Notes under the pieces: model-generated | The model's database searches: none | Told to the model about the DNA's origin: nothing | The model's input: only the letters and a program-made list of their open reading frames with translations | Made by a program: the position numbers and the translations under genes | Source: a virus | Taxonomy: Duplodnaviria; Heunggongvirae; Uroviricota; Caudoviricetes | Virus record (IMG/VR): IMGVR_UViG_3300026302_000005 | Location: 1-64,000 of that record | Length of the DNA: 64,000 nt | Strand: one strand, 5' to 3' | Part shown: piece by piece, positions 1-64,000 of the stretch | How the letters are laid out: each line of letters opens with the position of its first letter | Numbering within the stretch: position 1 is the first letter of the stretch

Positions 1-26
1 TAGAAGTCGAAGTTAGAGACCGCCAT
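1..26 (-). CDS. Possible start of a gene running off the left edge (MAVSNFDF...)
   Basis: ATG at 26 on the minus strand, preceded by TATAAATC (late-type motif); only 8 codons visible. Confidence 0.3.
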
Positions 27-62
27 CCCTGATTTATATCGACTACTGATCAGAGATGCAGG

Positions 63-91
63 TTGACATGATGGAAGAATCGCCGTATATA
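63..91 (+). promoter_or_regulatory. Sigma70-type promoter
   Basis: TTGACA (63-68), 17-nt spacer, TATATA (86-91). Confidence 0.7.
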
Positions 92-97
92 GATGGT

Positions 98-286
98 GTT
101 GTCGATGTGGAGGTTTCCCGCGTCAGGTCCAATCCCTGAGCATCGACAGGACTGCTCGCCCAAGCGGCTACCTACGGCTGTATGGGATGAGATTTTAGCA
201 TGTGCCGGTGAAGCGGCCAAAGCCATGAATAGCATCGACTACCCCGGGGTGAAAAACCATGGTCTTCTCGCAGTAGGCCCCCGGGA
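98..286 (+). ncRNA. Putative ~190-nt structured non-coding RNA
   Basis: Follows a near-consensus promoter with no credible ORF or RBS; stems TGTCGATG/CATCGACA (100-107/141-148), TCAGG/CCTGA with a 7-nt loop, GCCG/CGGC, GCCATG/CATGGT, ACTGC/GCAGT. Confidence 0.45.
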
Positions 287-1498
287 TCAACCCCCCAGAT
301 TTTCCGCCCAATCAATGATCCTGGCATACCACTCATCATAAGGATCGAACCGCTTGCGGTATTGCTGCTCGACCCGGGCCGGTCGTTTCCAGTCAACCGT
401 CTCCTGGTTGGTGTAGTATTTCGGATATCCACCCTTCTGCAACGGCGGCTCCATCTGGAATGCCCTACCCATGTGGGATCGAAGTATGGCCGCGTATTCA
501 TCGTCCATGCGGATGTAATGGCCCACCATCTGGTTCATCAGCACTTCTAGCATCCGGGCCTTCACCTGATCGTTGACTCCATACACGCGATTGATCATCG
601 GTGGTGAACCGGTCCCGTAATCGGATAGACTGGCCATCCCGATGATGAACCGGTCGATCAGCCATTGGTTCTCATGCCAATCCGGGTCCTCGATCTCGTA
701 GATTTTCTTGTCATAGAGGATCGCAAAGCTCTGACCATCCGACATCATCAGCCAGTCGCGGGGATTGCTGGTGTCGTAGTTCTTCTGCTGTGTTTTCGGT
801 GGCCGGTCGGCACGAACAGACTGAATAACCGTCCTGGCCTGCCCCACGGTAATCTGCTTGGTTTTGACCAGGTGGGAGTAGAAGCCACTCTCCATATAGT
901 CTCGCACCCATGCAGCATGCACCCGGCGTAGGTTGGCGGCACCGCTTGAGGTGAACCCACCAGAGTTGCGATTCGGATACCGGGTTCGGTTCAGCTTAAC
1001 CAACAGGGTTCCAAACCCAAAACGACGAAACTCACTAGCCACCCTGACCAGTAGGGTTCCCCACTCATCCTGGGTGTTACCGACGATCTGTCCGGTCTTC
1101 TTCTCTATCACGGCATGTTCATATCGGTATCGCTGATCTTCGGGGATCATCTGCTGAACTTCTTCCGGGCCCATGTAGACGAGTTGGTTCGATTCGTCAC
1201 GAACCGGTTCGCCATCGGGCGTCACTTTCAGATAGTTACCATCCCAACGATCCTTGGTCTGCTCCCGGACCTCGAACACCAGACCGTTGCGTGTGATCGT
1301 GTTCAGTAGGGTTTGGTATTCCTCCGACTTCTGATACTGGTTCAAATCCTCCAGATCGCTGTCATAGGCGCTGTCGGGATGGAACTTGTCACCCGGGTTC
1401 ACCAGGTTGTAGTATTCTTCAAACGTCATCAGTGCAGGATCGATGATCTTCTGCTGGAACGGCCTGGTGGCTTCGGAGAGGAACTGTTTCATACGCAT
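287..1498 (-). CDS. Phage protein with a GNAT-like acetyltransferase motif; putative head-packaged protein
   Basis: 408-aa ORF, likely start MRMKQFLSEA at 1498; motif VASEFRRFGFGTLL resembles GNAT motif A. Confidence 0.7.
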   Translation of the reverse strand: MRMKQFLSEATRPFQQKIIDPALMTFEEYYNLVNPGDKFHPDSAYDSDLEDLNQYQKSEEYQTLLNTITRNGLVFEVREQTKDRWDGNYLKVTPDGEPVRDESNQLVYMGPEEVQQMIPEDQRYRYEHAVIEKKTGQIVGNTQDEWGTLLVRVASEFRRFGFGTLLVKLNRTRYPNRNSGGFTSSGAANLRRVHAAWVRDYMESGFYSHLVKTKQITVGQARTVIQSVRADRPPKTQQKNYDTSNPRDWLMMSDGQSFAILYDKKIYEIEDPDWHENQWLIDRFIIGMASLSDYGTGSPPMINRVYGVNDQVKARMLEVLMNQMVGHYIRMDDEYAAILRSHMGRAFQMEPPLQKGGYPKYYTNQETVDWKRPARVEQQYRKRFDPYDEWYARIIDWAENLGG

Positions 1499-1543
1499 GT
1501 CTGTATTTGGCAAAAAAAAGTGAAAAAAGATGCAAGTTGGGTG

Positions 1544-1572
1544 TTGACAGCCATGGGTGTGTCAGTTATATG
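1544..1572 (+). promoter_or_regulatory. Sigma70-type promoter of the large ncRNA
   Basis: Upstream A-tracts, TTGACA (1544-1549), N17, TATATG (1567-1572). Confidence 0.65.
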
Positions 1573-1577
1573 ACTTC

Positions 1578-2352
1578 CTACGAAGCGTGAGTTGCAGCCT
1601 CGGGTAACTGAGGTGAATGGGATGTGGTGCTATCGCCCTCCCTGCCGGTGAAAGTCGGTAAGTTTACGCAAGCCTAACTCTGGTGTAAGAACCGCAATTC
1701 ATGTTTAGAGCGTGGGTTGCAGTTTGGGAACGTCGGGGTCCGTGTTAAGGTCGGAGCCAATCGGTGAGACCAAATTCTGGCGGGAGCTAGGAGACGGGCC
1801 ATTCCACCCGATGCCAAATGAGAGTGAAGGGTAGGGATATAGTCGAGGGTTCGCGCCCGACGGCATTATTCCAGTCTCATGGGTATCCCCTTGATCGGGG
1901 CAAGTATCCAGAAAGACGGCGAGTAACCCCGCAAGGGTGAAAGTAGAAGGTCGTGTCGGACTTTGTGCGGGCAACCGTATGAACCGATTGTTGAAGCACG
2001 ATCTTGATGGATGTTTCCGGTGGGTTGCATGAAACAACTCATATCATAAAAACGGAAAGCCTTCAACGCTGTGGTGAGTAAGAGGTCAAACCCCCCAGGG
2101 GTGTCACGTGGGTCCCAAGCCCATTTGATCTTAGGAAAGATGTTCGTAGCGGCTGATCCCTGATGCGAGTGTTGGAACTGAGTAGATCACTACAGGACGA
2201 CGCTACTGCCTGCGTCTCATAAATCGGCGACCTCAGACGGGCTACGGGTGAAAGCTCGTGGAAAAAGGTCCAGCTTAGCGGCGTCCCACCGGGCATGCTA
2301 GGGTAAAGACCGAAGGCACGTCATCATGGGTATGTCTAAGCCCATTCTCATA
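1578..2352 (+). ncRNA. Large ornate ncRNA, GOLLD-like (~780 nt)
   Basis: Stretch with no credible ORF, bounded by a promoter and terminator; many GNRA-capped hairpins with G-U pairs (1598-1613 GTAA, 1643-1660 GAAA, 1928-1937 GCAA, 1966-1979 GCAA, 2242-2261 GAAA); size, phage/tRNA context and the ...TCTCA 3' end fit GOLLD as recalled. Family assignment needs a covariance-model search. Confidence 0.65.
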
Positions 2353-2355
2353 CGG

Positions 2356-2388
2356 AACGCCCAGTGAACCATGTTCACTGGGCGTTTT
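2356..2388 (+). terminator. Intrinsic terminator
   Basis: Perfect 14-bp stem AACGCCCAGTGAAC/GTTCACTGGGCGTT ending in a T run. Confidence 0.85.
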
Positions 2389-2463
2389 GCATTTCCGGGT
2401 TGTGAGTTCATCTGGGCTGTGATAGGTTCGAATCACCTATCAATCCAATACAGGACACCACAC

Positions 2464-3081
2464 ATGGGAACTCGCGGAACCTACGGTTTTCGTCACAAGG
2501 AAACCGACTATCTGACCTACAACCACTCTGACAGCTACCCGGATGGACTTGGCGATGATATTGCCAAGTCATTGCGAGAGTTCTTCACCGGTGGCGGCAA
2601 CATCGACACGTTGCGGGCCCAGGTCGAACAGATGCGTATGATCGACGACGAATCCGGCATCCCGACCGTGGAAGACCAGGAACGGTTCAAGGACCTCTGG
2701 AGCAACGTCAGCAACGGCAAAGACTGGTATTCGCTGCTCCGTGGCTTGCAGGGCGATATCCTGGCCCATCTTGATGCGGGTGTGATGATTGCCGGAAACG
2801 ACTTCATCATGGACAGCCTGTTCTGCGAGTGGGGTTACATCGTGAACCTCGACACCGGCCAGCTTGAAGTCTACAAGGGCTTCCAGGACGAACTGCACGA
2901 ACTGGGCCGCTATGGTGGAGAGGTTCCTGATCCGGAGCCCTACCCGAGTGGACACCCCCGGGACAAATACTACGGATGTGCCCTGGTCGGGACATGGCCG
3001 ATTGACGATCTTCCCGTCGGCTTTGGCGAAATGGTCACAAAGCTGGCCTATCCGGAAGATGGCGAAGAAGAGGCTGCATGA
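2464..3081 (+). CDS. Conserved phage hypothetical protein (MGTR...Y.H.D.YP family)
   Basis: ATG 2464 after AGGA; N-terminal MGTRG..YNHSDSYP motif and C-terminal EWGYIVNLD motif. Confidence 0.75.
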   Translation: MGTRGTYGFRHKETDYLTYNHSDSYPDGLGDDIAKSLREFFTGGGNIDTLRAQVEQMRMIDDESGIPTVEDQERFKDLWSNVSNGKDWYSLLRGLQGDILAHLDAGVMIAGNDFIMDSLFCEWGYIVNLDTGQLEVYKGFQDELHELGRYGGEVPDPEPYPSGHPRDKYYGCALVGTWPIDDLPVGFGEMVTKLAYPEDGEEEAA

Positions 3082-3085
3082 ACTC

Positions 3086-3118
3086 GTGACCCGGGACGGA
3101 CCTTTCCTCCCGGGTCAC
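3086..3118 (+). terminator. Stem-loop, putative terminator
   Basis: 11-bp stem GTGACCCGGGA/TCCCGGGTCAC directly after the stop codon; no clear U tract. Confidence 0.5.
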
Positions 3119-3133
3119 TAACATATGGGATCA

Positions 3134-3162
3134 TTGAATACACTGGGTGGTGATCCTATATT
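3134..3162 (+). promoter_or_regulatory. Putative sigma70-type promoter
   Basis: TTGAAT-N17-TATATT, overlapped by a GGATCA/TGATCC inverted repeat. Confidence 0.45.
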
Positions 3163-3192
3163 GTGAAGTGCATCACCACCCAGGGTATCCTC

Positions 3193-3777
3193 ATGAATAC
3201 GCACGACACGGCCCCGAATTTTCTGTTGCTAGACTGGCCGGTATTCGATTTTCAAACGGACCTGACACGGCTGCTGGCCTCCAATGCCATCTCCTGGAGC
3301 CAGAACCAGATATGCCTGAACACCGTGGCAGATCAACCAGACAACATACATCTCGGGGTCGGCAACCTCTATTATGATTGGAAGAATGCCATAGACGTGG
3401 TTCGTGAAGACGGACACATCGAACGGCATGTCCCCAAGTTGGAGAATCCCCTATTGGATTCAGACTTCACCATGCTGTGCTCACAATTCAAAGATACTGC
3501 TTTTGAAGAGGCAATGCTACAGCTATCTCGACACTATCGGGTGGGACGAGTCCGGTTGATGAAAATGTCGATGAAGTCTTGTCTGACCTGGCATGTGGAT
3601 TATTCACCACGTATCCACTATCCAATCATCACCGGCCCCGGTGCCATGATGGTGATTGATACCGAGGTGATGCATCTGGAGCAAAACCAATGGTATTGGA
3701 CCAACACGACGAGGCACCACACCGCACTCAATGGTTCATCGGCAGAACGAATTCATCTGGTGGCTGCGGTAGAATGA
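3193..3777 (+). CDS. 2OG-Fe(II) dioxygenase, aspartyl/asparaginyl beta-hydroxylase-like
   Basis: WHVD...RIHYPI...HHTALN...RIHLV cupin facial triad and 2OG-binding Arg. Confidence 0.8.
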   Translation: MNTHDTAPNFLLLDWPVFDFQTDLTRLLASNAISWSQNQICLNTVADQPDNIHLGVGNLYYDWKNAIDVVREDGHIERHVPKLENPLLDSDFTMLCSQFKDTAFEEAMLQLSRHYRVGRVRLMKMSMKSCLTWHVDYSPRIHYPIITGPGAMMVIDTEVMHLEQNQWYWTNTTRHHTALNGSSAERIHLVAAVE

Positions 3778-4358
3778 CAGATGTTCGCACCTATACCCAA
3801 GATCACCAGGACATTGCAACTGTCAAATCCGAGGTCATGGAACTGTTTCAATCATCCAAGAACGACGCGAAGGCACCGAACTATACCGCAAACCGACTTG
3901 ATCTTGATTCGCTGATCGCCCTCACTGTTCACCGGGTTGGTGGATTGATCGTCAGCTTCTCATCGATCCTTCACCGCCCGCTGTTCAACAACTCAGTGCG
4001 AATACTGAACCGGTATTACCAACACCCCAGCCTGCGTGATATCAGAGCTTTACCAAATGGCATGCGTGAGGACGTGGTGTTGGGGGTCAACCAACAGATC
4101 GAGATTGCAACCAGCCTGGGATACGATTTGGTGTTCATCAGTCGGGAAGGTCGTAATCCCGCCGCACTGCGTTTCTGGATCAACAACTACGATCAGGAAT
4201 GGACCGTATCACCGTATCTCCATCAGGTGTGTGCGGCGGATTGTCCGGAGTGTTATCAATGGATAATGTATCATCGACTAACCCCTGGAATTGACCCATA
4301 CACGGTGCTAAATACCTTCATATCCAGAGAAGAATTCGAGGACAGATATCGATCATGA
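3774..4358 (+). CDS. Hypothetical protein, possibly GNAT-like fold
   Basis: ATGA overlap with neighbours; RILNRYY..P.LR segment; Cys cluster near the C-terminus. Confidence 0.6.
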   Translation: MTDVRTYTQDHQDIATVKSEVMELFQSSKNDAKAPNYTANRLDLDSLIALTVHRVGGLIVSFSSILHRPLFNNSVRILNRYYQHPSLRDIRALPNGMREDVVLGVNQQIEIATSLGYDLVFISREGRNPAALRFWINNYDQEWTVSPYLHQVCAADCPECYQWIMYHRLTPGIDPYTVLNTFISREEFEDRYRS

Positions 4359-5296
4359 AGTATGTAGAGTTGCCCCCCGAGGAGAACACTTTTTCCAATA
4401 TCATGGTCGATATCACGCACAAGTGCAACATGGAATGCGCCAACTGCTATATCCCAAACCGGGACATCCCGGACATGGACCTCGACCGGCTCTATGATGC
4501 GCTGAAACGATTGCCAACACGAACCTACATCCGTCTGGTAGGTGCAGAGCCTACCATGCACCCCAACCTGGCTGACATCATTTCAATGGTCAAGAAGCTC
4601 GGCCACCGCCCCAGTGTGACAACCAATGGGTTGAAACTGGCCAATATGAAGTATCTGGAGACGCTACGGGATGCCGGTCTACGCCTACTTCTGTTGAGCA
4701 TGAATGGAGCCGACGAGGATCACGTATATCGTGATCTCGACAATGGCAACTGGGCGACCGTTAAGGTGCGAGCCCTACGCAACATCATGAAGCTGCGTCT
4801 CCCATTCAATACCGGGACCATCATTGCCCGTGACGTAAACCCCCATTCGATATCCCGGCAAATCGAAGTGGTCACCAAAATTGCTCTGGAACTGGGCATC
4901 AACTTCGACACCACGCCTCCATACAACCACATCACACCAGTGATCCGTATGAAGAGCGTAGGGGTGATCGGGCGAAACATGGGTGGTAGCTGCTACTACC
5001 CGTTGCAGGAGCTTGCGCAGTTGACCGCTGACCAGCTTGGTATCCCATACGATACGATCATCAACAGCCCCACAACGTCCGGAGTGGTCAAGTCGGGCAA
5101 CTACAACACCGCTCTTACGGGATTGATGATCCCGGTCCCCACCGAAGCCGGGACGATCCTGCTTCGCTTTACCGACTGGGGGATTGACGATGATGGAGTG
5201 GTGGACGGTGGTAACCCAAATCGGGGACGACTGACCGAGGATTTCAAAATCGCTCCCTTCTTTGAGCACGTCAAACTAAACGAGTTTGGATACTGA
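4355..5296 (+). CDS. Radical SAM protein (MoaA-like)
   Basis: CNMECANC motif, GAEP and TTNG motifs. Confidence 0.9.
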   Translation: MKYVELPPEENTFSNIMVDITHKCNMECANCYIPNRDIPDMDLDRLYDALKRLPTRTYIRLVGAEPTMHPNLADIISMVKKLGHRPSVTTNGLKLANMKYLETLRDAGLRLLLLSMNGADEDHVYRDLDNGNWATVKVRALRNIMKLRLPFNTGTIIARDVNPHSISRQIEVVTKIALELGINFDTTPPYNHITPVIRMKSVGVIGRNMGGSCYYPLQELAQLTADQLGIPYDTIINSPTTSGVVKSGNYNTALTGLMIPVPTEAGTILLRFTDWGIDDDGVVDGGNPNRGRLTEDFKIAPFFEHVKLNEFGY

Positions 5297-5297
5297 C

Positions 5298-5996
5298 ATG
5301 ACCCGACCCTTCCCGTTCAAGATTGCATTCTCTGATCTGGTAAACCATTCGATGGCCGATCTGCTGAACCAGTATGGACTGATCCATGTATACGATACGC
5401 CAAAACTAACGGCGGATCAGTATCATCAGTGGGGAGAGCAGATCGGGAAGCTGTTGATCGGCCATCGACATCTGGCAAACGCCGAAGGGACCGTGCATGA
5501 CATCAGCAGTGGTGCTGCCCTCCAGGACAAGTCGCTACCATGGCACAACGACTACAGCTATGGTCGGGGGGACTACTTCGGATCGGCCCTCTACAACGTC
5601 GAGAACGGCCACATGTGTGACACAGAGTTCGCCGACATGACCATCATCCCGGAAGAGATCAAGGCCGTCTACAGGGGTGTGATAGCGAGCCATCGCATAC
5701 CCGATTCGTTTACCCAGGAGTTCACAGATCGAGAGCGTGAAATTCTGGATCGTCGATATGCAAAGCACCCGCTGGTGTCTGTTCATCCCAATGGCATGGA
5801 AACCGTGTATTGCTCCCCAGCGTCTATCGTAGATGATATCGATATCGCCCCAATCGTAGACTGGAGCGAGCGGCATTCATACGTCCACAAGTGGGTTGAT
5901 GGCGATCTGCTGTTCTGGGATAACCGTCAGCTTATGCACCGTCGCGGCCCATTACTGGGACCTCGCAGAATGTGGCGGATTCAGTTTATCCTATAG
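5298..5996 (+). CDS. TauD/TfdA-family dioxygenase
   Basis: WHND motif and HKW..GDLLFWDNR..MHRR C-terminal signature. Confidence 0.85.
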   Translation: MTRPFPFKIAFSDLVNHSMADLLNQYGLIHVYDTPKLTADQYHQWGEQIGKLLIGHRHLANAEGTVHDISSGAALQDKSLPWHNDYSYGRGDYFGSALYNVENGHMCDTEFADMTIIPEEIKAVYRGVIASHRIPDSFTQEFTDREREILDRRYAKHPLVSVHPNGMETVYCSPASIVDDIDIAPIVDWSERHSYVHKWVDGDLLFWDNRQLMHRRGPLLGPRRMWRIQFIL

Positions 5997-6477
5997 GATT
6001 AAACAGCCTGTAAAGCTCTTCCACCGGCACATCAAAACCAATGCTCAGCACAATACGGCGTTTATCATATGCCGTATTGTCAACACGGTGTTCTGCATGG
6101 ATCGACAGACCCAGGGCAGTCTTTAAGTTTGCCCGCTGAACAAGCTCTGTCCCATCCATGAAGTCAACGAAGCTCCGGTCGTTGTCGGCCTGCACCGCGA
6201 TATTGATCGCAGACACCCGAGTTGGAAAGTAGTCGGTGTCCCTGTGGGTCGTGCTTAACATCCCGGGGGGAACAACCACCAACGCGATGATGCTGTATGG
6301 ATGTGGCAGTCGATCAAGAATCGGTTTAAGACGCTTGAGGTCATCGGCAGTTTCAAATTCGAACCACTTGATGTCTTTGAATGGTTCATCGATCTGTTCT
6401 CCCATATTCAACAACCAGTTCTGGTTCTCTTCATCAAGGAGGCTAATCGATAGGTCGGGGATCGGGAAGCATTTCAT
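5986..6477 (-). CDS. Small 2OG-Fe(II)/cupin dioxygenase-like protein
   Basis: HRD...INI...HRVDN...RIVLSI pattern. Confidence 0.7.
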   Translation of the reverse strand: MKCFPIPDLSISLLDEENQNWLLNMGEQIDEPFKDIKWFEFETADDLKRLKPILDRLPHPYSIIALVVVPPGMLSTTHRDTDYFPTRVSAINIAVQADNDRSFVDFMDGTELVQRANLKTALGLSIHAEHRVDNTAYDKRRIVLSIGFDVPVEELYRLFNPIG

Positions 6478-8555
6478 GTCTGTTCTATGTCCTCAATAGC
6501 TCTCAGGCGGGTTTGCACATTCAAGATACCATCATCATGATGGGCAACTCGAATCTGTCCGTTGGTCTGTTCGAACCACTGCACACCCCGCGCATTGGCG
6601 GAATGTCCAAGGTTGTAAACAAACGTGTTGGTCTTGATAAACAGGTAATCGTGTCCACCTGCCATAAAATACAGCGCCAGGTCTCTTGATACTGTCCCAG
6701 GGAACGAATTGGTCGATCCGAGCCTATCAATACCCATGGCGTATGTGGTATCGGTGTGGTGCAACTCTTGTGTATCGAAATACGTCAACCAATCATACTC
6801 AGTGTCAAACGAGTGAGTGTAAGCCAGTGGCCCTCGCACCACAACGTTCTGATTGAAAATCAACAGATCATCAATGACAGCCGGATCGACATCAACAAAG
6901 GTAGCTTTTACGAATTGGGCGAAGTCTGAATAAAATGCATTACGCCGCGTCGTGTCTCCATGAACGAACATCCATCCATTGACCAGTGCATTGATGCGGG
7001 GAGGGTGATCGGGGCTCACGATGCGAACATCGTATACCGGATGGGCATACGCTTTCTTGATGGCATTGGTAAAGCCGGTCCACCACTCGGTGTTGTGTTC
7101 ACGCTGCCAGTTCATGAAACCGTATATGATGGCACTGGCTGGAACCGCATGTTGCCGATTCAGGTATTGCCCAGCAAAATAGACGGTCTTTCCGAGCCAC
7201 AGGATTTGCATCAGTTCGTGATACCACAGAGCCTGGTCAATATCGGCGGCAGTCATGGTGGATGTAGACTTAATGACGGTGCGCTGTTCTGTCTCGTCGG
7301 GGATAGGGGATCGGAGGATCGGTCCAACCGTCCAGGTCAGTCCATACTTCTCATCATCCCGTTTCAGGTTCATTGGAGAGTTCTCCAAAAGCTCCAGCCG
7401 GTTGACATATACGTCAAACGGATTGTTGGTCAACAACCTGTCAATACCGGCGACGAACGAGTCCAGCGTTTCAAGCGGCAATCCAAGAATCATCTCATCG
7501 TAGTATGGGATGTTGTTCTTGGTGAAGTTGTCTGTGATCCACTGGAAATCCGTGGTGATGGACATATTGTGTCGTTTGATAGCTTCCAGCGTTGGGGGAT
7601 GCAATGACTGCAAACTGAATGATCCGCCCATGCTGGTAAGCCCCGCAGCATCAGCCAGTTTAGCAATCTCCATCGTGCGACGTTTGTTGTTCTTGGCATA
7701 TGCCACGATTACGCTATGCAACCGAGTGTCCGACAGCATGGCCTTTCGTGCTATCAGATACTCAATGATTTCAACATCACGTTCCAAGATACCAAAGTTG
7801 GCATCAGCGATCACGATCTCATGTGCGTATTGCAATGCCCATTCGATGTCGTCCTGGATACGCTTCATCGAGAACTTGCGAAGTTTTTCCTCAAGACCCC
7901 AATCACAGAAGGTGCAGGAATACGGGCAACCTCGGTTGGTTTCTATAATGCTGATCAACCGATCATCCCGATTCTCTTGAACCACCCGGTCGTATATTCC
8001 AAGAGTTCCCGGAGATGGAACTTCCATCACCGCCTGATGCTGTATTTGACGTCGGTTTGTGGAATGGTTTACTACCACCCCATCCACCACCCAGTTGTAG
8101 CAATCGGTGAAGTATTCACTGTGCATGATACCGCGTTCCGCCAGTATCTTACGCAGGATCATCTCCAGGGGGATTTCTCCCTCAGACCAAACCAGATAGT
8201 CGTATTGGGGATTGTCGGCAACGAATTTGTCAAATCGATCCTGTCGCTGTGGCACATCCGGGCCCCCAACGATGATGATGACGTTCGGGAACTTCTCCCT
8301 GATACCCTTGGTGAGTTTGTTTGTCCGGACTCGGTTCCACGTATACATGCTGACCAACACCACGTCCGGGATGCCAAACCGGTCTACCCGATCCAGCAGT
8401 TCCATGACCGAGTGGTCATACCGAGTTCCGATATCGGTCAGGTGAAGGTGTTCGTAGACATCAGGGTGTGTGGAAAGGTATGCCCACAACACACCAATGC
8501 TGGATGGTAGGGTTTGTGTCGTCCCCCGGAGTTGAAGACCCCATATATTCAGCAT
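6474..8555 (-). CDS. Cobalamin-binding radical SAM enzyme
   Basis: N-terminal B12-binding region (YTWN...GGPD...SEGE), ETNRGCPYSCTFCDW, DANFG, ILGLP.ET. Confidence 0.9.
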   Translation of the reverse strand: MLNIWGLQLRGTTQTLPSSIGVLWAYLSTHPDVYEHLHLTDIGTRYDHSVMELLDRVDRFGIPDVVLVSMYTWNRVRTNKLTKGIREKFPNVIIIVGGPDVPQRQDRFDKFVADNPQYDYLVWSEGEIPLEMILRKILAERGIMHSEYFTDCYNWVVDGVVVNHSTNRRQIQHQAVMEVPSPGTLGIYDRVVQENRDDRLISIIETNRGCPYSCTFCDWGLEEKLRKFSMKRIQDDIEWALQYAHEIVIADANFGILERDVEIIEYLIARKAMLSDTRLHSVIVAYAKNNKRRTMEIAKLADAAGLTSMGGSFSLQSLHPPTLEAIKRHNMSITTDFQWITDNFTKNNIPYYDEMILGLPLETLDSFVAGIDRLLTNNPFDVYVNRLELLENSPMNLKRDDEKYGLTWTVGPILRSPIPDETEQRTVIKSTSTMTAADIDQALWYHELMQILWLGKTVYFAGQYLNRQHAVPASAIIYGFMNWQREHNTEWWTGFTNAIKKAYAHPVYDVRIVSPDHPPRINALVNGWMFVHGDTTRRNAFYSDFAQFVKATFVDVDPAVIDDLLIFNQNVVVRGPLAYTHSFDTEYDWLTYFDTQELHHTDTTYAMGIDRLGSTNSFPGTVSRDLALYFMAGGHDYLFIKTNTFVYNLGHSANARGVQWFEQTNGQIRVAHHDDGILNVQTRLRAIEDIEQT

Positions 8556-8590
8556 TTACTACAGTCTCACGGTATGGTTGATACCAAGTC

Positions 8591-8619
8591 TATATAGGGT
8601 TTGCCCGGGTCTCTGTCAA
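8591..8619 (-). promoter_or_regulatory. Sigma70-type promoter for the B12-radical SAM operon
   Basis: Minus strand TTGACA-N17-TATATA. Confidence 0.7.
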
Positions 8620-8647
8620 CGTCGCCACAGATTATGCACATCGGGGG

Positions 8648-8676
8648 TTGACAGATACCGATTCGACTGCTAAATA
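8648..8676 (+). promoter_or_regulatory. Promoter of the tRNA/GluRS operon
   Basis: TTGACA-N17-TAAATA; the -10 element coincides with the late-type TAAATA motif. Confidence 0.7.
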
Positions 8677-8693
8677 CAGTCACAACGAGGTAT

Positions 8694-8766
8694 GCCCTTG
8701 CCGTTTGGATACGGGCCGGGTCTTCTAAGCCAGGGACTGGGGGTTCGAATCCCTCCTGGGGCACCA
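8694..8766 (+). tRNA. tRNA-Arg(UCU), atypical short D arm
   Basis: Acceptor GCCCTTG/CTGGGGC, loop CTTCTAA, T arm GGGGG-TTCGAAT-CCCTC, encoded ACCA. Confidence 0.8.
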
Positions 8767-8886
8767 ACATAGGAATACGATGATGAACAAGTGTGAAGAA
8801 CAAAGACGGGGGACAGAGTAACGGACGGCGAAAGCTGACTGATCTGTTCCCTATGGCCCGCCGCTCTGGTGGGCCTTTTCATTTCT

Positions 8887-8961
8887 GGCCCGTTAGTTTA
8901 ATGGTGAGAATGTCGGCCTTTCAAGCCGAAGAGATGGGATCGTGACCCATACGGGCTACCA
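8887..8961 (+). tRNA. tRNA-Glu(UUC) with non-canonical T loop
   Basis: GGCCCGT/ACGGGCT acceptor, TCGGC-CTTTCAA-GCCGA anticodon arm, T loop ATCGTGA, CCA. Confidence 0.9.
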
Positions 8962-8969
8962 AAAACAAC

Positions 8970-9047
8970 GGCTGCGTAGCATAACTGGAATAGTGCGGCT
9001 CCCTCTCAAGGAGTCAGATGCGGGTTCGAGTCCCGTCGCAGTCACCA
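8970..9047 (+). tRNA. tRNA-Glu(CUC)
   Basis: GGCTGCG/CGCAGTC acceptor, GCTCC-CTCTCAA-GGAGT, GCGGG-TTCGAGT-CCCGT, ACCA. Confidence 0.93.
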
Positions 9048-9064
9048 ACACTTGACTACCTCAC

Positions 9065-9142
9065 GGCGGTGTAGCATAACTGGAATAGTGCCTACGACTT
9101 TCAATCGAAGAGATGCGGGTTCGAGTCCCGTCACCGCTGCCA
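9065..9142 (+). tRNA. tRNA-Glu(UUC)
   Basis: GGCGGTG/CACCGCT acceptor, loop CTTTCAA, canonical T arm, GCCA. Confidence 0.92.
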
Positions 9143-9159
9143 AAATCCTGGAGACCATC

Positions 9160-9345
9160 ATGTCGGTATCATTCGAACGGAAGATGCTGAATCGTAACAA
9201 CCTGTTTGTGGACGATCCACACGACAAGCATCTGGCTACTTCGGCCCAGAAAAAGGCCACGGACGACCGGGACAGAAAGAAGTTGCGGAAGTTCTGGAAA
9301 ACCGATATCAAGGACCAAATCCTTGACCTCGGAGATGAAACGTGA
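9160..9345 (+). CDS. Small hypothetical protein
   Basis: GGAG RBS, ATG 9160, stop overlaps the next start. Confidence 0.6.
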   Translation: MSVSFERKMLNRNNLFVDDPHDKHLATSAQKKATDDRDRKKLRKFWKTDIKDQILDLGDET

Positions 9346-9650
9346 GGACGCTGCTGATATCCACTGCACTCCTTCTATGGCCAGCAATGGCTCATGCGGA
9401 ACTGGTTAATGGCTGGTATACCGTGTATGGATGTGTGTCGGAGACCGAAGACACCTGCACGATGATGGAAGTGTCGGATGTCACAGTGGAAAGCAACGAG
9501 GCGATCATCTTTGTGTGTCGCAACACAAACGAACGTTGGGGATGGGAACAGCAACACGCTTACATCCCGACCACCGATGGAAGACTGGAAAAGGTAACTG
9601 AGTTCATCATTCAGCATGTAAGCTGTGATGGAGAAAACGACGGAGACTGA
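9342..9650 (+). CDS. Hypothetical exported protein
   Basis: Signal peptide ending AMAHA; four Cys; GGAG RBS. Confidence 0.7.
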   Translation: MRTLLISTALLLWPAMAHAELVNGWYTVYGCVSETEDTCTMMEVSDVTVESNEAIIFVCRNTNERWGWEQQHAYIPTTDGRLEKVTEFIIQHVSCDGENDGD

Positions 9651-9652
9651 TC

Positions 9653-10531
9653 ATGTGGAACACACGAATTGCCCCGTCACCAACCGGGGACATGCACCTG
9701 GGAACCGCCAGGACCGCATACTTCAACTGGCTGGCCGCTCGGGCATCCGGTGGCAAGTTCATCCTGCGGATCGATGACACCGATACGGCTCGGAACACGG
9801 ACGCTGCGGTCGATGTGATCTATGCCGCCATGGACTGGCTTGGCCTGGACTACGATGCCGTCTATCGTCAATCAGATCGACTGGACCTGTATCGGTCGTA
9901 TGCTGATGGATTGATCCGGAACCACCTGGCCAAGACCGCCGACAATGGTGCCGTGCTGCTCGATCTACCGGTTGGAAACATGACCGGCATGAAGTGGCAT
10001 GACACGATCAGTGGAGATCAATTCTTCACCGACACGGTGCAAAAGTCTCTGGATCGAGACATCGTGCTAATCAAGGGCGATGGTATGCCGACCTATCACT
10101 TTGCGTCGGTGGTCGATGACATCGATCTGGGCATCAACTGGGTGATCCGTGGTATCGATCATTTCAGCAACACGTTCGTCCACACCATGATCGGGCATGC
10201 CATCGGGTGCGATCATCCGAACTATGCCCACCTGGGACTGATCATGAAGGACAAGAAGAAGCTGTCCAAGCGGGATGCCGCCTCCAGCCTGCTGGGGTAT
10301 CGGGATGTCGGGTATGATCGGGATGCGGTGTTGAACTTCATCCTCCGGATGGGATGGGGTCCGAGCGTGGACGACAAGACTACGGCTGTCCTGGATCGGG
10401 ATGCCGCACTTCGGTTGTTCCTGGATGGTGGAAGAATGCGGTCTTCACCGGCCAACTTCGATCAAATCAAGCTGGACAGCTTTGACCGCAAATACAAGGG
10501 GCGGAAGGAACATCTGGCTCTTGTGGGGTAA
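9653..10531 (+). CDS. gltX: Glutamyl-tRNA synthetase, catalytic part only (292 aa)
   Basis: TRIAPSPTG, HLGT (HIGH motif), LRIDDTD, PTYHFASVVDD, VIRG.DH, KKLSKR; ends after SPANFDQIKL with no anticodon-binding domains. Confidence 0.9.
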   Translation: MWNTRIAPSPTGDMHLGTARTAYFNWLAARASGGKFILRIDDTDTARNTDAAVDVIYAAMDWLGLDYDAVYRQSDRLDLYRSYADGLIRNHLAKTADNGAVLLDLPVGNMTGMKWHDTISGDQFFTDTVQKSLDRDIVLIKGDGMPTYHFASVVDDIDLGINWVIRGIDHFSNTFVHTMIGHAIGCDHPNYAHLGLIMKDKKKLSKRDAASSLLGYRDVGYDRDAVLNFILRMGWGPSVDDKTTAVLDRDAALRLFLDGGRMRSSPANFDQIKLDSFDRKYKGRKEHLALVG

Positions 10532-10654
10532 CCAATCCCCAGCCCAGGGCTTTGGGCTACAGGTGCAGCGGGGTGCAAATCCCCAACCTAGCGACGGGTC
10601 GACTCCAAGCAGGGCATAGTGCAACAACCTGGTCTTAACCTTTAGGAGATCATC

Positions 10655-11041
10655 ATGATCCAAATCGACATCAAGCGAGCCGTGTCTGAGGGCCGCACCG
10701 TGAAGTTCACACGCTACCACGATGGCAATCTGTGGTATGAGACCGAGTTCGGCGAAGCCTTCCCAGTTCCACCCAGTGATATCGCCGGTGCTACGTTCAA
10801 CGCGACCGAGAAGGCGATCCTATTGATGCGGTATATGCGGATGTGGAACCAGACCGGGAAGTCCGAAATGGAACAACTGACCTACCGTCTCTATGACGAT
10901 CCGGATGGATTGAAGGTCAGCAACATCTCGATCACTCCGGGTGCGAGTCCCGAATCGGTAGAACGTATGGCCGAGAACATCAACCGGGCCCTGGATGAAA
11001 TCGAGTCCGGACAGGCCGAAGTCGTCGAACTAGAAGATTGA
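10655..11041 (+). CDS. Hypothetical phage protein
   Basis: AGGAG RBS, 128-aa ORF. Confidence 0.7.
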   Translation: MIQIDIKRAVSEGRTVKFTRYHDGNLWYETEFGEAFPVPPSDIAGATFNATEKAILLMRYMRMWNQTGKSEMEQLTYRLYDDPDGLKVSNISITPGASPESVERMAENINRALDEIESGQAEVVELED

Positions 11042-11068
11042 TCTGTCGGATTGATGCGGGCTTTTGGG

Positions 11069-11074
11069 TAAATA
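11069..11074 (+). promoter_or_regulatory. Late-type promoter TAAATA
   Basis: TAAATA 20 nt upstream of the ATG; the same motif precedes structural genes. Confidence 0.6.
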
Positions 11075-11093
11075 TTGCTCAGGAGACCCACAC

Positions 11094-14000
11094 ATGCGTT
11101 TGACCGAATTTCTTCAACCCGCCCCTGTTGTTGCACCGCCCACGATGGGGGTGCGAGAGGTTCCCATTCCTATGTGGGTGCTTGAGGGCTCTGACGCGGA
11201 TTATGAAGCCTTTTTGGTCAAACGTCGGCTGAATACGATTGCTTCCACTTTGACCGAAGCGGCAATAGATCGCTATCGCCCGATGCTGGAGGTATTCCGT
11301 AAGATCGACGGCATGTCGCCTACCAACACCATTTCTGGTAACTCCTGGCACGACATTGCCACTAAACAACTCAACTGGGCCATGACGGTGCTCAAGCGTG
11401 AGGATCGAATCGTATGGTTCTTGCGGTTGCTCAAGGTCATGTATCTCGGCATGATCGCATCCAAGCCCGTCGCAGATGGGCCGCAGCAGGCAGAAATCAT
11501 CAATTTCATCAACAAGGAATATGCCCGGGCCAAAGCCGGGGTCAACAAGGCTATTGGTGGCAAAGTTGATGATGACGCTGTGTATGCAGCAGAGCAGATC
11601 AAGAACCTCAACCAGTTTCAGACCGATATGGAACACTTCATGTCGATGGATATCCCACAGATTCAGCAAACCACATGGGGTCCACAACTTCCCCGTGATC
11701 TGATGCAATCGTTCCGTGCCATCGAGAAGGAATGGAGCGCCCGTCGGTCATCAGTCGTCGATATGAGTCAAGACGACAAAAGTGAAGTCACCACGATCAT
11801 CGAGTTCCCCGACGGTTCCGCCTGGGTTAACCTGAACCGGTCTTCTTGCTCGCTGGAAGCCGATGCCATGGGACACTGCGGAAACACGGCTTCCAACCGG
11901 TCATACGAAACCGTTCTGTCCTATCGGACTCCGGTGAATGAGCATGGCAGACCACGTGATCCCAAAGATGGCGGAACACATTGGCGTCCACGTCTGACAT
12001 TCATTCTTCACAAAGAAACTGGGATGTTGGGAGAGATGAAGGGGCGGGCCAACAACAAGCCCAAGGATGAACTACACCCGTTCATCATCGCATTGCTTCG
12101 TTCCGATTTGGTCAAAGGTATCACCGGTGGTGGATACGCACCAGAGAACAACTTCGAAATGTCCGATCTTGATCCTGAGGTTGCAGCGGCTCTGATCAAA
12201 GAGAAACCCGCACTGGGAACTGTCAGTCAGCACTTCGCAGTCGAGGGCCGCAGTGAATCTCTTATGAACCGAGTTCAGGGTATCCTGGATCAATACGAAG
12301 TCAGCAACAATGGTTTCACCGAGGATGGGAAATACCTCATCATTGATACGCACAACGATTTTGCCGATTTTGCGGAGCGTTGGGGTAGCCGCACCGAAAC
12401 CTATATTGCCGGAATCATGAGCGGCTCTGATAGCATGTATGATGGGGATTATCACAGCGGCGACCGTAGTGATCGGGAAAGCCTCCTGGAGGATTTGGTC
12501 AAGCTACGCCCTGATATCCTGGAACACCTCAAGGCTTACATGAAGTGGACCTATCCGGAGCAGTTCGGCATCAAGTCTCAGGATGACGATCAGCAGGATG
12601 ATGACCAAAATGACGACGACCAGGATGATGACTACGGAGATGATGCAGAATATGACATCGATGATCTAGGCGACATTGTTCGATGCCTGGAGGATGAAAG
12701 CGACGACCTATACGATCAGATCGGTAATGCCATTTCTGATGGACATCGATCTGGTGCTGAGTCTGAAATGTATGAGGCATTCTGGAAGTGGCTGGATGAT
12801 CCATTCGAAGGTCATGGCACTGCCATAATTGTGGATGAAAAGAACAAATACGACTCCAAGGTATACACGGTGTTGCCGTTTGATGAACTGATCGGATTCC
12901 TGCCGCCCGAGGATGATGAATTTGTCGAAACAGTATCCGGTAGTGGATGGTCAGAGTGGCTTGAGGTCAACAAGATCGATGAACCCTATTATGGGTGGTC
13001 CGGATATGATGAACATGTCGCCCTAGAAAATCTGGGCGATCACTTTGACATCCCTGATGTTCCGGATTACGAGATTCCGGTTGCTGGTAACGCCAACATC
13101 AAAGATCGCGATGCTATCTATCAGGCTATTCAGGAGCTAGGTGGGGAAGAGATTCCGAACACGAAAGCACGTTCCAAGAACTGGAAAACTCCAGAGGGTA
13201 TTCGGGTGCTGGATATCGATGCCATGAACGGTGTTATCGTCATGAACGTCTACTTCAATGCTGGCGATAAAAGCACGGAAGAGATGGCTGCAACCTATGC
13301 GACGTTCCTGCGTTTCCTGGCTATGGTTGGTCGGTCACGCGGTTGCTCAATCGTGCTCCGCACCCACGAGAAGCATTTGATGAAACATGATCTGGTCGGC
13401 GAGACCGGGTTCACTCAAGCCAAGCATGGATACCTTCGCTACGATCCACCCAAAGCCGTCAAGGAATCGGATGAACCGGTTCGAATCAAACTACGTGGCC
13501 GTGCAGTCCGGGATTCCGATGGCGATGTAGATGGCTTCCTGCATGATCTGGAGCAGGCTACACAGGAACATCCGTGGAACCACAAGATGCGGATATTCGG
13601 CAGCGTTGGGATCGAGGTAAGTCCGTGGGGCACCGGCATCCACCTGGGTGATATCGTAACGCTTGGAGATGCCCGCCAGGGTCATGGAACGAACGCCCTC
13701 AAGCTGCTCACACAACTGGCCGATCAGCATGGGGTAACGATCTCCGGTGTAGCCAAAGCCTACAGTAACAAGCCCGGTCACATCCAGGGCACCAGTCGGC
13801 TATTGAAGTGGTATCAGAAGCATGGGTTCAAGAGAACCGGTGGATATCCGGAAGATGGCTATGACATCGAATACAAGCCCCGGGCAGTTACCGAGGCTCC
13901 GATTGATGACTATGGATTGATCGGCAACTGGGGCGATAATGTGAAGTCCAACAGCTTCATGAACCCACAGGATCGCAAGATCATCCAGAGCCCCAACCTG

Positions 14001-14750
14001 ATCCAGAAGGTTCGTCGTAAATTCGGCAACACCGAGCATATGTTGAACTTCTATTTCGTCAATCTCCCCGGTGTTCGTCAGTTCGCCGAGACTGGTGTGA
14101 AATCCGAAGAAGAGATCGCCAAAGACATGCCGGAAGCCTGGGCTGCGATCCGTCAGCGTGAGACAGATCGGGGAACTGATCGAACCAATGCCATCAACGT
14201 GCTATATGTCGGCAACGCCGGAGTCAATCGGGTTCCGATGACCGCATGGATCATGGGTCACCGACTGGGCCATGCAGTGCAGGCCAGCAATCGTGGTGGC
14301 AAGAACAAAATCCACTCGTGGGCTGATCTGGAGCGAGAGTTCAGTGACATGCTGGGGCGGATGATGGATGAAGTCTACGGATGGAATATCAAGAAGCAAA
14401 GCCGGTTTGGTGCATATGGTGCGGCACCCGAACCGGATATGTGGAACCACCCGGACATCGCCAAATTCCTGGAAGCTATCGGCACGATGGCCAGTGCCCG
14501 CAATGGTAAACTTGGTGGTCGTCCATACGAGTTCATGTATGAGATGTTCTCCCAATACCTGACCACGGGCGAATTGAAATTCCGTGATCTACCGAAGGTG
14601 TTTGGTCGTCCACGGTCGCAGCGTCGGTCTCGTGATGAAGAAATGAGAGACATGTATAGCCGGGACCTGAATGGTTGGTTCGCCGACCACATCACCAGCT
14701 ACATGGACAACGTGTGCTATGAATGCACCGGCAAATATTTGGTGATGTGA
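11094..14750 (+). CDS. Polyvalent multidomain protein (PcfJ-like, acidic region, GNAT, zincin-like)
   Basis: AGGAG RBS; EADAMGHC (PcfJ-like), D-rich tract, RQGHGT...WYQKHGF (GNAT), MGHRLGH. Confidence 0.8.
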   Translation: MRLTEFLQPAPVVAPPTMGVREVPIPMWVLEGSDADYEAFLVKRRLNTIASTLTEAAIDRYRPMLEVFRKIDGMSPTNTISGNSWHDIATKQLNWAMTVLKREDRIVWFLRLLKVMYLGMIASKPVADGPQQAEIINFINKEYARAKAGVNKAIGGKVDDDAVYAAEQIKNLNQFQTDMEHFMSMDIPQIQQTTWGPQLPRDLMQSFRAIEKEWSARRSSVVDMSQDDKSEVTTIIEFPDGSAWVNLNRSSCSLEADAMGHCGNTASNRSYETVLSYRTPVNEHGRPRDPKDGGTHWRPRLTFILHKETGMLGEMKGRANNKPKDELHPFIIALLRSDLVKGITGGGYAPENNFEMSDLDPEVAAALIKEKPALGTVSQHFAVEGRSESLMNRVQGILDQYEVSNNGFTEDGKYLIIDTHNDFADFAERWGSRTETYIAGIMSGSDSMYDGDYHSGDRSDRESLLEDLVKLRPDILEHLKAYMKWTYPEQFGIKSQDDDQQDDDQNDDDQDDDYGDDAEYDIDDLGDIVRCLEDESDDLYDQIGNAISDGHRSGAESEMYEAFWKWLDDPFEGHGTAIIVDEKNKYDSKVYTVLPFDELIGFLPPEDDEFVETVSGSGWSEWLEVNKIDEPYYGWSGYDEHVALENLGDHFDIPDVPDYEIPVAGNANIKDRDAIYQAIQELGGEEIPNTKARSKNWKTPEGIRVLDIDAMNGVIVMNVYFNAGDKSTEEMAATYATFLRFLAMVGRSRGCSIVLRTHEKHLMKHDLVGETGFTQAKHGYLRYDPPKAVKESDEPVRIKLRGRAVRDSDGDVDGFLHDLEQATQEHPWNHKMRIFGSVGIEVSPWGTGIHLGDIVTLGDARQGHGTNALKLLTQLADQHGVTISGVAKAYSNKPGHIQGTSRLLKWYQKHGFKRTGGYPEDGYDIEYKPRAVTEAPIDDYGLIGNWGDNVKSNSFMNPQDRKIIQSPNLIQKVRRKFGNTEHMLNFYFVNLPGVRQFAETGVKSEEEIAKDMPEAWAAIRQRETDRGTDRTNAINVLYVGNAGVNRVPMTAWIMGHRLGHAVQASNRGGKNKIHSWADLEREFSDMLGRMMDEVYGWNIKKQSRFGAYGAAPEPDMWNHPDIAKFLEAIGTMASARNGKLGGRPYEFMYEMFSQYLTTGELKFRDLPKVFGRPRSQRRSRDEEMRDMYSRDLNGWFADHITSYMDNVCYECTGKYLVM
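12579..12670 (+). repeat. Low-complexity (Q)DDD coding repeat
   Basis: CAGGATGACGAT-like tandem units encoding QDDDQQDDDQNDDDQDDD. Confidence 0.7.
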
Positions 14751-14751
14751 T

Positions 14752-15492
14752 ATGAAACTCAATCAGCTTCTCGAAATGACACAAGGGCAAGCGTTGCAGA
14801 TTTTCGCATCGCATGGTGAGGCACTGACCAGTGCATCCGCCGATGATGTGAAGAAAGCTCGAAACCGATTGGTCCGAAAGTTCCAATCCGAGCTTGCCAC
14901 TGGTGGCGATGGGCAGTTGAAGATGATCAATGCCGCGTATGATGTCCTGAAAGATGGAGTGCGGGCTTCATCAGCCGGTCGTAGACCGCATTACCCGGAT
15001 TTCAGCCAGGATGCTGCACCAAAGCGGGAAGAGCCCCAGGGAACGCCCCCATGGGCCTGGGCAGGGCATTCCGGAGGTATGGCACCGGATGGCAAAATTT
15101 ACCGACAGACATTCCAGGATGTGAACTTCATCAAGAAGACCATGTGGGAACTTTCCGGTCAATCCCGTGAAGAGTGGACCATCTGGGGATTCGACGGCCA
15201 CTACTTCCGTGGGGTCACCACCGTCTATGGTAGCAAGGAAATCTTCAACAAGATGGCCGAGGCCATGTATGTGTGGCAGACCACCGGTGGCAACTCCTAT
15301 CCATGTCGGGCTGTGTTTGTGACGAAGAAATCTATGCCCGGTAAGATGCTGTTGATCTATGCTGATGATCAGCTATACGGGGATAATCCCATCCCGTTCG
15401 AGCATGAGTCGTTCAACTCCAATCCCGGCAATGACCAGTCGTTTGCCCGCAGTCTCCCGAAGAAGCTCGATGATCTCATGGGAGATGCATAA
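14752..15492 (+). CDS. Protein with an N-terminal J-domain-like region lacking HPD
   Basis: ALQIF...SADDVKKARNRLVRKFQSE...MINAAYDVLK. Confidence 0.7.
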   Translation: MKLNQLLEMTQGQALQIFASHGEALTSASADDVKKARNRLVRKFQSELATGGDGQLKMINAAYDVLKDGVRASSAGRRPHYPDFSQDAAPKREEPQGTPPWAWAGHSGGMAPDGKIYRQTFQDVNFIKKTMWELSGQSREEWTIWGFDGHYFRGVTTVYGSKEIFNKMAEAMYVWQTTGGNSYPCRAVFVTKKSMPGKMLLIYADDQLYGDNPIPFEHESFNSNPGNDQSFARSLPKKLDDLMGDA

Positions 15493-15494
15493 GC

Positions 15495-18400
15495 ATGCGA
15501 CTGTTTGATCTGTTTGAGGCATCCACAACCGATACACCGGAGTTCCGTCGCTGGTTTGCCGGAAGCAAAGCAGTAGATCGTGCAGGGAATCCGCTGAAAC
15601 TCTATCACGGCACCAACGCCGATTTCGATCAGTTCTCCACCGACAAGATCGGCTCCAGATGGCATGCCGATACATGGGGGTTCTTCTTTACTCCCAGTAG
15701 CCACGAGGCCAGTGACTATTCCAGCAACTATGGACCGAAGGATGGTGGAACCAACGTCATACCGGTCTATTTGTCCATCAAGAAACCCTTGAACTGGGCA
15801 GCACTTCTCTGGTATTATGGGGGAGATGGAAGTAATACGGAAGCCGAAATCGCCGACTACGCCAGGAGAGAACTCAGTGGTCGCGGAATGGTTGATTATT
15901 TTGAAACCAGCCATAAGCAAGCCGAATGGATGGAGTTCATCAAAGATGGTGGCTTCGATGGGATTATCCTACAGGACCCAGACAATCGTAACAACGGCAT
16001 CTACATCGCACTGAATCCGAATCAGATCAAATCGGTATTCAACCGTGGCGAGTGGAAACAGGATGATCCACGTCTATCCGAGTCTGCCACTGATAGTCCA
16101 GCATTCCGCAACTGGTTCAAGAACAGCAAGATCGTGGATCGCTCTGGACAGCCCCTGGCGGTCCATCATGGCACTGCTATACCCAAGACGGCATTCCGGG
16201 CAAGTCGCGCTGATAACATGCATGGCATTTACTTCACACCCGATCTGACTGCGGCCCACGATCACGCCAATATGGATGCCGAAGTCGATGGGGATGATCC
16301 GCTCGTCTACAGCGTATTTCTGTCCATCCAAAACCCATTGATCGTTCGCTCTGGGGTGGTAGATGATCCCCGGGTGAAACTGAACAACCTGGGTCAGCCC
16401 ACTCAGGGGGTAGGCCAGATGGATTACCAGCAACTCACCACGGAGATGCTGAACCTTCTGATCCAGGATGGATACGATGGGATCGTCATCACAAACGGCC
16501 CGGTCGAGGATGCATCAGAGATCGTGGCATTCTATCCGAATCAAATCAAATCGGTATCTAACCAGGGGAACTGGAACTCCGATAGTCATCACATGAATGA
16601 AGACTTTGATCGCGGTGCCAGCGATAAGGCATTCCAACGGTGGTTCTCCGGTAGCAAAATCGTGGATCATACAGGGAAGCCTCTCAAAGTGTTTCACGGC
16701 ACCAACCGAGAGTTTGATCGGTTTATTCGAACTGGACCATTCGGTGCTGCTCGGGCCCGGACAGCAGGTGGTCAGATGCTGGGTAAACTACCGCTGGCAT
16801 TCTTCACGGCTGACCCAGACGTGGCCAGTGAGTTTGCCGGGGAAAAACCCAACGCGACGTTCCCACCCAAGGTTCTTCCGGTGTATTTGTCGATCAAGAA
16901 ACCCTGGGTGCTGGACGCTAAGGGTGAGCCATGGAACCACACCCATGATCAATTGATTGCGGCTTATCAGAGTGGTGAATACGACGGGGCGATCATCCGG
17001 AACTCCGCCGACTCAATGCGGCACCCGATGACCATACATGATGTCTATGTGAGCTTCTCTCCAAGCCAGATCAAATCAGTGTTCAACAAGGGAACCTGGA
17101 ACAGCAAGGCTCATGGTATTTCAGAAGCATCCGATGCCAACAAACAGGGTATTCCAGACAGCATAAAACCCACACTAGGGATCAAGGTTGGAAAGAATGC
17201 ACGGTTCTTCCGGGGTGAATCGGAATCATCCGGCTCTAACGGAGCTACCTATGGGGCGGGTCTGTATACGACGACGAACCGTAGCTATGCTGCTAAATTT
17301 GGGAAAGTCCGCGAGCTATCTCGATGGGAGGCACTACCGGATAATCCACTACGTTTCCGCACCATACAGGATTGGGAATTGTGGCTTCAACGATACGACC
17401 AATACCACGGTATATTGGGGGCCAGAGATCGAGGCCAGAAACACAATGACATCGGGGATTACATCCGTATCGTATTTCCAGATGTAGATGGTGTGCAGAT
17501 AGGACTGGGTAATGATATGCTGTTCGTTGCCTGGCCTACGAATGAATCAATAACCGAAGGGGATCGGGACGAAGTTCACCAGTTTCTCAAAAACTCTGTG
17601 ATCAAGAACCCGGATGGATCACCCAAGATGATGTTCCACTGGGGTCCGAAAGGGATCACCAAATTCCGGGGTATGCCCACGTCGAGCTTTCTGATCTATT
17701 GGAACGCAGATAGCTTCTCCGCCAGGGTGGCCGCTCGCAATGAAGAGCATGAGTATCGAGCATACATTCGATGTGAGAAACCCTATGGAACGCCACAACA
17801 ACCACTGCATTGGGGTGAGGCCGAAGAGAAGGCTGACAGGATCAAGAAGGCCGGATACGACGGTATCTGGGTCAAGGATGAGGGCGATGTCAGTCTGGCC
17901 GTGTATGACTCCGATCAGATATGGTTGATCAACCCGGTTCAGGAGGCGATCCTGAACGAGCTTCGGATCGTCAAGGATAACGGTGCCGGTAATGACAAAC
18001 AGATAGTCGTAGCCTTCCGTGGATGGGTATGGTTGTTGCCGTGGTATGCCAATACTGCGGATGAGTCTGTTCTGACCGACATGGCCTATCGCTTGGGACT
18101 GGACCTGGATGATTGGGATGGCGATGTCGGATACATGATGGACTCATTTGATGAGATCATCGAGAACCGACCTGATATCATCTACGGGGTCATTCGCAAC
18201 AACGATTTGCATTTGATGAACCGACCCGGGGCCTCAGCCATATCACCGATGACTTCACCGATGATCGCGAAGATGGTCAAGCAACTCGATCTGGATGGAG
18301 CATCCTACGGCTATTTCAACATGGATGGTGATGACAACACCAATACGGTTGGAGCGGATGAACTCCGGGGCGCACTACCGGAGCGGCTCTATCACGGAAC

Positions 18401-18977
18401 GTCCAGTGATTACATGCATAGCATTGCCCGAACTGGTATTCGTCCGGGAGTTCGTTCCAATTGGTCATCGGCTGGTATCCAGCACAAACAGATCATCTTT
18501 GGGGCTGTTGCGGTGGATGGGGCTGTATATCATGCCAACCGGACAGCGGGGACTGACAACCCGGGTGAATATGGTGCTGATGATGTAGGGGAGTCGTTCC
18601 CGGTCATCCTTGAATTCACCGTTCCCGATCCGAATCAGGTTGTTCCCGACTATGATGTTGCGGCCTCACTGATTGGTGATGAACACCCAGTATCGGATCG
18701 ACTTGGGTATACCAACCAGGGTGGTGGAAACTTTGGTCGATCTTTGAATACGATGGTTGCTGATCAGAACCCCGAAGGTCGTGCCTGGAAGAGCACCGGC
18801 ATCTTCGGGTATACTGGACGAATTCCCCCCAAATACATCACCCGGGTATTCACGAGTTGGGAACCTGGTCAATCGATGGATGATCCGGAGTGGTCGGGAT
18901 CGCTCCAGGAATTCTTCCGGGAGTGGACTGCTAGATACGAGGGTGACCCGGAGGAACAAGAAGATGAAAATTACTGA
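15495..18977 (+). CDS. Tandem ADP-ribosyltransferase-fold (ART-PolyVal-like) polyprotein
   Basis: Three HGT...F/YFT...VYLSIK.P...G.DG.I...QIKS repeats, two divergent copies and a C-terminal LYHGTSS domain. Confidence 0.85.
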   Translation: MRLFDLFEASTTDTPEFRRWFAGSKAVDRAGNPLKLYHGTNADFDQFSTDKIGSRWHADTWGFFFTPSSHEASDYSSNYGPKDGGTNVIPVYLSIKKPLNWAALLWYYGGDGSNTEAEIADYARRELSGRGMVDYFETSHKQAEWMEFIKDGGFDGIILQDPDNRNNGIYIALNPNQIKSVFNRGEWKQDDPRLSESATDSPAFRNWFKNSKIVDRSGQPLAVHHGTAIPKTAFRASRADNMHGIYFTPDLTAAHDHANMDAEVDGDDPLVYSVFLSIQNPLIVRSGVVDDPRVKLNNLGQPTQGVGQMDYQQLTTEMLNLLIQDGYDGIVITNGPVEDASEIVAFYPNQIKSVSNQGNWNSDSHHMNEDFDRGASDKAFQRWFSGSKIVDHTGKPLKVFHGTNREFDRFIRTGPFGAARARTAGGQMLGKLPLAFFTADPDVASEFAGEKPNATFPPKVLPVYLSIKKPWVLDAKGEPWNHTHDQLIAAYQSGEYDGAIIRNSADSMRHPMTIHDVYVSFSPSQIKSVFNKGTWNSKAHGISEASDANKQGIPDSIKPTLGIKVGKNARFFRGESESSGSNGATYGAGLYTTTNRSYAAKFGKVRELSRWEALPDNPLRFRTIQDWELWLQRYDQYHGILGARDRGQKHNDIGDYIRIVFPDVDGVQIGLGNDMLFVAWPTNESITEGDRDEVHQFLKNSVIKNPDGSPKMMFHWGPKGITKFRGMPTSSFLIYWNADSFSARVAARNEEHEYRAYIRCEKPYGTPQQPLHWGEAEEKADRIKKAGYDGIWVKDEGDVSLAVYDSDQIWLINPVQEAILNELRIVKDNGAGNDKQIVVAFRGWVWLLPWYANTADESVLTDMAYRLGLDLDDWDGDVGYMMDSFDEIIENRPDIIYGVIRNNDLHLMNRPGASAISPMTSPMIAKMVKQLDLDGASYGYFNMDGDDNTNTVGADELRGALPERLYHGTSSDYMHSIARTGIRPGVRSNWSSAGIQHKQIIFGAVAVDGAVYHANRTAGTDNPGEYGADDVGESFPVILEFTVPDPNQVVPDYDVAASLIGDEHPVSDRLGYTNQGGGNFGRSLNTMVADQNPEGRAWKSTGIFGYTGRIPPKYITRVFTSWEPGQSMDDPEWSGSLQEFFREWTARYEGDPEEQEDENY

Positions 18978-19725
18978 TCTAAACACCCCCCAGCTAGTCG
19001 AACGAGTTGTCCAACACGGCCCCGGACTTCTGTTGTATGCAGCAGTCGTAGCAGAAGCCTATGAGGCAGCACCACGCTTTGAAGAGCGAGCAGTTCCCGG
19101 TTACGTCGCCTTGGCGAAATCCAACGATGTGCTACTGAAACGCCTCCAATCAGACGTCAAGGTCAACTACACAAGCGATGATCCATACAAACGACATCGC
19201 GATATGGTGCAGGATGTGGTGAAGAACAAAAACCTGACGATCTGGGATGGATCAGATGAACCGCATCCATACATGACGAACGATCAGAACGTCATCCTGC
19301 GAACTGTGCATGACTATTACGCTCACACTGGACCGAACCGCAAAGCAGCAACGGCTAACCCCGGGAAGGCCCTGGAGCGGAATGACTTCACCTATCGGGG
19401 TGAACTCAATGCCTATCTCACACACGTCCGTATTGCTCCTAAACCGGCTATCCCGATTCTGTTCACGGAAGTTGCAGCACAGATCAGCTATCATCTGATC
19501 ACCGGATCGTATGCTCAGCAGAAAGCGATGATCCTGGACGGGTTCGACTACATCCATTTGGGCAAGTTTACCAGTCCGGATCGACAAAAGCGTTTCGATG
19601 AACTATCTCAGGAATATGATGAGACAGGACAAATTACCGTGGCCGCTAAGGGTGGGATCACCATGATGCATTCCGCGATGAACTGGAAGCAGGTATCTCG
19701 GGGAACCAGGGCCACAATGAAATGA
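18964..19725 (+). CDS. Hypothetical protein with an HD..H putative metal-binding motif
   Basis: Start MKITDL overlaps the previous stop; LRTVHDYYAH...GELNAY..H. Confidence 0.7.
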   Translation: MKITDLNTPQLVERVVQHGPGLLLYAAVVAEAYEAAPRFEERAVPGYVALAKSNDVLLKRLQSDVKVNYTSDDPYKRHRDMVQDVVKNKNLTIWDGSDEPHPYMTNDQNVILRTVHDYYAHTGPNRKAATANPGKALERNDFTYRGELNAYLTHVRIAPKPAIPILFTEVAAQISYHLITGSYAQQKAMILDGFDYIHLGKFTSPDRQKRFDELSQEYDETGQITVAAKGGITMMHSAMNWKQVSRGTRATMK

Positions 19726-22700
19726 AACTGCAATATCTGACAGAAGCCCTGGAGTTTGCAGGGGCCGCATACAAGGACCTAGAGACGGGGGAAATCCTGG
19801 GACCGGATGGGACTCATGCCGCAGTCATATGGAGTGCATCTGGGGAAGACCCAGACCGCGAGGAAGAACTGTTCAATCGGTATGCTGATGGAAAGCTGGT
19901 TGCTGGGTTCCTGACTACCGATCATCGCTTCCTGACCCGCAAAGAAGCCGCACGTCTTGTCGGGATGAAGGGAAATCTCGACTCTGATGATTCGGAGTTC
20001 CAGAACAACGTTGATAGTTCCATGTGGGAATCGGTAGAACGTATCCTGGGTGCCGCATTCATGCATGTTCCCAGCGGATACATCACTCCCCCAGATATCA
20101 CCCATTCTCATGCGATGTTCGATCCCGGTCTCAAGACTGCGGCTAAGAAGGTTCGAATGAACGCCGATACGTTCGTTGCAAGATACGTGATGGATCGATC
20201 CAGTGAACGGCGGGAAGATGACCCGGAATTCCTGATCGGGTTCGTTTCCGATCAGGGGCGCTTCTACACACGGGATGAAGCTACTGCCATTGCCAAGCAA
20301 AATCCGAAGCAACCCAAATTCAACGACCGTAACGGATCGGATCGTTTGGACAGCACTGATCTGCACTGGCAGAATGAAAGTGCCGGATCGCGCAAAATGG
20401 CTGGTGCCGCCATGATCGATCACGAGACTGGCAAAATCTATGGTCCCGGTGACAATCACTACGATGTGATGACCAGCAATGCAGTCAAAGCCGACTTCGA
20501 TCCGGAAGGTAAGCGACTGGGAGACTACTTCGACGAGTTGATGTGGGATCACATCGAGAAGGGTCGCGTAGAGGATGGGTTTGTTGATGATGCCGGTAAG
20601 TGGTATACCCGCACGGATGCGGCCAAAGCAGTTCGTTTTGATGAACCCGACAGGAAAACGAATGGGCCACCCCGGGATTGGTTAGATGCCTGGGATTTGA
20701 AAACCGGATTCGATACGATTCATGAAGAAGCAGCACTCGGATATTCCGGTTATGCGATCAACCACGAGAGCCAACAGCTACTCCTGTCTCGCATTGCACC
20801 GGCGTTCGAACATACATCTGCCCATCACATCACACACCTCTATGGGGTGCCCGAAGAGATGCCACCGCATGCCACTACGGCCACGGTTATAGCGGTTGCT
20901 CAGAATGACCGGGCTCAAGCGGCCATCGTCGAAATCAACGGATCGACTGAGCGCCCTAATGGTCAGACCTATCACATAACGATCAGCTACGACAAGGCTG
21001 GTGGTGCCAGTGCAAAGGATTCCAATCAGGCTATTCAGACATCCGATTGGACGCCAGTTCCGAGGTTCACATTGCCACTGGTTCCGTTTTGGAAACCGGG
21101 GGCGGTAGCCGTAAGGGAACGGGCCGGGGTGCCCCAGGCTACCAGCAAGACGCTGTATCATGGCACCACTGTGGAGATCGCCAGGAAGGCCATGCAACAC
21201 GGCCTGTATCCTTCCGTTGGGGACTTTGTTCGGGAGTTCTATGGCAGCGACGTGGATAACCTGGTGTTCGCCACCGACAAGTCGGAGATCACCAAGGCTA
21301 CGTCCGCGATGAACTATCATGTAGCACGACAACTCGGCGTCAGTCGGCATCGCCTGACCAGTAAGCAGTTATACCAGAATGGTGCGATCCTGGTCATTCG
21401 ATCCGGGATGGATACGAACGATCATCTGTATCATCGTGCAACGGATGATCATCTTGACTATGATGATCACCCCGAGCAGGTTGAGCCCGGTGACTATTAC
21501 GGATACGAGCAGATCGATCCCGACTACATGTTGACCGGCGTCAAACTCAAGCGGTTCCTGACCCGTCTAGGGCTGGCACAGGATAAGCCAAACATCATGC
21601 ACCCTGATCAGCAACAGAACGTGTTCATCAAACGTGGCCAGGTTCAGAAGCCGGTGCGGGAAGACACGGAATCCGATCTGGTCAATGCCAAGTTTCTGAT
21701 CCAACTCGTCAATGCGTTTCAAGAACAGATTCGGAAGCATCTCCAGAATCCAATCTACAACAGCGACAACATGTTCGTCAAGTTGAATGGACAACGACTG
21801 GTCAAGTTTCGTGGTGCTCAATTTGGATGGCCTGGTGAGTTCAAGAGTTTGTGGATTTTACTTCGTGATGAAAACTCGGACCCACAGGCCGCATTCCACT
21901 CCTATGTTCATCCAGACAAGCACAAAGAACGCATGATCACATTTGCGGTTTTGCCACCGGAAGAAGAGGGCACGTATGACTCAGAGCGGATGGATGTCGC
22001 TCTGTCCAGAATGGTATCATCCGAGTGGGGTGGCATCATGCTGCATGAACTCCAACACGCCGTCCAAGACATCAGGGATATCCCGATGAACGGCAAAGGT
22101 TCGTATACGAGTGGCACTCCCAACACCCACGACTACTACAACAGCCCGGTCGAGTTTGATGCCTATTACCAGCAGTTGGCCCGTGGATACCATGCACTTC
22201 TGGCGATCCTGAGGGACAATCCCAAGCACGGGGTAATGCAAGCAGAACGCATTGGATTCGACCGCGACTTCAAGATTTCACTGGACAAAATGCTTCCAAA
22301 AGAGTATGATGCCCCCGAATGGGGTATGTGGTATTACGCTAGACAGAAACAGAATCGTCGCCTGACGAAACGCCTTTACGGGCTACACCAGGCCATTGTA
22401 AAGGAACTAGACAACATGCGTCTACATGAAGACGACGACCAGCACCAACAGGCTCTGGACAATACCGGATTCTGGGGGTCTGCGGGGGCAGGCTGCATCA
22501 TCATGGCCGCTGACACCAAGCGGATACTCCTCCCGAAGCGTTCAGAGTGGGTTCAGGAGCCCGGGACCTGGGGAACCTGGGGTGGTGCCATTGATTCTGG
22601 CGAAGACCCCCAGGAAGCCGCCCTACGCGAGGTGGAAGAGGAAGCTGGATACTCCGGTGGGGTTCAGAAGATGATCCACCTGTTTCGGTTCCAGTCCGGT

Positions 22701-22886
22701 AAGTTCCGATACGATACCTTCCTGGCCATCGTCTCCACCGAATTCACCCCCAATCTGAACTGGGAAACCGAACAGGCCGATTGGTTCGAATTGGGAGACT
22801 TCCCACAACCATTGCATTTCGGACTGGCCGCAGTATTGAAAGATGGGTCTGCCATGAATAAATTAGGAACAGCAGCCAGTAGATAA
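19722..22886 (+). CDS. Polyprotein: 3x unknown domain, 2H phosphoesterase, ART-like, HExxH peptidase, Nudix hydrolase
   Basis: GF....RF.TR.EA x3; two HIT motifs; LYHGTT; HELQH; GGAIDSGEDPQEAALREVEEEAG Nudix box. Confidence 0.85.
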   Translation: MKLQYLTEALEFAGAAYKDLETGEILGPDGTHAAVIWSASGEDPDREEELFNRYADGKLVAGFLTTDHRFLTRKEAARLVGMKGNLDSDDSEFQNNVDSSMWESVERILGAAFMHVPSGYITPPDITHSHAMFDPGLKTAAKKVRMNADTFVARYVMDRSSERREDDPEFLIGFVSDQGRFYTRDEATAIAKQNPKQPKFNDRNGSDRLDSTDLHWQNESAGSRKMAGAAMIDHETGKIYGPGDNHYDVMTSNAVKADFDPEGKRLGDYFDELMWDHIEKGRVEDGFVDDAGKWYTRTDAAKAVRFDEPDRKTNGPPRDWLDAWDLKTGFDTIHEEAALGYSGYAINHESQQLLLSRIAPAFEHTSAHHITHLYGVPEEMPPHATTATVIAVAQNDRAQAAIVEINGSTERPNGQTYHITISYDKAGGASAKDSNQAIQTSDWTPVPRFTLPLVPFWKPGAVAVRERAGVPQATSKTLYHGTTVEIARKAMQHGLYPSVGDFVREFYGSDVDNLVFATDKSEITKATSAMNYHVARQLGVSRHRLTSKQLYQNGAILVIRSGMDTNDHLYHRATDDHLDYDDHPEQVEPGDYYGYEQIDPDYMLTGVKLKRFLTRLGLAQDKPNIMHPDQQQNVFIKRGQVQKPVREDTESDLVNAKFLIQLVNAFQEQIRKHLQNPIYNSDNMFVKLNGQRLVKFRGAQFGWPGEFKSLWILLRDENSDPQAAFHSYVHPDKHKERMITFAVLPPEEEGTYDSERMDVALSRMVSSEWGGIMLHELQHAVQDIRDIPMNGKGSYTSGTPNTHDYYNSPVEFDAYYQQLARGYHALLAILRDNPKHGVMQAERIGFDRDFKISLDKMLPKEYDAPEWGMWYYARQKQNRRLTKRLYGLHQAIVKELDNMRLHEDDDQHQQALDNTGFWGSAGAGCIIMAADTKRILLPKRSEWVQEPGTWGTWGGAIDSGEDPQEAALREVEEEAGYSGGVQKMIHLFRFQSGKFRYDTFLAIVSTEFTPNLNWETEQADWFELGDFPQPLHFGLAAVLKDGSAMNKLGTAASR

Positions 22887-22916
22887 CACGGCGGCAGATG
22901 CTCTTCACTCACGGGG

Positions 22917-22922
22917 TAAATA
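22917..22922 (+). promoter_or_regulatory. Late-type promoter TAAATA
   Basis: TAAATAC about 20 nt upstream of ATG 22942. Confidence 0.55.
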
Positions 22923-22941
22923 CCAGCGGGGGAAAGCGATC

Positions 22942-23466
22942 ATGCTGAACATGTTTGAAAAATTGAAAACACTGGGGGGCCTATTGGGTAGTGTAATGAC
23001 GTCTGCCGATGCAACTGCCAAAATCCACAGTCAGACCGTTTCGGTCTACATGAGTTATTTCACGTTCCTGGTGCGAGTTGCGCTTCTCGGGACAGCCATG
23101 TATATCTTCATGTTCTGGCCCGTTGATACCTACGATGGTGCTGGGTTTGATACTTGGTCTGCACGTATGGAGGCACTCCCGGAGGAAGTCTGGTATTTCC
23201 TGTTCACTATGATTCTTGGATGGGGAACCACCGAGATCGTATCAACCCGAGCCAGGTCGGCAGTTCGCATGAAAGCGTTGGATGCGATTGCAGCCGAGAC
23301 AACTGCTGCTGCCCCGGCTGAGCCAACAGCACCGGTCGAAGATTTCATGCAGCAGTCTATGGATGATCCTGGTATGGCGGGACGGGTCGAACCCGACGAG
23401 GAGTTCTTTATGGAACCTCCGACCAACAACCCATCAATTGCCAAGTGGAGAGCGGATGCGCCTTAA
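22942..23466 (+). CDS. Membrane protein, possibly holin
   Basis: Two hydrophobic segments, LPEEVWY...ILGWG pattern, late promoter. Confidence 0.55.
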   Translation: MLNMFEKLKTLGGLLGSVMTSADATAKIHSQTVSVYMSYFTFLVRVALLGTAMYIFMFWPVDTYDGAGFDTWSARMEALPEEVWYFLFTMILGWGTTEIVSTRARSAVRMKALDAIAAETTAAAPAEPTAPVEDFMQQSMDDPGMAGRVEPDEEFFMEPPTNNPSIAKWRADAP

Positions 23467-24088
23467 CTTCGTTCAACCCGTCCAGGGTCTCTGGGAAACA
23501 CGGACAGCACCGAACCAGCACCGGCACCTGGATGGAGACGCATGCGCCCTATGTGAGGCCACAGGCGTCCACCAGGTCGTCAGTATGGAAGACGTGCGGG
23601 CTCTGAACGAGGCCACCTACAAAGAGCTTGCCGGTATGATCGATGGCAACTTCCTGAGCCAAAAGGTCCGGGCGGATGCTCTGGACGGAATCAAGCTCAT
23701 GGGGTTCGAGGACAACATCATGCGGTTCCGGATCAACTCATCTGAGTTCGCACAAAACCGCATCCAGTATCAATGCTCGGTGCAGTTCGACGATTGGGAT
23801 CAGGTCGGGCATGATCGCGATCTGAATTACAACGAGAAGGCCCGGTTGTTGCTGTGGGTCGGAAACATCCGACTGCACTGCACCGATCCCAGCTACCTGT
23901 ATTGGGGCTACAACTACCTTCTTACGGTGCTGGATGCTGCGATCTATCCAGAAGAACGAAAGCCGGTGATACGCAACCCAGGTGAACGCGGGATCGTCTG
24001 CAAACACCTGAATCGGATTCTACGGGTCCTACCGTTCTACTCCGGCGATATAGCCAAGGCTTTGAAAACCCAATTCGGGTCTCAGTAG
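23456..24088 (+). CDS. SWIM-like zinc-binding phage protein
   Basis: GGAG RBS; LHCTDPSYLYWG...GIVCKHL. Confidence 0.7.
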   Translation: MRLNFVQPVQGLWETRTAPNQHRHLDGDACALCEATGVHQVVSMEDVRALNEATYKELAGMIDGNFLSQKVRADALDGIKLMGFEDNIMRFRINSSEFAQNRIQYQCSVQFDDWDQVGHDRDLNYNEKARLLLWVGNIRLHCTDPSYLYWGYNYLLTVLDAAIYPEERKPVIRNPGERGIVCKHLNRILRVLPFYSGDIAKALKTQFGSQ

Positions 24089-24089
24089 T

Positions 24090-25046
24090 CTACCAGGACG
24101 CAGCCCAAATTAGCAGATCGTCCTGCCTGGGGAATGCCGGATGCTCGTGCAATGGCCCGTCACGGACGATCAGTCCATTCCGCTTGATCACGTCGGCCAT
24201 CTTGGCAGGATCGAGCTTTTTACCGCCAATTACCCATTCGTGATAATGGGGTTTGTCCGACAGATGAACGATGGTCGTGTCCCCAATGATCCTGGTCGTC
24301 ACCCCATCTAGTCTCACGAGCGCAGGGCCATCAATCCGGCTCAGATATACGTGAGAGGGATCACCCGTGATCAGGGAACTGGACTTCTGTTTATCGTCGT
24401 GCCATACGTGGGTTTGGCTACGGCAATACCGAACCATTACCGGAGTTTTGTCATCCTGAATGTATCCCCGTTCGAAAACGTGCGACTCCCCGATCTGACT
24501 ACACCGACGGAATTCGTTCTGCTTCCCATACTGCCTGGGTAGGAATATCCCGTCTGCATCCACCCAACTGGTTATTCGGTTCAGGTAGTGACTCACTACA
24601 TGGTTTGGCTCAAAGATGCCATCCGGAACCACCCCTGGTTCATTACCGATCTGATACATGGACCCCGTGTTGGTGGTAATCCGAGAGGGGTGATCGGCCT
24701 TCCCGTCATCCTTCCATCTGGTTTTGTAATCTCCGGTGCGTGGATTCATTTCAAGAGATATGACACCGGAAGTCGGATCAAATCCGTTCCACTCGGTCGA
24801 TACAACAGATCGACCGTCTTCCATGGTCTTGAACAGTGCTGGTTCATACGGAGATGAAAACTCTCCCCCGGTCGTCCATGACACTCTACCGGATACAGAC
24901 GACCACCTGATGGGGAGTTTCGTCTTCCTGGATACCTGCTTCATATGTTCGTCCAGATCACACCCTCGATACAGCATATGGATATGCCAGAACCGACCGA
25001 GATGCCAAACCTGGCAATGCTTGATGAACTCCGCAAATAACATCAC
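24090..25046 (-). CDS. Hypothetical protein
   Basis: 318-aa ORF coupled to the vWA gene; R.DGPA motif. Confidence 0.65.
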   Translation of the reverse strand: MMLFAEFIKHCQVWHLGRFWHIHMLYRGCDLDEHMKQVSRKTKLPIRWSSVSGRVSWTTGGEFSSPYEPALFKTMEDGRSVVSTEWNGFDPTSGVISLEMNPRTGDYKTRWKDDGKADHPSRITTNTGSMYQIGNEPGVVPDGIFEPNHVVSHYLNRITSWVDADGIFLPRQYGKQNEFRRCSQIGESHVFERGYIQDDKTPVMVRYCRSQTHVWHDDKQKSSSLITGDPSHVYLSRIDGPALVRLDGVTTRIIGDTTIVHLSDKPHYHEWVIGGKKLDPAKMADVIKRNGLIVRDGPLHEHPAFPRQDDLLIWAASW

Positions 25047-26422
25047 ATGGACTCAAACGGAACAGTGCGCCCGAATGGGGCCTTCCATCCCGGGTTGTCA
25101 GTGGTAACGAACAGCGTGGGAATGCCCCGCTCACTGTGCCACGACGTGTCGGTGGCATAGCCGTCCGTAAACACGATCAATCCCTTTGTGGTGATCTTCT
25201 TGAACCGAATGAAATCCCAGATGGACTGGAAGTTTGTTCCACCGCCACCGGCCACCTTCTGGACATAATCCAGCAGTTGTTCCTTGGCCGATCTCCCGTC
25301 ATCCTTGATGATCGAGTAGGTCCGATCATCAACGTCGCCCTCGAAGCAGAACACATGGACCTCATACTGCTTGAACGCCTTGACGATTCCCATAAGCTCA
25401 GACATGAACTTTTTCAGAATCACATCACCAATCGATCCCGAGGTATCGATGGCCACGGTCAGAACCAGCTTGTAGCGGGTGCGGCGGAAGGCAGGCATGA
25501 TAGCCCATCCACCAAAGGTCTTCTTGTCCGGAGTCTCATACGAATAGCCGGATTTGCGGATGCTGACGACAAACTTGCGGAGGGCCGCAGACCAGTGAAT
25601 CTTCGGAGCATCCAGCCCCTTGATCAGTCGCAGCAAGTGGGCAGGGATAGTTCCGGCATCAGTGCCACCCTGTATGGCCTGTGCAACTGCCCGCTGGGCC
25701 GTCTGTTCCCACCGTAGGGCCTCATCGTCCAGGTGTTGCTGGGTCACCTTCACCGTGATGCAACGACCGCCCCCAGAGCCATCTGTAGGATCACCAGCAC
25801 CGTCACCATTACCGTCTTCGGCATTGCCAGCTTCATCACCACCTTCACCTTCGGCTTCGCCCTTGTCATCCGCCTCGAAATCGATATGGACGTCCATGGT
25901 CTCGACGTCGGGCTGAGGGTCTTCCTTCTCCAACAGCAGGTATACCTCTTCCGATCCCATACCGGCAAACTTCTTGTCGAAGAGAATCGGAATCGTGGTG
26001 ATGAACTCACCCACACCCGATGCTTTGAGATCAGCGTTGATGACGTAATCGCAGGCCCGGTTCCAACGACGCGGGTCCCAATCTTCACGCCGACGGTTGA
26101 TCTTGTTGACCCCACCGGTATGACCGAAGATGCAGTGGTAGATTTCATGGGCCACCCCAAACTCGACCTCCCCCAACCGAAGGGAGTTGACGAAGCTCGC
26201 CGAGTAGAAGATGTGGTAGCCATCGGTAGCCATCGTTGGGATCGCCGAGTGTGGTGCTTCCACCAGAACCAGATCGAGCCCCATGAACCCCCAGAACGGG
26301 TGGTTGATCAGTAGTCGCGATTTTGCCGAACACATCGTCTGATAGGCTGTCTTGTCCGCGAATTGATCCCGGAACCAGATACGACGGCCTGTGATTTGTG
26401 AGCGGTGAGTGAATTCGGTCAT
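25043..26422 (-). CDS. DUF2201-type metallopeptidase + vWA domain protein
   Basis: TMATDG, AHEIYH, WN.A.D..IN, AIDTSGS (MIDAS), GGGTNF, FTDG. Confidence 0.9.
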   Translation of the reverse strand: MTEFTHRSQITGRRIWFRDQFADKTAYQTMCSAKSRLLINHPFWGFMGLDLVLVEAPHSAIPTMATDGYHIFYSASFVNSLRLGEVEFGVAHEIYHCIFGHTGGVNKINRRREDWDPRRWNRACDYVINADLKASGVGEFITTIPILFDKKFAGMGSEEVYLLLEKEDPQPDVETMDVHIDFEADDKGEAEGEGGDEAGNAEDGNGDGAGDPTDGSGGGRCITVKVTQQHLDDEALRWEQTAQRAVAQAIQGGTDAGTIPAHLLRLIKGLDAPKIHWSAALRKFVVSIRKSGYSYETPDKKTFGGWAIMPAFRRTRYKLVLTVAIDTSGSIGDVILKKFMSELMGIVKAFKQYEVHVFCFEGDVDDRTYSIIKDDGRSAKEQLLDYVQKVAGGGGTNFQSIWDFIRFKKITTKGLIVFTDGYATDTSWHSERGIPTLFVTTDNPGWKAPFGRTVPFESM

Positions 26423-27846
26423 TTCCGGGTGCGCCCCACTCGTGCCATGGTATGAACGAATCGCTGGGAGAACCGCAGGAGAGCATCACTACGGAGAGCC
26501 CGGGCAATGTTGTCGTCTGTGGTCTGGAATACCACGGTGCCAGCCCAGGTCCCGGTTTCAACATCGAAGTTGTTGGTGATGAAGTCCAGGATGTTGTCCC
26601 GATAGGTGGTCCACTCAGTGGACTGCTCATCTGCGCCCAGAACAGGGTTGTAGTGGGTTCGGAATGCCCACTTGAGCTTCTGCACAAGCGAGAACAACAA
26701 GCCAAACGATTTGGACCGCTCGACGTCACCCATCGACGTCACCCGACCATTCATGATGTCGTCCGGGGACGGCAGATCGTGCATGATCTGGAGATACCCG
26801 ATGAACACCGATGCCCACTTTTTACCGACGATACCAGCAAACGTGGCCAGACGCAGACGCTCCGCTTCGTGATTGGAATTGGAGCCACGGGAGATGCTCC
26901 GGAAGAACTCGATATCGGCATATTGATCCGAGAGGAATGCCCACGTGCGAGGGGTCGCAAAGCCATACTGACCATTCACCAGGGTGTCGCGGACATCATT
27001 ATCGTAGTCGAACAGGCAGTCCGGGTTGGCCTTGATCATACCAAGGATTTCCGGACGAAGGTCTGCATGAATACCCCACTCGATCCAGTCTTCCACGTTC
27101 GGGACCAGGGTGAAGTGGGCAAAGCGGTTGCAGAGAGGATGGCTGAGGGTTTGGACAAATGCCCCATCCTCTTCACGGTTTCCGGCTGCGATGATCGGAA
27201 CCGAATGCGGGACATCGTATTCACCGACACGACGATCCAGCACCAGTTGCAGTGCTGCGTTCTGGGTCGATGGTTCAGCCGCCGACAGTTCGTCCAGAAA
27301 AATGATGGCCTTGTCCACGATCACAACTTCATAGGCATCATGCGGCAGGCTGGCACTGATATGCCACTCGGTCTGACCACTCTGCTTGACGTGGATCGAT
27401 GCGGCTCCGTAGTCAGGGCTCATCGGATCGCTATAGGATGCGATCTCATTGCCATCACGGTCGAACACATAGACAGCGATGTCGATGGCATACTGCCAGT
27501 TCACAGTGGTATCGATACCGCCATCGGTGCCAACACGAATCGTTTCCGACTGGGGCAGATAGATGGACGGATACCAACGGACAGCACCGCTGTTGTCGCG
27601 GGCCGGAATGCCCTTGAGATCGGTCGGATCAAATTGCGGAAGGTGCAGGGCCACCAGGCGAGACTTCCGGGAACGTGCCAGGGTCCGGATCAGTTCGGTT
27701 TTCCCGATCCCAGGGGCACCCCACACGAATGGAGCCAACATCGGCTTCCGCTCCCCGGTGGACCTCCACCGACTGGTCAGATGATCCAGAATGGCAACGA
27801 GTTGTGATGGTCCCACAGACATCATGTTGGTGACATCGGATTTCAT
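26419..27846 (-). CDS. MoxR-like AAA+ ATPase
   Basis: GAPGIGKT Walker A, IFLDEL Walker B, AAGNR, NRF, TPRTW. Confidence 0.92.
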   Translation of the reverse strand: MKSDVTNMMSVGPSQLVAILDHLTSRWRSTGERKPMLAPFVWGAPGIGKTELIRTLARSRKSRLVALHLPQFDPTDLKGIPARDNSGAVRWYPSIYLPQSETIRVGTDGGIDTTVNWQYAIDIAVYVFDRDGNEIASYSDPMSPDYGAASIHVKQSGQTEWHISASLPHDAYEVVIVDKAIIFLDELSAAEPSTQNAALQLVLDRRVGEYDVPHSVPIIAAGNREEDGAFVQTLSHPLCNRFAHFTLVPNVEDWIEWGIHADLRPEILGMIKANPDCLFDYDNDVRDTLVNGQYGFATPRTWAFLSDQYADIEFFRSISRGSNSNHEAERLRLATFAGIVGKKWASVFIGYLQIMHDLPSPDDIMNGRVTSMGDVERSKSFGLLFSLVQKLKWAFRTHYNPVLGADEQSTEWTTYRDNILDFITNNFDVETGTWAGTVVFQTTDDNIARALRSDALLRFSQRFVHTMARVGRTRK

Positions 27847-27877
27847 AGAGCGGCCCTCGGGTTAGATGATTTTCACC

Positions 27878-27906
27878 ACCCTACCCGATCTGCTGGGGTC
27901 TGTCAA
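27878..27906 (-). promoter_or_regulatory. Sigma70-type promoter for the MoxR operon
   Basis: TTGACA-N17-TAGGGT. Confidence 0.55.
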
Positions 27907-27915
27907 CCCGGATTA

Positions 27916-28383
27916 TCAGATAATGCCGCCACCCAGGTCGCCCATGCTCAGGGCACCCATACCAAGATCAGCTATACCGAGGTCACCAGCAGCGAGGGTG
28001 TCAGCTTGTTCAACCCCGGGGGCGATCTCCATACTCATCGAACCCACGACTTCTCCAGAAAGGAATGCTTGGATCGATGCAGGATCAGACTGGATGGGTT
28101 CGCCATTGGAACCAAGACCCCCATCCGGGTATACGTTGATACGAAGTCCATTCTGTGTGTGCAGAACCAGGATGTTTTTGTCGGCGCGAAGGATTGCCGC
28201 ATCAATGATAGGATCATCCATGTGATGAGCCGTCGCCCCAACCATGGTAGCAGAATCGATCTGTGCCTGGGGACGTCCATGTTGCCACAGCCATGCCACA
28301 GCACCAGACGGAAGGTGCATCAGATCGAGCTTACCCTCGGTAAGCAGACCATAGTAGTAGTCTGTGTCGTCATGGGGAGACAT
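27916..28383 (-). CDS. Hypothetical protein
   Basis: 155-aa ORF, TGATG coupling with the upstream gene. Confidence 0.65.
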   Translation of the reverse strand: MSPHDDTDYYYGLLTEGKLDLMHLPSGAVAWLWQHGRPQAQIDSATMVGATAHHMDDPIIDAAILRADKNILVLHTQNGLRINVYPDGGLGSNGEPIQSDPASIQAFLSGEVVGSMSMEIAPGVEQADTLAAGDLGIADLGMGALSMGDLGGGII

Positions 28384-28718
28384 CAGACAGTCTCTTTCTT
28401 GATTTCGAGGCGAATACCGACCGCCGCATACGGTATCTGTAGCTCTTCATCAATGGATTTCATGAGATAGTTGCGAGTGGTGGCCTCGGCATCTTCCTCC
28501 GTTGCAAACAACGCGGTTCTGGTGTGGATGTGAACTCCATCCACATAGGTTGTTTGGGCGGTCGTATGCAACATCGAATCCGGCCTTCCATCACGAGTCC
28601 GAGACCCAGGATCGTTTTGGAATATATACTGGTTGACCACATGACGGATAAGAGTGTCAAGCATCTCATCCGTGATTCTCGGACCGGTGTAGTGGTATTG
28701 CTTCTCAAGAAAAAACAT
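28383..28718 (-). CDS. Hypothetical protein
   Basis: AGGAG RBS and TAAATAC motif upstream. Confidence 0.65.
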   Translation of the reverse strand: MFFLEKQYHYTGPRITDEMLDTLIRHVVNQYIFQNDPGSRTRDGRPDSMLHTTAQTTYVDGVHIHTRTALFATEEDAEATTRNYLMKSIDEELQIPYAAVGIRLEIKKETV

Positions 28719-28732
28719 CGAACGCTCCTAGC

Positions 28733-29686
28733 TCAGGGTTCACTTGGTGTATTTATCCGTTCCTTCCGAGTCATCACATCGGTAACACATGAACAGCGTG
28801 GTTTGTCACAAATGATGGGTTCCGTGGGAAAAACATAGGTCCCCTTGATATTTCCAATCTCTCCACCGACGCGGCAGATACCCCGGAATATATCCCCGTT
28901 GGGTTTGACTGCGATCTGCTGAATGCCGGTCCAACATTTCCATCCAAACCACTGGTTATCACGGTCCAGTATGAACCTGGATGGAGCTTTGACCACACTG
29001 GTGCCATCGTCCATGACGGCTCGCATCATACCCCGGTAGAGATGACCCTCCGCCTTCCGACCTCGACCAGAGGACGCCCGCATACGGGTCATCTGATCTT
29101 CCGTATACGGATATAGCTCTGATTGGAAATTGATCCGCAGCGGTTTCAAAACGACCGATACGTTCCCGAGACTGGCCAGAACAGTGGCCTTCTGACAAAT
29201 CTCATCAAACAGTTCCGGGATCATGGTGAAATTGACATGGACCGGAACAGTGATTGGGATTGCCGCCACGACCTTGCTGAAATGATCCAGGTCAGCAAAC
29301 TCTTGATGGAAAGTCAGATGAACCTTGTCAAAAAACTTACCGAACTTCTCCCAAAACCGAATAGTCCGTGATCCATTCGATATGATGGAATGGTAGAACC
29401 CTTTTTCAGCCCCATATTGAATGATCTCTTCAAACCCTGGATACTGCGTGGGCTCACCACCCGTATACTGGATGATTACGGAAAAACCCTTGTAGTGCTC
29501 CGCAACCGCATCCAGGAATCGTTTCACATCATCCTTCGGTAGCCAGCCCAGTGATCCACTATGCAAGGAGTCCGGGCAATACGAACAGGCATAGTTGCAC
29601 ACATTACCCAGACTGATCTCAATCACAATCTGAGTGTCGGCCAACGGGTGGGTATGCTCGATTCGGATTACTTCTGGGGTGTTCAT
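28733..29686 (-). CDS. Radical SAM protein with C-terminal Cys cluster (SPASM/twitch-like)
   Basis: CNYACSYC, GGEPT, SNGSR, C..G...C...C....CSC. Confidence 0.9.
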   Translation of the reverse strand: MNTPEVIRIEHTHPLADTQIVIEISLGNVCNYACSYCPDSLHSGSLGWLPKDDVKRFLDAVAEHYKGFSVIIQYTGGEPTQYPGFEEIIQYGAEKGFYHSIISNGSRTIRFWEKFGKFFDKVHLTFHQEFADLDHFSKVVAAIPITVPVHVNFTMIPELFDEICQKATVLASLGNVSVVLKPLRINFQSELYPYTEDQMTRMRASSGRGRKAEGHLYRGMMRAVMDDGTSVVKAPSRFILDRDNQWFGWKCWTGIQQIAVKPNGDIFRGICRVGGEIGNIKGTYVFPTEPIICDKPRCSCVTDVMTRKERINTPSEP

Positions 29687-31140
29687 CGAATGCCGATCCT
29701 CATAAACCTTGTATACTTCTCTAGGGTAAGTTCTCCAGAAAACAACTCATACCGCAATGGTGTCTGCTTGGCAAACGCCGCCAAGTTCTCCGAACAGTTG
29801 ACATGCTCTCGCCATTCGAAGTAATCGTTGCTCTGCATTACCACGAACCGGCCCGCTGGTATCCTGCCATACCATTGATCGAAGTTCTCAATATGTTCGC
29901 AACTGGTGTTGACGATCATCGACGGGGTAACCTGTCGCTCTACCGTCTCGCCATCCCCACGCAGGAACATGAGCGTGTCGTTGTCGAAAGTCAGATCATG
30001 GATATCCTTCACGGTTGACTTGAACTTCCAGTCCTTAACCCAATGCTTCATCAGGCGGTTGGCGACTTCGACTGCATGTGGGTCGATATCCATTCCCACA
30101 ATTTGCCCAAACCGGTCTGCCCCTATTTGATCCAGCATAACTTCTGCCAATGTTCCATACCAGGAACAACACAAATAGACATCGCTCAGGTAGTATTCAG
30201 GGTCTTCCATCCAGTGGGGTCGTGCTTCCGGGTTCTCCAAGGGAAACCACAGAGCCTCGATCAGCTTCTCTGTCAACCACCGCTTGGACATAACCTGTCC
30301 ATGACTCAAGGTATCCTCCCAGCGAGCGTCTGGGTAGCTGTCCATGGTCTTGCGTAGAGACTGGAGGAATGGCTTGTCCGGATACAAGTCTTCGAGCCCA
30401 CGAGGAATTCTAAAAGAACCCACCGGGGGTTGGGGTTCCGGATCGGCGACTTTACCCATGCGGTAGTTGTCAAATTGCTGTTGCAACCAAGAAAAGTCGT
30501 TCAGCTTCCGCAGCAACTCATGATCCCCCTGGGCCTCCTCACCATAGGCACGTCCTGCATTGGCTCCAGCCAGAACCTCTGCGGCATAGTCGCCATTGGC
30601 AACAGAGCACCATACATTCAATCGGTCGATGGTCTCTGCGGGGTTCTGTCGATGGATGACACTGGATGCCAGCTTTGCAGCTTCCCGAAACCCACTCTTC
30701 CAGGCTTCGAAGGGGGTGCCGTTGATGACCGTGGTCGATGCCACCACGTCGATCACGTTGAAATATCCACCAATCGATGTGGTGAAATCCACCACAGAGG
30801 AATTCATCTCCAGCACTCGCCGACGGGGCAACAGCTTGATACCGCCATACCCATAGACCAACCCGTTCACGTTGTTTCTGGCCCGCCATACGGCCACAGA
30901 GGTGGGCTGCTGATGGTTAAACGACCACTTGAAGGAGAAGTCGAAATCCGGGTCCACAACGTTGTCAGCATCGACCACCCAGAACCATTTGGTGTCACAC
31001 TTCGCAGCCGCAGCCTGGTGCGCCTCAACGATTCCCTTCACACCATGAACTCGCTGGGCTCTGGGGAACCGAGCTTTCAGATTGGCCCAGTTGGCATCCG
31101 CGTTGGCTTCATTGTAGGAGAGGAAGATGATGTCATACAT
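29683..31140 (-). CDS. Glycosyltransferase-like domain fused to a SAM-dependent methyltransferase-like domain
   Basis: FLSYNE...VVDAD...YGYGG N-domain; SWYG...MDID...NTSCEH C-domain; own promoter and AGGA RBS. Confidence 0.75.
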   Translation of the reverse strand: MYDIIFLSYNEANADANWANLKARFPRAQRVHGVKGIVEAHQAAAAKCDTKWFWVVDADNVVDPDFDFSFKWSFNHQQPTSVAVWRARNNVNGLVYGYGGIKLLPRRRVLEMNSSVVDFTTSIGGYFNVIDVVASTTVINGTPFEAWKSGFREAAKLASSVIHRQNPAETIDRLNVWCSVANGDYAAEVLAGANAGRAYGEEAQGDHELLRKLNDFSWLQQQFDNYRMGKVADPEPQPPVGSFRIPRGLEDLYPDKPFLQSLRKTMDSYPDARWEDTLSHGQVMSKRWLTEKLIEALWFPLENPEARPHWMEDPEYYLSDVYLCCSWYGTLAEVMLDQIGADRFGQIVGMDIDPHAVEVANRLMKHWVKDWKFKSTVKDIHDLTFDNDTLMFLRGDGETVERQVTPSMIVNTSCEHIENFDQWYGRIPAGRFVVMQSNDYFEWREHVNCSENLAAFAKQTPLRYELFSGELTLEKYTRFMRIGIR

Positions 31141-31777
31141 CGGATTGTCCTGTTGCTGATTCGATGGAAGGTATCTCACCCCCATCCGGGTTGTCAAGAT
31201 ATAAGTGCTCGCGAGCAAATTCCAAGGATATGCCGTCTGGGGCCGATGACATCCATTGATAGAAGCCCGGGATACCGCGTGACACCAGCTTGCGGGATGG
31301 CATCAGGTCGGTATGTGTGATGAAGCCCAGTCCTCGCTGCATGTTTACCCCCTCAAGACCCATCACGTATCGAGCCTCGGTAACTGCAAACATACTGCTG
31401 AGTAATTCAACCTGGGTGAAGAACTGAGACCATTGCCATTCAAGACTGTAATAGTTACCCAGGTAGGCATCCCAGAAGGTTTGTTCGATGGGATCGGCAT
31501 CGACCGGCATATCCAATTCCGGGTGAATGGGTCTCCACTTACCATCCCATGGATATGCAGCAATCACTGGACTAACCAGTTCGATGATGAACTTAATGTC
31601 CGTCAGATATTTGGTGTGAAAATCTATCAGTCGAACGTCTCGCAAAACCGAGAGACACGTAGACACCAACTCCTGGTTACTGTCAACCGACATTTCAATG
31701 ACTTCTTCGGAATGGGTAGTCGCTAGATCACGCACCCATTTGTTTTCCCCCGATCCGCTGATGTAATATAGGGTCAT
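31133..31777 (-). CDS. Hypothetical protein
   Basis: 214-aa ORF overlapping its neighbours in the operon. Confidence 0.65.
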   Translation of the reverse strand: MTLYYISGSGENKWVRDLATTHSEEVIEMSVDSNQELVSTCLSVLRDVRLIDFHTKYLTDIKFIIELVSPVIAAYPWDGKWRPIHPELDMPVDADPIEQTFWDAYLGNYYSLEWQWSQFFTQVELLSSMFAVTEARYVMGLEGVNMQRGLGFITHTDLMPSRKLVSRGIPGFYQWMSSAPDGISLEFAREHLYLDNPDGGEIPSIESATGQSDV

Positions 31778-32520
31778 GTGACGTGGAACCTATTTTGGGA
31801 TATCCACGTGTGCAGTCTATCAGCCCACAAAGCGTGGCCATCAGCATACGGATGTCCATTTGGTGTCAGTAGCGGGATATTGGACTGGTTATCCATTAGG
31901 AAGCTAGTCGCCGACTGGTCAGGGTCCATAAACCCCAAGAAGTTGGACCGGACAACCATATGGTTGTATTTCCGCATGAACTCTCTGGTCGATTTCCAAT
32001 CGTCGAATTGCAATAGATGGTTGATCGGGGCCTGTTCTTCATAAAACATCACGTATCGAATACCATGCTGTATCAAGAACGCCTGAGTCTGTATGACCAG
32101 ATGGATGAATTGATCCCACCAAAACCATATATCCCGATCCACCAGTGGCTCTAGGGTGGTCTGGTATTCCCCGATCAATCGCTGACTACTGATGTCGGCG
32201 AACTCATCATTGGTAAAATGTCCATACCGTTTGATGTCAACCCATCCAATAACCACAAACAGGTTGTCAGGTGATTGGTTATTATCCAACCAGTCATCAT
32301 GAACCCAGGTCATCAGAGATTTAGCGATCCGCGTGTTGTCGGTCATTACGTGAGCATCGTTTTTGACCCCGGACATCCCCAGCTTGCGACCTAAGACGGA
32401 CGGCCATGCGTAGTGATTGCGCATGGTGTTCAAGACTTGGTTCGATGTCATGTGTGTGGTAATAGGGTGGGAAATCCCCACTCCATATGTCATCGGTCCA
32501 CCACCCGCGTAAAGTATCAC
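31774..32520 (-). CDS. SGNH/GDSL hydrolase-like protein (degenerate)
   Basis: GTG start after AAGGA; ILYAGGGPMTYG (GDS position altered), WP..LG, GHP...GH..WA. Confidence 0.55.
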   Translation of the reverse strand: MILYAGGGPMTYGVGISHPITTHMTSNQVLNTMRNHYAWPSVLGRKLGMSGVKNDAHVMTDNTRIAKSLMTWVHDDWLDNNQSPDNLFVVIGWVDIKRYGHFTNDEFADISSQRLIGEYQTTLEPLVDRDIWFWWDQFIHLVIQTQAFLIQHGIRYVMFYEEQAPINHLLQFDDWKSTREFMRKYNHMVVRSNFLGFMDPDQSATSFLMDNQSNIPLLTPNGHPYADGHALWADRLHTWISQNRFHVT

Positions 32521-32524
32521 CCGG

Positions 32525-33481
32525 TTATTCCTTGAATAGAACCTGTTCAGTTGAGGGAGCAACATACTGGGACAGCATCTTGTGCAACCGGGATTGTTCA
32601 GGATCGAACAACGGCACAAACACTCCTGTCTTACGATGGATATCGTCTCCCAGTTTACCGATCTGCTCAATTACCCACTCAGGGTTCCACGACAAACCAG
32701 AGTGTTTGCAAACCCTGGAGTTACGACCGAGTGGCATATCATCAATCAGCGTGGTCCAGAAAGACTTGAACCATTCATAGTCGGAGATGTTGTTCATATC
32801 CCAGGTTTTGGTGGTCATCAGATGCAGCCCCATCCGGGCCCCATAGATGGCCCACAGTCCGTTCTCATGATCCGAACCAATGCTGCACCAGGATAGCAGG
32901 CGATTTGCATTACCAACCCAGATACGCTTGAAAATCTGGTCGGGGTCCAAAACTCCCCCACCATCCAGGGCCATCTTCACACCCTCACGCATCCCTGCAC
33001 GAAACCCATGATAGGGAGTCGGAGCCGGATGGGTGGTAGAATAGCTGTCCTTCATGCTGAGATACGGAATGGACCAACAGAATTCAATACGACCTCGATC
33101 ATCCGGAGCATTCTCGTGAGTCCGCATGGTCAGAGCGGTCTCCCGGGGCCAACATTTGATCGATCCGTTCCCATACACCAGACCATTCACAGAGTTGGTT
33201 CCAGCCCAGGAGAATACATGGTTGCCATACTTCTGATCGTCATAGCGAAGTGTCATGTTGAAGAACTCGGGATTAACCGTGGTATCTCCATCAATCGTGA
33301 TGAACCGGTCGGTTTCAGCCAATGTCGCGGCCTGTTTATGAGCCGCATCAAACCCGGTCACCCCATCAACGCGCTTCACAAACGGGTTTTGTGCCACCAA
33401 TTGGAGCCAGTGGGCTTCCTTCATGGGCTCGTCATAGCTGATGAAGATGATATCGAGATCATCGATTGGGCATTCGATCAT
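32525..33481 (-). CDS. Glycosyltransferase-like protein, paralog of the 29683-31140 N-domain
   Basis: IFISYDE...TIDGD...NGLVYGNG. Confidence 0.75.
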   Translation of the reverse strand: MIECPIDDLDIIFISYDEPMKEAHWLQLVAQNPFVKRVDGVTGFDAAHKQAATLAETDRFITIDGDTTVNPEFFNMTLRYDDQKYGNHVFSWAGTNSVNGLVYGNGSIKCWPRETALTMRTHENAPDDRGRIEFCWSIPYLSMKDSYSTTHPAPTPYHGFRAGMREGVKMALDGGGVLDPDQIFKRIWVGNANRLLSWCSIGSDHENGLWAIYGARMGLHLMTTKTWDMNNISDYEWFKSFWTTLIDDMPLGRNSRVCKHSGLSWNPEWVIEQIGKLGDDIHRKTGVFVPLFDPEQSRLHKMLSQYVAPSTEQVLFKE

Positions 33482-34071
33482 GAAGAACTCCACCACAAGG
33501 GGGTTACCGGTCCCGGAGTGATCGCCCACACCGAATAATCTTTCCCAGGAACCCCTACTGGCAAATCCACCAGGACACCATTACCCTCAGTCGTCGATCC
33601 CAGTGTAAATCGATGGCTTTTCATCAGCAGATTTGGCTGTCCAACTTTGGTGATGAACAGCGACACAATACTGTGATCCGGATACGACTGGACCGGTAGT
33701 TGGTGGGCAACAACACTGGCGCTACCCTTACCGTCCACCATCATGATCATCCCCGGCTGTTCGTTATGGGGCTCTACCGGACGAAAGACTTCTTCGTATA
33801 GACCCAGGGTGATTTCGGAGTGTCGCTTCACGATGGTTGGAACACCGGTCGAACTGAACACCAGCATATACTGGGACAGACTGATACTGCGACCCACAAA
33901 CGGTATCAGGTAAGTCGGGTCCATAACGACCGATAGCAGTCCTTTGGTTTCGTGCTCCGGCAATTCACCGAACGTGATGATCTTGATGTTTCCGACCCCA
34001 CCTTCGGTGAGTTCATAATAGACACGACCCGTGACCGTGTGATAGATTTTATGCCCGTCCATCATAGCCAT
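33478..34071 (-). CDS. Hypothetical protein
   Basis: 197-aa ORF in the operon. Confidence 0.65.
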   Translation of the reverse strand: MAMMDGHKIYHTVTGRVYYELTEGGVGNIKIITFGELPEHETKGLLSVVMDPTYLIPFVGRSISLSQYMLVFSSTGVPTIVKRHSEITLGLYEEVFRPVEPHNEQPGMIMMVDGKGSASVVAHQLPVQSYPDHSIVSLFITKVGQPNLLMKSHRFTLGSTTEGNGVLVDLPVGVPGKDYSVWAITPGPVTPLWWSSS

Positions 34072-34915
34072 CCTTCAACGTCTGTAGCACGGTTGGAGAC
34101 AAGAACCGCCGATCATGATAGTGGACCGGTCTGGACTGCAAATACCCACCCAACACCAATGAACCGTCAGCCACCACATGCCCGTTCAACACGTTGGTCC
34201 ACATCTCCGTGATACGTGCGGCACTCTCCACCCGTTGAAGCCGAGACTTCAAGTGGACGAATGAAAACCAATCCAAGCTGTCACCAACTGCCGTATAGCT
34301 GTATCCTGCATCTTTGACTGCACAGGCAAAAGCCAGGTCATCCATAGGAGTAGCACCCACCTGACCACGCAGGAACGCCGCTCGATACCCCGGCCATGCC
34401 TGAATAATCTCCCCGGTGAGATCAAATACCTCCTTGACTGCATCGGTCTTTTTGAAATACATCAAGGTGGTGTAGACGTTCGGAAGATGACTATCTCTGA
34501 ATCCAGTTCGATACGGATTGGTCGCTTCGTCAATAGGCATCCCCTTGTAGGTGAATGCCTTACTGGAAAACATCAAATCCGACGTTGCCAGGTAGTCCCA
34601 CCAATACGATACATCGGTAGGAAACAGCATATCGGCATCGGTCAGGATGGTCTCGTCATATGGCGAATGCTCGAATGCCTGCCATTTCAGGTGAGCATTC
34701 CAGTTGTCAGTGGATGCCAAGATCGGATCAAACGGAATGATATGATCGAATACCCCCTCATACCGGGCCGGGACATCATAGCCACGTGGCACCATGACGG
34801 ATAGACCACTGGGACCGGTCTGGGTCAGCTTCAAGCTGTAGGCCAATGCTTCGGCACACTCCAGGTAGTTCCCCGTGATCGAGTTGTAGGCGATTGTCAG
34901 GAAGCCCTTAGACAT
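34049..34915 (-). CDS. GT-A fold glycosyltransferase (GT8-like)
   Basis: SPYDETILTDADM (DxD), D.AFA, HY.D. Confidence 0.8.
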   Translation of the reverse strand: MSKGFLTIAYNSITGNYLECAEALAYSLKLTQTGPSGLSVMVPRGYDVPARYEGVFDHIIPFDPILASTDNWNAHLKWQAFEHSPYDETILTDADMLFPTDVSYWWDYLATSDLMFSSKAFTYKGMPIDEATNPYRTGFRDSHLPNVYTTLMYFKKTDAVKEVFDLTGEIIQAWPGYRAAFLRGQVGATPMDDLAFACAVKDAGYSYTAVGDSLDWFSFVHLKSRLQRVESAARITEMWTNVLNGHVVADGSLVLGGYLQSRPVHYHDRRFLSPTVLQTLKDGYDGRA

Positions 34916-35807
34916 TGGTCTGCTCCATCTGGTTCTTCACCCACGGGCCCGCAACCTCAAGCAGCGATCTCTTGTTGATGACGTGAACGGTTTGCCCCTG
35001 TAGGTATGCCGGGGAGTGGGTCTTGATGTCATCCCGGGCAGACGCCACAAACCAGGCCCGTGTGGCATCGATCTTCAACATGGGCTGGTGATCCCAGGCA
35101 AACAGTATGGTTGGGTCAGGAAGCGCCTGCACGGGCCACTGTAGCCCATACTCTCCTACTCCACCATTCATGGCATGAGCCAGGATCGAAACTGCATAAT
35201 CATTCCGGAACATGTATCCGCTGAACCGATACAGTTTGCTGTAATAGTCGAAGTCTTCCCGAATCTTCTCGATACCTTCGAAGAACAGTTTAGCCTCTGG
35301 TGACTTCCGGAAATAGATCACCGTGGCCCAATACAACGGAATGCCCATCGGGTGTATGTGCGTGACCGCAGGGGGGTTGCTGGCGGTCAGCCCTGCAATG
35401 GATGCATTCAACCGCAGCGGCGATTCCGAACCCCATACGGAGTTCAGCTTGTCGTTCATCACGATGAAATCCAGATCGAGGACCAGTGTTTCATCGAACG
35501 GAGTCAGATCATATGTCGTATGTCGGTTGGTGTTCAGGAAAGGACCGCGAACCGATGTTTCCGGAGTTCCATTAGAACCCGTATACAGACGATCCCCACG
35601 GTGGACTGGGGTGTCGATCAGAACGCGATGATCAATCAACGTATTGATGCCCGGGATCGCGTCGATCAACGTCATGGTGTCCGGATCGGCAGCAACACAG
35701 ATAGGAACGCCAAGATGGCGCTTCACGAACCATGCACAGACTGGCACCAGTTCGTGATAGGGAAACGTCCCATTGTTGTTGCAGAACAGAAATACACCCT
35801 TACTCAC
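34908..35807 (-). CDS. GT-A fold glycosyltransferase
   Basis: TPFDETLVLDLD, YWATVIYF, FRNDYA, H..NK. Confidence 0.8.
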   Translation of the reverse strand: MSKGVFLFCNNNGTFPYHELVPVCAWFVKRHLGVPICVAADPDTMTLIDAIPGINTLIDHRVLIDTPVHRGDRLYTGSNGTPETSVRGPFLNTNRHTTYDLTPFDETLVLDLDFIVMNDKLNSVWGSESPLRLNASIAGLTASNPPAVTHIHPMGIPLYWATVIYFRKSPEAKLFFEGIEKIREDFDYYSKLYRFSGYMFRNDYAVSILAHAMNGGVGEYGLQWPVQALPDPTILFAWDHQPMLKIDATRAWFVASARDDIKTHSPAYLQGQTVHVINKRSLLEVAGPWVKNQMEQTNV

Positions 35808-36172
35808 GCAGCATCTCCAGCCAATACCGATGGCTTCCTGGACGAGCGCAGTCGCTGGACCTCTTCCCAATACTCATTCAGAGCCTGGTGATATTGGGAG
35901 GAGATCGTGTCCAGAAAGTCCTTGATGTCCTCAACCAGGATGGGCATGTTGCTTTCATCTTCGATGACTGCCCGGTCACCACCGGACGTAGCCTTGTGGT
36001 GCAGATACCCGATAATGGTTGGTGTGATCTTGAACTGGCCCCCAGAAAACGAAATCTGGCATGCAGCCTGAAACTTCATCTTGGCCAAATGCAACTGATT
36101 CTGATATGTGGCCCGGGCGTTGGAAATCTCCAACATCTCGGTAAGGGTTTTTGGAAGCTCGACTGTGCTCAT
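35804..36172 (-). CDS. Hypothetical protein (possible tail-fibre-associated)
   Basis: AGGAG RBS; FSGGQFKIT...D.SN.PI. Confidence 0.65.
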   Translation of the reverse strand: MSTVELPKTLTEMLEISNARATYQNQLHLAKMKFQAACQISFSGGQFKITPTIIGYLHHKATSGGDRAVIEDESNMPILVEDIKDFLDTISSQYHQALNEYWEEVQRLRSSRKPSVLAGDAA

Positions 36173-36234
36173 CCGACTGATCTCCTGGCAGGTATGTCAA
36201 GAGATATAGGGTGTCACGACCCCACAAGCAAGGG

Positions 36235-37173
36235 TCAAACGTAGGTGAGGGCACCAGTAACCGTATCCGTCGGGGTAACGATGTTCGGGCTGCTCAACTG
36301 ACCACCCGAAGTTGCCTTATACAGATCGAATGTTGCAGTGAAGGTTCCATTCACGGTATCCGACGGCCCCGTGTGGGCATCGGTCAGTATGAATCGAATT
36401 TCAACGGTGTCACCATTTCCACCGTTGGCTCCAACAAAGTTTAGACGTCGAGCCCGAACAGTTACGGTATTTGTGGTGTAGTTTGCAGCCGTCATAGTAG
36501 CCGTCAGGATGTCCTGGAATGCGCCAGTAAGATTGTAATATCCGATTGTAAGGGCCGTTCCCACCGTCCCGGATCGATCCGTATCGTTGTGGTTCATCGA
36601 GATCGTGCCGATATTGTTGAGCAGGTTGGTCCACGCAGTATTTTGCGGAGAGACGGTTCCTCCAGCACGAGTCATGGTCAAACGGATTTCTCCACCCGAG
36701 TTGAAAAACCAGCGAGCATTGTTTTCGTTTGTGAAGTCAAACGCGACAGTCGCGGTAACACTGGTATTCCAAGCCGTGGCTCCGGTAACTACGCGAACTC
36801 CGGCTAGGACCGTCATATCGCCCACCGCAGAGTTGAGTCGATTGGTATTGATGTTGGTAAGCATCAACGGGATGTTATCGACATCAGTGATTCCATCATG
36901 GGCAATCACGGTATCCCCAACTTGAAGAGACGCGACCGGTGGAATCAGTGCAGTCCCCGTGCCCTGGTGCAACGCACACACTTCGATCATGTTTCGCAGG
37001 TTCGTCCATTCCAGAGATTCCACGACATCGACCGCAGCAACCACGGTGGGAAGTGTGATACCGGTCTGACCATAGCCGTTGTTACCAGTCCCGACCCCAT
37101 ATACACTCAGTGCATTGGTTCGGAATGTGTTGTAGTCAACTGCCTGAATCACCAAGCCTTGGGTATACGTCAT
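36235..37173 (-). CDS. Virion structural / tail-fibre-like protein
   Basis: T/G/N-rich; GYGQT, ARWFFNSGGEIR; paralog of the next gene. Confidence 0.75.
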   Translation of the reverse strand: MTYTQGLVIQAVDYNTFRTNALSVYGVGTGNNGYGQTGITLPTVVAAVDVVESLEWTNLRNMIEVCALHQGTGTALIPPVASLQVGDTVIAHDGITDVDNIPLMLTNINTNRLNSAVGDMTVLAGVRVVTGATAWNTSVTATVAFDFTNENNARWFFNSGGEIRLTMTRAGGTVSPQNTAWTNLLNNIGTISMNHNDTDRSGTVGTALTIGYYNLTGAFQDILTATMTAANYTTNTVTVRARRLNFVGANGGNGDTVEIRFILTDAHTGPSDTVNGTFTATFDLYKATSGGQLSSPNIVTPTDTVTGALTYV

Positions 37174-37186
37174 GGATGATAACCTC

Positions 37187-38128
37187 TTATGTCGCCGTCA
37201 GAGCCGTCACCGTGGACACGGTGAAGCTTGGAATTGTAAGATGGGTAGTGGCACGAAGTTCGTCAACCTCCACGGTCAGGTTTCCGTCCACCACATCCGA
37301 TGGTCCAGATGCAATGTCATTGAGTTGGATTTGCAAGCGTATCGTGTGCCCACGATCCCCGGTGACACCACTGAAACCCAGAGTTCTGGCATTGACCCGG
37401 AAGGTATTGGTGCCGTAGTAATAGCCGAGGGTCCCGGTTGGTGATGCCGTGAAAATCTGTTGCAGGGGGTTGGTCGTTGGGAGGTTGTAATACCCGAATG
37501 CTGATCCAGTTCCCTGGGCTCCAGTTTTATCCGTGGTGACATGATCCATGATCACCGAACCAATACCATTCAGCAGGTTCGTCCAGCTTGTATTCTGAGG
37601 GGATACCGATCCACCAGTCCGCTCTGCACGAACCCGAATTTCCCCACCAGAGTTGAAGAAGTATCGGGCTGCATCCACTGTCGGCCACACCAGATCGAGA
37701 GTCGTGGTGGCTTGTGTTGTCCACGGATTGGACACCGTTTGCGAACTACGAGCGGTGAACAGGGTCGTGCTGGTCGGAGCAGCCGTCAGTCGAGAGGCGG
37801 TGATATTGGTGAGCATCAGCGGAAAATCATCCGCATTGGTTACCCCGTCGTATGCGACAATCAAATCACCCGGTTGAAGCTGGGTCACCGGAGGGAGAAG
37901 AGTTCCCGCAATACCTTGATGAAGACGACACACCTCGATTGCATTTCGAAAATTCGTCCATTCCACAGACTTAACAATTTCAATCAATCCGCCAGCCACC
38001 GCAGGAACGTTGATAGCAGTTTGACCATATCCAGAGTTGCCAAAACCAACCCCATAGACTTGAAGCAGTTGGGTTCGGAAGGTATTGAAGTCTAATGCCT
38101 CGATGAGGCCACCCTGGATATACGACAT
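37187..38128 (-). CDS. Virion structural / tail-fibre-like protein
   Basis: GYGQT, ARYFFNSGGEIR; tandem paralog of 36235-37173. Confidence 0.75.
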   Translation of the reverse strand: MSYIQGGLIEALDFNTFRTQLLQVYGVGFGNSGYGQTAINVPAVAGGLIEIVKSVEWTNFRNAIEVCRLHQGIAGTLLPPVTQLQPGDLIVAYDGVTNADDFPLMLTNITASRLTAAPTSTTLFTARSSQTVSNPWTTQATTTLDLVWPTVDAARYFFNSGGEIRVRAERTGGSVSPQNTSWTNLLNGIGSVIMDHVTTDKTGAQGTGSAFGYYNLPTTNPLQQIFTASPTGTLGYYYGTNTFRVNARTLGFSGVTGDRGHTIRLQIQLNDIASGPSDVVDGNLTVEVDELRATTHLTIPSFTVSTVTALTAT

Positions 38129-38736
38129 TACTTCACCGTTGTAATTGCAACTTCAACAAGTCGCTCGTCTGTGCCATTATCATCGACCAGAGATCGGGCG
38201 AAGAACATGGGGTTGAAATCATCAAGAACCGTCGATGCTCGACCAACGCCATCTCGATCTGCGATCAGTCGCTGACCCTTGCGAACGGGTCCAATAACGC
38301 GGCAGGGAACTCGTCCAATCAGGGCTACGGGCAGATAGTGTCCTTTGGTCGGATCAGCAGGAACGTTCAGAACATAGGCTGGCTCCGTCGAGATAACCCC
38401 GAATACATCCCAGTCCCCATCAACGGTCGTTGCCGTGATCTCTTTGTCTCCACCTATCTTCACGACGGTCCCGGGAGCATAGTCCTTGTCGGCTTCGTAG
38501 TATTCAGCGATGTCTGCGTAGTAGGAGTTCAAACCGATCACGGTGGCACCAGTGAAGGTTGCCACGCCGGTGACCGTGAAGTCGGTCGTATTGAGGTTGG
38601 TAAACCGACCGGTGTCGGGGGTAATCGATCCGATAGGGGTGCTATCAATCCGCGAGACACCGGTTCCGTCCAGAATAAAATTCTGGACCGGTCGGATTGA
38701 CATATCGAGGACGTCTCTGGTGGCCTTAGTTGTCAT
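38128..38736 (-). CDS. Short fibre protein with intramolecular-chaperone-like C-terminus
   Basis: YADIAEYY...GTVV...GVIST.PAY..N...GRVPC.V.G.V.KG. Confidence 0.75.
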   Translation of the reverse strand: MTTKATRDVLDMSIRPVQNFILDGTGVSRIDSTPIGSITPDTGRFTNLNTTDFTVTGVATFTGATVIGLNSYYADIAEYYEADKDYAPGTVVKIGGDKEITATTVDGDWDVFGVISTEPAYVLNVPADPTKGHYLPVALIGRVPCRVIGPVRKGQRLIADRDGVGRASTVLDDFNPMFFARSLVDDNGTDERLVEVAITTVK

Positions 38737-38750
38737 GTTCTGTGTCTCCC

Positions 38751-40307
38751 TTACGGACGCGATGCCGTGACATACCAGTCGTTTCCGTCAAAGACGAAGG
38801 TGGCTGACCCGTATGCCGTGTTGATTATATATGGTGCAGCCGAACCGTTAATACTAGCGGCACCGGCAACTACACTGATCTGATTCGTATTTGCGCCACC
38901 AGATTCATCCATCACCACAACGCGGCGTCCGGAGTTGACCGGAAGCTGTGCGATTGTGGCCAGGTTGATGGTTACCGGGGTAGTGGTGTTTCGGACTCCA
39001 ATGTAACTGGTTGTCCCAGTGACGTTGTAGGTTCCGGCGTTGATACCAACACGATCTTCATAGCCCTGACCGACGTTCGCCGCGATCTGGACTTCGCTAC
39101 CGAGATCGGTGATGATGACGTTCGCACCTTGCACAAGCGATTTCGTCTGCAAGGTTGTGCCGATTTTGGTTGTGGCCAATGAAACACCGACACCAGCACT
39201 GGCCAGGGTGTTGACTTCACCGACGTTACCCGACACCACAACATTGCGAAGACTGCGAATGTCGATCTCATCACCAGCAGTTCGACCAACCAAAAACTGA
39301 ACCCGGTCATTCACGTATGGAGGGCTGAACGAGGCAATCAAGTTGGGTGTGCCGCTGGCGGGGTCAGTTGGCAGAACCGTGAAGTCGAAGGATGTGGTCG
39401 TGGGGGCTGCGGTGACGATGACCGTGTGGTTGTTGTATTCAGGCTCCAGGAAGTTCACCAATGTAACCGGGGCACCAATCGGAATACCATGAGCCGCCGC
39501 AGTCACAGCACGAGCCGTGGTGGGACCAATTTTGGTCAGCGTGTTGATCTGGGTGTTTTGCTGCAACAGGTTGTAGTCGATGTTTTGGACCTGAACCAAT
39601 CCATTGGCAAACACGAAAATACCAGCCGGGTTCGATCCTGGCTGACCGGTCGAAAAGATCGTCTGGGCGGCGGTGGCGATATAGGATGCTCGGGTGACCG
39701 TGGCAGTCTGGACAATTGCATCACTGACCAATGCCCGGATGTGAATGACTACCCCGGTTGGCGGTGCAGATGTAAAGCTCACCAGAGTGCCAACTACGTT
39801 ATAGTCGCTACCCGCGATCTGTCGAACCCCATCCAGAAACACTTCGGCATATTCAGATTGAATGGCAACGGCTGCACCAGTTGCGAAGTTTGTCAATACG
39901 CCGTTTCCAACGTAATTGTTTTCGATGATCTGGGCCGCGTAACGACCACCGGCTGGTTGCCATGCACCACCGTCGAACACGAACAGAACTTCTGTATCCA
40001 GGTCCCAGAACAGCGATCCGCTTTGTGGTAGCGGGATCACCGGTGGGTTACCAGCAACGTTGCCCACAGAGGCGGGAATACCGTCAAGGGGCTTCCAGGC
40101 CGGGGTCGGGAAGGTGACGTAAACATACAGGGTGGAGTTGGCCAGTGAGAACACCAACCGACCTTCGTAGTTGTCGGTGCTTGCTACCGTGGGAAGCGTC
40201 GGCAATACCTCAGAGGCCGCAGCCAGCGGCTTGCGCGTAGCTGGGTCCAGAAGAACCCCGTAGTTGCCATTAGCAAGCAGGCCATATGCGACGAATGATC
40301 TAGCCAT
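38751..40307 (-). CDS. Tail fibre / structural protein
   Basis: Beta-rich VF.DG..Q....DY repeats and a C-terminal fibre-like module. Confidence 0.7.
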   Translation of the reverse strand: MARSFVAYGLLANGNYGVLLDPATRKPLAAASEVLPTLPTVASTDNYEGRLVFSLANSTLYVYVTFPTPAWKPLDGIPASVGNVAGNPPVIPLPQSGSLFWDLDTEVLFVFDGGAWQPAGGRYAAQIIENNYVGNGVLTNFATGAAVAIQSEYAEVFLDGVRQIAGSDYNVVGTLVSFTSAPPTGVVIHIRALVSDAIVQTATVTRASYIATAAQTIFSTGQPGSNPAGIFVFANGLVQVQNIDYNLLQQNTQINTLTKIGPTTARAVTAAAHGIPIGAPVTLVNFLEPEYNNHTVIVTAAPTTTSFDFTVLPTDPASGTPNLIASFSPPYVNDRVQFLVGRTAGDEIDIRSLRNVVVSGNVGEVNTLASAGVGVSLATTKIGTTLQTKSLVQGANVIITDLGSEVQIAANVGQGYEDRVGINAGTYNVTGTTSYIGVRNTTTPVTINLATIAQLPVNSGRRVVVMDESGGANTNQISVVAGAASINGSAAPYIINTAYGSATFVFDGNDWYVTASRP

Positions 40308-40319
40308 CAGTGAACTTCC

Positions 40320-40967
40320 TTACGTCTTGAAGCCGAATAGGTAGGCGTCCGCACGAAGCGATCCACCAGTTGCAGGGGCCACCACCTGTAGACGAACAGT
40401 CGAGCCACCGGTTGCAACCCGGGTGGTTCCCTGGACAACGAAGTAGGCATGGACGTTTGCAGATGGTAGGCTAACGTTGACATTTTCCAGCACATCTTCG
40501 GGAGACACGATCTGGAGGTTGAGAATTGCAGGACCCGTTGCGGTCGGGGTTCCCCGAACCTTGAGCAGTAGCGCCGTGGTGTGAAACTGATCGCCGTTGT
40601 TGGGATCGGTGAACAGATCGGTGGTTCCGGTCAGAGCCAGGTTGATGTCGGTAGCCGTGCTCAACATGGGGAAGCCCGAATTGGAGTTCGTGGTCGGGCT
40701 TCCAAAAGGAACGAACTGTGTCCCATCATAGTAGTTCATCTGGTCGGCGGCGTTGTTATACCACAGCATACCCTGAACTGGGTTCGACGGGGGGATATTT
40801 CGGGTGAAATTCTCCAGGAGGCGATACTGGGTCGAGGCGATGATAGGACCATAAAGGCTAATCCCCTGACCGATCAGTTCAATCGGAAAGCTGGCCCCCG
40901 TGGTGGTCGCAACGCCAATCGTTGCAACTGTCGCACCAGCAGTATTTGTGATCGTATAGGCGGGCAT
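40320..40967 (-). CDS. Structural (baseplate/fibre) protein
   Basis: LLENF...P.NP.QG.LWY motif typical of large myovirus fibre N-termini; TAAATAC upstream. Confidence 0.7.
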   Translation of the reverse strand: MPAYTITNTAGATVATIGVATTTGASFPIELIGQGISLYGPIIASTQYRLLENFTRNIPPSNPVQGMLWYNNAADQMNYYDGTQFVPFGSPTTNSNSGFPMLSTATDINLALTGTTDLFTDPNNGDQFHTTALLLKVRGTPTATGPAILNLQIVSPEDVLENVNVSLPSANVHAYFVVQGTTRVATGGSTVRLQVVAPATGGSLRADAYLFGFKT

Positions 40968-41042
40968 GCAGATATTCCTCTAACTTGGTGTATTTAGGCT
41001 CGATCTTCATCGAGAAGCTTTGTGCTTGCTGACCCTAAGAAA

Positions 41043-41639
41043 TCACGGGTTGATGGTTATTCTGAGGGTGTAGACAACTTCAACAACCCGATTCGCCGAT
41101 TTCTCAATCGGTGAGAACACCACGTGGGTAATCAGAAGACCATCTTCGGTCTTCAATCCGATCTCATCAAACACGAAACTCGACGAGTTGATGTCGGTGC
41201 CACTGATGTTGTCAAAGGCTGGTTGGCCGAATGGCTCGTTCTTGTCGATAACACAGCGGATTTCGACATCCGAGAAAAGCGTCCCATTGATGTGTCTGAC
41301 CGCCATTTGGTTTCCCGACGGGGCTCCATCATTGTCATCAACGACCTCGAAATACACTGGCACGTTCAGGTCCGCTGCACCCGTCGTGGTGTTAGGAACA
41401 GCATAGGTGATCGTTCCAAGGGGATCAATCGTTGCACCACCAGTCCCGAAATGCATCGAGTAGATCGATCCGTTCTCACGGTTCGCAATAGCTCGGGCAA
41501 TCAAAATCGATGCATGCTCACGATGGATAGCGTTCCGCTTGTTCAAAAGGATGATCGGTTCATCAACCCCATCATCGTAACCACGAATCAGAAGATGACC
41601 TTCCATCCCGATTGAAATTTGATCTGACAATCTGCTCAT
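41043..41639 (-). CDS. Baseplate/tail-collar-like structural protein
   Basis: K.NAIH, FDEIGL, THVVF.PI.K..NR..EV.Y. Confidence 0.7.
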   Translation of the reverse strand: MSRLSDQISIGMEGHLLIRGYDDGVDEPIILLNKRNAIHREHASILIARAIANRENGSIYSMHFGTGGATIDPLGTITYAVPNTTTGAADLNVPVYFEVVDDNDGAPSGNQMAVRHINGTLFSDVEIRCVIDKNEPFGQPAFDNISGTDINSSSFVFDEIGLKTEDGLLITHVVFSPIEKSANRVVEVVYTLRITINP

Positions 41640-41659
41640 TTTTTCTTCTCCTGGGGTAT

Positions 41660-41968
41660 TTAGACGTTCATCGCATGGGCATGGATGATATATCTGACTT
41701 CGAATTGGTTGTGTTGTGGGATCGGAACCACCATAGAAGGATCGACGATGATGTGATGTTCTCCCACCTCGTCGGTATACTGAAACACCTGAGTTTCCCT
41801 GAACATCTGGCGATCCAGTAGATTCTTCATCGCCAGTTGTTCACCAGACTGATAGGTGAACACCAAAATCATTCTTCTTCCGACCAAATCCAAAACCCGC
41901 ACGGTGCAGGCATCAGCAAGCATATCGGATTCTTCCGGATATTCAGTTTGGAAACGCATCATGGCCAA
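41660..41968 (-). CDS. Hypothetical protein
   Basis: 102-aa ORF with GGGAG RBS overlapping the giant gene's stop. Confidence 0.55.
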   Translation of the reverse strand: MAMMRFQTEYPEESDMLADACTVRVLDLVGRRMILVFTYQSGEQLAMKNLLDRQMFRETQVFQYTDEVGEHHIIVDPSMVVPIPQHNQFEVRYIIHAHAMNV

Positions 41969-44900
41969 TAATCTCCCGCGTGTTGCATGACGTGATAGGC
42001 TTCTGGGAAGTCGGTAGCCGCCGACGCGGTTTGGCCCAGGGCATAAGTGCCAGAGACGATGCCGCGACCGAACAGCGGATAGGACAGAACCGGTGGTGTA
42101 GTAAAGGTGTCACCAGTATTGAAGATGACGTTCCAGGTTGCCCCGGAAAGCTCGACGATCTGCTGATCCAGCAGAGATAGAACTTGAGTTCCAGACGGGA
42201 ACACACTGGACACGATGTTCCATACCAGACCATCCCACTCATAGACACGGGAAATCGTGGTGTTCAGAACACGGAACCCGGGCTGACGCCCAGTCTCGAA
42301 TCCATCGGGGGTGTCATAGTCGGTGTGGTCAGCCCGAACCCGATCCACGATCTCAGTCATACGAACCAAGATCGAACTGCTATTCGGCCCACGTTGCGGC
42401 TGGGTGTAGTTCAGCACGATGTTTCCACCCAAACTGAGGGTGTTTAGTGTCAGACCCCCTGCGGAGATATCATATGGACCGGGAACCGATATCACCTGGA
42501 AGTCCCCAAGGCGTCCAACGGGGAACTGATCGAACAGAGTCGTTACGGTATCACCAGGAATGATGGTGTGCCGGGGCACAATCCGTATGGTGTCACCCAC
42601 CGATGGGACCACTGTGATCGATGGGATTTGAGCGATCTGCACGTTGCGGACAATCCGGAAGCTGATTGTGGTGCCAGGTGCTGGGGGGACCGTCCAGTTG
42701 ATGACATCCGGTGATCCATCCGTGAGGGTATAATCGGTGACAAATCCCGAGTATCCGTTCTGCACGGTGTCGCCGACAAACACCAGCATGTTGCTGGGAT
42801 CAGCCGTGGTGAGACCGGTGATCGGATCGCTAGGTCCACCAGAAGCCACAATCGTGATATGCTGCTGGTTATACGAGAGGTATGCGGACGGCGGCATGAC
42901 CCGGATGTGAATGATGTCGCTTACCGCAGGAGGGGTGGTAAACTGGATGGTCCCCTGCACCGGGATCGAGTAATCCGGTCCAAGTGCCTGATACCGTCCA
43001 TTGACGAAGACCCACGCGGTGATGATGTTGGCATTCGAACCCACCACATAGGTATCAGTGACGCCATCCCCGGTGAAGTTGGATTGAACAAAGATTGCGT
43101 CATCATCAGCTACTGTGTTTCCGATGGCGAACGTAATGACATCATCCAGGTAGTTCGGTGCGGTTGCCAATACTACATCATCCGTGGGGTTGATCGAGTA
43201 GGCAGACAGGGCAACCAGGTCACCATTGACGAACACGAATGCATTACGCTCGTGAACGCTACCACCGATATGCCCAGTCGGGAACACCGTCACAAGGCTA
43301 CCAGCCTGTGTATGACGTCCGATGGGCGTCGAATAGATCGGCATCAGACTGGGAGGTGGCTGCACGAATTGCACATCCGTCCCGGCAATCGTATACTGGG
43401 TTCCCAAGATTTGCGGGATGTTGTTCTTGAAGACCTGAACCACCCCATACTGAGCAGCACTGGCATCAAAGATCGTTGTGATGCCATCAGCCGTATACAG
43501 GATATCTGGTTGTGTCGGGAATTCCAAAACCCACGGTGCTTCGGGCACAATTTGATATTCGACACCCTCAGTGACAACCGAGCCGTTAACCCGAACCTGG
43601 GCAATTCTGTTGGTGCCAGGTGTTTGCACGAACCTGGTATTGCTGACAGTGGTCGCGTAGCTGGTGGGGATCGTCCGATTACCCACAGGAATGATTGTTT
43701 CCGCTCCAGCCATAAGGAAGAAGACTCTACGACCGGCATCCACGGGATAGTCATCCCATGGAGCCGAATCCCACGGGGTTGCATCCCAGCCTGCATAGGC
43801 CGGAGTATGATCGGTCTTCACACAGATGACCACGGAGTCTTCGACCTCCGACGGGATGCGTTCCTGTGGCGATTCAGGGATCGGCAGATAGCATTCATCC
43901 ATACCCGGGAACGGTGCATAGATACCAGCGTTCATCATCCGCATGACGTGGTGTTCATACGAGGATGGATACGGCTGGAACAGGGTGTCTTCGAAGTCCA
44001 CACCCAGTGATGGTGCCGACCCTTCATAGAATCCACCTGTCTGTAGAAGCTCAACCGTATAGTTCGGGCCCAGGCCAGCGTTGAATCGAATTGTCACCGA
44101 CGTGTGGGTGACGGTCTTGGTGTAGGATAGACCCACGTCGGCCAGAATGACTTCGGTGCCGAGATTTCGCAGGACGAGAACATGGTCGTATAGCGTAGGA
44201 TCGAATGGGGAGGTAAAGGTGTAATCCTGGACCCCTGGCAAACCAGGTTGAACTCCCAGCGAGTAAGTCTCGGCTCGACCGAGATCGGCCCAAGACCAAA
44301 ACGGCTTGTCCCATCCTTCGAATTCCGTATCCCACGGGAATCGATCCCATCCACCGTCATCGATCCCATCACAGGCCAACCGGTCCAATAGGATCGTGAT
44401 CTTGATATCCGGGAACTCATCGATCTGCATTCCCATGTTCTCGACGTTATCGACCGTGTAGGTGAACGTGCTGGTGCGCAGCTTGGTCCGATACGGCTTC
44501 ATGTCCAAAGCATTAGCAATGACAGCTTCTTGCTCATTCGAGCGAACGAACGGTGATTGCCCAATGGAATCGAACATCTGCATTGTGATGTAAGATGTCT
44601 TGATGAACCAATCGGCAGTCGGATGCTGGTGCAGCATCTCATACAGCAGAGAGAATACCAGGTTGTTCCGTTCTTCCTTATCCATCACTGCATAGGCAGC
44701 TTCAAATGCTTGACGAATATCCGCAGCCGTCGATGAAGCATCCACTGCGATGGTCGTGGTGAAATTGGCAACACCGACCTCCAAGAACAACCCATCCTCC
44801 AGCACATAGGTGGAGTTCACCGTAACACCGGTCCAGGGATCAGTGTTGGCAGAGTTGAGGACCTTGACCAGATCACCTTCGTAGTATCGCTTCTTCGTAT

Positions 44901-47900
44901 ACCGATCCGTCCGGATGGCTTCGCTGGCGACTGTATCGAATACCGATTTTCCTTCATAGTCGAAGTCGCGGTATTCGGAACGAGACCACCAAACACCCTC
45001 TTCACTGATCGGGAAAATGTTGATCAAGTTGGTGGTTGATGACAGGTTCTTTCGAGCCAGGATTGTGGTAGCGGCATCCGAAAATACCCGGAGTGCTTCC
45101 GCCCGATCAGCAAACACCGTCTGCTGCGGGAACGTATCAGTTCCATACTTTTCCGTGTCTGACAGTAGGGGGTTCGGAATAGGATTACCCAGATCATCCA
45201 CACCGGCCAAGCAGTCAATCAGCTTCTCCAATATTGGGTCTGGGATCGTGATAAAACGACTCCCCTCGGACACCAACAACCACTCGGTGTGGTTGTCCAG
45301 TTCCCGGCGATCCTGCATGATCTCCAAAGCATAGCCATCATTGACCTGTTCGCCATTGACAAACGTCAACAGGTGAGTATCGTCGATCACTGCAAACCAT
45401 GGCACATTGTTGATCGTCGGATTATTCAGTCGTGATGCAACCTCACTGGTCGTCAAATTCTTGACGCTGTTGTTTCCCTGGTTGTCGATCACCCAGAAAT
45501 AGTAGTATAGCTTCTTGCTACCCCGGGCATCAACGGATGCTCTGGTCACATAGCTGGTGTCATTCCCATCCTTGGGAGTTCCGGTCGGGCTCCCAGCGAT
45601 GGTTTGCGATGCCACATAGGTATTCCATCCCGACGGCGGAACAGGCGATTCCACCCACTGGTAGACATCGACAAACCCTGTAGTAACCTTGATGTTGCCG
45701 GTTGCAGGCGTGTTGTAAAGACCCTGGACGACAAACGTAAATTCCGTGGCGTTGAATACGGTGACTTCCCACACCCCGTTGTATTCGACAGGGGTGGCAC
45801 CAGAGATCAAAACTGTATCACCGGTAACCAGACCATGCGGAGCAACCGCCCCCGTCACCGGGTCATATGTGATCACCGTGGCGTTCTGGTTGGTTCGGGA
45901 GATCGATCCTGCGAAGAACTCCTGCTTTCCCCACATCTGGGCCACCAGGTTGTAATCCGGAATGAAGCTGAGTGCATCCATGTATTTCAGTCGGGACTGA
46001 TCCCACCAAAGCTGACCTACGTGGTTCTGACCCCATTGCAGATTGTCCGAGTAGGACGAACCTGATCCATCCGTGTAGCGGGCGGGGTCGAGGAACCCGA
46101 TATAGTCGATCTCACACAGGGCCTCGGGGTCATACAGACGCGAACCCACATATGGGTTGTAGTGGAACATGCGAACTGCGACCTGGCCGGTCTCCGTGTC
46201 AAACAGCTTCACAAATAGCCGGGTCTGCTCATCATATGCACCGGTCAGTGTGGTCGGCAAGGTATAGCTGACCACATTGGTAGTGCTGCTCTGGATGGGC
46301 GGAATGATCCAGCGGCCCGTGTTGGGAGACGAACGATTGAAGCTTTCGACCTGTAGAAGCGTGTCGTAGCTGTTGCTTGCAACGTTGAACTCGATCACCT
46401 GGAGCTTGTCCCGGTAGTCACTCTGTTCGACTCGGAACTGCACTAGCTCACGACGGGTGTCTCCAAAATCGCACCAACGCCATGCCCAATCCTCATTAAC
46501 AACCACTCCATCACGGCCCATACGGGTTCCACGAGAGAAGGCGATCAGTGGTCGGATCGTGCCTTTGGTATGGAGCATACCTCGGTGGTAGTCGAATTGA
46601 CTACGCTCGTTGGCGTCAATCGCGTCCATCATCGGGGTCTTCTCACCAGTCGTGCTGGTGTATACCCCATTGGGATACCAACCATACAGTTCACGAGCCT
46701 GGTCACGCTTGATAGGATCATCCAGCGTGTCGATTCGGTCGTAATACCGAGTGAAGTCCTTGGCCTGCTTTTCGAAGTTTGGAAGCAGTGTTCCACGACT
46801 GATGACAAAGCCATTGGCCTCAAGGCGTCCCTGCCATCCGGTCGTGCGGTATCCATCCAGCCGAAGTGCGGGTTGGGCCAGGGCCAGGATCGGATCGTAG
46901 ATCAGATCGTTGAACTTGGTGACATTGCTGAAAAACACAACATGCTGATCTTCGACTACCAAAACTCGGGTCCCATAGATATCGGGGGCACCCTCATTTG
47001 AGGATAGGGTGATGCGATTCCCGATACGGGATGTGAAGATCAATTCCGGATCAATCGGATTGGCTTCCTGGTCAATGATGCCGAATGCCCCATTCTGCAC
47101 AGACTCAACGTTCAGGACCTGACCAAATGATGATTCGAATGCAGCGGTGCGAGCAAACGGGCTGTAGAAGAAATCCGGGATGTCCGTAGTTGCAGCCCGG
47201 GTGGTTTCCACTACCCATGTTGCAAACTTCTGCGCCCCATACAGCCAATCCCGGACCACACCAGGAGAAACCTCTTCTTCAAATACCCAACCGTCATTCC
47301 GTAGCTTACGGCCATAGCCGAGCATGAAGTTGATCACATCGGGTGCGGTATCGTAATACCGTCCATATTCGATCTCTTCAAAGACGCCCCGGCCCGAGTC
47401 GATATAGGGGAATGGCACCCCGTTTACGACGAACTGCTTGACCCTGGTAGACGGGCTGGATTGCACAGTGAGAACCGAGACTCCAACGATGTCTCCGGCA
47501 TTGATCGTCACGATGTCTTCGATGACAACGGTATTGCCGTTGATCGTCACGTGTTGGGATTTCAGCTTGAGGCCGTTGACCATCACCGACAGGGTTGCAC
47601 TATCACTGACGTTTTCCGTTCGTGGCAAACGGAAAGTCGTGACGGCGAATTCATGTTGATTGGCAGTAGCCGTGAAGTCCTCGTTCAGTTCGATCTGCCC
47701 ACCGGCAATCGGTGCCACCGGCAATTCGATGATGAAGCGGGGATTGAACAGATCAAAGCCGAAAACCCGATATCCAGTTCCCTCACGGGTGACCAGGACT
47801 CCGGAACCGAAGAACTCCTCGGTCGGTTTGGAACGGTGCAGGATCGGGTGGATATCCTCGAACGGGATACGCAGGCCCGAAAGTGTTTGCACATTGGTTC

Positions 47901-50900
47901 GCTCGGGGTTGATGAAACCGGCGCACTTCCAGACCAGACTGATCTGGGTGTTTCGCAGTGTGTCTCCAAAGATGGTAGTGACGTTCCCACCCAGGCTCTT
48001 CACATATTCGGAAACCCAGGCGTTCAGACCAAGCTGGGTAGCCGGGACATCATTGACCACTTCAAGGTGAACGGACAGATCGGAAATCTTTGGACGTGTC
48101 AGGAGATCGCGGTGAACCACGTGAGGGGCCCGCCATATCGGGTTGGTGGCATTCAAGCCGATGTCAACGTAAAGCTCCGACCACAGGGTATCGATGAAGC
48201 GACCGGGCTTCATCAAGTATCCCATCAGGGCCGTGGCAAAGCTGAAATAGGGGCTGTTCAGGAAGTCCTGTTCCGCAGGACCACCGTCTCCATACACCCA
48301 GCTATCGTTGAGTCGCTCCGGAACCAGGTGATCCTCATCAACGATGCCAGCCGCAATGGGGTCCAGTAGATCACCAGTGTTGGACACTGGGATAGGAGCC
48401 GACATTACGTGACGATCCGATTGGGCACCGGTCAGAGGGTTGTAGATACCGGCCTGCAAATCAGCCCACATCGGATGGGATGAGGCATAGCGGGGCGTTC
48501 CATCACTCGCAGTGCTGGTGGGTGGATACGAGGCCAGCCACCAGGATGGCTGCAATGCATATCCAACGATCTCCCACGGATGAGAGTGCGGGCGAACAGT
48601 CCGATACAGCCGCTGGTAGATGCCTTTGTAGTGGCCTTCTACACCAGCCGACCGGTAGTTCCAGGTGAACTTGTCGGACTGAACATAGTCGTTGTTCGTG
48701 ATGAAGTCGATGTTCTGAGCAACAGCCCAGCGTTCGAATTCACGACGAAGAATCTGCTGGTAGGTTTGCTGTGGGTAGGCAAACGTGAATGCCCGGTTGA
48801 ACAGATCGATCCGGAATATCCCGAAGCCGTTGTAGATGTAGTAGTTCGAGTCGGCGGCGTTGAACACGATGTCATCGACCAGGATCGGGCGGGTGTTGAA
48901 CCGCAGTCCATCCCAGTATCCATACAGAGCCTTGCCGGTATCAATCACCAGATCACCAACCTGGGGAGACACAACCGAAGAGAAGTCGGAAACGATGGAC
49001 GTAACCTCTTCTACGATGTTGGGCTCAGAATTGCCGTAGAAGTCGGCCAGAGAAAAGTTCGACGTAGCATGCCGAGCACTGAACGTGGAAGTCTCATCGC
49101 GATAGTAGGCCGGAACCGCATTGAACATACGGGTCTGAAATTCCAACCAGACGTCATCACGACCATCTCCATAAGACGGAATGATCATCCCCTCATGACC
49201 ACGAAGTTTGGAAATCCCATCAATATCAGTGAACTTCTCGGGCCGATAGGTTTGGGAAGCTCCAATTCTCGGTGCGCTTGGTGGAACAAAGATCGGGGTC
49301 GGTGATGAACCAATCACTGTGATGGTTCCCGCCACCACCTGGGTCTCCACATACGTTCCCATACTGGAGTAGTAGAACTGGAAATCACTGGTTCGACCAA
49401 TGAATAGCTCCGACAGGATCAGATCGACCGCAGTCGAAGCTGATGTCGTCAGTGTGCCACCCGGTTCTGAAATGGTGAGATCATCCCAAAGCTGGTTCAT
49501 CCGATTGTTGAACTTGAACATCACCCGGTTGTAGTCGCGGGAAATACGACGAATCGAATCCGGGATGTCCAGTTCCTGTCGTTGTAGCGTTGCCATGACT
49601 CGTAGCAGCGAGTTCTCGCAGTCGATCAGCGTGGCACCCACGGTCGGCGATTTGTCGGTCCAACGATAGTTGTTAGCCCCATACCGATTGCCCTCGAAGC
49701 CATCCTGAGATTCGATTACCGATGCGATGTGGGAGAGCATCTGGATGCGGGAGGCAACAGTCAGAATTTCGTGGTTGGGGTTGGACGTCAAGTTCTTGGG
49801 AAGATCAATAACACCATTGGTGTCCAGATTCTGTTCGGTCACGCCGTTGGACTTCGCCCAGATCGAATGAACAAAACCAGTTTTGGTGTCCTTGAAATAC
49901 CGGTATCCCAGAAATCCCGGAAACTCGTCGGTTTCCAACGTCAGTTCGAATTGGAATTCACCAGTCTGGTTGAATACCAGTGGGAATTCCATCACGGAGT
50001 CATCAATACCGGTTCCAACCTGATACTGGAAGATCGTGGACGAATTGTTTGTGGATACAACCGATCCGGTAGCGGTAGCTTGATAGACGCGAAACTGCGG
50101 TAGTGTGTGGCGAGCAATTCGTGTTGAACCAGGAGCCAATTCAATCCCGGCCCAGAATTCGATGATGGGTCGAACAGCCTGATCGCCAGCCAACAGAACA
50201 GATCGATCAACCGGGCTCAGGTCCCCATAGTGTCTCCACCAGTTGTTGTCACTCCATCCGTCACCAGCAGTAGTGGCCCGACGGTCATACTGATAGGTCG
50301 TGATAGATGGGACACCCGAAGGTCCATTGTTGGTTCCCCATGTGAACGGCACAAACGCCCCATTCTGGAAGATGCGGAAAGGTCGATTCGGGGTCAGTCG
50401 GGCATCTTCCCAGATCATACCCTCAACTGGGCTATCCGGGAGCGGGCCGACTACGACCGGTTGGGCCAACCAGCGGCCTGCCTCAATGGAGTATTTCCAG
50501 ATCAGCGGACGGTTGAACTCCGGGCCGGTGCGAGTGACATAGACATAATCCCCAATGGCATATCCGGTGGTAGAGGGAATGTCTTCCTCGATCTCATAGT
50601 CCAACACGGCCCAGGCCGTCCCATTCCATCGCTGAACCACACGGTTCACATCGTTGGTCTTCTCCCACAATTGACCAACGGTGGGGGATGTGGGTGCGGT
50701 ATTCGCCAGAGTGACCGGGCGGGCAACAAAGCCGGTGCTGGTAAGCTCATACATGACCGTGGCCGAGCCCTGTGGTTCCCGGGTAATGTATTCACCGTTC
50801 ACCTGTGCATTGCCTGCACCGGTCCAGTAATAGCGGGTGTAGTTGGTGTGTTTGTCGTAATCGAAAGGGGGAGTCCATGCGTAGAATGGCGTTTCGAACA

Positions 50901-51237
50901 ACGTGTTCTCATCTGCCACATTTCCACCATTGGCACGAATCTGTCCGACCAGATCAGTATAGAAGGCACCACCCGAACGGTTATCCGTGGTTGGGTTCAC
51001 CTGGACTGCGGCCAGAGTCAACTGATGCTTCTGACGCTCTGCTGTATCTTCGATGATCTGGGGTTGACGCTGGAGGTCTTCTTCGGTGAGCAAGCTGACG
51101 TCACCGATGTATCCACTGAGGAATCCAGCCTGTTCGGGCTCGAACAGAACATCGTCACTGACGTAATATTCCCGGTTGTTCTGGTCTGTCTGGAGATATT
51201 CCGGAAGACGGGAAAATGCTCTACGTTCTACTACCAT
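41959..51237 (-). CDS. Giant baseplate/virion structural protein (3092 aa)
   Basis: LPEYLQT N-terminus, HPWE..G, LPNF, EDWA.R...FG, KPYRTK; located next to gp6- and gp25-like genes. Confidence 0.8.
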   Translation of the reverse strand: MVVERRAFSRLPEYLQTDQNNREYYVSDDVLFEPEQAGFLSGYIGDVSLLTEEDLQRQPQIIEDTAERQKHQLTLAAVQVNPTTDNRSGGAFYTDLVGQIRANGGNVADENTLFETPFYAWTPPFDYDKHTNYTRYYWTGAGNAQVNGEYITREPQGSATVMYELTSTGFVARPVTLANTAPTSPTVGQLWEKTNDVNRVVQRWNGTAWAVLDYEIEEDIPSTTGYAIGDYVYVTRTGPEFNRPLIWKYSIEAGRWLAQPVVVGPLPDSPVEGMIWEDARLTPNRPFRIFQNGAFVPFTWGTNNGPSGVPSITTYQYDRRATTAGDGWSDNNWWRHYGDLSPVDRSVLLAGDQAVRPIIEFWAGIELAPGSTRIARHTLPQFRVYQATATGSVVSTNNSSTIFQYQVGTGIDDSVMEFPLVFNQTGEFQFELTLETDEFPGFLGYRYFKDTKTGFVHSIWAKSNGVTEQNLDTNGVIDLPKNLTSNPNHEILTVASRIQMLSHIASVIESQDGFEGNRYGANNYRWTDKSPTVGATLIDCENSLLRVMATLQRQELDIPDSIRRISRDYNRVMFKFNNRMNQLWDDLTISEPGGTLTTSASTAVDLILSELFIGRTSDFQFYYSSMGTYVETQVVAGTITVIGSSPTPIFVPPSAPRIGASQTYRPEKFTDIDGISKLRGHEGMIIPSYGDGRDDVWLEFQTRMFNAVPAYYRDETSTFSARHATSNFSLADFYGNSEPNIVEEVTSIVSDFSSVVSPQVGDLVIDTGKALYGYWDGLRFNTRPILVDDIVFNAADSNYYIYNGFGIFRIDLFNRAFTFAYPQQTYQQILRREFERWAVAQNIDFITNNDYVQSDKFTWNYRSAGVEGHYKGIYQRLYRTVRPHSHPWEIVGYALQPSWWLASYPPTSTASDGTPRYASSHPMWADLQAGIYNPLTGAQSDRHVMSAPIPVSNTGDLLDPIAAGIVDEDHLVPERLNDSWVYGDGGPAEQDFLNSPYFSFATALMGYLMKPGRFIDTLWSELYVDIGLNATNPIWRAPHVVHRDLLTRPKISDLSVHLEVVNDVPATQLGLNAWVSEYVKSLGGNVTTIFGDTLRNTQISLVWKCAGFINPERTNVQTLSGLRIPFEDIHPILHRSKPTEEFFGSGVLVTREGTGYRVFGFDLFNPRFIIELPVAPIAGGQIELNEDFTATANQHEFAVTTFRLPRTENVSDSATLSVMVNGLKLKSQHVTINGNTVVIEDIVTINAGDIVGVSVLTVQSSPSTRVKQFVVNGVPFPYIDSGRGVFEEIEYGRYYDTAPDVINFMLGYGRKLRNDGWVFEEEVSPGVVRDWLYGAQKFATWVVETTRAATTDIPDFFYSPFARTAAFESSFGQVLNVESVQNGAFGIIDQEANPIDPELIFTSRIGNRITLSSNEGAPDIYGTRVLVVEDQHVVFFSNVTKFNDLIYDPILALAQPALRLDGYRTTGWQGRLEANGFVISRGTLLPNFEKQAKDFTRYYDRIDTLDDPIKRDQARELYGWYPNGVYTSTTGEKTPMMDAIDANERSQFDYHRGMLHTKGTIRPLIAFSRGTRMGRDGVVVNEDWAWRWCDFGDTRRELVQFRVEQSDYRDKLQVIEFNVASNSYDTLLQVESFNRSSPNTGRWIIPPIQSSTTNVVSYTLPTTLTGAYDEQTRLFVKLFDTETGQVAVRMFHYNPYVGSRLYDPEALCEIDYIGFLDPARYTDGSGSSYSDNLQWGQNHVGQLWWDQSRLKYMDALSFIPDYNLVAQMWGKQEFFAGSISRTNQNATVITYDPVTGAVAPHGLVTGDTVLISGATPVEYNGVWEVTVFNATEFTFVVQGLYNTPATGNIKVTTGFVDVYQWVESPVPPSGWNTYVASQTIAGSPTGTPKDGNDTSYVTRASVDARGSKKLYYYFWVIDNQGNNSVKNLTTSEVASRLNNPTINNVPWFAVIDDTHLLTFVNGEQVNDGYALEIMQDRRELDNHTEWLLVSEGSRFITIPDPILEKLIDCLAGVDDLGNPIPNPLLSDTEKYGTDTFPQQTVFADRAEALRVFSDAATTILARKNLSSTTNLINIFPISEEGVWWSRSEYRDFDYEGKSVFDTVASEAIRTDRYTKKRYYEGDLVKVLNSANTDPWTGVTVNSTYVLEDGLFLEVGVANFTTTIAVDASSTAADIRQAFEAAYAVMDKEERNNLVFSLLYEMLHQHPTADWFIKTSYITMQMFDSIGQSPFVRSNEQEAVIANALDMKPYRTKLRTSTFTYTVDNVENMGMQIDEFPDIKITILLDRLACDGIDDGGWDRFPWDTEFEGWDKPFWSWADLGRAETYSLGVQPGLPGVQDYTFTSPFDPTLYDHVLVLRNLGTEVILADVGLSYTKTVTHTSVTIRFNAGLGPNYTVELLQTGGFYEGSAPSLGVDFEDTLFQPYPSSYEHHVMRMMNAGIYAPFPGMDECYLPIPESPQERIPSEVEDSVVICVKTDHTPAYAGWDATPWDSAPWDDYPVDAGRRVFFLMAGAETIIPVGNRTIPTSYATTVSNTRFVQTPGTNRIAQVRVNGSVVTEGVEYQIVPEAPWVLEFPTQPDILYTADGITTIFDASAAQYGVVQVFKNNIPQILGTQYTIAGTDVQFVQPPPSLMPIYSTPIGRHTQAGSLVTVFPTGHIGGSVHERNAFVFVNGDLVALSAYSINPTDDVVLATAPNYLDDVITFAIGNTVADDDAIFVQSNFTGDGVTDTYVVGSNANIITAWVFVNGRYQALGPDYSIPVQGTIQFTTPPAVSDIIHIRVMPPSAYLSYNQQHITIVASGGPSDPITGLTTADPSNMLVFVGDTVQNGYSGFVTDYTLTDGSPDVINWTVPPAPGTTISFRIVRNVQIAQIPSITVVPSVGDTIRIVPRHTIIPGDTVTTLFDQFPVGRLGDFQVISVPGPYDISAGGLTLNTLSLGGNIVLNYTQPQRGPNSSSILVRMTEIVDRVRADHTDYDTPDGFETGRQPGFRVLNTTISRVYEWDGLVWNIVSSVFPSGTQVLSLLDQQIVELSGATWNVIFNTGDTFTTPPVLSYPLFGRGIVSGTYALGQTASAATDFPEAYHVMQHAGDYWP

Positions 51238-51271
51238 GTGCTTCCACCTGCGCTATTCCCAATATTTAGAC

Positions 51272-51300
51272 TTGTCAGACCCCAGTTTGTAGAGTAGATA
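51272..51300 (+). promoter_or_regulatory. Putative promoter for the tRNA-like element
   Basis: TTGTCA-N17-TAGATA. Confidence 0.5.
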
Positions 51301-51309
51301 TGGGATTAT

Positions 51310-51402
51310 CGGGGTGATGTCAGGAGGGAAACGTCCCGGCCTCGTGGATGGTCCACATCAAGTGGTGTGTGATCCAGGGTTCGATGCCCTGCACCCCGCC
51401 CA
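51310..51402 (+). tRNA. Non-canonical tRNA-like element with long variable arm
   Basis: Perfect acceptor CGGGGTG/CACCCCG, discriminator C + CCA, T arm CAGGG-TTCGATG-CCCTG, variable stem CACATC/GGTGTG; D and anticodon arms irregular. Confidence 0.6.
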
Positions 51403-51441
51403 TCTTATCCACAAGAATGTATTCGGTCATGAAGAAAAAAC

Positions 51442-51470
51442 TTGACGAATCAGCCAACACCAGGTAGATG
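51442..51470 (+). promoter_or_regulatory. Sigma70-type promoter of the second large ncRNA
   Basis: A-tract, TTGACG-N17-TAGATG. Confidence 0.65.
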
Positions 51471-51477
51471 TATCAGC

Positions 51478-51888
51478 ACAACGAACGCCGTTAGACAGTC
51501 TCTCTGGCCCCGGAGGACGCAGCACTGTAGGCGAAGGGAAAAGCGGGCTAACCTGGGTGAAAACCGGACCCAGGGGATAGAAAGTGCGAGGGACTAGCTC
51601 AGTCAAGTCTTCCGGCTTTCCGGAGGGTTGCGACGAAGGCCCGGTGTAAGAGTGAGAAGGCTACCCTGGGCGGCATCGCCCAGGAGTTTCAGCGAAACTC
51701 GGCGAGGAGTGTCTTCATGCGTATTCGTGACGGCCCGTAGCATCTATATGTAGCAAAAAGCGACCGGCGACGACTGTTTCGCCCCTATGATGGGGCCACC
51801 CGTGCGAGGAGAAGCGACATGAGAATTCGAGACTCGCCCTTCTAGGGTATTTGATTTGCAAAACCGACGCGATTGAGTATGAGACGAC
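51478..51888 (+). ncRNA. Large structured ncRNA, ROOL-like (~410 nt)
   Basis: ORF-free, bounded by promoter and terminator; hairpins CCTGGG/CCCAGG, TCCGG/CCGGA, CCTGGGCG/CGCCCAGG, GAGTTT/AAACTC, GCCCC/GGGGC; long-range AGACAGTC/GACTGTTT; 3' end GGTATTTGATTTGCAAAA...GAGTATGAGACG resembles ROOL 3' ends as recalled. Confidence 0.6.
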
Positions 51889-51935
51889 CAACAGAGAGGG
51901 TGGCAGGGTAGTGTCCCGACCCTCTCTGTTGCATT
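51889..51935. terminator. Terminator hairpin between convergent transcripts
   Basis: 13-bp stem CAACAGAGAGGGT/ACCCTCTCTGTTG followed by CATTTT. Confidence 0.75.
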
Positions 51936-54900
51936 TTATACCAACGATCCTACCCGGATTTCTTCATCCGTAAAGAACGGAACGATCTCGATATCCGATG
52001 GGTTGGCACAGGACAGGAACAGTTCATCCGGTTCCGCACGAACCTGGAACATACGTCCGAATGCCTGATCGTTGTTCCGGGGGACGATAACCATCGATTG
52101 TAGCTCCGGAGCAAGCTGGGCGTGGACGAACGCTACCAGTTCGGTGAAGTAGAACTTCTCTCCAAACTCCCAACGAGTGACGTCGAAATACGACCGAATC
52201 GTATTCAACACCCGCAGTTTGAGATCGGATTCCGATAGTCTCGACCCGGGTGATTGGATGATCTTGAATACCGACTGTAGTTCAGGAACCGCCTGGTTTC
52301 CAAACAGCAACTTGTAGCGGGCCGGGTAGTAGATCACGGAGTCGCTGATCGGGGTGTATTCCTCGAAGTCCGCATACAGCAGCCGTAGCTGATCCGAGGT
52401 TTCTTCTTTCGGGCGATCCTCTGCGGTCCCGTTTTGGTTCACCCATGCACGGAATGCCGCATCATAACCCGAGGTCAGAATGAACACGTTCATGATGTTG
52501 GATTTGCTCGGATCGATACGGTTGGCATCGGGTGCATAATGGGTCCAGATGAACCGCAGGTGATCACGACCGATCAGTGCTCGGTATGCAGACTGATCCG
52601 GTGCCAGAATCCAGGTCTCGGTGATCGCATCAGCGATCAGCCAGGTCTTGGTGAACGTATCGTAGTGGATCGATCCGTCGGCAACCAACGCATCATCGTA
52701 GGCATCACCCACGGTGATTGATCCACCAGAAGAGCTTCCATAGGTCCCAGTCGGGTTGGTTGTCTTGTTGATCGGGTCCCAAACGCTGAATCCGAACTCC
52801 TGGATTTTGCGCCACAGAACCAGATCGGTGCGGCCATCCTGAATTACCAGGTCTTTGAAGATGAACGGTGCATCATACACACCATCACTATCTCCATCAA
52901 CCGGTGTGATGGCCAGACCATTCTTGTTGACATAACCATCAGCATGGCGGATCACATCATACGGAGTGAAATCCACCAGTTCCCCGATGAACGATACCAG
53001 ACAAGATTCAATCGTCAACGGTGGTAGAGGATCGGGCTGTGTGTTCACGACCACCGAAGCATCAGTTTCACAATCAACACCGATTGAGCCTGCTATGTAG
53101 AAGACAGAGACGACGGTCCCGGATGGTGGTGGCGTGGTGAAGAACAATTGGTTGCCACCCGTGATGGTCCATTCACGGACACCCGATGGGGCCCATGGAC
53201 CGTTCTGCAATACTCCGTCGATGAACACCATAAGTCCGGGTGCAGTCGATGGGATCGAAGCGTTGTTGGCCAGTGTGAACGTGTTGGTAGTGCCATTCGC
53301 GTTGAACTGGTAGGTGTTACTTCTGGTTTGATCCGGATTGATGACCCAGATGAATCGAATCCGCGTGTTGACAGGTGGGACCGTGGTAAACGTGATGGTG
53401 CTCGATGTAGTTCCACCAACAACCGTATACTTGGTCCGGGACTGAGTAACCCCGTCGATTGAAATCAACAGAGTGTCACGACTCTGGTTTGGAGCCGGGA
53501 TCGTGTAAGTCGTGGTAGTGCCATTCGAGATGACATTACGACGGCCCAGCACTTCGTTGTCGATCCCATGAAGGAAGTAGGAAACCCCAAAGACCCCAGA
53601 CGGCAATGGTGTGTTGAACACTAGGCTACTGGTTGCAGTGGCTCCAGACATAAACGTGGAGATACCATAGTCCAGGTTTCCGAACTGCTGAATGCCGTCG
53701 ATGAACGTGATGACGTTCCCGATGTGAACACCATCCACACCCATATTCCATTCTTCGGTGGTTCCGTTGCCAGCTACCCGTAGAACGGTTTGCTCAGCAT
53801 TCACAAAGTTGGAGGCGAAATAGATGGCGATCTGTGCTCCCGGTGCTGGTGCAGTCACAAAGCAGACCTCATAACCCCCGATATCCGGAACGATTGTGTA
53901 ATCAACACCATTGATCTGGAGGACGTCGTTGATCAGAACAACCGTATGGGCTGGGTCGAGTGGGATTTCACTCGTTTGGAAGCACGTTTCCAATCCATCA
54001 CCTTCGAAGTCATACGCGGACAGATCACAGGAGCCCTGCCCGAGGCCACTCAGACCACGGCGGCGAAGGCTGTCTCGTGCCTCATTGGACTCCAACAGGA
54101 CAATGCTGTCACGAGCAGTCCGACCGGTTTCCGGATCAATCACTGGATCGTTGTTAGAGAAGATGAAATCGATCTCACGTGCCGACTCGAAGAAGAGACT
54201 GCGACCACGATCTGTGATGGTCCAGATATCGTTCGGGCTGTTCGGGGTGAACTCAAACAGGATCATCCAGGATGCATCCAATCCGGTTCCGGTCGTCGAT
54301 CCCTGGTTAGCCAGCGAGAACCCAGAGTTTCGGTCGATGTTATCGGAATTGATGAAGTCCCAAGTCTGGGTTGACAGATTCCAACTCATGGCGAAATCCA
54401 ACCGCTGTTCAATGCGGTTCTCCAACTCGATCTCTTCGGTCGTGGTGAAGCGATTTCGTAGGGCTGGGAACACACTGAACAGTGCAGTCCCGGTCGATGC
54501 TGTATCCTTGAGAATGATGCCGCTTGGGGCAGTCCCGGTTTCGATCACACGATCCACGGCGACCACTTGACCCAATGGACCGGTGAATCGGATCAGCGAG
54601 TCGGTGTCCACATAAACGAGTGGTTGTGGGGCCGTATTACCAACGGTCTGGGGCAGACCGGATAGCACGATGTTACCCTGGGATTGACCACCCACCTCGA
54701 CTGTCTGCGACCACGTATAGGGTGAGGTTAGGACGATCTCGGAGTAGGTGTTGAAATACAGAATCCGTTTATCTTCCTGACGAATGATCGGGCGAACGAC
54801 TTCGTTGATCAGGGACTCAACCGACAGGACATCGGGGTCGGCACTATAGATGTTGACGGTCTGGGTGGAATCCTGATACAACCGTCCATCTTCGGCCACG

Positions 54901-56333
54901 TGCTTGACGTTCTGATACAAACCGGTCGGATCGGTCAAGCGGGAATATCGTGATTGTCCGGAGAAGCTACGGTTGATCGTCTTGACCTTCTGGACTGAGT
55001 TGTCCTTGAGGTAGAAGTTGTTGTAGTCTTGTGCCGTAACCATTCGGTTCTGCGTATAGAAGACTTTGCCAACCCGAGTGCGGATGTCGAAGTTTGATTC
55101 CGATGCAACGCCGTTGGAGACCGTGGACTCCAACGAATAGGTCATGGTTAACTGATAGCCTTCTCCACCATCGACATAGGGGATCGACAGCGATTGGTTC
55201 TGGATCGCGGTGGGCTTGATCTGGGTGGGGTTGGCATTGGCGGTGCGATACCAGAACCGGAACCGACCGACCGGCATACGACCGAATGAGCCATCCCCGA
55301 AGCGAACACGCACTGTGTCGTTGTTCAGAGTATCGAGTTCATAGACGTTTTGCACCGATCCATAGAGGGTGTTGAAGCTGACACCCTCACCAAATGTCGT
55401 ATCGACCTGGGTCCAGTCCGCGATGATGTCTCCATTAGCATCAATCTGCTGGACAAAGAAATCGTCGTTGTTGATGTTGAACACATTCAACGATAGGGTC
55501 TGAACTGGCACCGGGGCCGCGAAGGATTGATCCAGGAACGACAGGTTTCCCTGTTTGAATGGAAGGAAGAATCCGGTTCGGCTTGAACCAAATCCCCGAC
55601 CATCCAGGAAGTAGAAGATGTTGAAGGCGTTCTCCGGATTGGGAGACACTTCTTCCACGACACCAGTATCCTGGTTCAGACGACCATTGTAGATATCGAA
55701 GGGGAGACGCTGACCATTGACCGTGGCGGAGAATCGATAAGCACCACTGGTCGGTGCCGCACTGTTGAAGACGTATTGATCCACCCGGTTTCCGTCCGAG
55801 GTCTCCGATACCAGAGGGAACCCATACTTGGTGCGGGTGATGAATGATGCATTCAGGATCAGAATGAACCGCTCGAACCAGTCTTCGTCCCGTGGGTCGT
55901 TCCAGATGATCGTTTTGTTCCGGAGGTTGACGCCGTTGGAATCGACGATGTTCTGATTGGTTCTGATTGTTTTGAGTTTCAGGAAACCGGTGGCAGATCG
56001 AACTCGATTGACCCGATATCCGATGTTCTGGGCAAGACGGATCAGACTATCGCGACGTTCAGCAGTTGCCAAGAAGTTCTCGCGACTGTTCAGATCAACT
56101 CGGAACGCGATGTTCTGAGACAACCACGCCAAGATTTCAACCTTGGCAACAAACTCGGAAGATGCTACCCAGTCGTTGAACTGCTCCCCGTAGTTGGAGC
56201 GAAGATACTGAAACATGGCCTGAATGAGGTTGTCAAAGTCATATGCCCGGAAATCGACGTTCTCCAGTGCTTCATAGATTCGGAACCAATCCTCGGCTAC
56301 GAACAGGGTATTTTGCCGTGTCAGTGTGGACAT
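51936..56333 (-). CDS. Baseplate wedge subunit (T4 gp6-like)
   Basis: DF.AYDF, SRENFLATAERRDS, FGDG.FG..P, TQNRMVTAQDY, WEFGEKFYFTEL. Confidence 0.88.
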   Translation of the reverse strand: MSTLTRQNTLFVAEDWFRIYEALENVDFRAYDFDNLIQAMFQYLRSNYGEQFNDWVASSEFVAKVEILAWLSQNIAFRVDLNSRENFLATAERRDSLIRLAQNIGYRVNRVRSATGFLKLKTIRTNQNIVDSNGVNLRNKTIIWNDPRDEDWFERFILILNASFITRTKYGFPLVSETSDGNRVDQYVFNSAAPTSGAYRFSATVNGQRLPFDIYNGRLNQDTGVVEEVSPNPENAFNIFYFLDGRGFGSSRTGFFLPFKQGNLSFLDQSFAAPVPVQTLSLNVFNINNDDFFVQQIDANGDIIADWTQVDTTFGEGVSFNTLYGSVQNVYELDTLNNDTVRVRFGDGSFGRMPVGRFRFWYRTANANPTQIKPTAIQNQSLSIPYVDGGEGYQLTMTYSLESTVSNGVASESNFDIRTRVGKVFYTQNRMVTAQDYNNFYLKDNSVQKVKTINRSFSGQSRYSRLTDPTGLYQNVKHVAEDGRLYQDSTQTVNIYSADPDVLSVESLINEVVRPIIRQEDKRILYFNTYSEIVLTSPYTWSQTVEVGGQSQGNIVLSGLPQTVGNTAPQPLVYVDTDSLIRFTGPLGQVVAVDRVIETGTAPSGIILKDTASTGTALFSVFPALRNRFTTTEEIELENRIEQRLDFAMSWNLSTQTWDFINSDNIDRNSGFSLANQGSTTGTGLDASWMILFEFTPNSPNDIWTITDRGRSLFFESAREIDFIFSNNDPVIDPETGRTARDSIVLLESNEARDSLRRRGLSGLGQGSCDLSAYDFEGDGLETCFQTSEIPLDPAHTVVLINDVLQINGVDYTIVPDIGGYEVCFVTAPAPGAQIAIYFASNFVNAEQTVLRVAGNGTTEEWNMGVDGVHIGNVITFIDGIQQFGNLDYGISTFMSGATATSSLVFNTPLPSGVFGVSYFLHGIDNEVLGRRNVISNGTTTTYTIPAPNQSRDTLLISIDGVTQSRTKYTVVGGTTSSTITFTTVPPVNTRIRFIWVINPDQTRSNTYQFNANGTTNTFTLANNASIPSTAPGLMVFIDGVLQNGPWAPSGVREWTITGGNQLFFTTPPPSGTVVSVFYIAGSIGVDCETDASVVVNTQPDPLPPLTIESCLVSFIGELVDFTPYDVIRHADGYVNKNGLAITPVDGDSDGVYDAPFIFKDLVIQDGRTDLVLWRKIQEFGFSVWDPINKTTNPTGTYGSSSGGSITVGDAYDDALVADGSIHYDTFTKTWLIADAITETWILAPDQSAYRALIGRDHLRFIWTHYAPDANRIDPSKSNIMNVFILTSGYDAAFRAWVNQNGTAEDRPKEETSDQLRLLYADFEEYTPISDSVIYYPARYKLLFGNQAVPELQSVFKIIQSPGSRLSESDLKLRVLNTIRSYFDVTRWEFGEKFYFTELVAFVHAQLAPELQSMVIVPRNNDQAFGRMFQVRAEPDELFLSCANPSDIEIVPFFTDEEIRVGSLV

Positions 56334-56354
56334 CGTATCTCTCCAAATTGCCGA

Positions 56355-56729
56355 TCAGGCAAGCGAACTGCTAAAGGTGACTGTGAACCAATCATCCATG
56401 TCGTATTTGACTGCCTGTAGCCGGATGGCCAAGGAAATCTCATGTGCGTCCAACGACACGTTCGTGACAATCTCCAGAAGTTTCACTCTGGGGTCTTGCC
56501 CGATGATCCGCTGTGCATCCTGAATGACCAGTGATTCGGTTCGAGGGTCACCGAGGTCGAACAAGAGGTCCCAGATGATGGAACCGAAGGTCGGACGAGC
56601 CACCCGTTCACCGATCCTGGTGTTGAAGTGGTTCAGAAGGTCCTGCTTCACCAACTCAAGATCAAACAGAGCAGTATCAATGCCCTGATTCGCTACGCTT
56701 GAAAAACCTCGATAAATGGGCTCAGACAT
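56355..56729 (-). CDS. Baseplate wedge protein gp25-like (GPW/gp25)
   Basis: DLLNHFNTRIGERV..PTFGS.I..LLF...DPRV. Confidence 0.9.
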   Translation of the reverse strand: MSEPIYRGFSSVANQGIDTALFDLELVKQDLLNHFNTRIGERVARPTFGSIIWDLLFDLGDPRTESLVIQDAQRIIGQDPRVKLLEIVTNVSLDAHEISLAIRLQAVKYDMDDWFTVTFSSSLA

Positions 56730-56845
56730 GGACTACCTCTTCATACCGATATTTATGGTATGGTTTGTCCATTGAAAACGTAGATCGGAAAGCACAAATA
56801 GGAATAGCTCTACCCCCACATACCTCCAGCCAATGGAACACCCAC

Positions 56846-57751
56846 ATGCACGATACCCCAAGCTTCGTCAAAACCATGCATCCGCTGCTGACACGAGAGG
56901 CGGAACTGGTGCTGTTCGATCAGTGGCAGGCTGCTAGGACAGCGGGTGACCGTAGGACGGAAAACAAGCTCTTCCAACAGATCGCCATCCAATACAGCCC
57001 CATCGTGAAGAAGCTGGTGAAGAAGATGCGAGGCTACGGCCTGGATCAGTCCGAGATGATGAGCGAGGCACTACTGGCACTCACCAGGGCGGCTATCGAT
57101 TTCGAACCCGACAAAGGTTTCCGTTTCGGCACCTATGCAAGCTCTTGCATCATCAATTCACTGTTCACGTTCGTGACGAAGAACTTCTTCATCGTCAATG
57201 TATGCTCGAACAGCACCAACAAACGGGTGTTTTTCAGTCTGCGTCGGATCATGATGGAGCAAATTCGGACCACTGGTCATGCAGAACTGTCTCACGATCT
57301 CGCCGTATCGATCTCAGAGAGTATGGGAGTCGATCTGGAGACGATCAAGATCATGGGTAGTCTCCTACGGGACCCGTATTCCAGTTTGAACCAACTGGTT
57401 GGTGATGAGTCCGATGACGAGGGTTCGACGACCAGACAGGACATGCTGCTTTCGACCGAGCCGTCCCAGGATGATCAAATTGCCGAACGGGAACTTATCG
57501 CATTGCAGCATAAACTGGTGCAAGAAGCATTGGGGTCGTTGGATCATCGATCCAGCACAATTGTGCAGGCTCAGGTCCTGACACCCGAGGGCGAGCGAAT
57601 CACCCTGGAGGAGTTGGGCGAGCAGTTCAACATCTCGAAAGAGCGAGCCCGTCAGATTCGGGATGCTGGCCTCGAACGGATCAAATCGCACATCACCAAA
57701 TCTCTTGATGCCAAGCGGTTCACGATCAAAGATGTGCTTCCGGTGGATTAA
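56846..57751 (+). CDS. rpoH: RNA polymerase sigma factor, RpoH (sigma32)-like
   Basis: PLLTREAE, FEPDKGFRFGTYA, RpoH-box-like KRVFFSLRR, TLEELGEQFNISKERARQI. Confidence 0.85.
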   Translation: MHDTPSFVKTMHPLLTREAELVLFDQWQAARTAGDRRTENKLFQQIAIQYSPIVKKLVKKMRGYGLDQSEMMSEALLALTRAAIDFEPDKGFRFGTYASSCIINSLFTFVTKNFFIVNVCSNSTNKRVFFSLRRIMMEQIRTTGHAELSHDLAVSISESMGVDLETIKIMGSLLRDPYSSLNQLVGDESDDEGSTTRQDMLLSTEPSQDDQIAERELIALQHKLVQEALGSLDHRSSTIVQAQVLTPEGERITLEELGEQFNISKERARQIRDAGLERIKSHITKSLDAKRFTIKDVLPVD

Positions 57752-60700
57752 GCCCCCCGGAAGCCATACTGTTGCAGGATATCACGGCAGTAGGCATTAC
57801 CACCGTTGTAGGTCCACGTGACACGGCTACCAGGCCGGTTATCAGCATGGATCGTATTGGTCCCCACACCCATTCCGGTGACACCATTTGCGGCCAGCCT
57901 ATCGACAAACGCCCGCTTCTGTGCCACAGTCAGATCACCGATGTGGATATCCAACGCACGACCATACAGGTGCTGAGAGTTCTTGGCACCATCGGCGGCT
58001 GCGTTTGAAGTAGGTGAGCGATATCCACTGTTGAAGCCAAGCTGGGTGATACCGGCCTGGGATGCAGATGCTTCAACAATACCTTTGATCGCACCCACGT
58101 TGGTGAAGTCCGGAGACCGCGATCCCGGCACCCAGTTGATCGGGCCACCCGGAACGATTTCAGGTCCGGGGTTCTGACCAGCATTGGCCGAGCATGCGCC
58201 TTGGAAGTATGGCAGTCGAGCCCCGATTTTCTTCTGCAAAATGGCATAGACCTCAGCATAGGTCTTACTGGTTCCAAAGATCGGACGGTTGGCCCGTGCC
58301 GAAGCCGCAAAGTTCGGATTATCTGCCGGGATACCATTGGGGTTAGATTGTAGTTGCTTCAAGAAACCAATTGCTCCAGCCGAATCATTTCCAGCACCCA
58401 GGAAGTGAGCCAGATACATATCGGTGGCATCGATGTTGGTGATACCACGAGAGACCATGAGGTTGTAGTTGTCCGTAGCGAACTGGGCACCAGCATTGGC
58501 ATTTCGAACTGGGTCATAGACGTTCGATCCCGGCCCACGATCCGTGCTGAGTCCATACTGAGCACCGGTTGCCTTGATGAACTGGAATAGACCAGCAGCA
58601 GAAGAGGTTCCAGCCTTGGCGGTCGGGTTGAACCCGGATTCCTGGGCACAGATCGTCAACAAATACCCATCCGGCAACTGTGGCCCCAGTGTGTTCTGTG
58701 CATTACAGATGGCATTGAACACAACCACATCGATGTTAAACCCGGCCACACTGACCGTCTGTCCACTCGGGGAATACGTAAGGTTCCCACCAACAATACC
58801 ATCACTGTCCGGGATGTTACCGAATTCGGCGACTTCCGTTCGGCGGCGATCCAGAACCGAACAATCCACGGCACCACCGACGTGGGCGAACTTATACATT
58901 GCGTTCTGAACCACATCGAAATTGCCCTGCTGGAGGCCAGTAATGATGCTCAGACCCTCAGGAGTGCCGAGGATGTTCTCGATCCCAACGTTATGAGCGA
59001 AGCTGATCAGTGCATCGAACTGGCCCTGTGTGACCTCCACATCCGGCAAGATACTCTTGACCCAGGTTTCTACCTGAGCAATTTCACTCTTCAAATAGTT
59101 CTCAGCTTCTTCAAGGGCAATCTCGATGTTGTTCTCGAAGTTGCTGCTGAACGATTTGATCTTGCCGAGTAGTTCGGTGCCCATTTCCAGGCCACCGATT
59201 ATATCGCCGACTTGTAGACGCTTACCAAATCCGACCACGTATTCCTGCTGTAGCGGGTCCAGTCGGGGGGTTCGCATGAACGATGATCGTGATTTGATGT
59301 AGTTTACGACGTCAGTCGATGCGGTCATCAAATCAGGAACATGCGTAGTCAGGGGGTTTGCCAGTCGAAGGGATCGATACGTCGGGGCTTCACCCAGAGC
59401 GGGGGATGAGAACGACGATCCACCACCAAAGATCGGTAGTGCCCCCAGGAATGAAGAGAAACCACCAATGACGGAGTTTGCAATCGATGATCCGGGGAAA
59501 CCAGCACCAGTTCGAATGTTCGATGTGATGTCGGATCGGTTACAGGTGTTGTTGGCAGATACCGGAATGGGGGCACCCTGGATGGGTTGGGGGGTAACAC
59601 GGCCATTGGTGCCAGCCGTGCTTCCATATCCACATCGATTGTTCCACGGCTGGTGCTGAGGAACCACCGGAGCAACGCTATCCTGGAATTCTGGTGACCC
59701 GTTTCCATAGATTTGATCTGTGGTCGGAGCCCCAGCCGTCTTTTTGAACGGCGGCATGATGGGAACAGCGGCAACGGCAGCATAGCCATAATCATTCGAT
59801 GTCAGGGTTGGCACGGTTGTTACGCCACCGGGTGGGTTGAGGTTGATGGTAGAACCACCCACGTTCACATCACCAGTCGCAGCCAGATTGACCGCACCGG
59901 CACCGGTGATATCTGCATCCCCACCCGCACCGATCAATAGACTTCCACCAGAACTCAAACTGGTCGTATCGGCAGAAGCCATTCGAAGTTCACCACGGGA
60001 GTCCAGTTCGATGTCGCCGCCAGCCTGGGTTCGAATGCTGGAATTGGATGTTGTGATGATGGCCCCATTGACCGTTTTCAATTCCCGGCCACCAACCCGA
60101 AGGTCCAGATCATTGGTCCAGGTAACCCTGGCATTCCCACCAGTTTGGAAATCGTAATCTCCCTCGACACCGATGATCATATCCCCCTTGTAGGCGGTTT
60201 GTGTGAAACCATCGACGGCCATCGAGTAGTCCCCACCAACCCGTTGGTTGATCGATCCTTTTACATCCAGGTTATAGTTGCCATCAACTGTGAGGTTGTA
60301 GTCCCCCTGGGAGTGCAGGTGAATACCACCACTGGCATAGATCGCAATGTTGCCAGAGTCGGCGACTTCGATCCATGCATTACCGGTCTGAGTGGCGATG
60401 TAGATGAACGGGGTTGAACAAGCATCGTTCATGGTGATCTGAGCACCTGATGAGGTTCGCAAGCGGATCGCTTGGTGATCGGGGTGATCATCCATAACGA
60501 AGTTATGCCCAGTCGAGTTCACATGATAGACGTCGGCAATACGATCCTCGAATGCTCGACCATCGGTATCTCGGTTACGGCGTTCGCTATCGTAGGACCA
60601 TCCTGCGGATTTCAAACCCGTGAGATAGGATGGAGATTCACGCTTTGAACTTGCTAGACCGGCACCCCGTGCCATATCCCCAACCAGGCCAGCACGAGTG

Positions 60701-61374
60701 ATGTTCCGCATCAAGTCGGTGGCGGTAGTTTGGTCAGCAGCCAATGGGTCGTCAGCAGTCCCAGAACGGTCCATAGCGGGCAAGCTGCCATACGGGGGGA
60801 CTTCCCCCTGCAAGCTGGTCGCATTGCGGGTGCTGGCCATCTCTGCGGTGATACCAGGGGTCCCTGGGACCATACTGGTGCGGTTCTTCTTCGGAACCAT
60901 CCCGATCCAATATCCGGAGTTGGCATCACCAGCAGCAAACATAACGGCCACGAAGTCCCCAACCCGTGGCTGGAAGAACATGCCATATGAGTTGACATCA
61001 CCCTGAACAGAGTTCCGTCCATCTGGAGCCGCAGCATTTCGGAAGTCATCAGCACCAAAGAATGGGGTCACCGGTGATACCAATAGCCACCCCAGTCGTA
61101 GCCGCTGGTCAAACGTCAGCCCGCTTGATGCAGACTGATCAGGGGTAGTGCCCCCGTAAATGGGGTTACTGTTCTCATCGAACCGCTTGACGCTGACTTC
61201 GGGGATGTAAACCCATACTCGACCCATACGCTGTTCATCCTGGTCATCCATGACCTGACCAACGTAGAATCCAGGAAGTTGATCCTGAGGGTTAACCTTC
61301 GGGCGACCACCGGCCCATGTGTCACGAGATAGACGGCCAATGCCATCGGAAATACTTGGAGATTTACGCATCAT
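57748..61374 (-). CDS. Baseplate hub/spike (gp5/VgrG-like) with lysozyme-like, lytic transglycosylase and M15 peptidase domains
   Basis: OB-fold (MGRVWVYIP, SYGM..QP.VG), beta-helix repeats, QFDALISFAHNVG, QESGFNP...AAGLFQF, SGYRS...SQH...ALDI...HAD. Confidence 0.85.
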   Translation of the reverse strand: MMRKSPSISDGIGRLSRDTWAGGRPKVNPQDQLPGFYVGQVMDDQDEQRMGRVWVYIPEVSVKRFDENSNPIYGGTTPDQSASSGLTFDQRLRLGWLLVSPVTPFFGADDFRNAAAPDGRNSVQGDVNSYGMFFQPRVGDFVAVMFAAGDANSGYWIGMVPKKNRTSMVPGTPGITAEMASTRNATSLQGEVPPYGSLPAMDRSGTADDPLAADQTTATDLMRNITRAGLVGDMARGAGLASSKRESPSYLTGLKSAGWSYDSERRNRDTDGRAFEDRIADVYHVNSTGHNFVMDDHPDHQAIRLRTSSGAQITMNDACSTPFIYIATQTGNAWIEVADSGNIAIYASGGIHLHSQGDYNLTVDGNYNLDVKGSINQRVGGDYSMAVDGFTQTAYKGDMIIGVEGDYDFQTGGNARVTWTNDLDLRVGGRELKTVNGAIITTSNSSIRTQAGGDIELDSRGELRMASADTTSLSSGGSLLIGAGGDADITGAGAVNLAATGDVNVGGSTINLNPPGGVTTVPTLTSNDYGYAAVAAVPIMPPFKKTAGAPTTDQIYGNGSPEFQDSVAPVVPQHQPWNNRCGYGSTAGTNGRVTPQPIQGAPIPVSANNTCNRSDITSNIRTGAGFPGSSIANSVIGGFSSFLGALPIFGGGSSFSSPALGEAPTYRSLRLANPLTTHVPDLMTASTDVVNYIKSRSSFMRTPRLDPLQQEYVVGFGKRLQVGDIIGGLEMGTELLGKIKSFSSNFENNIEIALEEAENYLKSEIAQVETWVKSILPDVEVTQGQFDALISFAHNVGIENILGTPEGLSIITGLQQGNFDVVQNAMYKFAHVGGAVDCSVLDRRRTEVAEFGNIPDSDGIVGGNLTYSPSGQTVSVAGFNIDVVVFNAICNAQNTLGPQLPDGYLLTICAQESGFNPTAKAGTSSAAGLFQFIKATGAQYGLSTDRGPGSNVYDPVRNANAGAQFATDNYNLMVSRGITNIDATDMYLAHFLGAGNDSAGAIGFLKQLQSNPNGIPADNPNFAASARANRPIFGTSKTYAEVYAILQKKIGARLPYFQGACSANAGQNPGPEIVPGGPINWVPGSRSPDFTNVGAIKGIVEASASQAGITQLGFNSGYRSPTSNAAADGAKNSQHLYGRALDIHIGDLTVAQKRAFVDRLAANGVTGMGVGTNTIHADNRPGSRVTWTYNGGNAYCRDILQQYGFRGA

Positions 61375-63959
61375 GCATACCTACTGAAAACTGCATTGGC
61401 ATTGGCAACCCTACCTCCGTTGTTGGCATGGGCAGCAGCAGGGCGCTCATAATACCGGCTGACCGCCAATGCCGCCTCTGCCACTGTCGTTGCTTGTCGC
61501 AAAGCATTCCCTGCCTGAGATTCTGAACCATTCAACTCATGCACCACAAATCTAACCTGTGCGTCGATACTACCCGGGTCAAGACCTTGACCGCTGGCAA
61601 AGCTGCGAAGTGCAGCCCACCGCTCATTATGCCACTGAGCAATACCGAACGACGTGCCGCCATCACCGACTGCGCCGGTGTTCAGGTTAGGCCCACTCTC
61701 TTGCATGAAGTTTCCTACCAGGCCAGCGGCCTGTTCCGGAGTAAATCCGTTGGCGGTGAAATAGTCGAATGCGATCTTGAGGTGCGCCTCATTCGGCCCA
61801 CCAGTCAGATTGACGGTCGGCTGTGGCGTTGGAGCAGGATAGTTCGATCCCGTGCCATTACCAAGGTTGTCTGAACCGGCTCCACCAACCAGGTTGGTAT
61901 TGCCGCCACCACCCGGTGGGAACGTTGATGCCCCACCGTAAGAGGCAGTTCGCTCGAACATCTCTTCGGCGTAGTTCAGGTGGTTCAGTTTGATACCCTC
62001 GATACTCTGGGTAAACCGACCGTTTTCAAACATAGAGGTCACATCGAGGACCTGATAGAACCCTCCGATGATATTGGGGTGACTGCTACCGTATGGTCGG
62101 CTGGGGTTCATCAGATCGTCCTGATCCGGTGGGAACATCCGGAGATAGATGATTTGTCCACCACGAGGCCGAACCTGAATGGTGTTACTGGGGTTCAGTT
62201 CAGAAACCCCAGCAGCATCATTGATCCTTTGTAGAAGATCGATATCAAGATTCGCATATGGGCTCAACAGCCACACGGGATCACCCCTTACCTTCATCCC
62301 ATTCAGCCGCAACAGGTCCAGGCTGAGGTAGTCACTCATGTAGAGTTCATAATCGTTCCGTCGGGCTTCATCTGGTGATGTGACATCCCCATACAACAGG
62401 GTGTCGGGGTTCTCGTTGAAGCCGCCACCAAGTCGATCAGCACCACGACGGGAATTGGCATTGGATGAACCACTGACATCATAGGCATAGTCACCAAACA
62501 GTCGGTTGATAGTAGTCTCTACCCCAAGGAAGCTCTGGTTTGGATCGAGTATCCGTAGCAAATCAACTGCCCCGGTAGCCCGATCAACGACATCAGATGC
62601 CGAATCTGAGATGGCCGCACCGATGCTACTGGTATCAAGGCGACCGGTGTTCAAGGAGTTATAGTAGAACGCCTTGAGCTTAATGTCGAAGTCGATAACC
62701 TCGGTGTTTTCTTCCGTGTAGATGTAGTTGTAGATGCGACGAAGCATCCCCATCCGGATGATCTCTCGGATACGAAGAAGTTGGTTAGATGGATCAACAT
62801 ACGTGGCGATGTTCTGTCGGTTCACCGGGCCATGTTTGAACGTCAGGTAAGGCTCGATCACATACTGGTGAGTGATCTCAACATAATCGTTGAGGGATGC
62901 ATCTTTGGTAACTGCACCATTGGGGTTACCATAGATCGTGTTGAACCGAACGCAGAATGCCACCCTGGGAATCAGGAATGCGTCATTGTTGGAGTCGGCA
63001 TTGAACAACTCCTGTCCCACCAGGGTATTGGCAATCGATCCACGAAGCATCGTCATGATGTCCACGTCTCGACCAGACGAGATGATGTGGTTGGGATCGG
63101 TATCGTCGTATATCAACTGGTTGGTCTTGAGGAACACGTTGACGTCGAATGGGGACTCCAGCAACATGGTCGGAGCATAGAACTCATAATGCCGAACAAG
63201 CTGACCTTGGGTTCGCTCCGTTTTGGCCGCATTCAAAGCTGTGCTCAACGACAACAGGAATTCACGGAACGTGGTTCCGGAGGCAAGCGATCCGGCGTCC
63301 AACACGAAGTCTTCGGGACGATATGCATGGTGTCCAGCCGGAACCAGATCAACCTCATACAGGGTGCCACTGGACGTGACTTCGGCTTCGATCTGGCTGA
63401 TCGCCATGATCGAACTGATCGTCTTGATCCCACGACCATTACTGACGTCGATCTGCTCAGTCCACTGACCGGAATCCTGGTCATAACCGGAGAAAGAGAC
63501 ATCGACCCGATATAGGATGCGACCCGGGTTGATATCGGTGTATCCTAGCTGGATCGCAGTATCACGGATATCCTCGTGTAGTCGGAACCCGTGGGGTTCG
63601 GCGATCCGCATCTTCATCGACAGCATGGTGCTGATCAACGGGTTGTTTTCGGATGGCTCAGTGAGGTTTTTGACCGTCAGGCTGGCAATATTGTAGTAGT
63701 TCCGTTGTGTCTTGGTTCCAGACACCAATGGATTATTGGTGAGAGCTTCACCTGTGCTGGCCAGAGTTACCGAGCCGTCGGCCCGGTTTTGGGATTTCAT
63801 CGTGTTGATGTCAACCTGTGTGGACTGAGCATTGAACCCACCACGCTGATATGCCAGAGCCGCATCCTGTGTGATCATGGTCAAAGAGATATGATATTGC
63901 ACATCCATGTAGCAGTTCAATGGATTGTCATGAACGACCTCGGCTCCAGGACCGATCAC
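61371..63959 (-). CDS. Tail/baseplate protein with C-terminal phage tail lysozyme domain
   Basis: YNYIYT.EN.EVIDFDI, VRGDP.WL, GNFMQESG...GIAQW...YERP. Confidence 0.8.
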   Translation of the reverse strand: MIGPGAEVVHDNPLNCYMDVQYHISLTMITQDAALAYQRGGFNAQSTQVDINTMKSQNRADGSVTLASTGEALTNNPLVSGTKTQRNYYNIASLTVKNLTEPSENNPLISTMLSMKMRIAEPHGFRLHEDIRDTAIQLGYTDINPGRILYRVDVSFSGYDQDSGQWTEQIDVSNGRGIKTISSIMAISQIEAEVTSSGTLYEVDLVPAGHHAYRPEDFVLDAGSLASGTTFREFLLSLSTALNAAKTERTQGQLVRHYEFYAPTMLLESPFDVNVFLKTNQLIYDDTDPNHIISSGRDVDIMTMLRGSIANTLVGQELFNADSNNDAFLIPRVAFCVRFNTIYGNPNGAVTKDASLNDYVEITHQYVIEPYLTFKHGPVNRQNIATYVDPSNQLLRIREIIRMGMLRRIYNYIYTEENTEVIDFDIKLKAFYYNSLNTGRLDTSSIGAAISDSASDVVDRATGAVDLLRILDPNQSFLGVETTINRLFGDYAYDVSGSSNANSRRGADRLGGGFNENPDTLLYGDVTSPDEARRNDYELYMSDYLSLDLLRLNGMKVRGDPVWLLSPYANLDIDLLQRINDAAGVSELNPSNTIQVRPRGGQIIYLRMFPPDQDDLMNPSRPYGSSHPNIIGGFYQVLDVTSMFENGRFTQSIEGIKLNHLNYAEEMFERTASYGGASTFPPGGGGNTNLVGGAGSDNLGNGTGSNYPAPTPQPTVNLTGGPNEAHLKIAFDYFTANGFTPEQAAGLVGNFMQESGPNLNTGAVGDGGTSFGIAQWHNERWAALRSFASGQGLDPGSIDAQVRFVVHELNGSESQAGNALRQATTVAEAALAVSRYYERPAAAHANNGGRVANANAVFSRYA

Positions 63960-64000
63960 GATGTCCAGGCCATTAACCGTAATCGGGGTGGTTTGACTTG

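Follow-up and report, generated by a model that had tools for sequence, protein, structure and literature searches.

What would a phage do with a glutamyl-tRNA synthetase (GluRS) that lacks the domains with which such enzymes bind the anticodon, and that lies downstream of three tRNA-Glu genes? The locus belongs to a jumbo phage with a genome of 376 kb, and was analyzed within a stretch of 64,000 nucleotides, referred to here as the window. Its features are as follows.

8648..8676, + strand: promoter-like site (TTGACA, 17 nt, TAAATA), from a genome pattern count; presumed promoter role
8694..8766, + strand: degenerate tRNA-Arg(UCU)-like gene with CCA at its end, found by ARAGORN at relaxed thresholds only and with no Rfam match
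8780..8821, + strand: leader ORF MMNKCEEQRRGTE, 13 codons, with GAA-GAA as codons 6-7 and a ribosome-binding site
8808..8852, + strand: protector helix, in which 8808-8817 pairs with 8843-8852 (fold and covariation)
~8822-8830, + strand: predicted antiterminator arm inside the protector helix (fold)
8855..8886, + strand: intrinsic terminator, a hairpin (8855-8875; -16.3 kcal/mol) and T-rich tail, abutting the first tRNA-Glu gene
8887..8961, + strand: first tRNA-Glu(UUC) (ARAGORN and Rfam)
8970..9047, + strand: second tRNA-Glu, CUC anticodon (ARAGORN and Rfam)
9065..9142, + strand: third tRNA-Glu(UUC) (ARAGORN and Rfam)
9160..9345, + strand: 61-aa ORF of unknown function, with a sub-threshold DUF3350 match alone (Pfam)
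9342..9650, + strand: ORF of 102 aa, hydrophobic and signal-peptide-like at the N-terminus, with a start that overlaps the stop of the 61-aa ORF
9653..10531, + strand: GluRS catalytic core, 292 aa, TAA stop (Pfam, NCBIfam, structure model, homologues and tree)

The preliminary description had recognized the synthetase and the three tRNA-Glu genes, which both ARAGORN and Rfam find; the leader, helix, terminator and promoter were missed in that first reading. The arrangement of promoter, terminator and ribosome-binding site suggests that the tRNA-Glu genes are co-transcribed with the synthetase gene, from which the last of them is separated by 510 bases holding the two small ORFs. Neither ORF is in any neighbor cluster of the related loci, the 61-aa ORF is not kept beside related genes, and the 102-aa ORF has no match in Pfam or PHROG. 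Sites of the promoter type occur 16 times in the genome, all 16 outside predicted genes, as compared with 75% of sampled genome positions lying inside genes, and an identical promoter layout precedes the leader of the phage tRNA-Gln cluster. A sigma-70 scanner made no call at 8648..8676, because it requires a final T.

The 292-aa protein has the anatomy of a GluRS catalytic domain. The class I core, the HIGH- and KMSKS-type motifs noted earlier (HLGT, residues 15-18, and KKLSKR, residues 202-207) and the glutamate-site residues are all present, and tRNA-synt_1c is its sole Pfam match. The structure model (mean pLDDT, 96), whose best match in a viral structure library is a GluRS, contains a Rossmann fold, a shortened connective insert, a stem-contact fold and a basic C-terminal helix predicted at residues 271-291. 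The protein ends at the catalytic-domain boundary, at about residue 321 of Escherichia coli GluRS; the earlier statement that it ends right after the SPANFD..KL element was correct as to the short form, but a further 18 residues follow that element. The connective/zinc insert is about 40 residues shorter than in GltX and has no zinc motif. We considered this deletion as a trait unique to the phage clade and rejected it, because full-length GltX proteins of 399-449 aa carry it too, and those included in the tree fall outside the phage clade.

The short form is genuine. All 120 listed homologues (52-82% identity) are equally short, at 277-330 aa, with C-terminal ends 2-35 residues past the K280 position. 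Contigs from two other studies span the stop codon, and the sole indel among the differences listed in the contig comparison is at 8961, outside the synthetase gene. At the 73 related loci the stops are 31 TAA, 31 TGA and 11 TAG. Sequencing error, a concern of the preliminary description, and stop read-through are thus ruled out by the listed homologues, the bridging contigs and the TAA stop. A split gene is likewise ruled out, because no anticodon domain is present in the 376-kb genome: PF19269 (the C-terminal helical anticodon-binding domain) is absent from both protein and genome, with no Anticodon_2 match in the genome even at E 10. PF19269 is also absent from the longer clade members P0245, P0249, P0250, P0261 and P0270, whose extra length consists of unrelated tails. 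A search for longer homologues returned no family member (best BLASTP identities mostly 29-40%), a single-sequence search of viral sequences with the synthetase returned nothing, and named phage records include no close relative (best, 40.5%). Residues R5, A7, S9, H15, G17, D41, R166 and K206 are invariant in the 120 listed homologues and Y148 is present in 116; the glutamate- and ATP-site residues are invariant in that set, and a family-specific GWGP..DDK loop is found in 105.

Short GluRS paralogues are familiar as GluQ, and the next issue is whether the phage protein is of that type or, as its motifs had first suggested, of the GltX type. It scores 255.6 bits with NCBIfam gltX_bact (TIGR00464), below the curated cut-off of 289.95 (one relative reaches 282.3) and about 100 bits above the best GluQ model. 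Scores with the three GluQ models are all below their cut-offs (159.5 versus 250, 149.7 versus 276.7 and 142.4 versus 256 bits), a criterion that is weak alone, since several alphaproteobacterial short paralogues counted as GluQ also score below the TIGR03838 cut-off. Motif counts for the 120 listed homologues and for 13 short cellular paralogues, from which the GluQ-type motif set was derived here, separate the two groups: RG.DH..NT (120 versus 0), H.G..RT (118 versus 1) and the stem-contact GW (117 versus 0) mark the homologues, whereas RI[ED]D[ILV]D (0 versus 13) and the CxC zinc motif (0 versus 9) mark GluQ. In the tree, 21 short viral-type rows form one clade (100/100) and 13 GluQ rows another (100/100); the viral-type clade joins GltX1-type rows (98/94), not the GluRS2-type alphaproteobacterial rows, with full-length GltX from 5 of the 64 parts of the genome collection serving as tree references only. 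The phylogeny thus sets the family apart from GluQ, and in several trees no short viral-type row falls inside the GluQ clade, but AU tests do not reject a joint group of the short clade with GluQ (p 0.64 and 0.59). Taken together, the sequence comparisons support a virus-borne GluRS clade that is separate from GluQ, and is GltX-type rather than GluQ-type.

The three tRNA-Glu genes are not alike. The first has a Glu-type core (U11-A24, U13·G22, 4-nt variable loop) and an unusual T loop with A54 and U58. The second and third have an atypical core (C11-G24, 5-nt variable loop), the second retaining G2·U71 and U13·G22, and the third retaining G1·U72 and U13·G22 and carrying G73. All three have normal anticodon loops. 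The preliminary description had proposed a private, possibly orthogonal charging module, and strict orthogonality finds no support: an alphaproteobacterial host-type tRNA-Glu bears G1, G2·U71, C3-G70 and U13·G22, as the phage tRNAs do, so that dependence on the phage enzyme is possible for the second and third of them at most. This comparison is with one Sphingomonas genome, because the host-type pattern matched only one of five genomes. The anticodon arms do differ from host-type, with A38 for C38 and other stems. We also note that the phage tRNA-Val(UAC) has the same first four acceptor pairs as the first tRNA-Glu, which bears on charging fidelity.

The region 5' of the tRNA genes is where the charging of tRNA-Glu for translation, the other part of that proposal, gains support. 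A promoter, Glu-codon leader, protector helix and terminator directly 5' of tRNA-Glu constitute a predicted attenuator design. Glu-codon leaders are present at 9 of the 14 loci examined. The leaders before tRNA-Glu in L241, L246, L258 and L263 have tandem GAA within codons 5-7, and the motif EEQ is shared by the leaders of the window, L241, L246 and L258; in L258 a regular tRNA-Arg(UCU) occupies the position of the degenerate tRNA-Arg-like gene. L019, L020, L021 and L023 have Glu leaders without a T-tailed terminator. Across six hand-picked leaders, 46 of 48 cells of the protector helix are paired, and seven of its eight pairs have changed on both sides. As a control, the phage genome has 25 terminator-like sites, of which four have a short leader ORF, and two of these four adjoin tRNA clusters: an EE leader before tRNA-Glu, and a QQQ leader of like design before the tRNA-Gln cluster, which has no synthetase. 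An Arg-rich leader 5' of a tRNA-Arg pair lacks a terminator. Matches to a 16-base leader pattern were obtained in 49 viral stretches, and tRNA-Glu was absent from all of their loci.

We modeled pairing of the terminator 5' arm as a function of ribosome position, with 13 nt covered. In the window it is at most 0.15 while the ribosome occupies codons 1-6, 0.64-0.86 over codons 7-12 and 0.17-0.20 at the last codon and stop; without a ribosome it is 0.54. The first GAA opens the modeled switch only with a 16-nt cover, and the opening range also spans Gln, Arg, Gly and Thr codons. A ribosome-position-dependent antiterminator is clean in the window model only. It is weak in L241 (never >0.36), L263 (no fall at the stop) and L024 (flat), and partial in L258 and in the Gln leader, where the peak is near 0.5.

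A Glu-codon leader and terminator 5' of tRNA-Glu genes and a mini-GluRS therefore point to a likely self-switching Glu-charging kit that responds to ribosome stalling. The explanation that we favor, and consider probable, is that the enzyme is an attenuator-gated backup GltX, which recognizes tRNA-Glu by acceptor and D-stem contacts and charges it for translation. Transcription would begin at 8648-8676 and stop by default at the terminator (8855-8875). When charged tRNA-Glu runs short, from host tRNA cleavage, host GluRS inhibition or plain demand, a ribosome would stall at GAA-GAA, opening the protector helix and allowing the antiterminator to form, and polymerase would read through the three tRNA-Glu genes, the two small ORFs and the synthetase gene. 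The enzyme, acting like a backup GltX and unlike GluQ, would then glutamylate the phage tRNAs at the 3' end, including the two with cores that do not fit the identity set of bacterial GluRS, and probably also the tRNA-Glu of the host. With no anticodon reading, the phage would be free to alter the anticodon arms. An engineered truncation of E. coli GluRS is described as still selecting tRNA-Glu (PMC2777447). Among the tRNAs within 2.5 kb of related genes, tRNA-Glu is the commonest, at 13 of 73 loci. Nonetheless, fidelity without anticodon reading is not assured, because the anticodon is reported as a strong determinant for the E. coli enzyme (PMC9976931). Also against this explanation, the other 60 loci, many of which are short, lack tRNA-Glu in that range, and 42 lack any tRNA there; some carrier phages have few tRNAs, with 1 (G067), 4 (G071) and 7 (G069) Rfam matches; and the modeled switch is clean in the window alone.

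Five other explanations were weighed, and are taken in falling order of probability. The first, that Glu-RNA is made for non-ribosomal peptide, protein or DNA modification, was also raised in the preliminary description and is unlikely. Two of 73 related loci have candidate substrates, tRNA-like RNAs whose D arm is Glu-type and whose anticodon loop is replaced by a loop of 4 nt (about 1.8 kb upstream in L282 and about 0.7 kb downstream in L076), and most loci lack a tRNA-Glu neighbor. Moreover, phage Mom is described as modifying DNA using Gly-tRNA (PMC13219725), and the same phage genome has a weak Mom-family match and a short GlyRS core. However, no lantibiotic dehydratase or glutamyl-tRNA reductase is among the genome Pfam matches (ORFs of at least 110 aa), no more than 4 of 74 loci share any one neighbor protein, the anticodon loops of the window tRNAs are normal and the leader would report ribosomal decoding; no partner enzyme was found here, and this explanation fits a minority of related loci only.

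A non-discriminating enzyme, which would supply a host amidotransferase route with Glu-tRNA-Gln as an additional or even its main product, is quite improbable. Without anticodon domains C36 and G36 would be indistinguishable, the EEQ leaders include a Gln codon and two of the three phage tRNA-Gln have U13; but all three have U1-A72 whereas each phage tRNA-Glu has G1, the Gln genes are preceded by a separate leader and accompanied by no synthetase, and the family groups with GltX1-type rows. Within 2.5 kb of the related loci, tRNA-Gln is found at 3 of 73, as compared with 13 for tRNA-Glu, the commonest tRNA there.

We regard as very improbable that the protein is mainly a decoy that spares host GltX from a HipA-type kinase or other GluRS-directed toxin. 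HipA is reported to phosphorylate GltX at S239, and in Caulobacter GltX is a reported target of both HipA1 and HipA2, the latter being disputed in one report (10.1101/2021.04.14.439929); an attack by HipA would set off the leader as well. The available text of that source gives no case of HipA in phage defense. The target serine (S239 in E. coli, S205 here) is kept in 116 of the 120 listed homologues, which lends no support to a bypass of HipA by mutation, but it is one of the residues of the KMSKS-type catalytic loop and ordinary GluRS retains it too, and a pure decoy would not need invariant glutamate- and ATP-site residues.

A core that is nearly inactive alone, being a decaying relic or dependent on an anticodon-binding partner in trans, is highly improbable. 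C-truncated E. coli GluRS is reportedly stimulated by its free distal domain, and one related gene (L029) is shortened to 230 aa. Deletion of the anticodon domain alone is also described as lowering the activity of a CysRS (PMC5389517). Against a partner, Anticodon_2 is missing from the genome, no partner gene is conserved, and an anticodon domain is found in just one record out of 23 for related phages, as part of a distinct full-length GluRS of 495 aa; decay is unlikely because of the conservation across the 120 listed homologues. Least probable of all is a GluQ-like role, in which the enzyme would glutamylate tRNA-Asp at queuosine 34. In its favor are the similar length and the missing anticodon domains (PMC9437257), the AU tests, which allow a joint group with GluQ, and the presence of tRNA-Asp at 4 of the 73 loci (within 2.5 kb); against it are the model scores, motifs and trees above and the distance (about 245 kb) of the two phage tRNA-Asp genes from the synthetase.

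Bacterial GluRS depends strongly on the anticodon, and early synthetases without anticodon reading are a long-standing idea. If the phage core still charges tRNA-Glu, it offers a direct test of whether a modern cell can code accurately with acceptor and D-stem signals alone; the leader would report when a phage meets Glu-tRNA shortage, bearing on why phages carry tRNAs, and an anticodon-blind enzyme/tRNA pair would lend itself readily to expanding the genetic code. We advance more tentatively, as a possibility somewhat short of even, that a catalytic-domain-only GluRS made accurate enough by acceptor and D-stem signals, tRNAs poorly recognized by the host enzyme and a stall-sensor cassette switched on when defenses or demand drain Glu-tRNA form, with the GlyRS core, a living anticodon-blind class like those proposed for the early code, reused as inducible counter-defense. 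Literature searches found no description of such a phage mini-GluRS with a leader.

Among known systems, the best family and PDB matches are to GltX (TIGR00464; E. coli 8i9i and Thermus thermophilus 1j09), with which the phage protein shares the Rossmann fold, the HIGH- and KMSKS-type motifs, RG.DH..NT and the stem-contact fold with its GW; it differs in lacking the anticodon-binding part and the zinc motif, in its shorter connective insert, and in the GWGP..DDK loop and basic last helix. GluQ/YadB (TIGR03838, 1nzj), the sole well-known short paralogue in nature, which has given up 3'-end charging, is also a GluRS catalytic domain of about 300 aa without an anticodon-binding domain, whereas the phage enzyme is viral, falls in a separate clade, has GltX-type motifs, keeps the stem-contact fold, has no zinc motif and is associated with a Glu-codon leader and tRNA-Glu genes. 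The trp, his and pheST attenuators have a short translated leader with tandem cognate codons, a protector, an antiterminator and an intrinsic terminator, all of which are predicted for the phage, where tRNA genes would be controlled first and charged tRNA-Glu would be sensed. CysRS* with the selC* tRNA of Desulfobacterales is described as a cellular cysteine system for opal suppression (PMC5389517); the phage case concerns glutamate and sense codons, and is viral, widespread and apparently leader-gated. Finally, phage tRNAs are described as countering anticodon nucleases (PMC10264068), a likeness to the window tRNAs, whose anticodon arms are unlike host-type tRNA-Glu; the available main text of that source does not contain the terms synthetase or aminoacyl, whereas the window tRNAs come with a synthetase and a predicted on-demand switch.

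The ORF at 9653-10531 (+) encodes a 292-aa protein with a single Pfam domain (tRNA-synt_1c), the C-terminus of which aligns at about residue 321 of E. coli GltX, the bacterial glutamyl-tRNA synthetase (GluRS); extracts from PMC3927822 give residues 1-322 as the catalytic domain of T. thermophilus GluRS. A profile search for Anticodon_2 gave no match in the phage genome, with matches in control genomes, and among 23 related phage records there is one, within a separate full-length GluRS. The anticodon-binding domains are thus missing, as the preliminary description proposed. Its claim that the protein ends right after SPANFD..KL does not hold: 18 further residues form a predicted basic helix, with the motif present in 101/120 homologues. 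The connective insert is ~40 residues shorter than in GltX (median spacing between two motifs, 122 residues in the family vs 162 in GltX and 164 in GluQ, the short paralogue acting on tRNA-Asp), a deletion found too in some full-length GltX, and a motif scan found the CxC zinc motif in none of 120 family members.

The suggestion that the truncation might be a sequencing error absent in homologues can be discarded. The best 120 of 6,784 homologues (277-330 aa, 53-81% identity to the phage protein) all stop 2-35 residues past K280; a profile search turned up a few longer clade members, of which the five longest tested lack an anticodon domain and end in unrelated tails. The gene is also present in contigs from other studies, where the changes shown fall mostly at third codon positions; two of these contigs span the stop codon, and the listed differences include no indel within the gene. 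These comparisons indicate that the truncation is real and old. Variovorax megaplasmids and a 128-kb plasmid of Methylobacterium also carry family members; the family is a real, conserved GluRS variant without an anticodon domain in jumbo phages and large mobile elements. We also note a subclade of still shorter viral cores (L049-L079, L089, L096, and L323; 256-285 aa, ~35% identity to the phage protein), whose connective insert is shortened further; some of its phages have few tRNA genes.

NCBIfam models score the phage core at 256 bits for gltX_bact vs <=160 bits for GluQ, all under the cut-offs, and among PDB sequence matches GltX stands far above YadB (GluQ). When 120 family members were compared with 107 GltX and 13 GluQ proteins (E. 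coli GluQ and 12 short cellular paralogues), RG.DH..NT was present in 120/120, 79/107, and 0/13, respectively, H.G..RT in 118/120, 97/107, and 1/13, and the stem-contact GW in 117/120, 60/107, and 0/13, whereas the GluQ-type RI[ED]D[ILV]D was found in 0/120, 0/107, and 13/13. The motifs therefore side with GltX, as had been noted. After 204 sequences were thinned at 80% identity, a tree of the resulting 130 rows placed the 53 short viral-type ones in a single clade. A careful 71-row tree, hand-chosen from that set with the addition of 11 full-length GltX having a short insert, recovers separate phage and GluQ clades (100/100 each) and joins the phage clade with GltX1-type rows (98/94); however, AU tests on quick trees do not reject the phage clade and GluQ as one group (p = 0.64 and 0.59). 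By motif and clade, we interpret the phage core as not a member of GluQ, having retained GluRS features that GluQ lost.

Two programs confirm the three tRNA-Glu genes reported previously, which at the ARAGORN default threshold are the only ones in the genome; the last is separated from the synthetase gene by 510 bases that contain a 61-aa and a 102-aa ORF. The first tRNA has the core of the E. coli GluRS identity set (U34, U35, C36, A37, U11-A24, U13-G22:A46, and no base 47, in sections of PMC9976931), and the other two instead have C11-G24 with a 5-base variable loop; C11 is rare even near related genes, where 31/33 tRNA-Glu have U11. All three have G1, G2, C3-G70, a G·U at pair 1 or 2, and U13·G22, a set chosen after the fact that singles them out among the phage tRNAs. 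Near related genes, G·U at pair 1 or 2 occurs in 26/33 tRNA-Glu vs 35/134 other tRNAs; the set is not universal, since the tRNA-Glu genes of the related locus L241 carry C13. Because one Sphingomonas tRNA-Glu has the same set, the phage enzyme would probably also charge host tRNA-Glu; the orthogonality envisaged earlier could hold in one direction only, for the second and third tRNAs. In the first tRNA-Glu (8887-8961, +), the T loop begins with A54, as in L258:559-636, and position 58 is U; a related strain (run X3) has 712 other bases inserted at 8959-8961, the end of this gene.

A putative attenuator precedes these genes, with a counterpart elsewhere in the genome:

8648-8676 (+), promoter-like TTGACA-17-TAAATA, a sequence pattern; 16/16 such sites in the genome are intergenic
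8694-8766 (+), degenerate tRNA-Arg(UCU), its final 28 bases common to the phage tRNA-Thr(UGU)
8780-8821 (+), 13-codon leader ORF, GAA-GAA at codons 6-7
8808-8817 paired with 8843-8852 (+), protector helix, from the fold
8855-8875 (+), terminator, its tail ending at the first tRNA-Glu
L012:4940-5062, genome ~262.95-263.06 kb (-), Gln unit immediately upstream of three tRNA-Gln genes: promoter, then a 13-codon leader (three Gln codons), protector helix, and terminator

In a folding model where the ribosome masks 13 bases counted from the A site, the terminator 5' arm of the window leader is predicted to pair with an antiterminator (0.64-0.86) while the ribosome is at codons 7-12 and to be free while it is at codons 1-6 or the stop. 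Switching in the model is partial for L258 and the Gln leader; for L241, L263, and L024 the response is weak or flat. The genome has 25 terminator-like sites, four with a short leader ORF, and two of these abut tRNA clusters: the Glu leader and the CAG-CAA-CAA leader before the tRNA-Gln genes, which share promoter type, leader length, and spacing. Among 14 related loci, L241, L246 (nearly identical to L241), L258, and L263 combine tandem GAA leaders with terminators, L024 has a terminator and a leader of Pro/Glu type, and L019, L020, L021, and L023 have leaders with three Glu codons and no T-tailed terminator; no Glu leader was found at five of the 14. The protector helix pairs in 46/48 cells of an alignment of six hand-picked rows, the same rows that define it, with both-side changes at 7/8 pairs; a slid control gives 33-52% pairing. 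Because there is no TAAATA between 8880 and 9660 and no plus-strand terminator-like site from 8876 to 11200, ribosome-binding sites precede all three ORFs, and one stop overlaps the next start, we infer a single transcript from promoter through synthetase. In the window, the core is wired to three tRNA-Glu genes and to a predicted attenuator with matching codons. RNAs of odd arrangement that share the UCU loop of the degenerate tRNA-Arg follow related genes in L020 and L262, and a 15-codon Arg/Lys-rich ORF lacking a T-tailed terminator precedes a tRNA-Arg(UCG, ACG) pair in another part of the genome (L010; 228342-228470, -).

Thinning at 85% reduced 101 loci with a short, closed gene to 73 non-redundant ones, two of which (L321 and L324) have low scores and are doubtful members; flanks are short at many of the 73. 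A tRNA lies within 2.5 kb at 31/73, most commonly Glu (13) and then Arg (10). With 13/73 loci, the link to tRNA-Glu is real but confined to a minority, and part of the family may be doing something else. No neighbor protein recurs at >4 of 74 loci; a radical-SAM, B12-radical-SAM, TauD, and Asp/Asn-hydroxylase-like gene cluster (window 3163-8555 and 28736-29686) adjoins the tRNA unit and is not kept beside related synthetase genes in that comparison. Near two short GluRS genes are RNAs resembling tRNA-Glu (L282:2147-2222 and L076:7453-7526), in which the D arm is of Glu type and a 4-base loop replaces the anticodon loop.

The best-supported reading, which we favor with some reserve, is a backup unit for Glu charging, turned on at the level of transcription by stalled Glu decoding: a shortage of charged tRNA-Glu would stall the ribosome at the leader Glu codons, and the unit would then be transcribed. 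Glu-tRNA could be drained by Cas13a-type cleavage (tRNA-Glu(UUC) is among the cleaved tRNAs in passages of PMC11042736), HipA inactivation of GltX (at S239, in part of 10.1101/2021.04.14.439929), or plain demand. A ribosome stall reflects how much charged tRNA is available, so a sensor of this kind speaks for a function in translation, and a non-ribosomal Glu donor seems unlikely. Truncated E. coli GluRS still favors tRNA-Glu over tRNA-Gln (excerpts of PMC2777447), and a CysRS variant without an anticodon domain serves its own tRNA via the first base pair (portions of PMC5389517), precedents that make an active core plausible; a non-discriminating enzyme is more doubtful still. The HipA target serine is kept in 116/120 homologues, the phage enzyme included, so the proposed HipA bypass would not come from resistance by substitution; a kinase decoy is slightly less probable again. 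A core that needs a partner, or is inactive, ranks a little lower, and a GluQ-like modifier, for which the AU tests leave room and against which motifs and clades speak, is the least probable.

A second short synthetase core (~249 aa; L010:14539-15285, -; genome ~236.5-237.3 kb), closest to dimeric (alpha2-type) GlyRS, ends without an anticodon-binding domain; it is not beside tRNA-Gly genes, and tRNA-Thr(UGU) lies ~0.9 kb downstream. A 578-aa protein (L006:12978-14711, -) matches the Mom family weakly (28.1 bits against a cut-off of 27.1), and because Mom uses Gly-tRNA (in extracts from PMC13219725), the short GlyRS core could supply it.

The virus record totals 375,937 bases (93% complete by CheckV), of which the window is the first 64 kb, and its T4-type major capsid, portal, tail sheath, and terminase genes identify a jumbo myophage. 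It has 48 tRNA genes (ARAGORN, default threshold) and a permuted tmRNA, and encodes a CCA-adding enzyme, Thg1, three RNA ligases, a Ro60/TROVE protein, and a 171-aa release factor 1 fragment. Permuted tmRNAs are linked with alphaproteobacteria, and close homologues of the synthetase occur in Rhodobacterales assemblies, from which we infer an alphaproteobacterial host. Two CUA-anticodon tRNA genes (301027-301103 and 281598-281683, -, in L014 and L013, respectively, the second at relaxed thresholds only) are possible amber suppressors; TAG is the stop in 34/395 predicted genes.

Our literature searches, which covered few subscription journals, found no paper describing either leader attenuators ahead of phage tRNA genes or a phage GluRS that lacks anticodon domains. 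The accessible parts of the jumbo-phage survey PMC7824862 contain neither glutamyl nor attenuation terms, and those of the aaRS duplication review PMC9437257, AARS Online PMC11580382, and the XacN1 paper PMC5852040 name no such family. Databases call the homologues plain glutamyl-tRNA synthetases, and huge-phage survey gene tables may list them likewise. From its sequence, we lean toward a phage core that works like GltX; it falls outside GltX in its missing anticodon domain, and outside GluQ in its motifs and clade.
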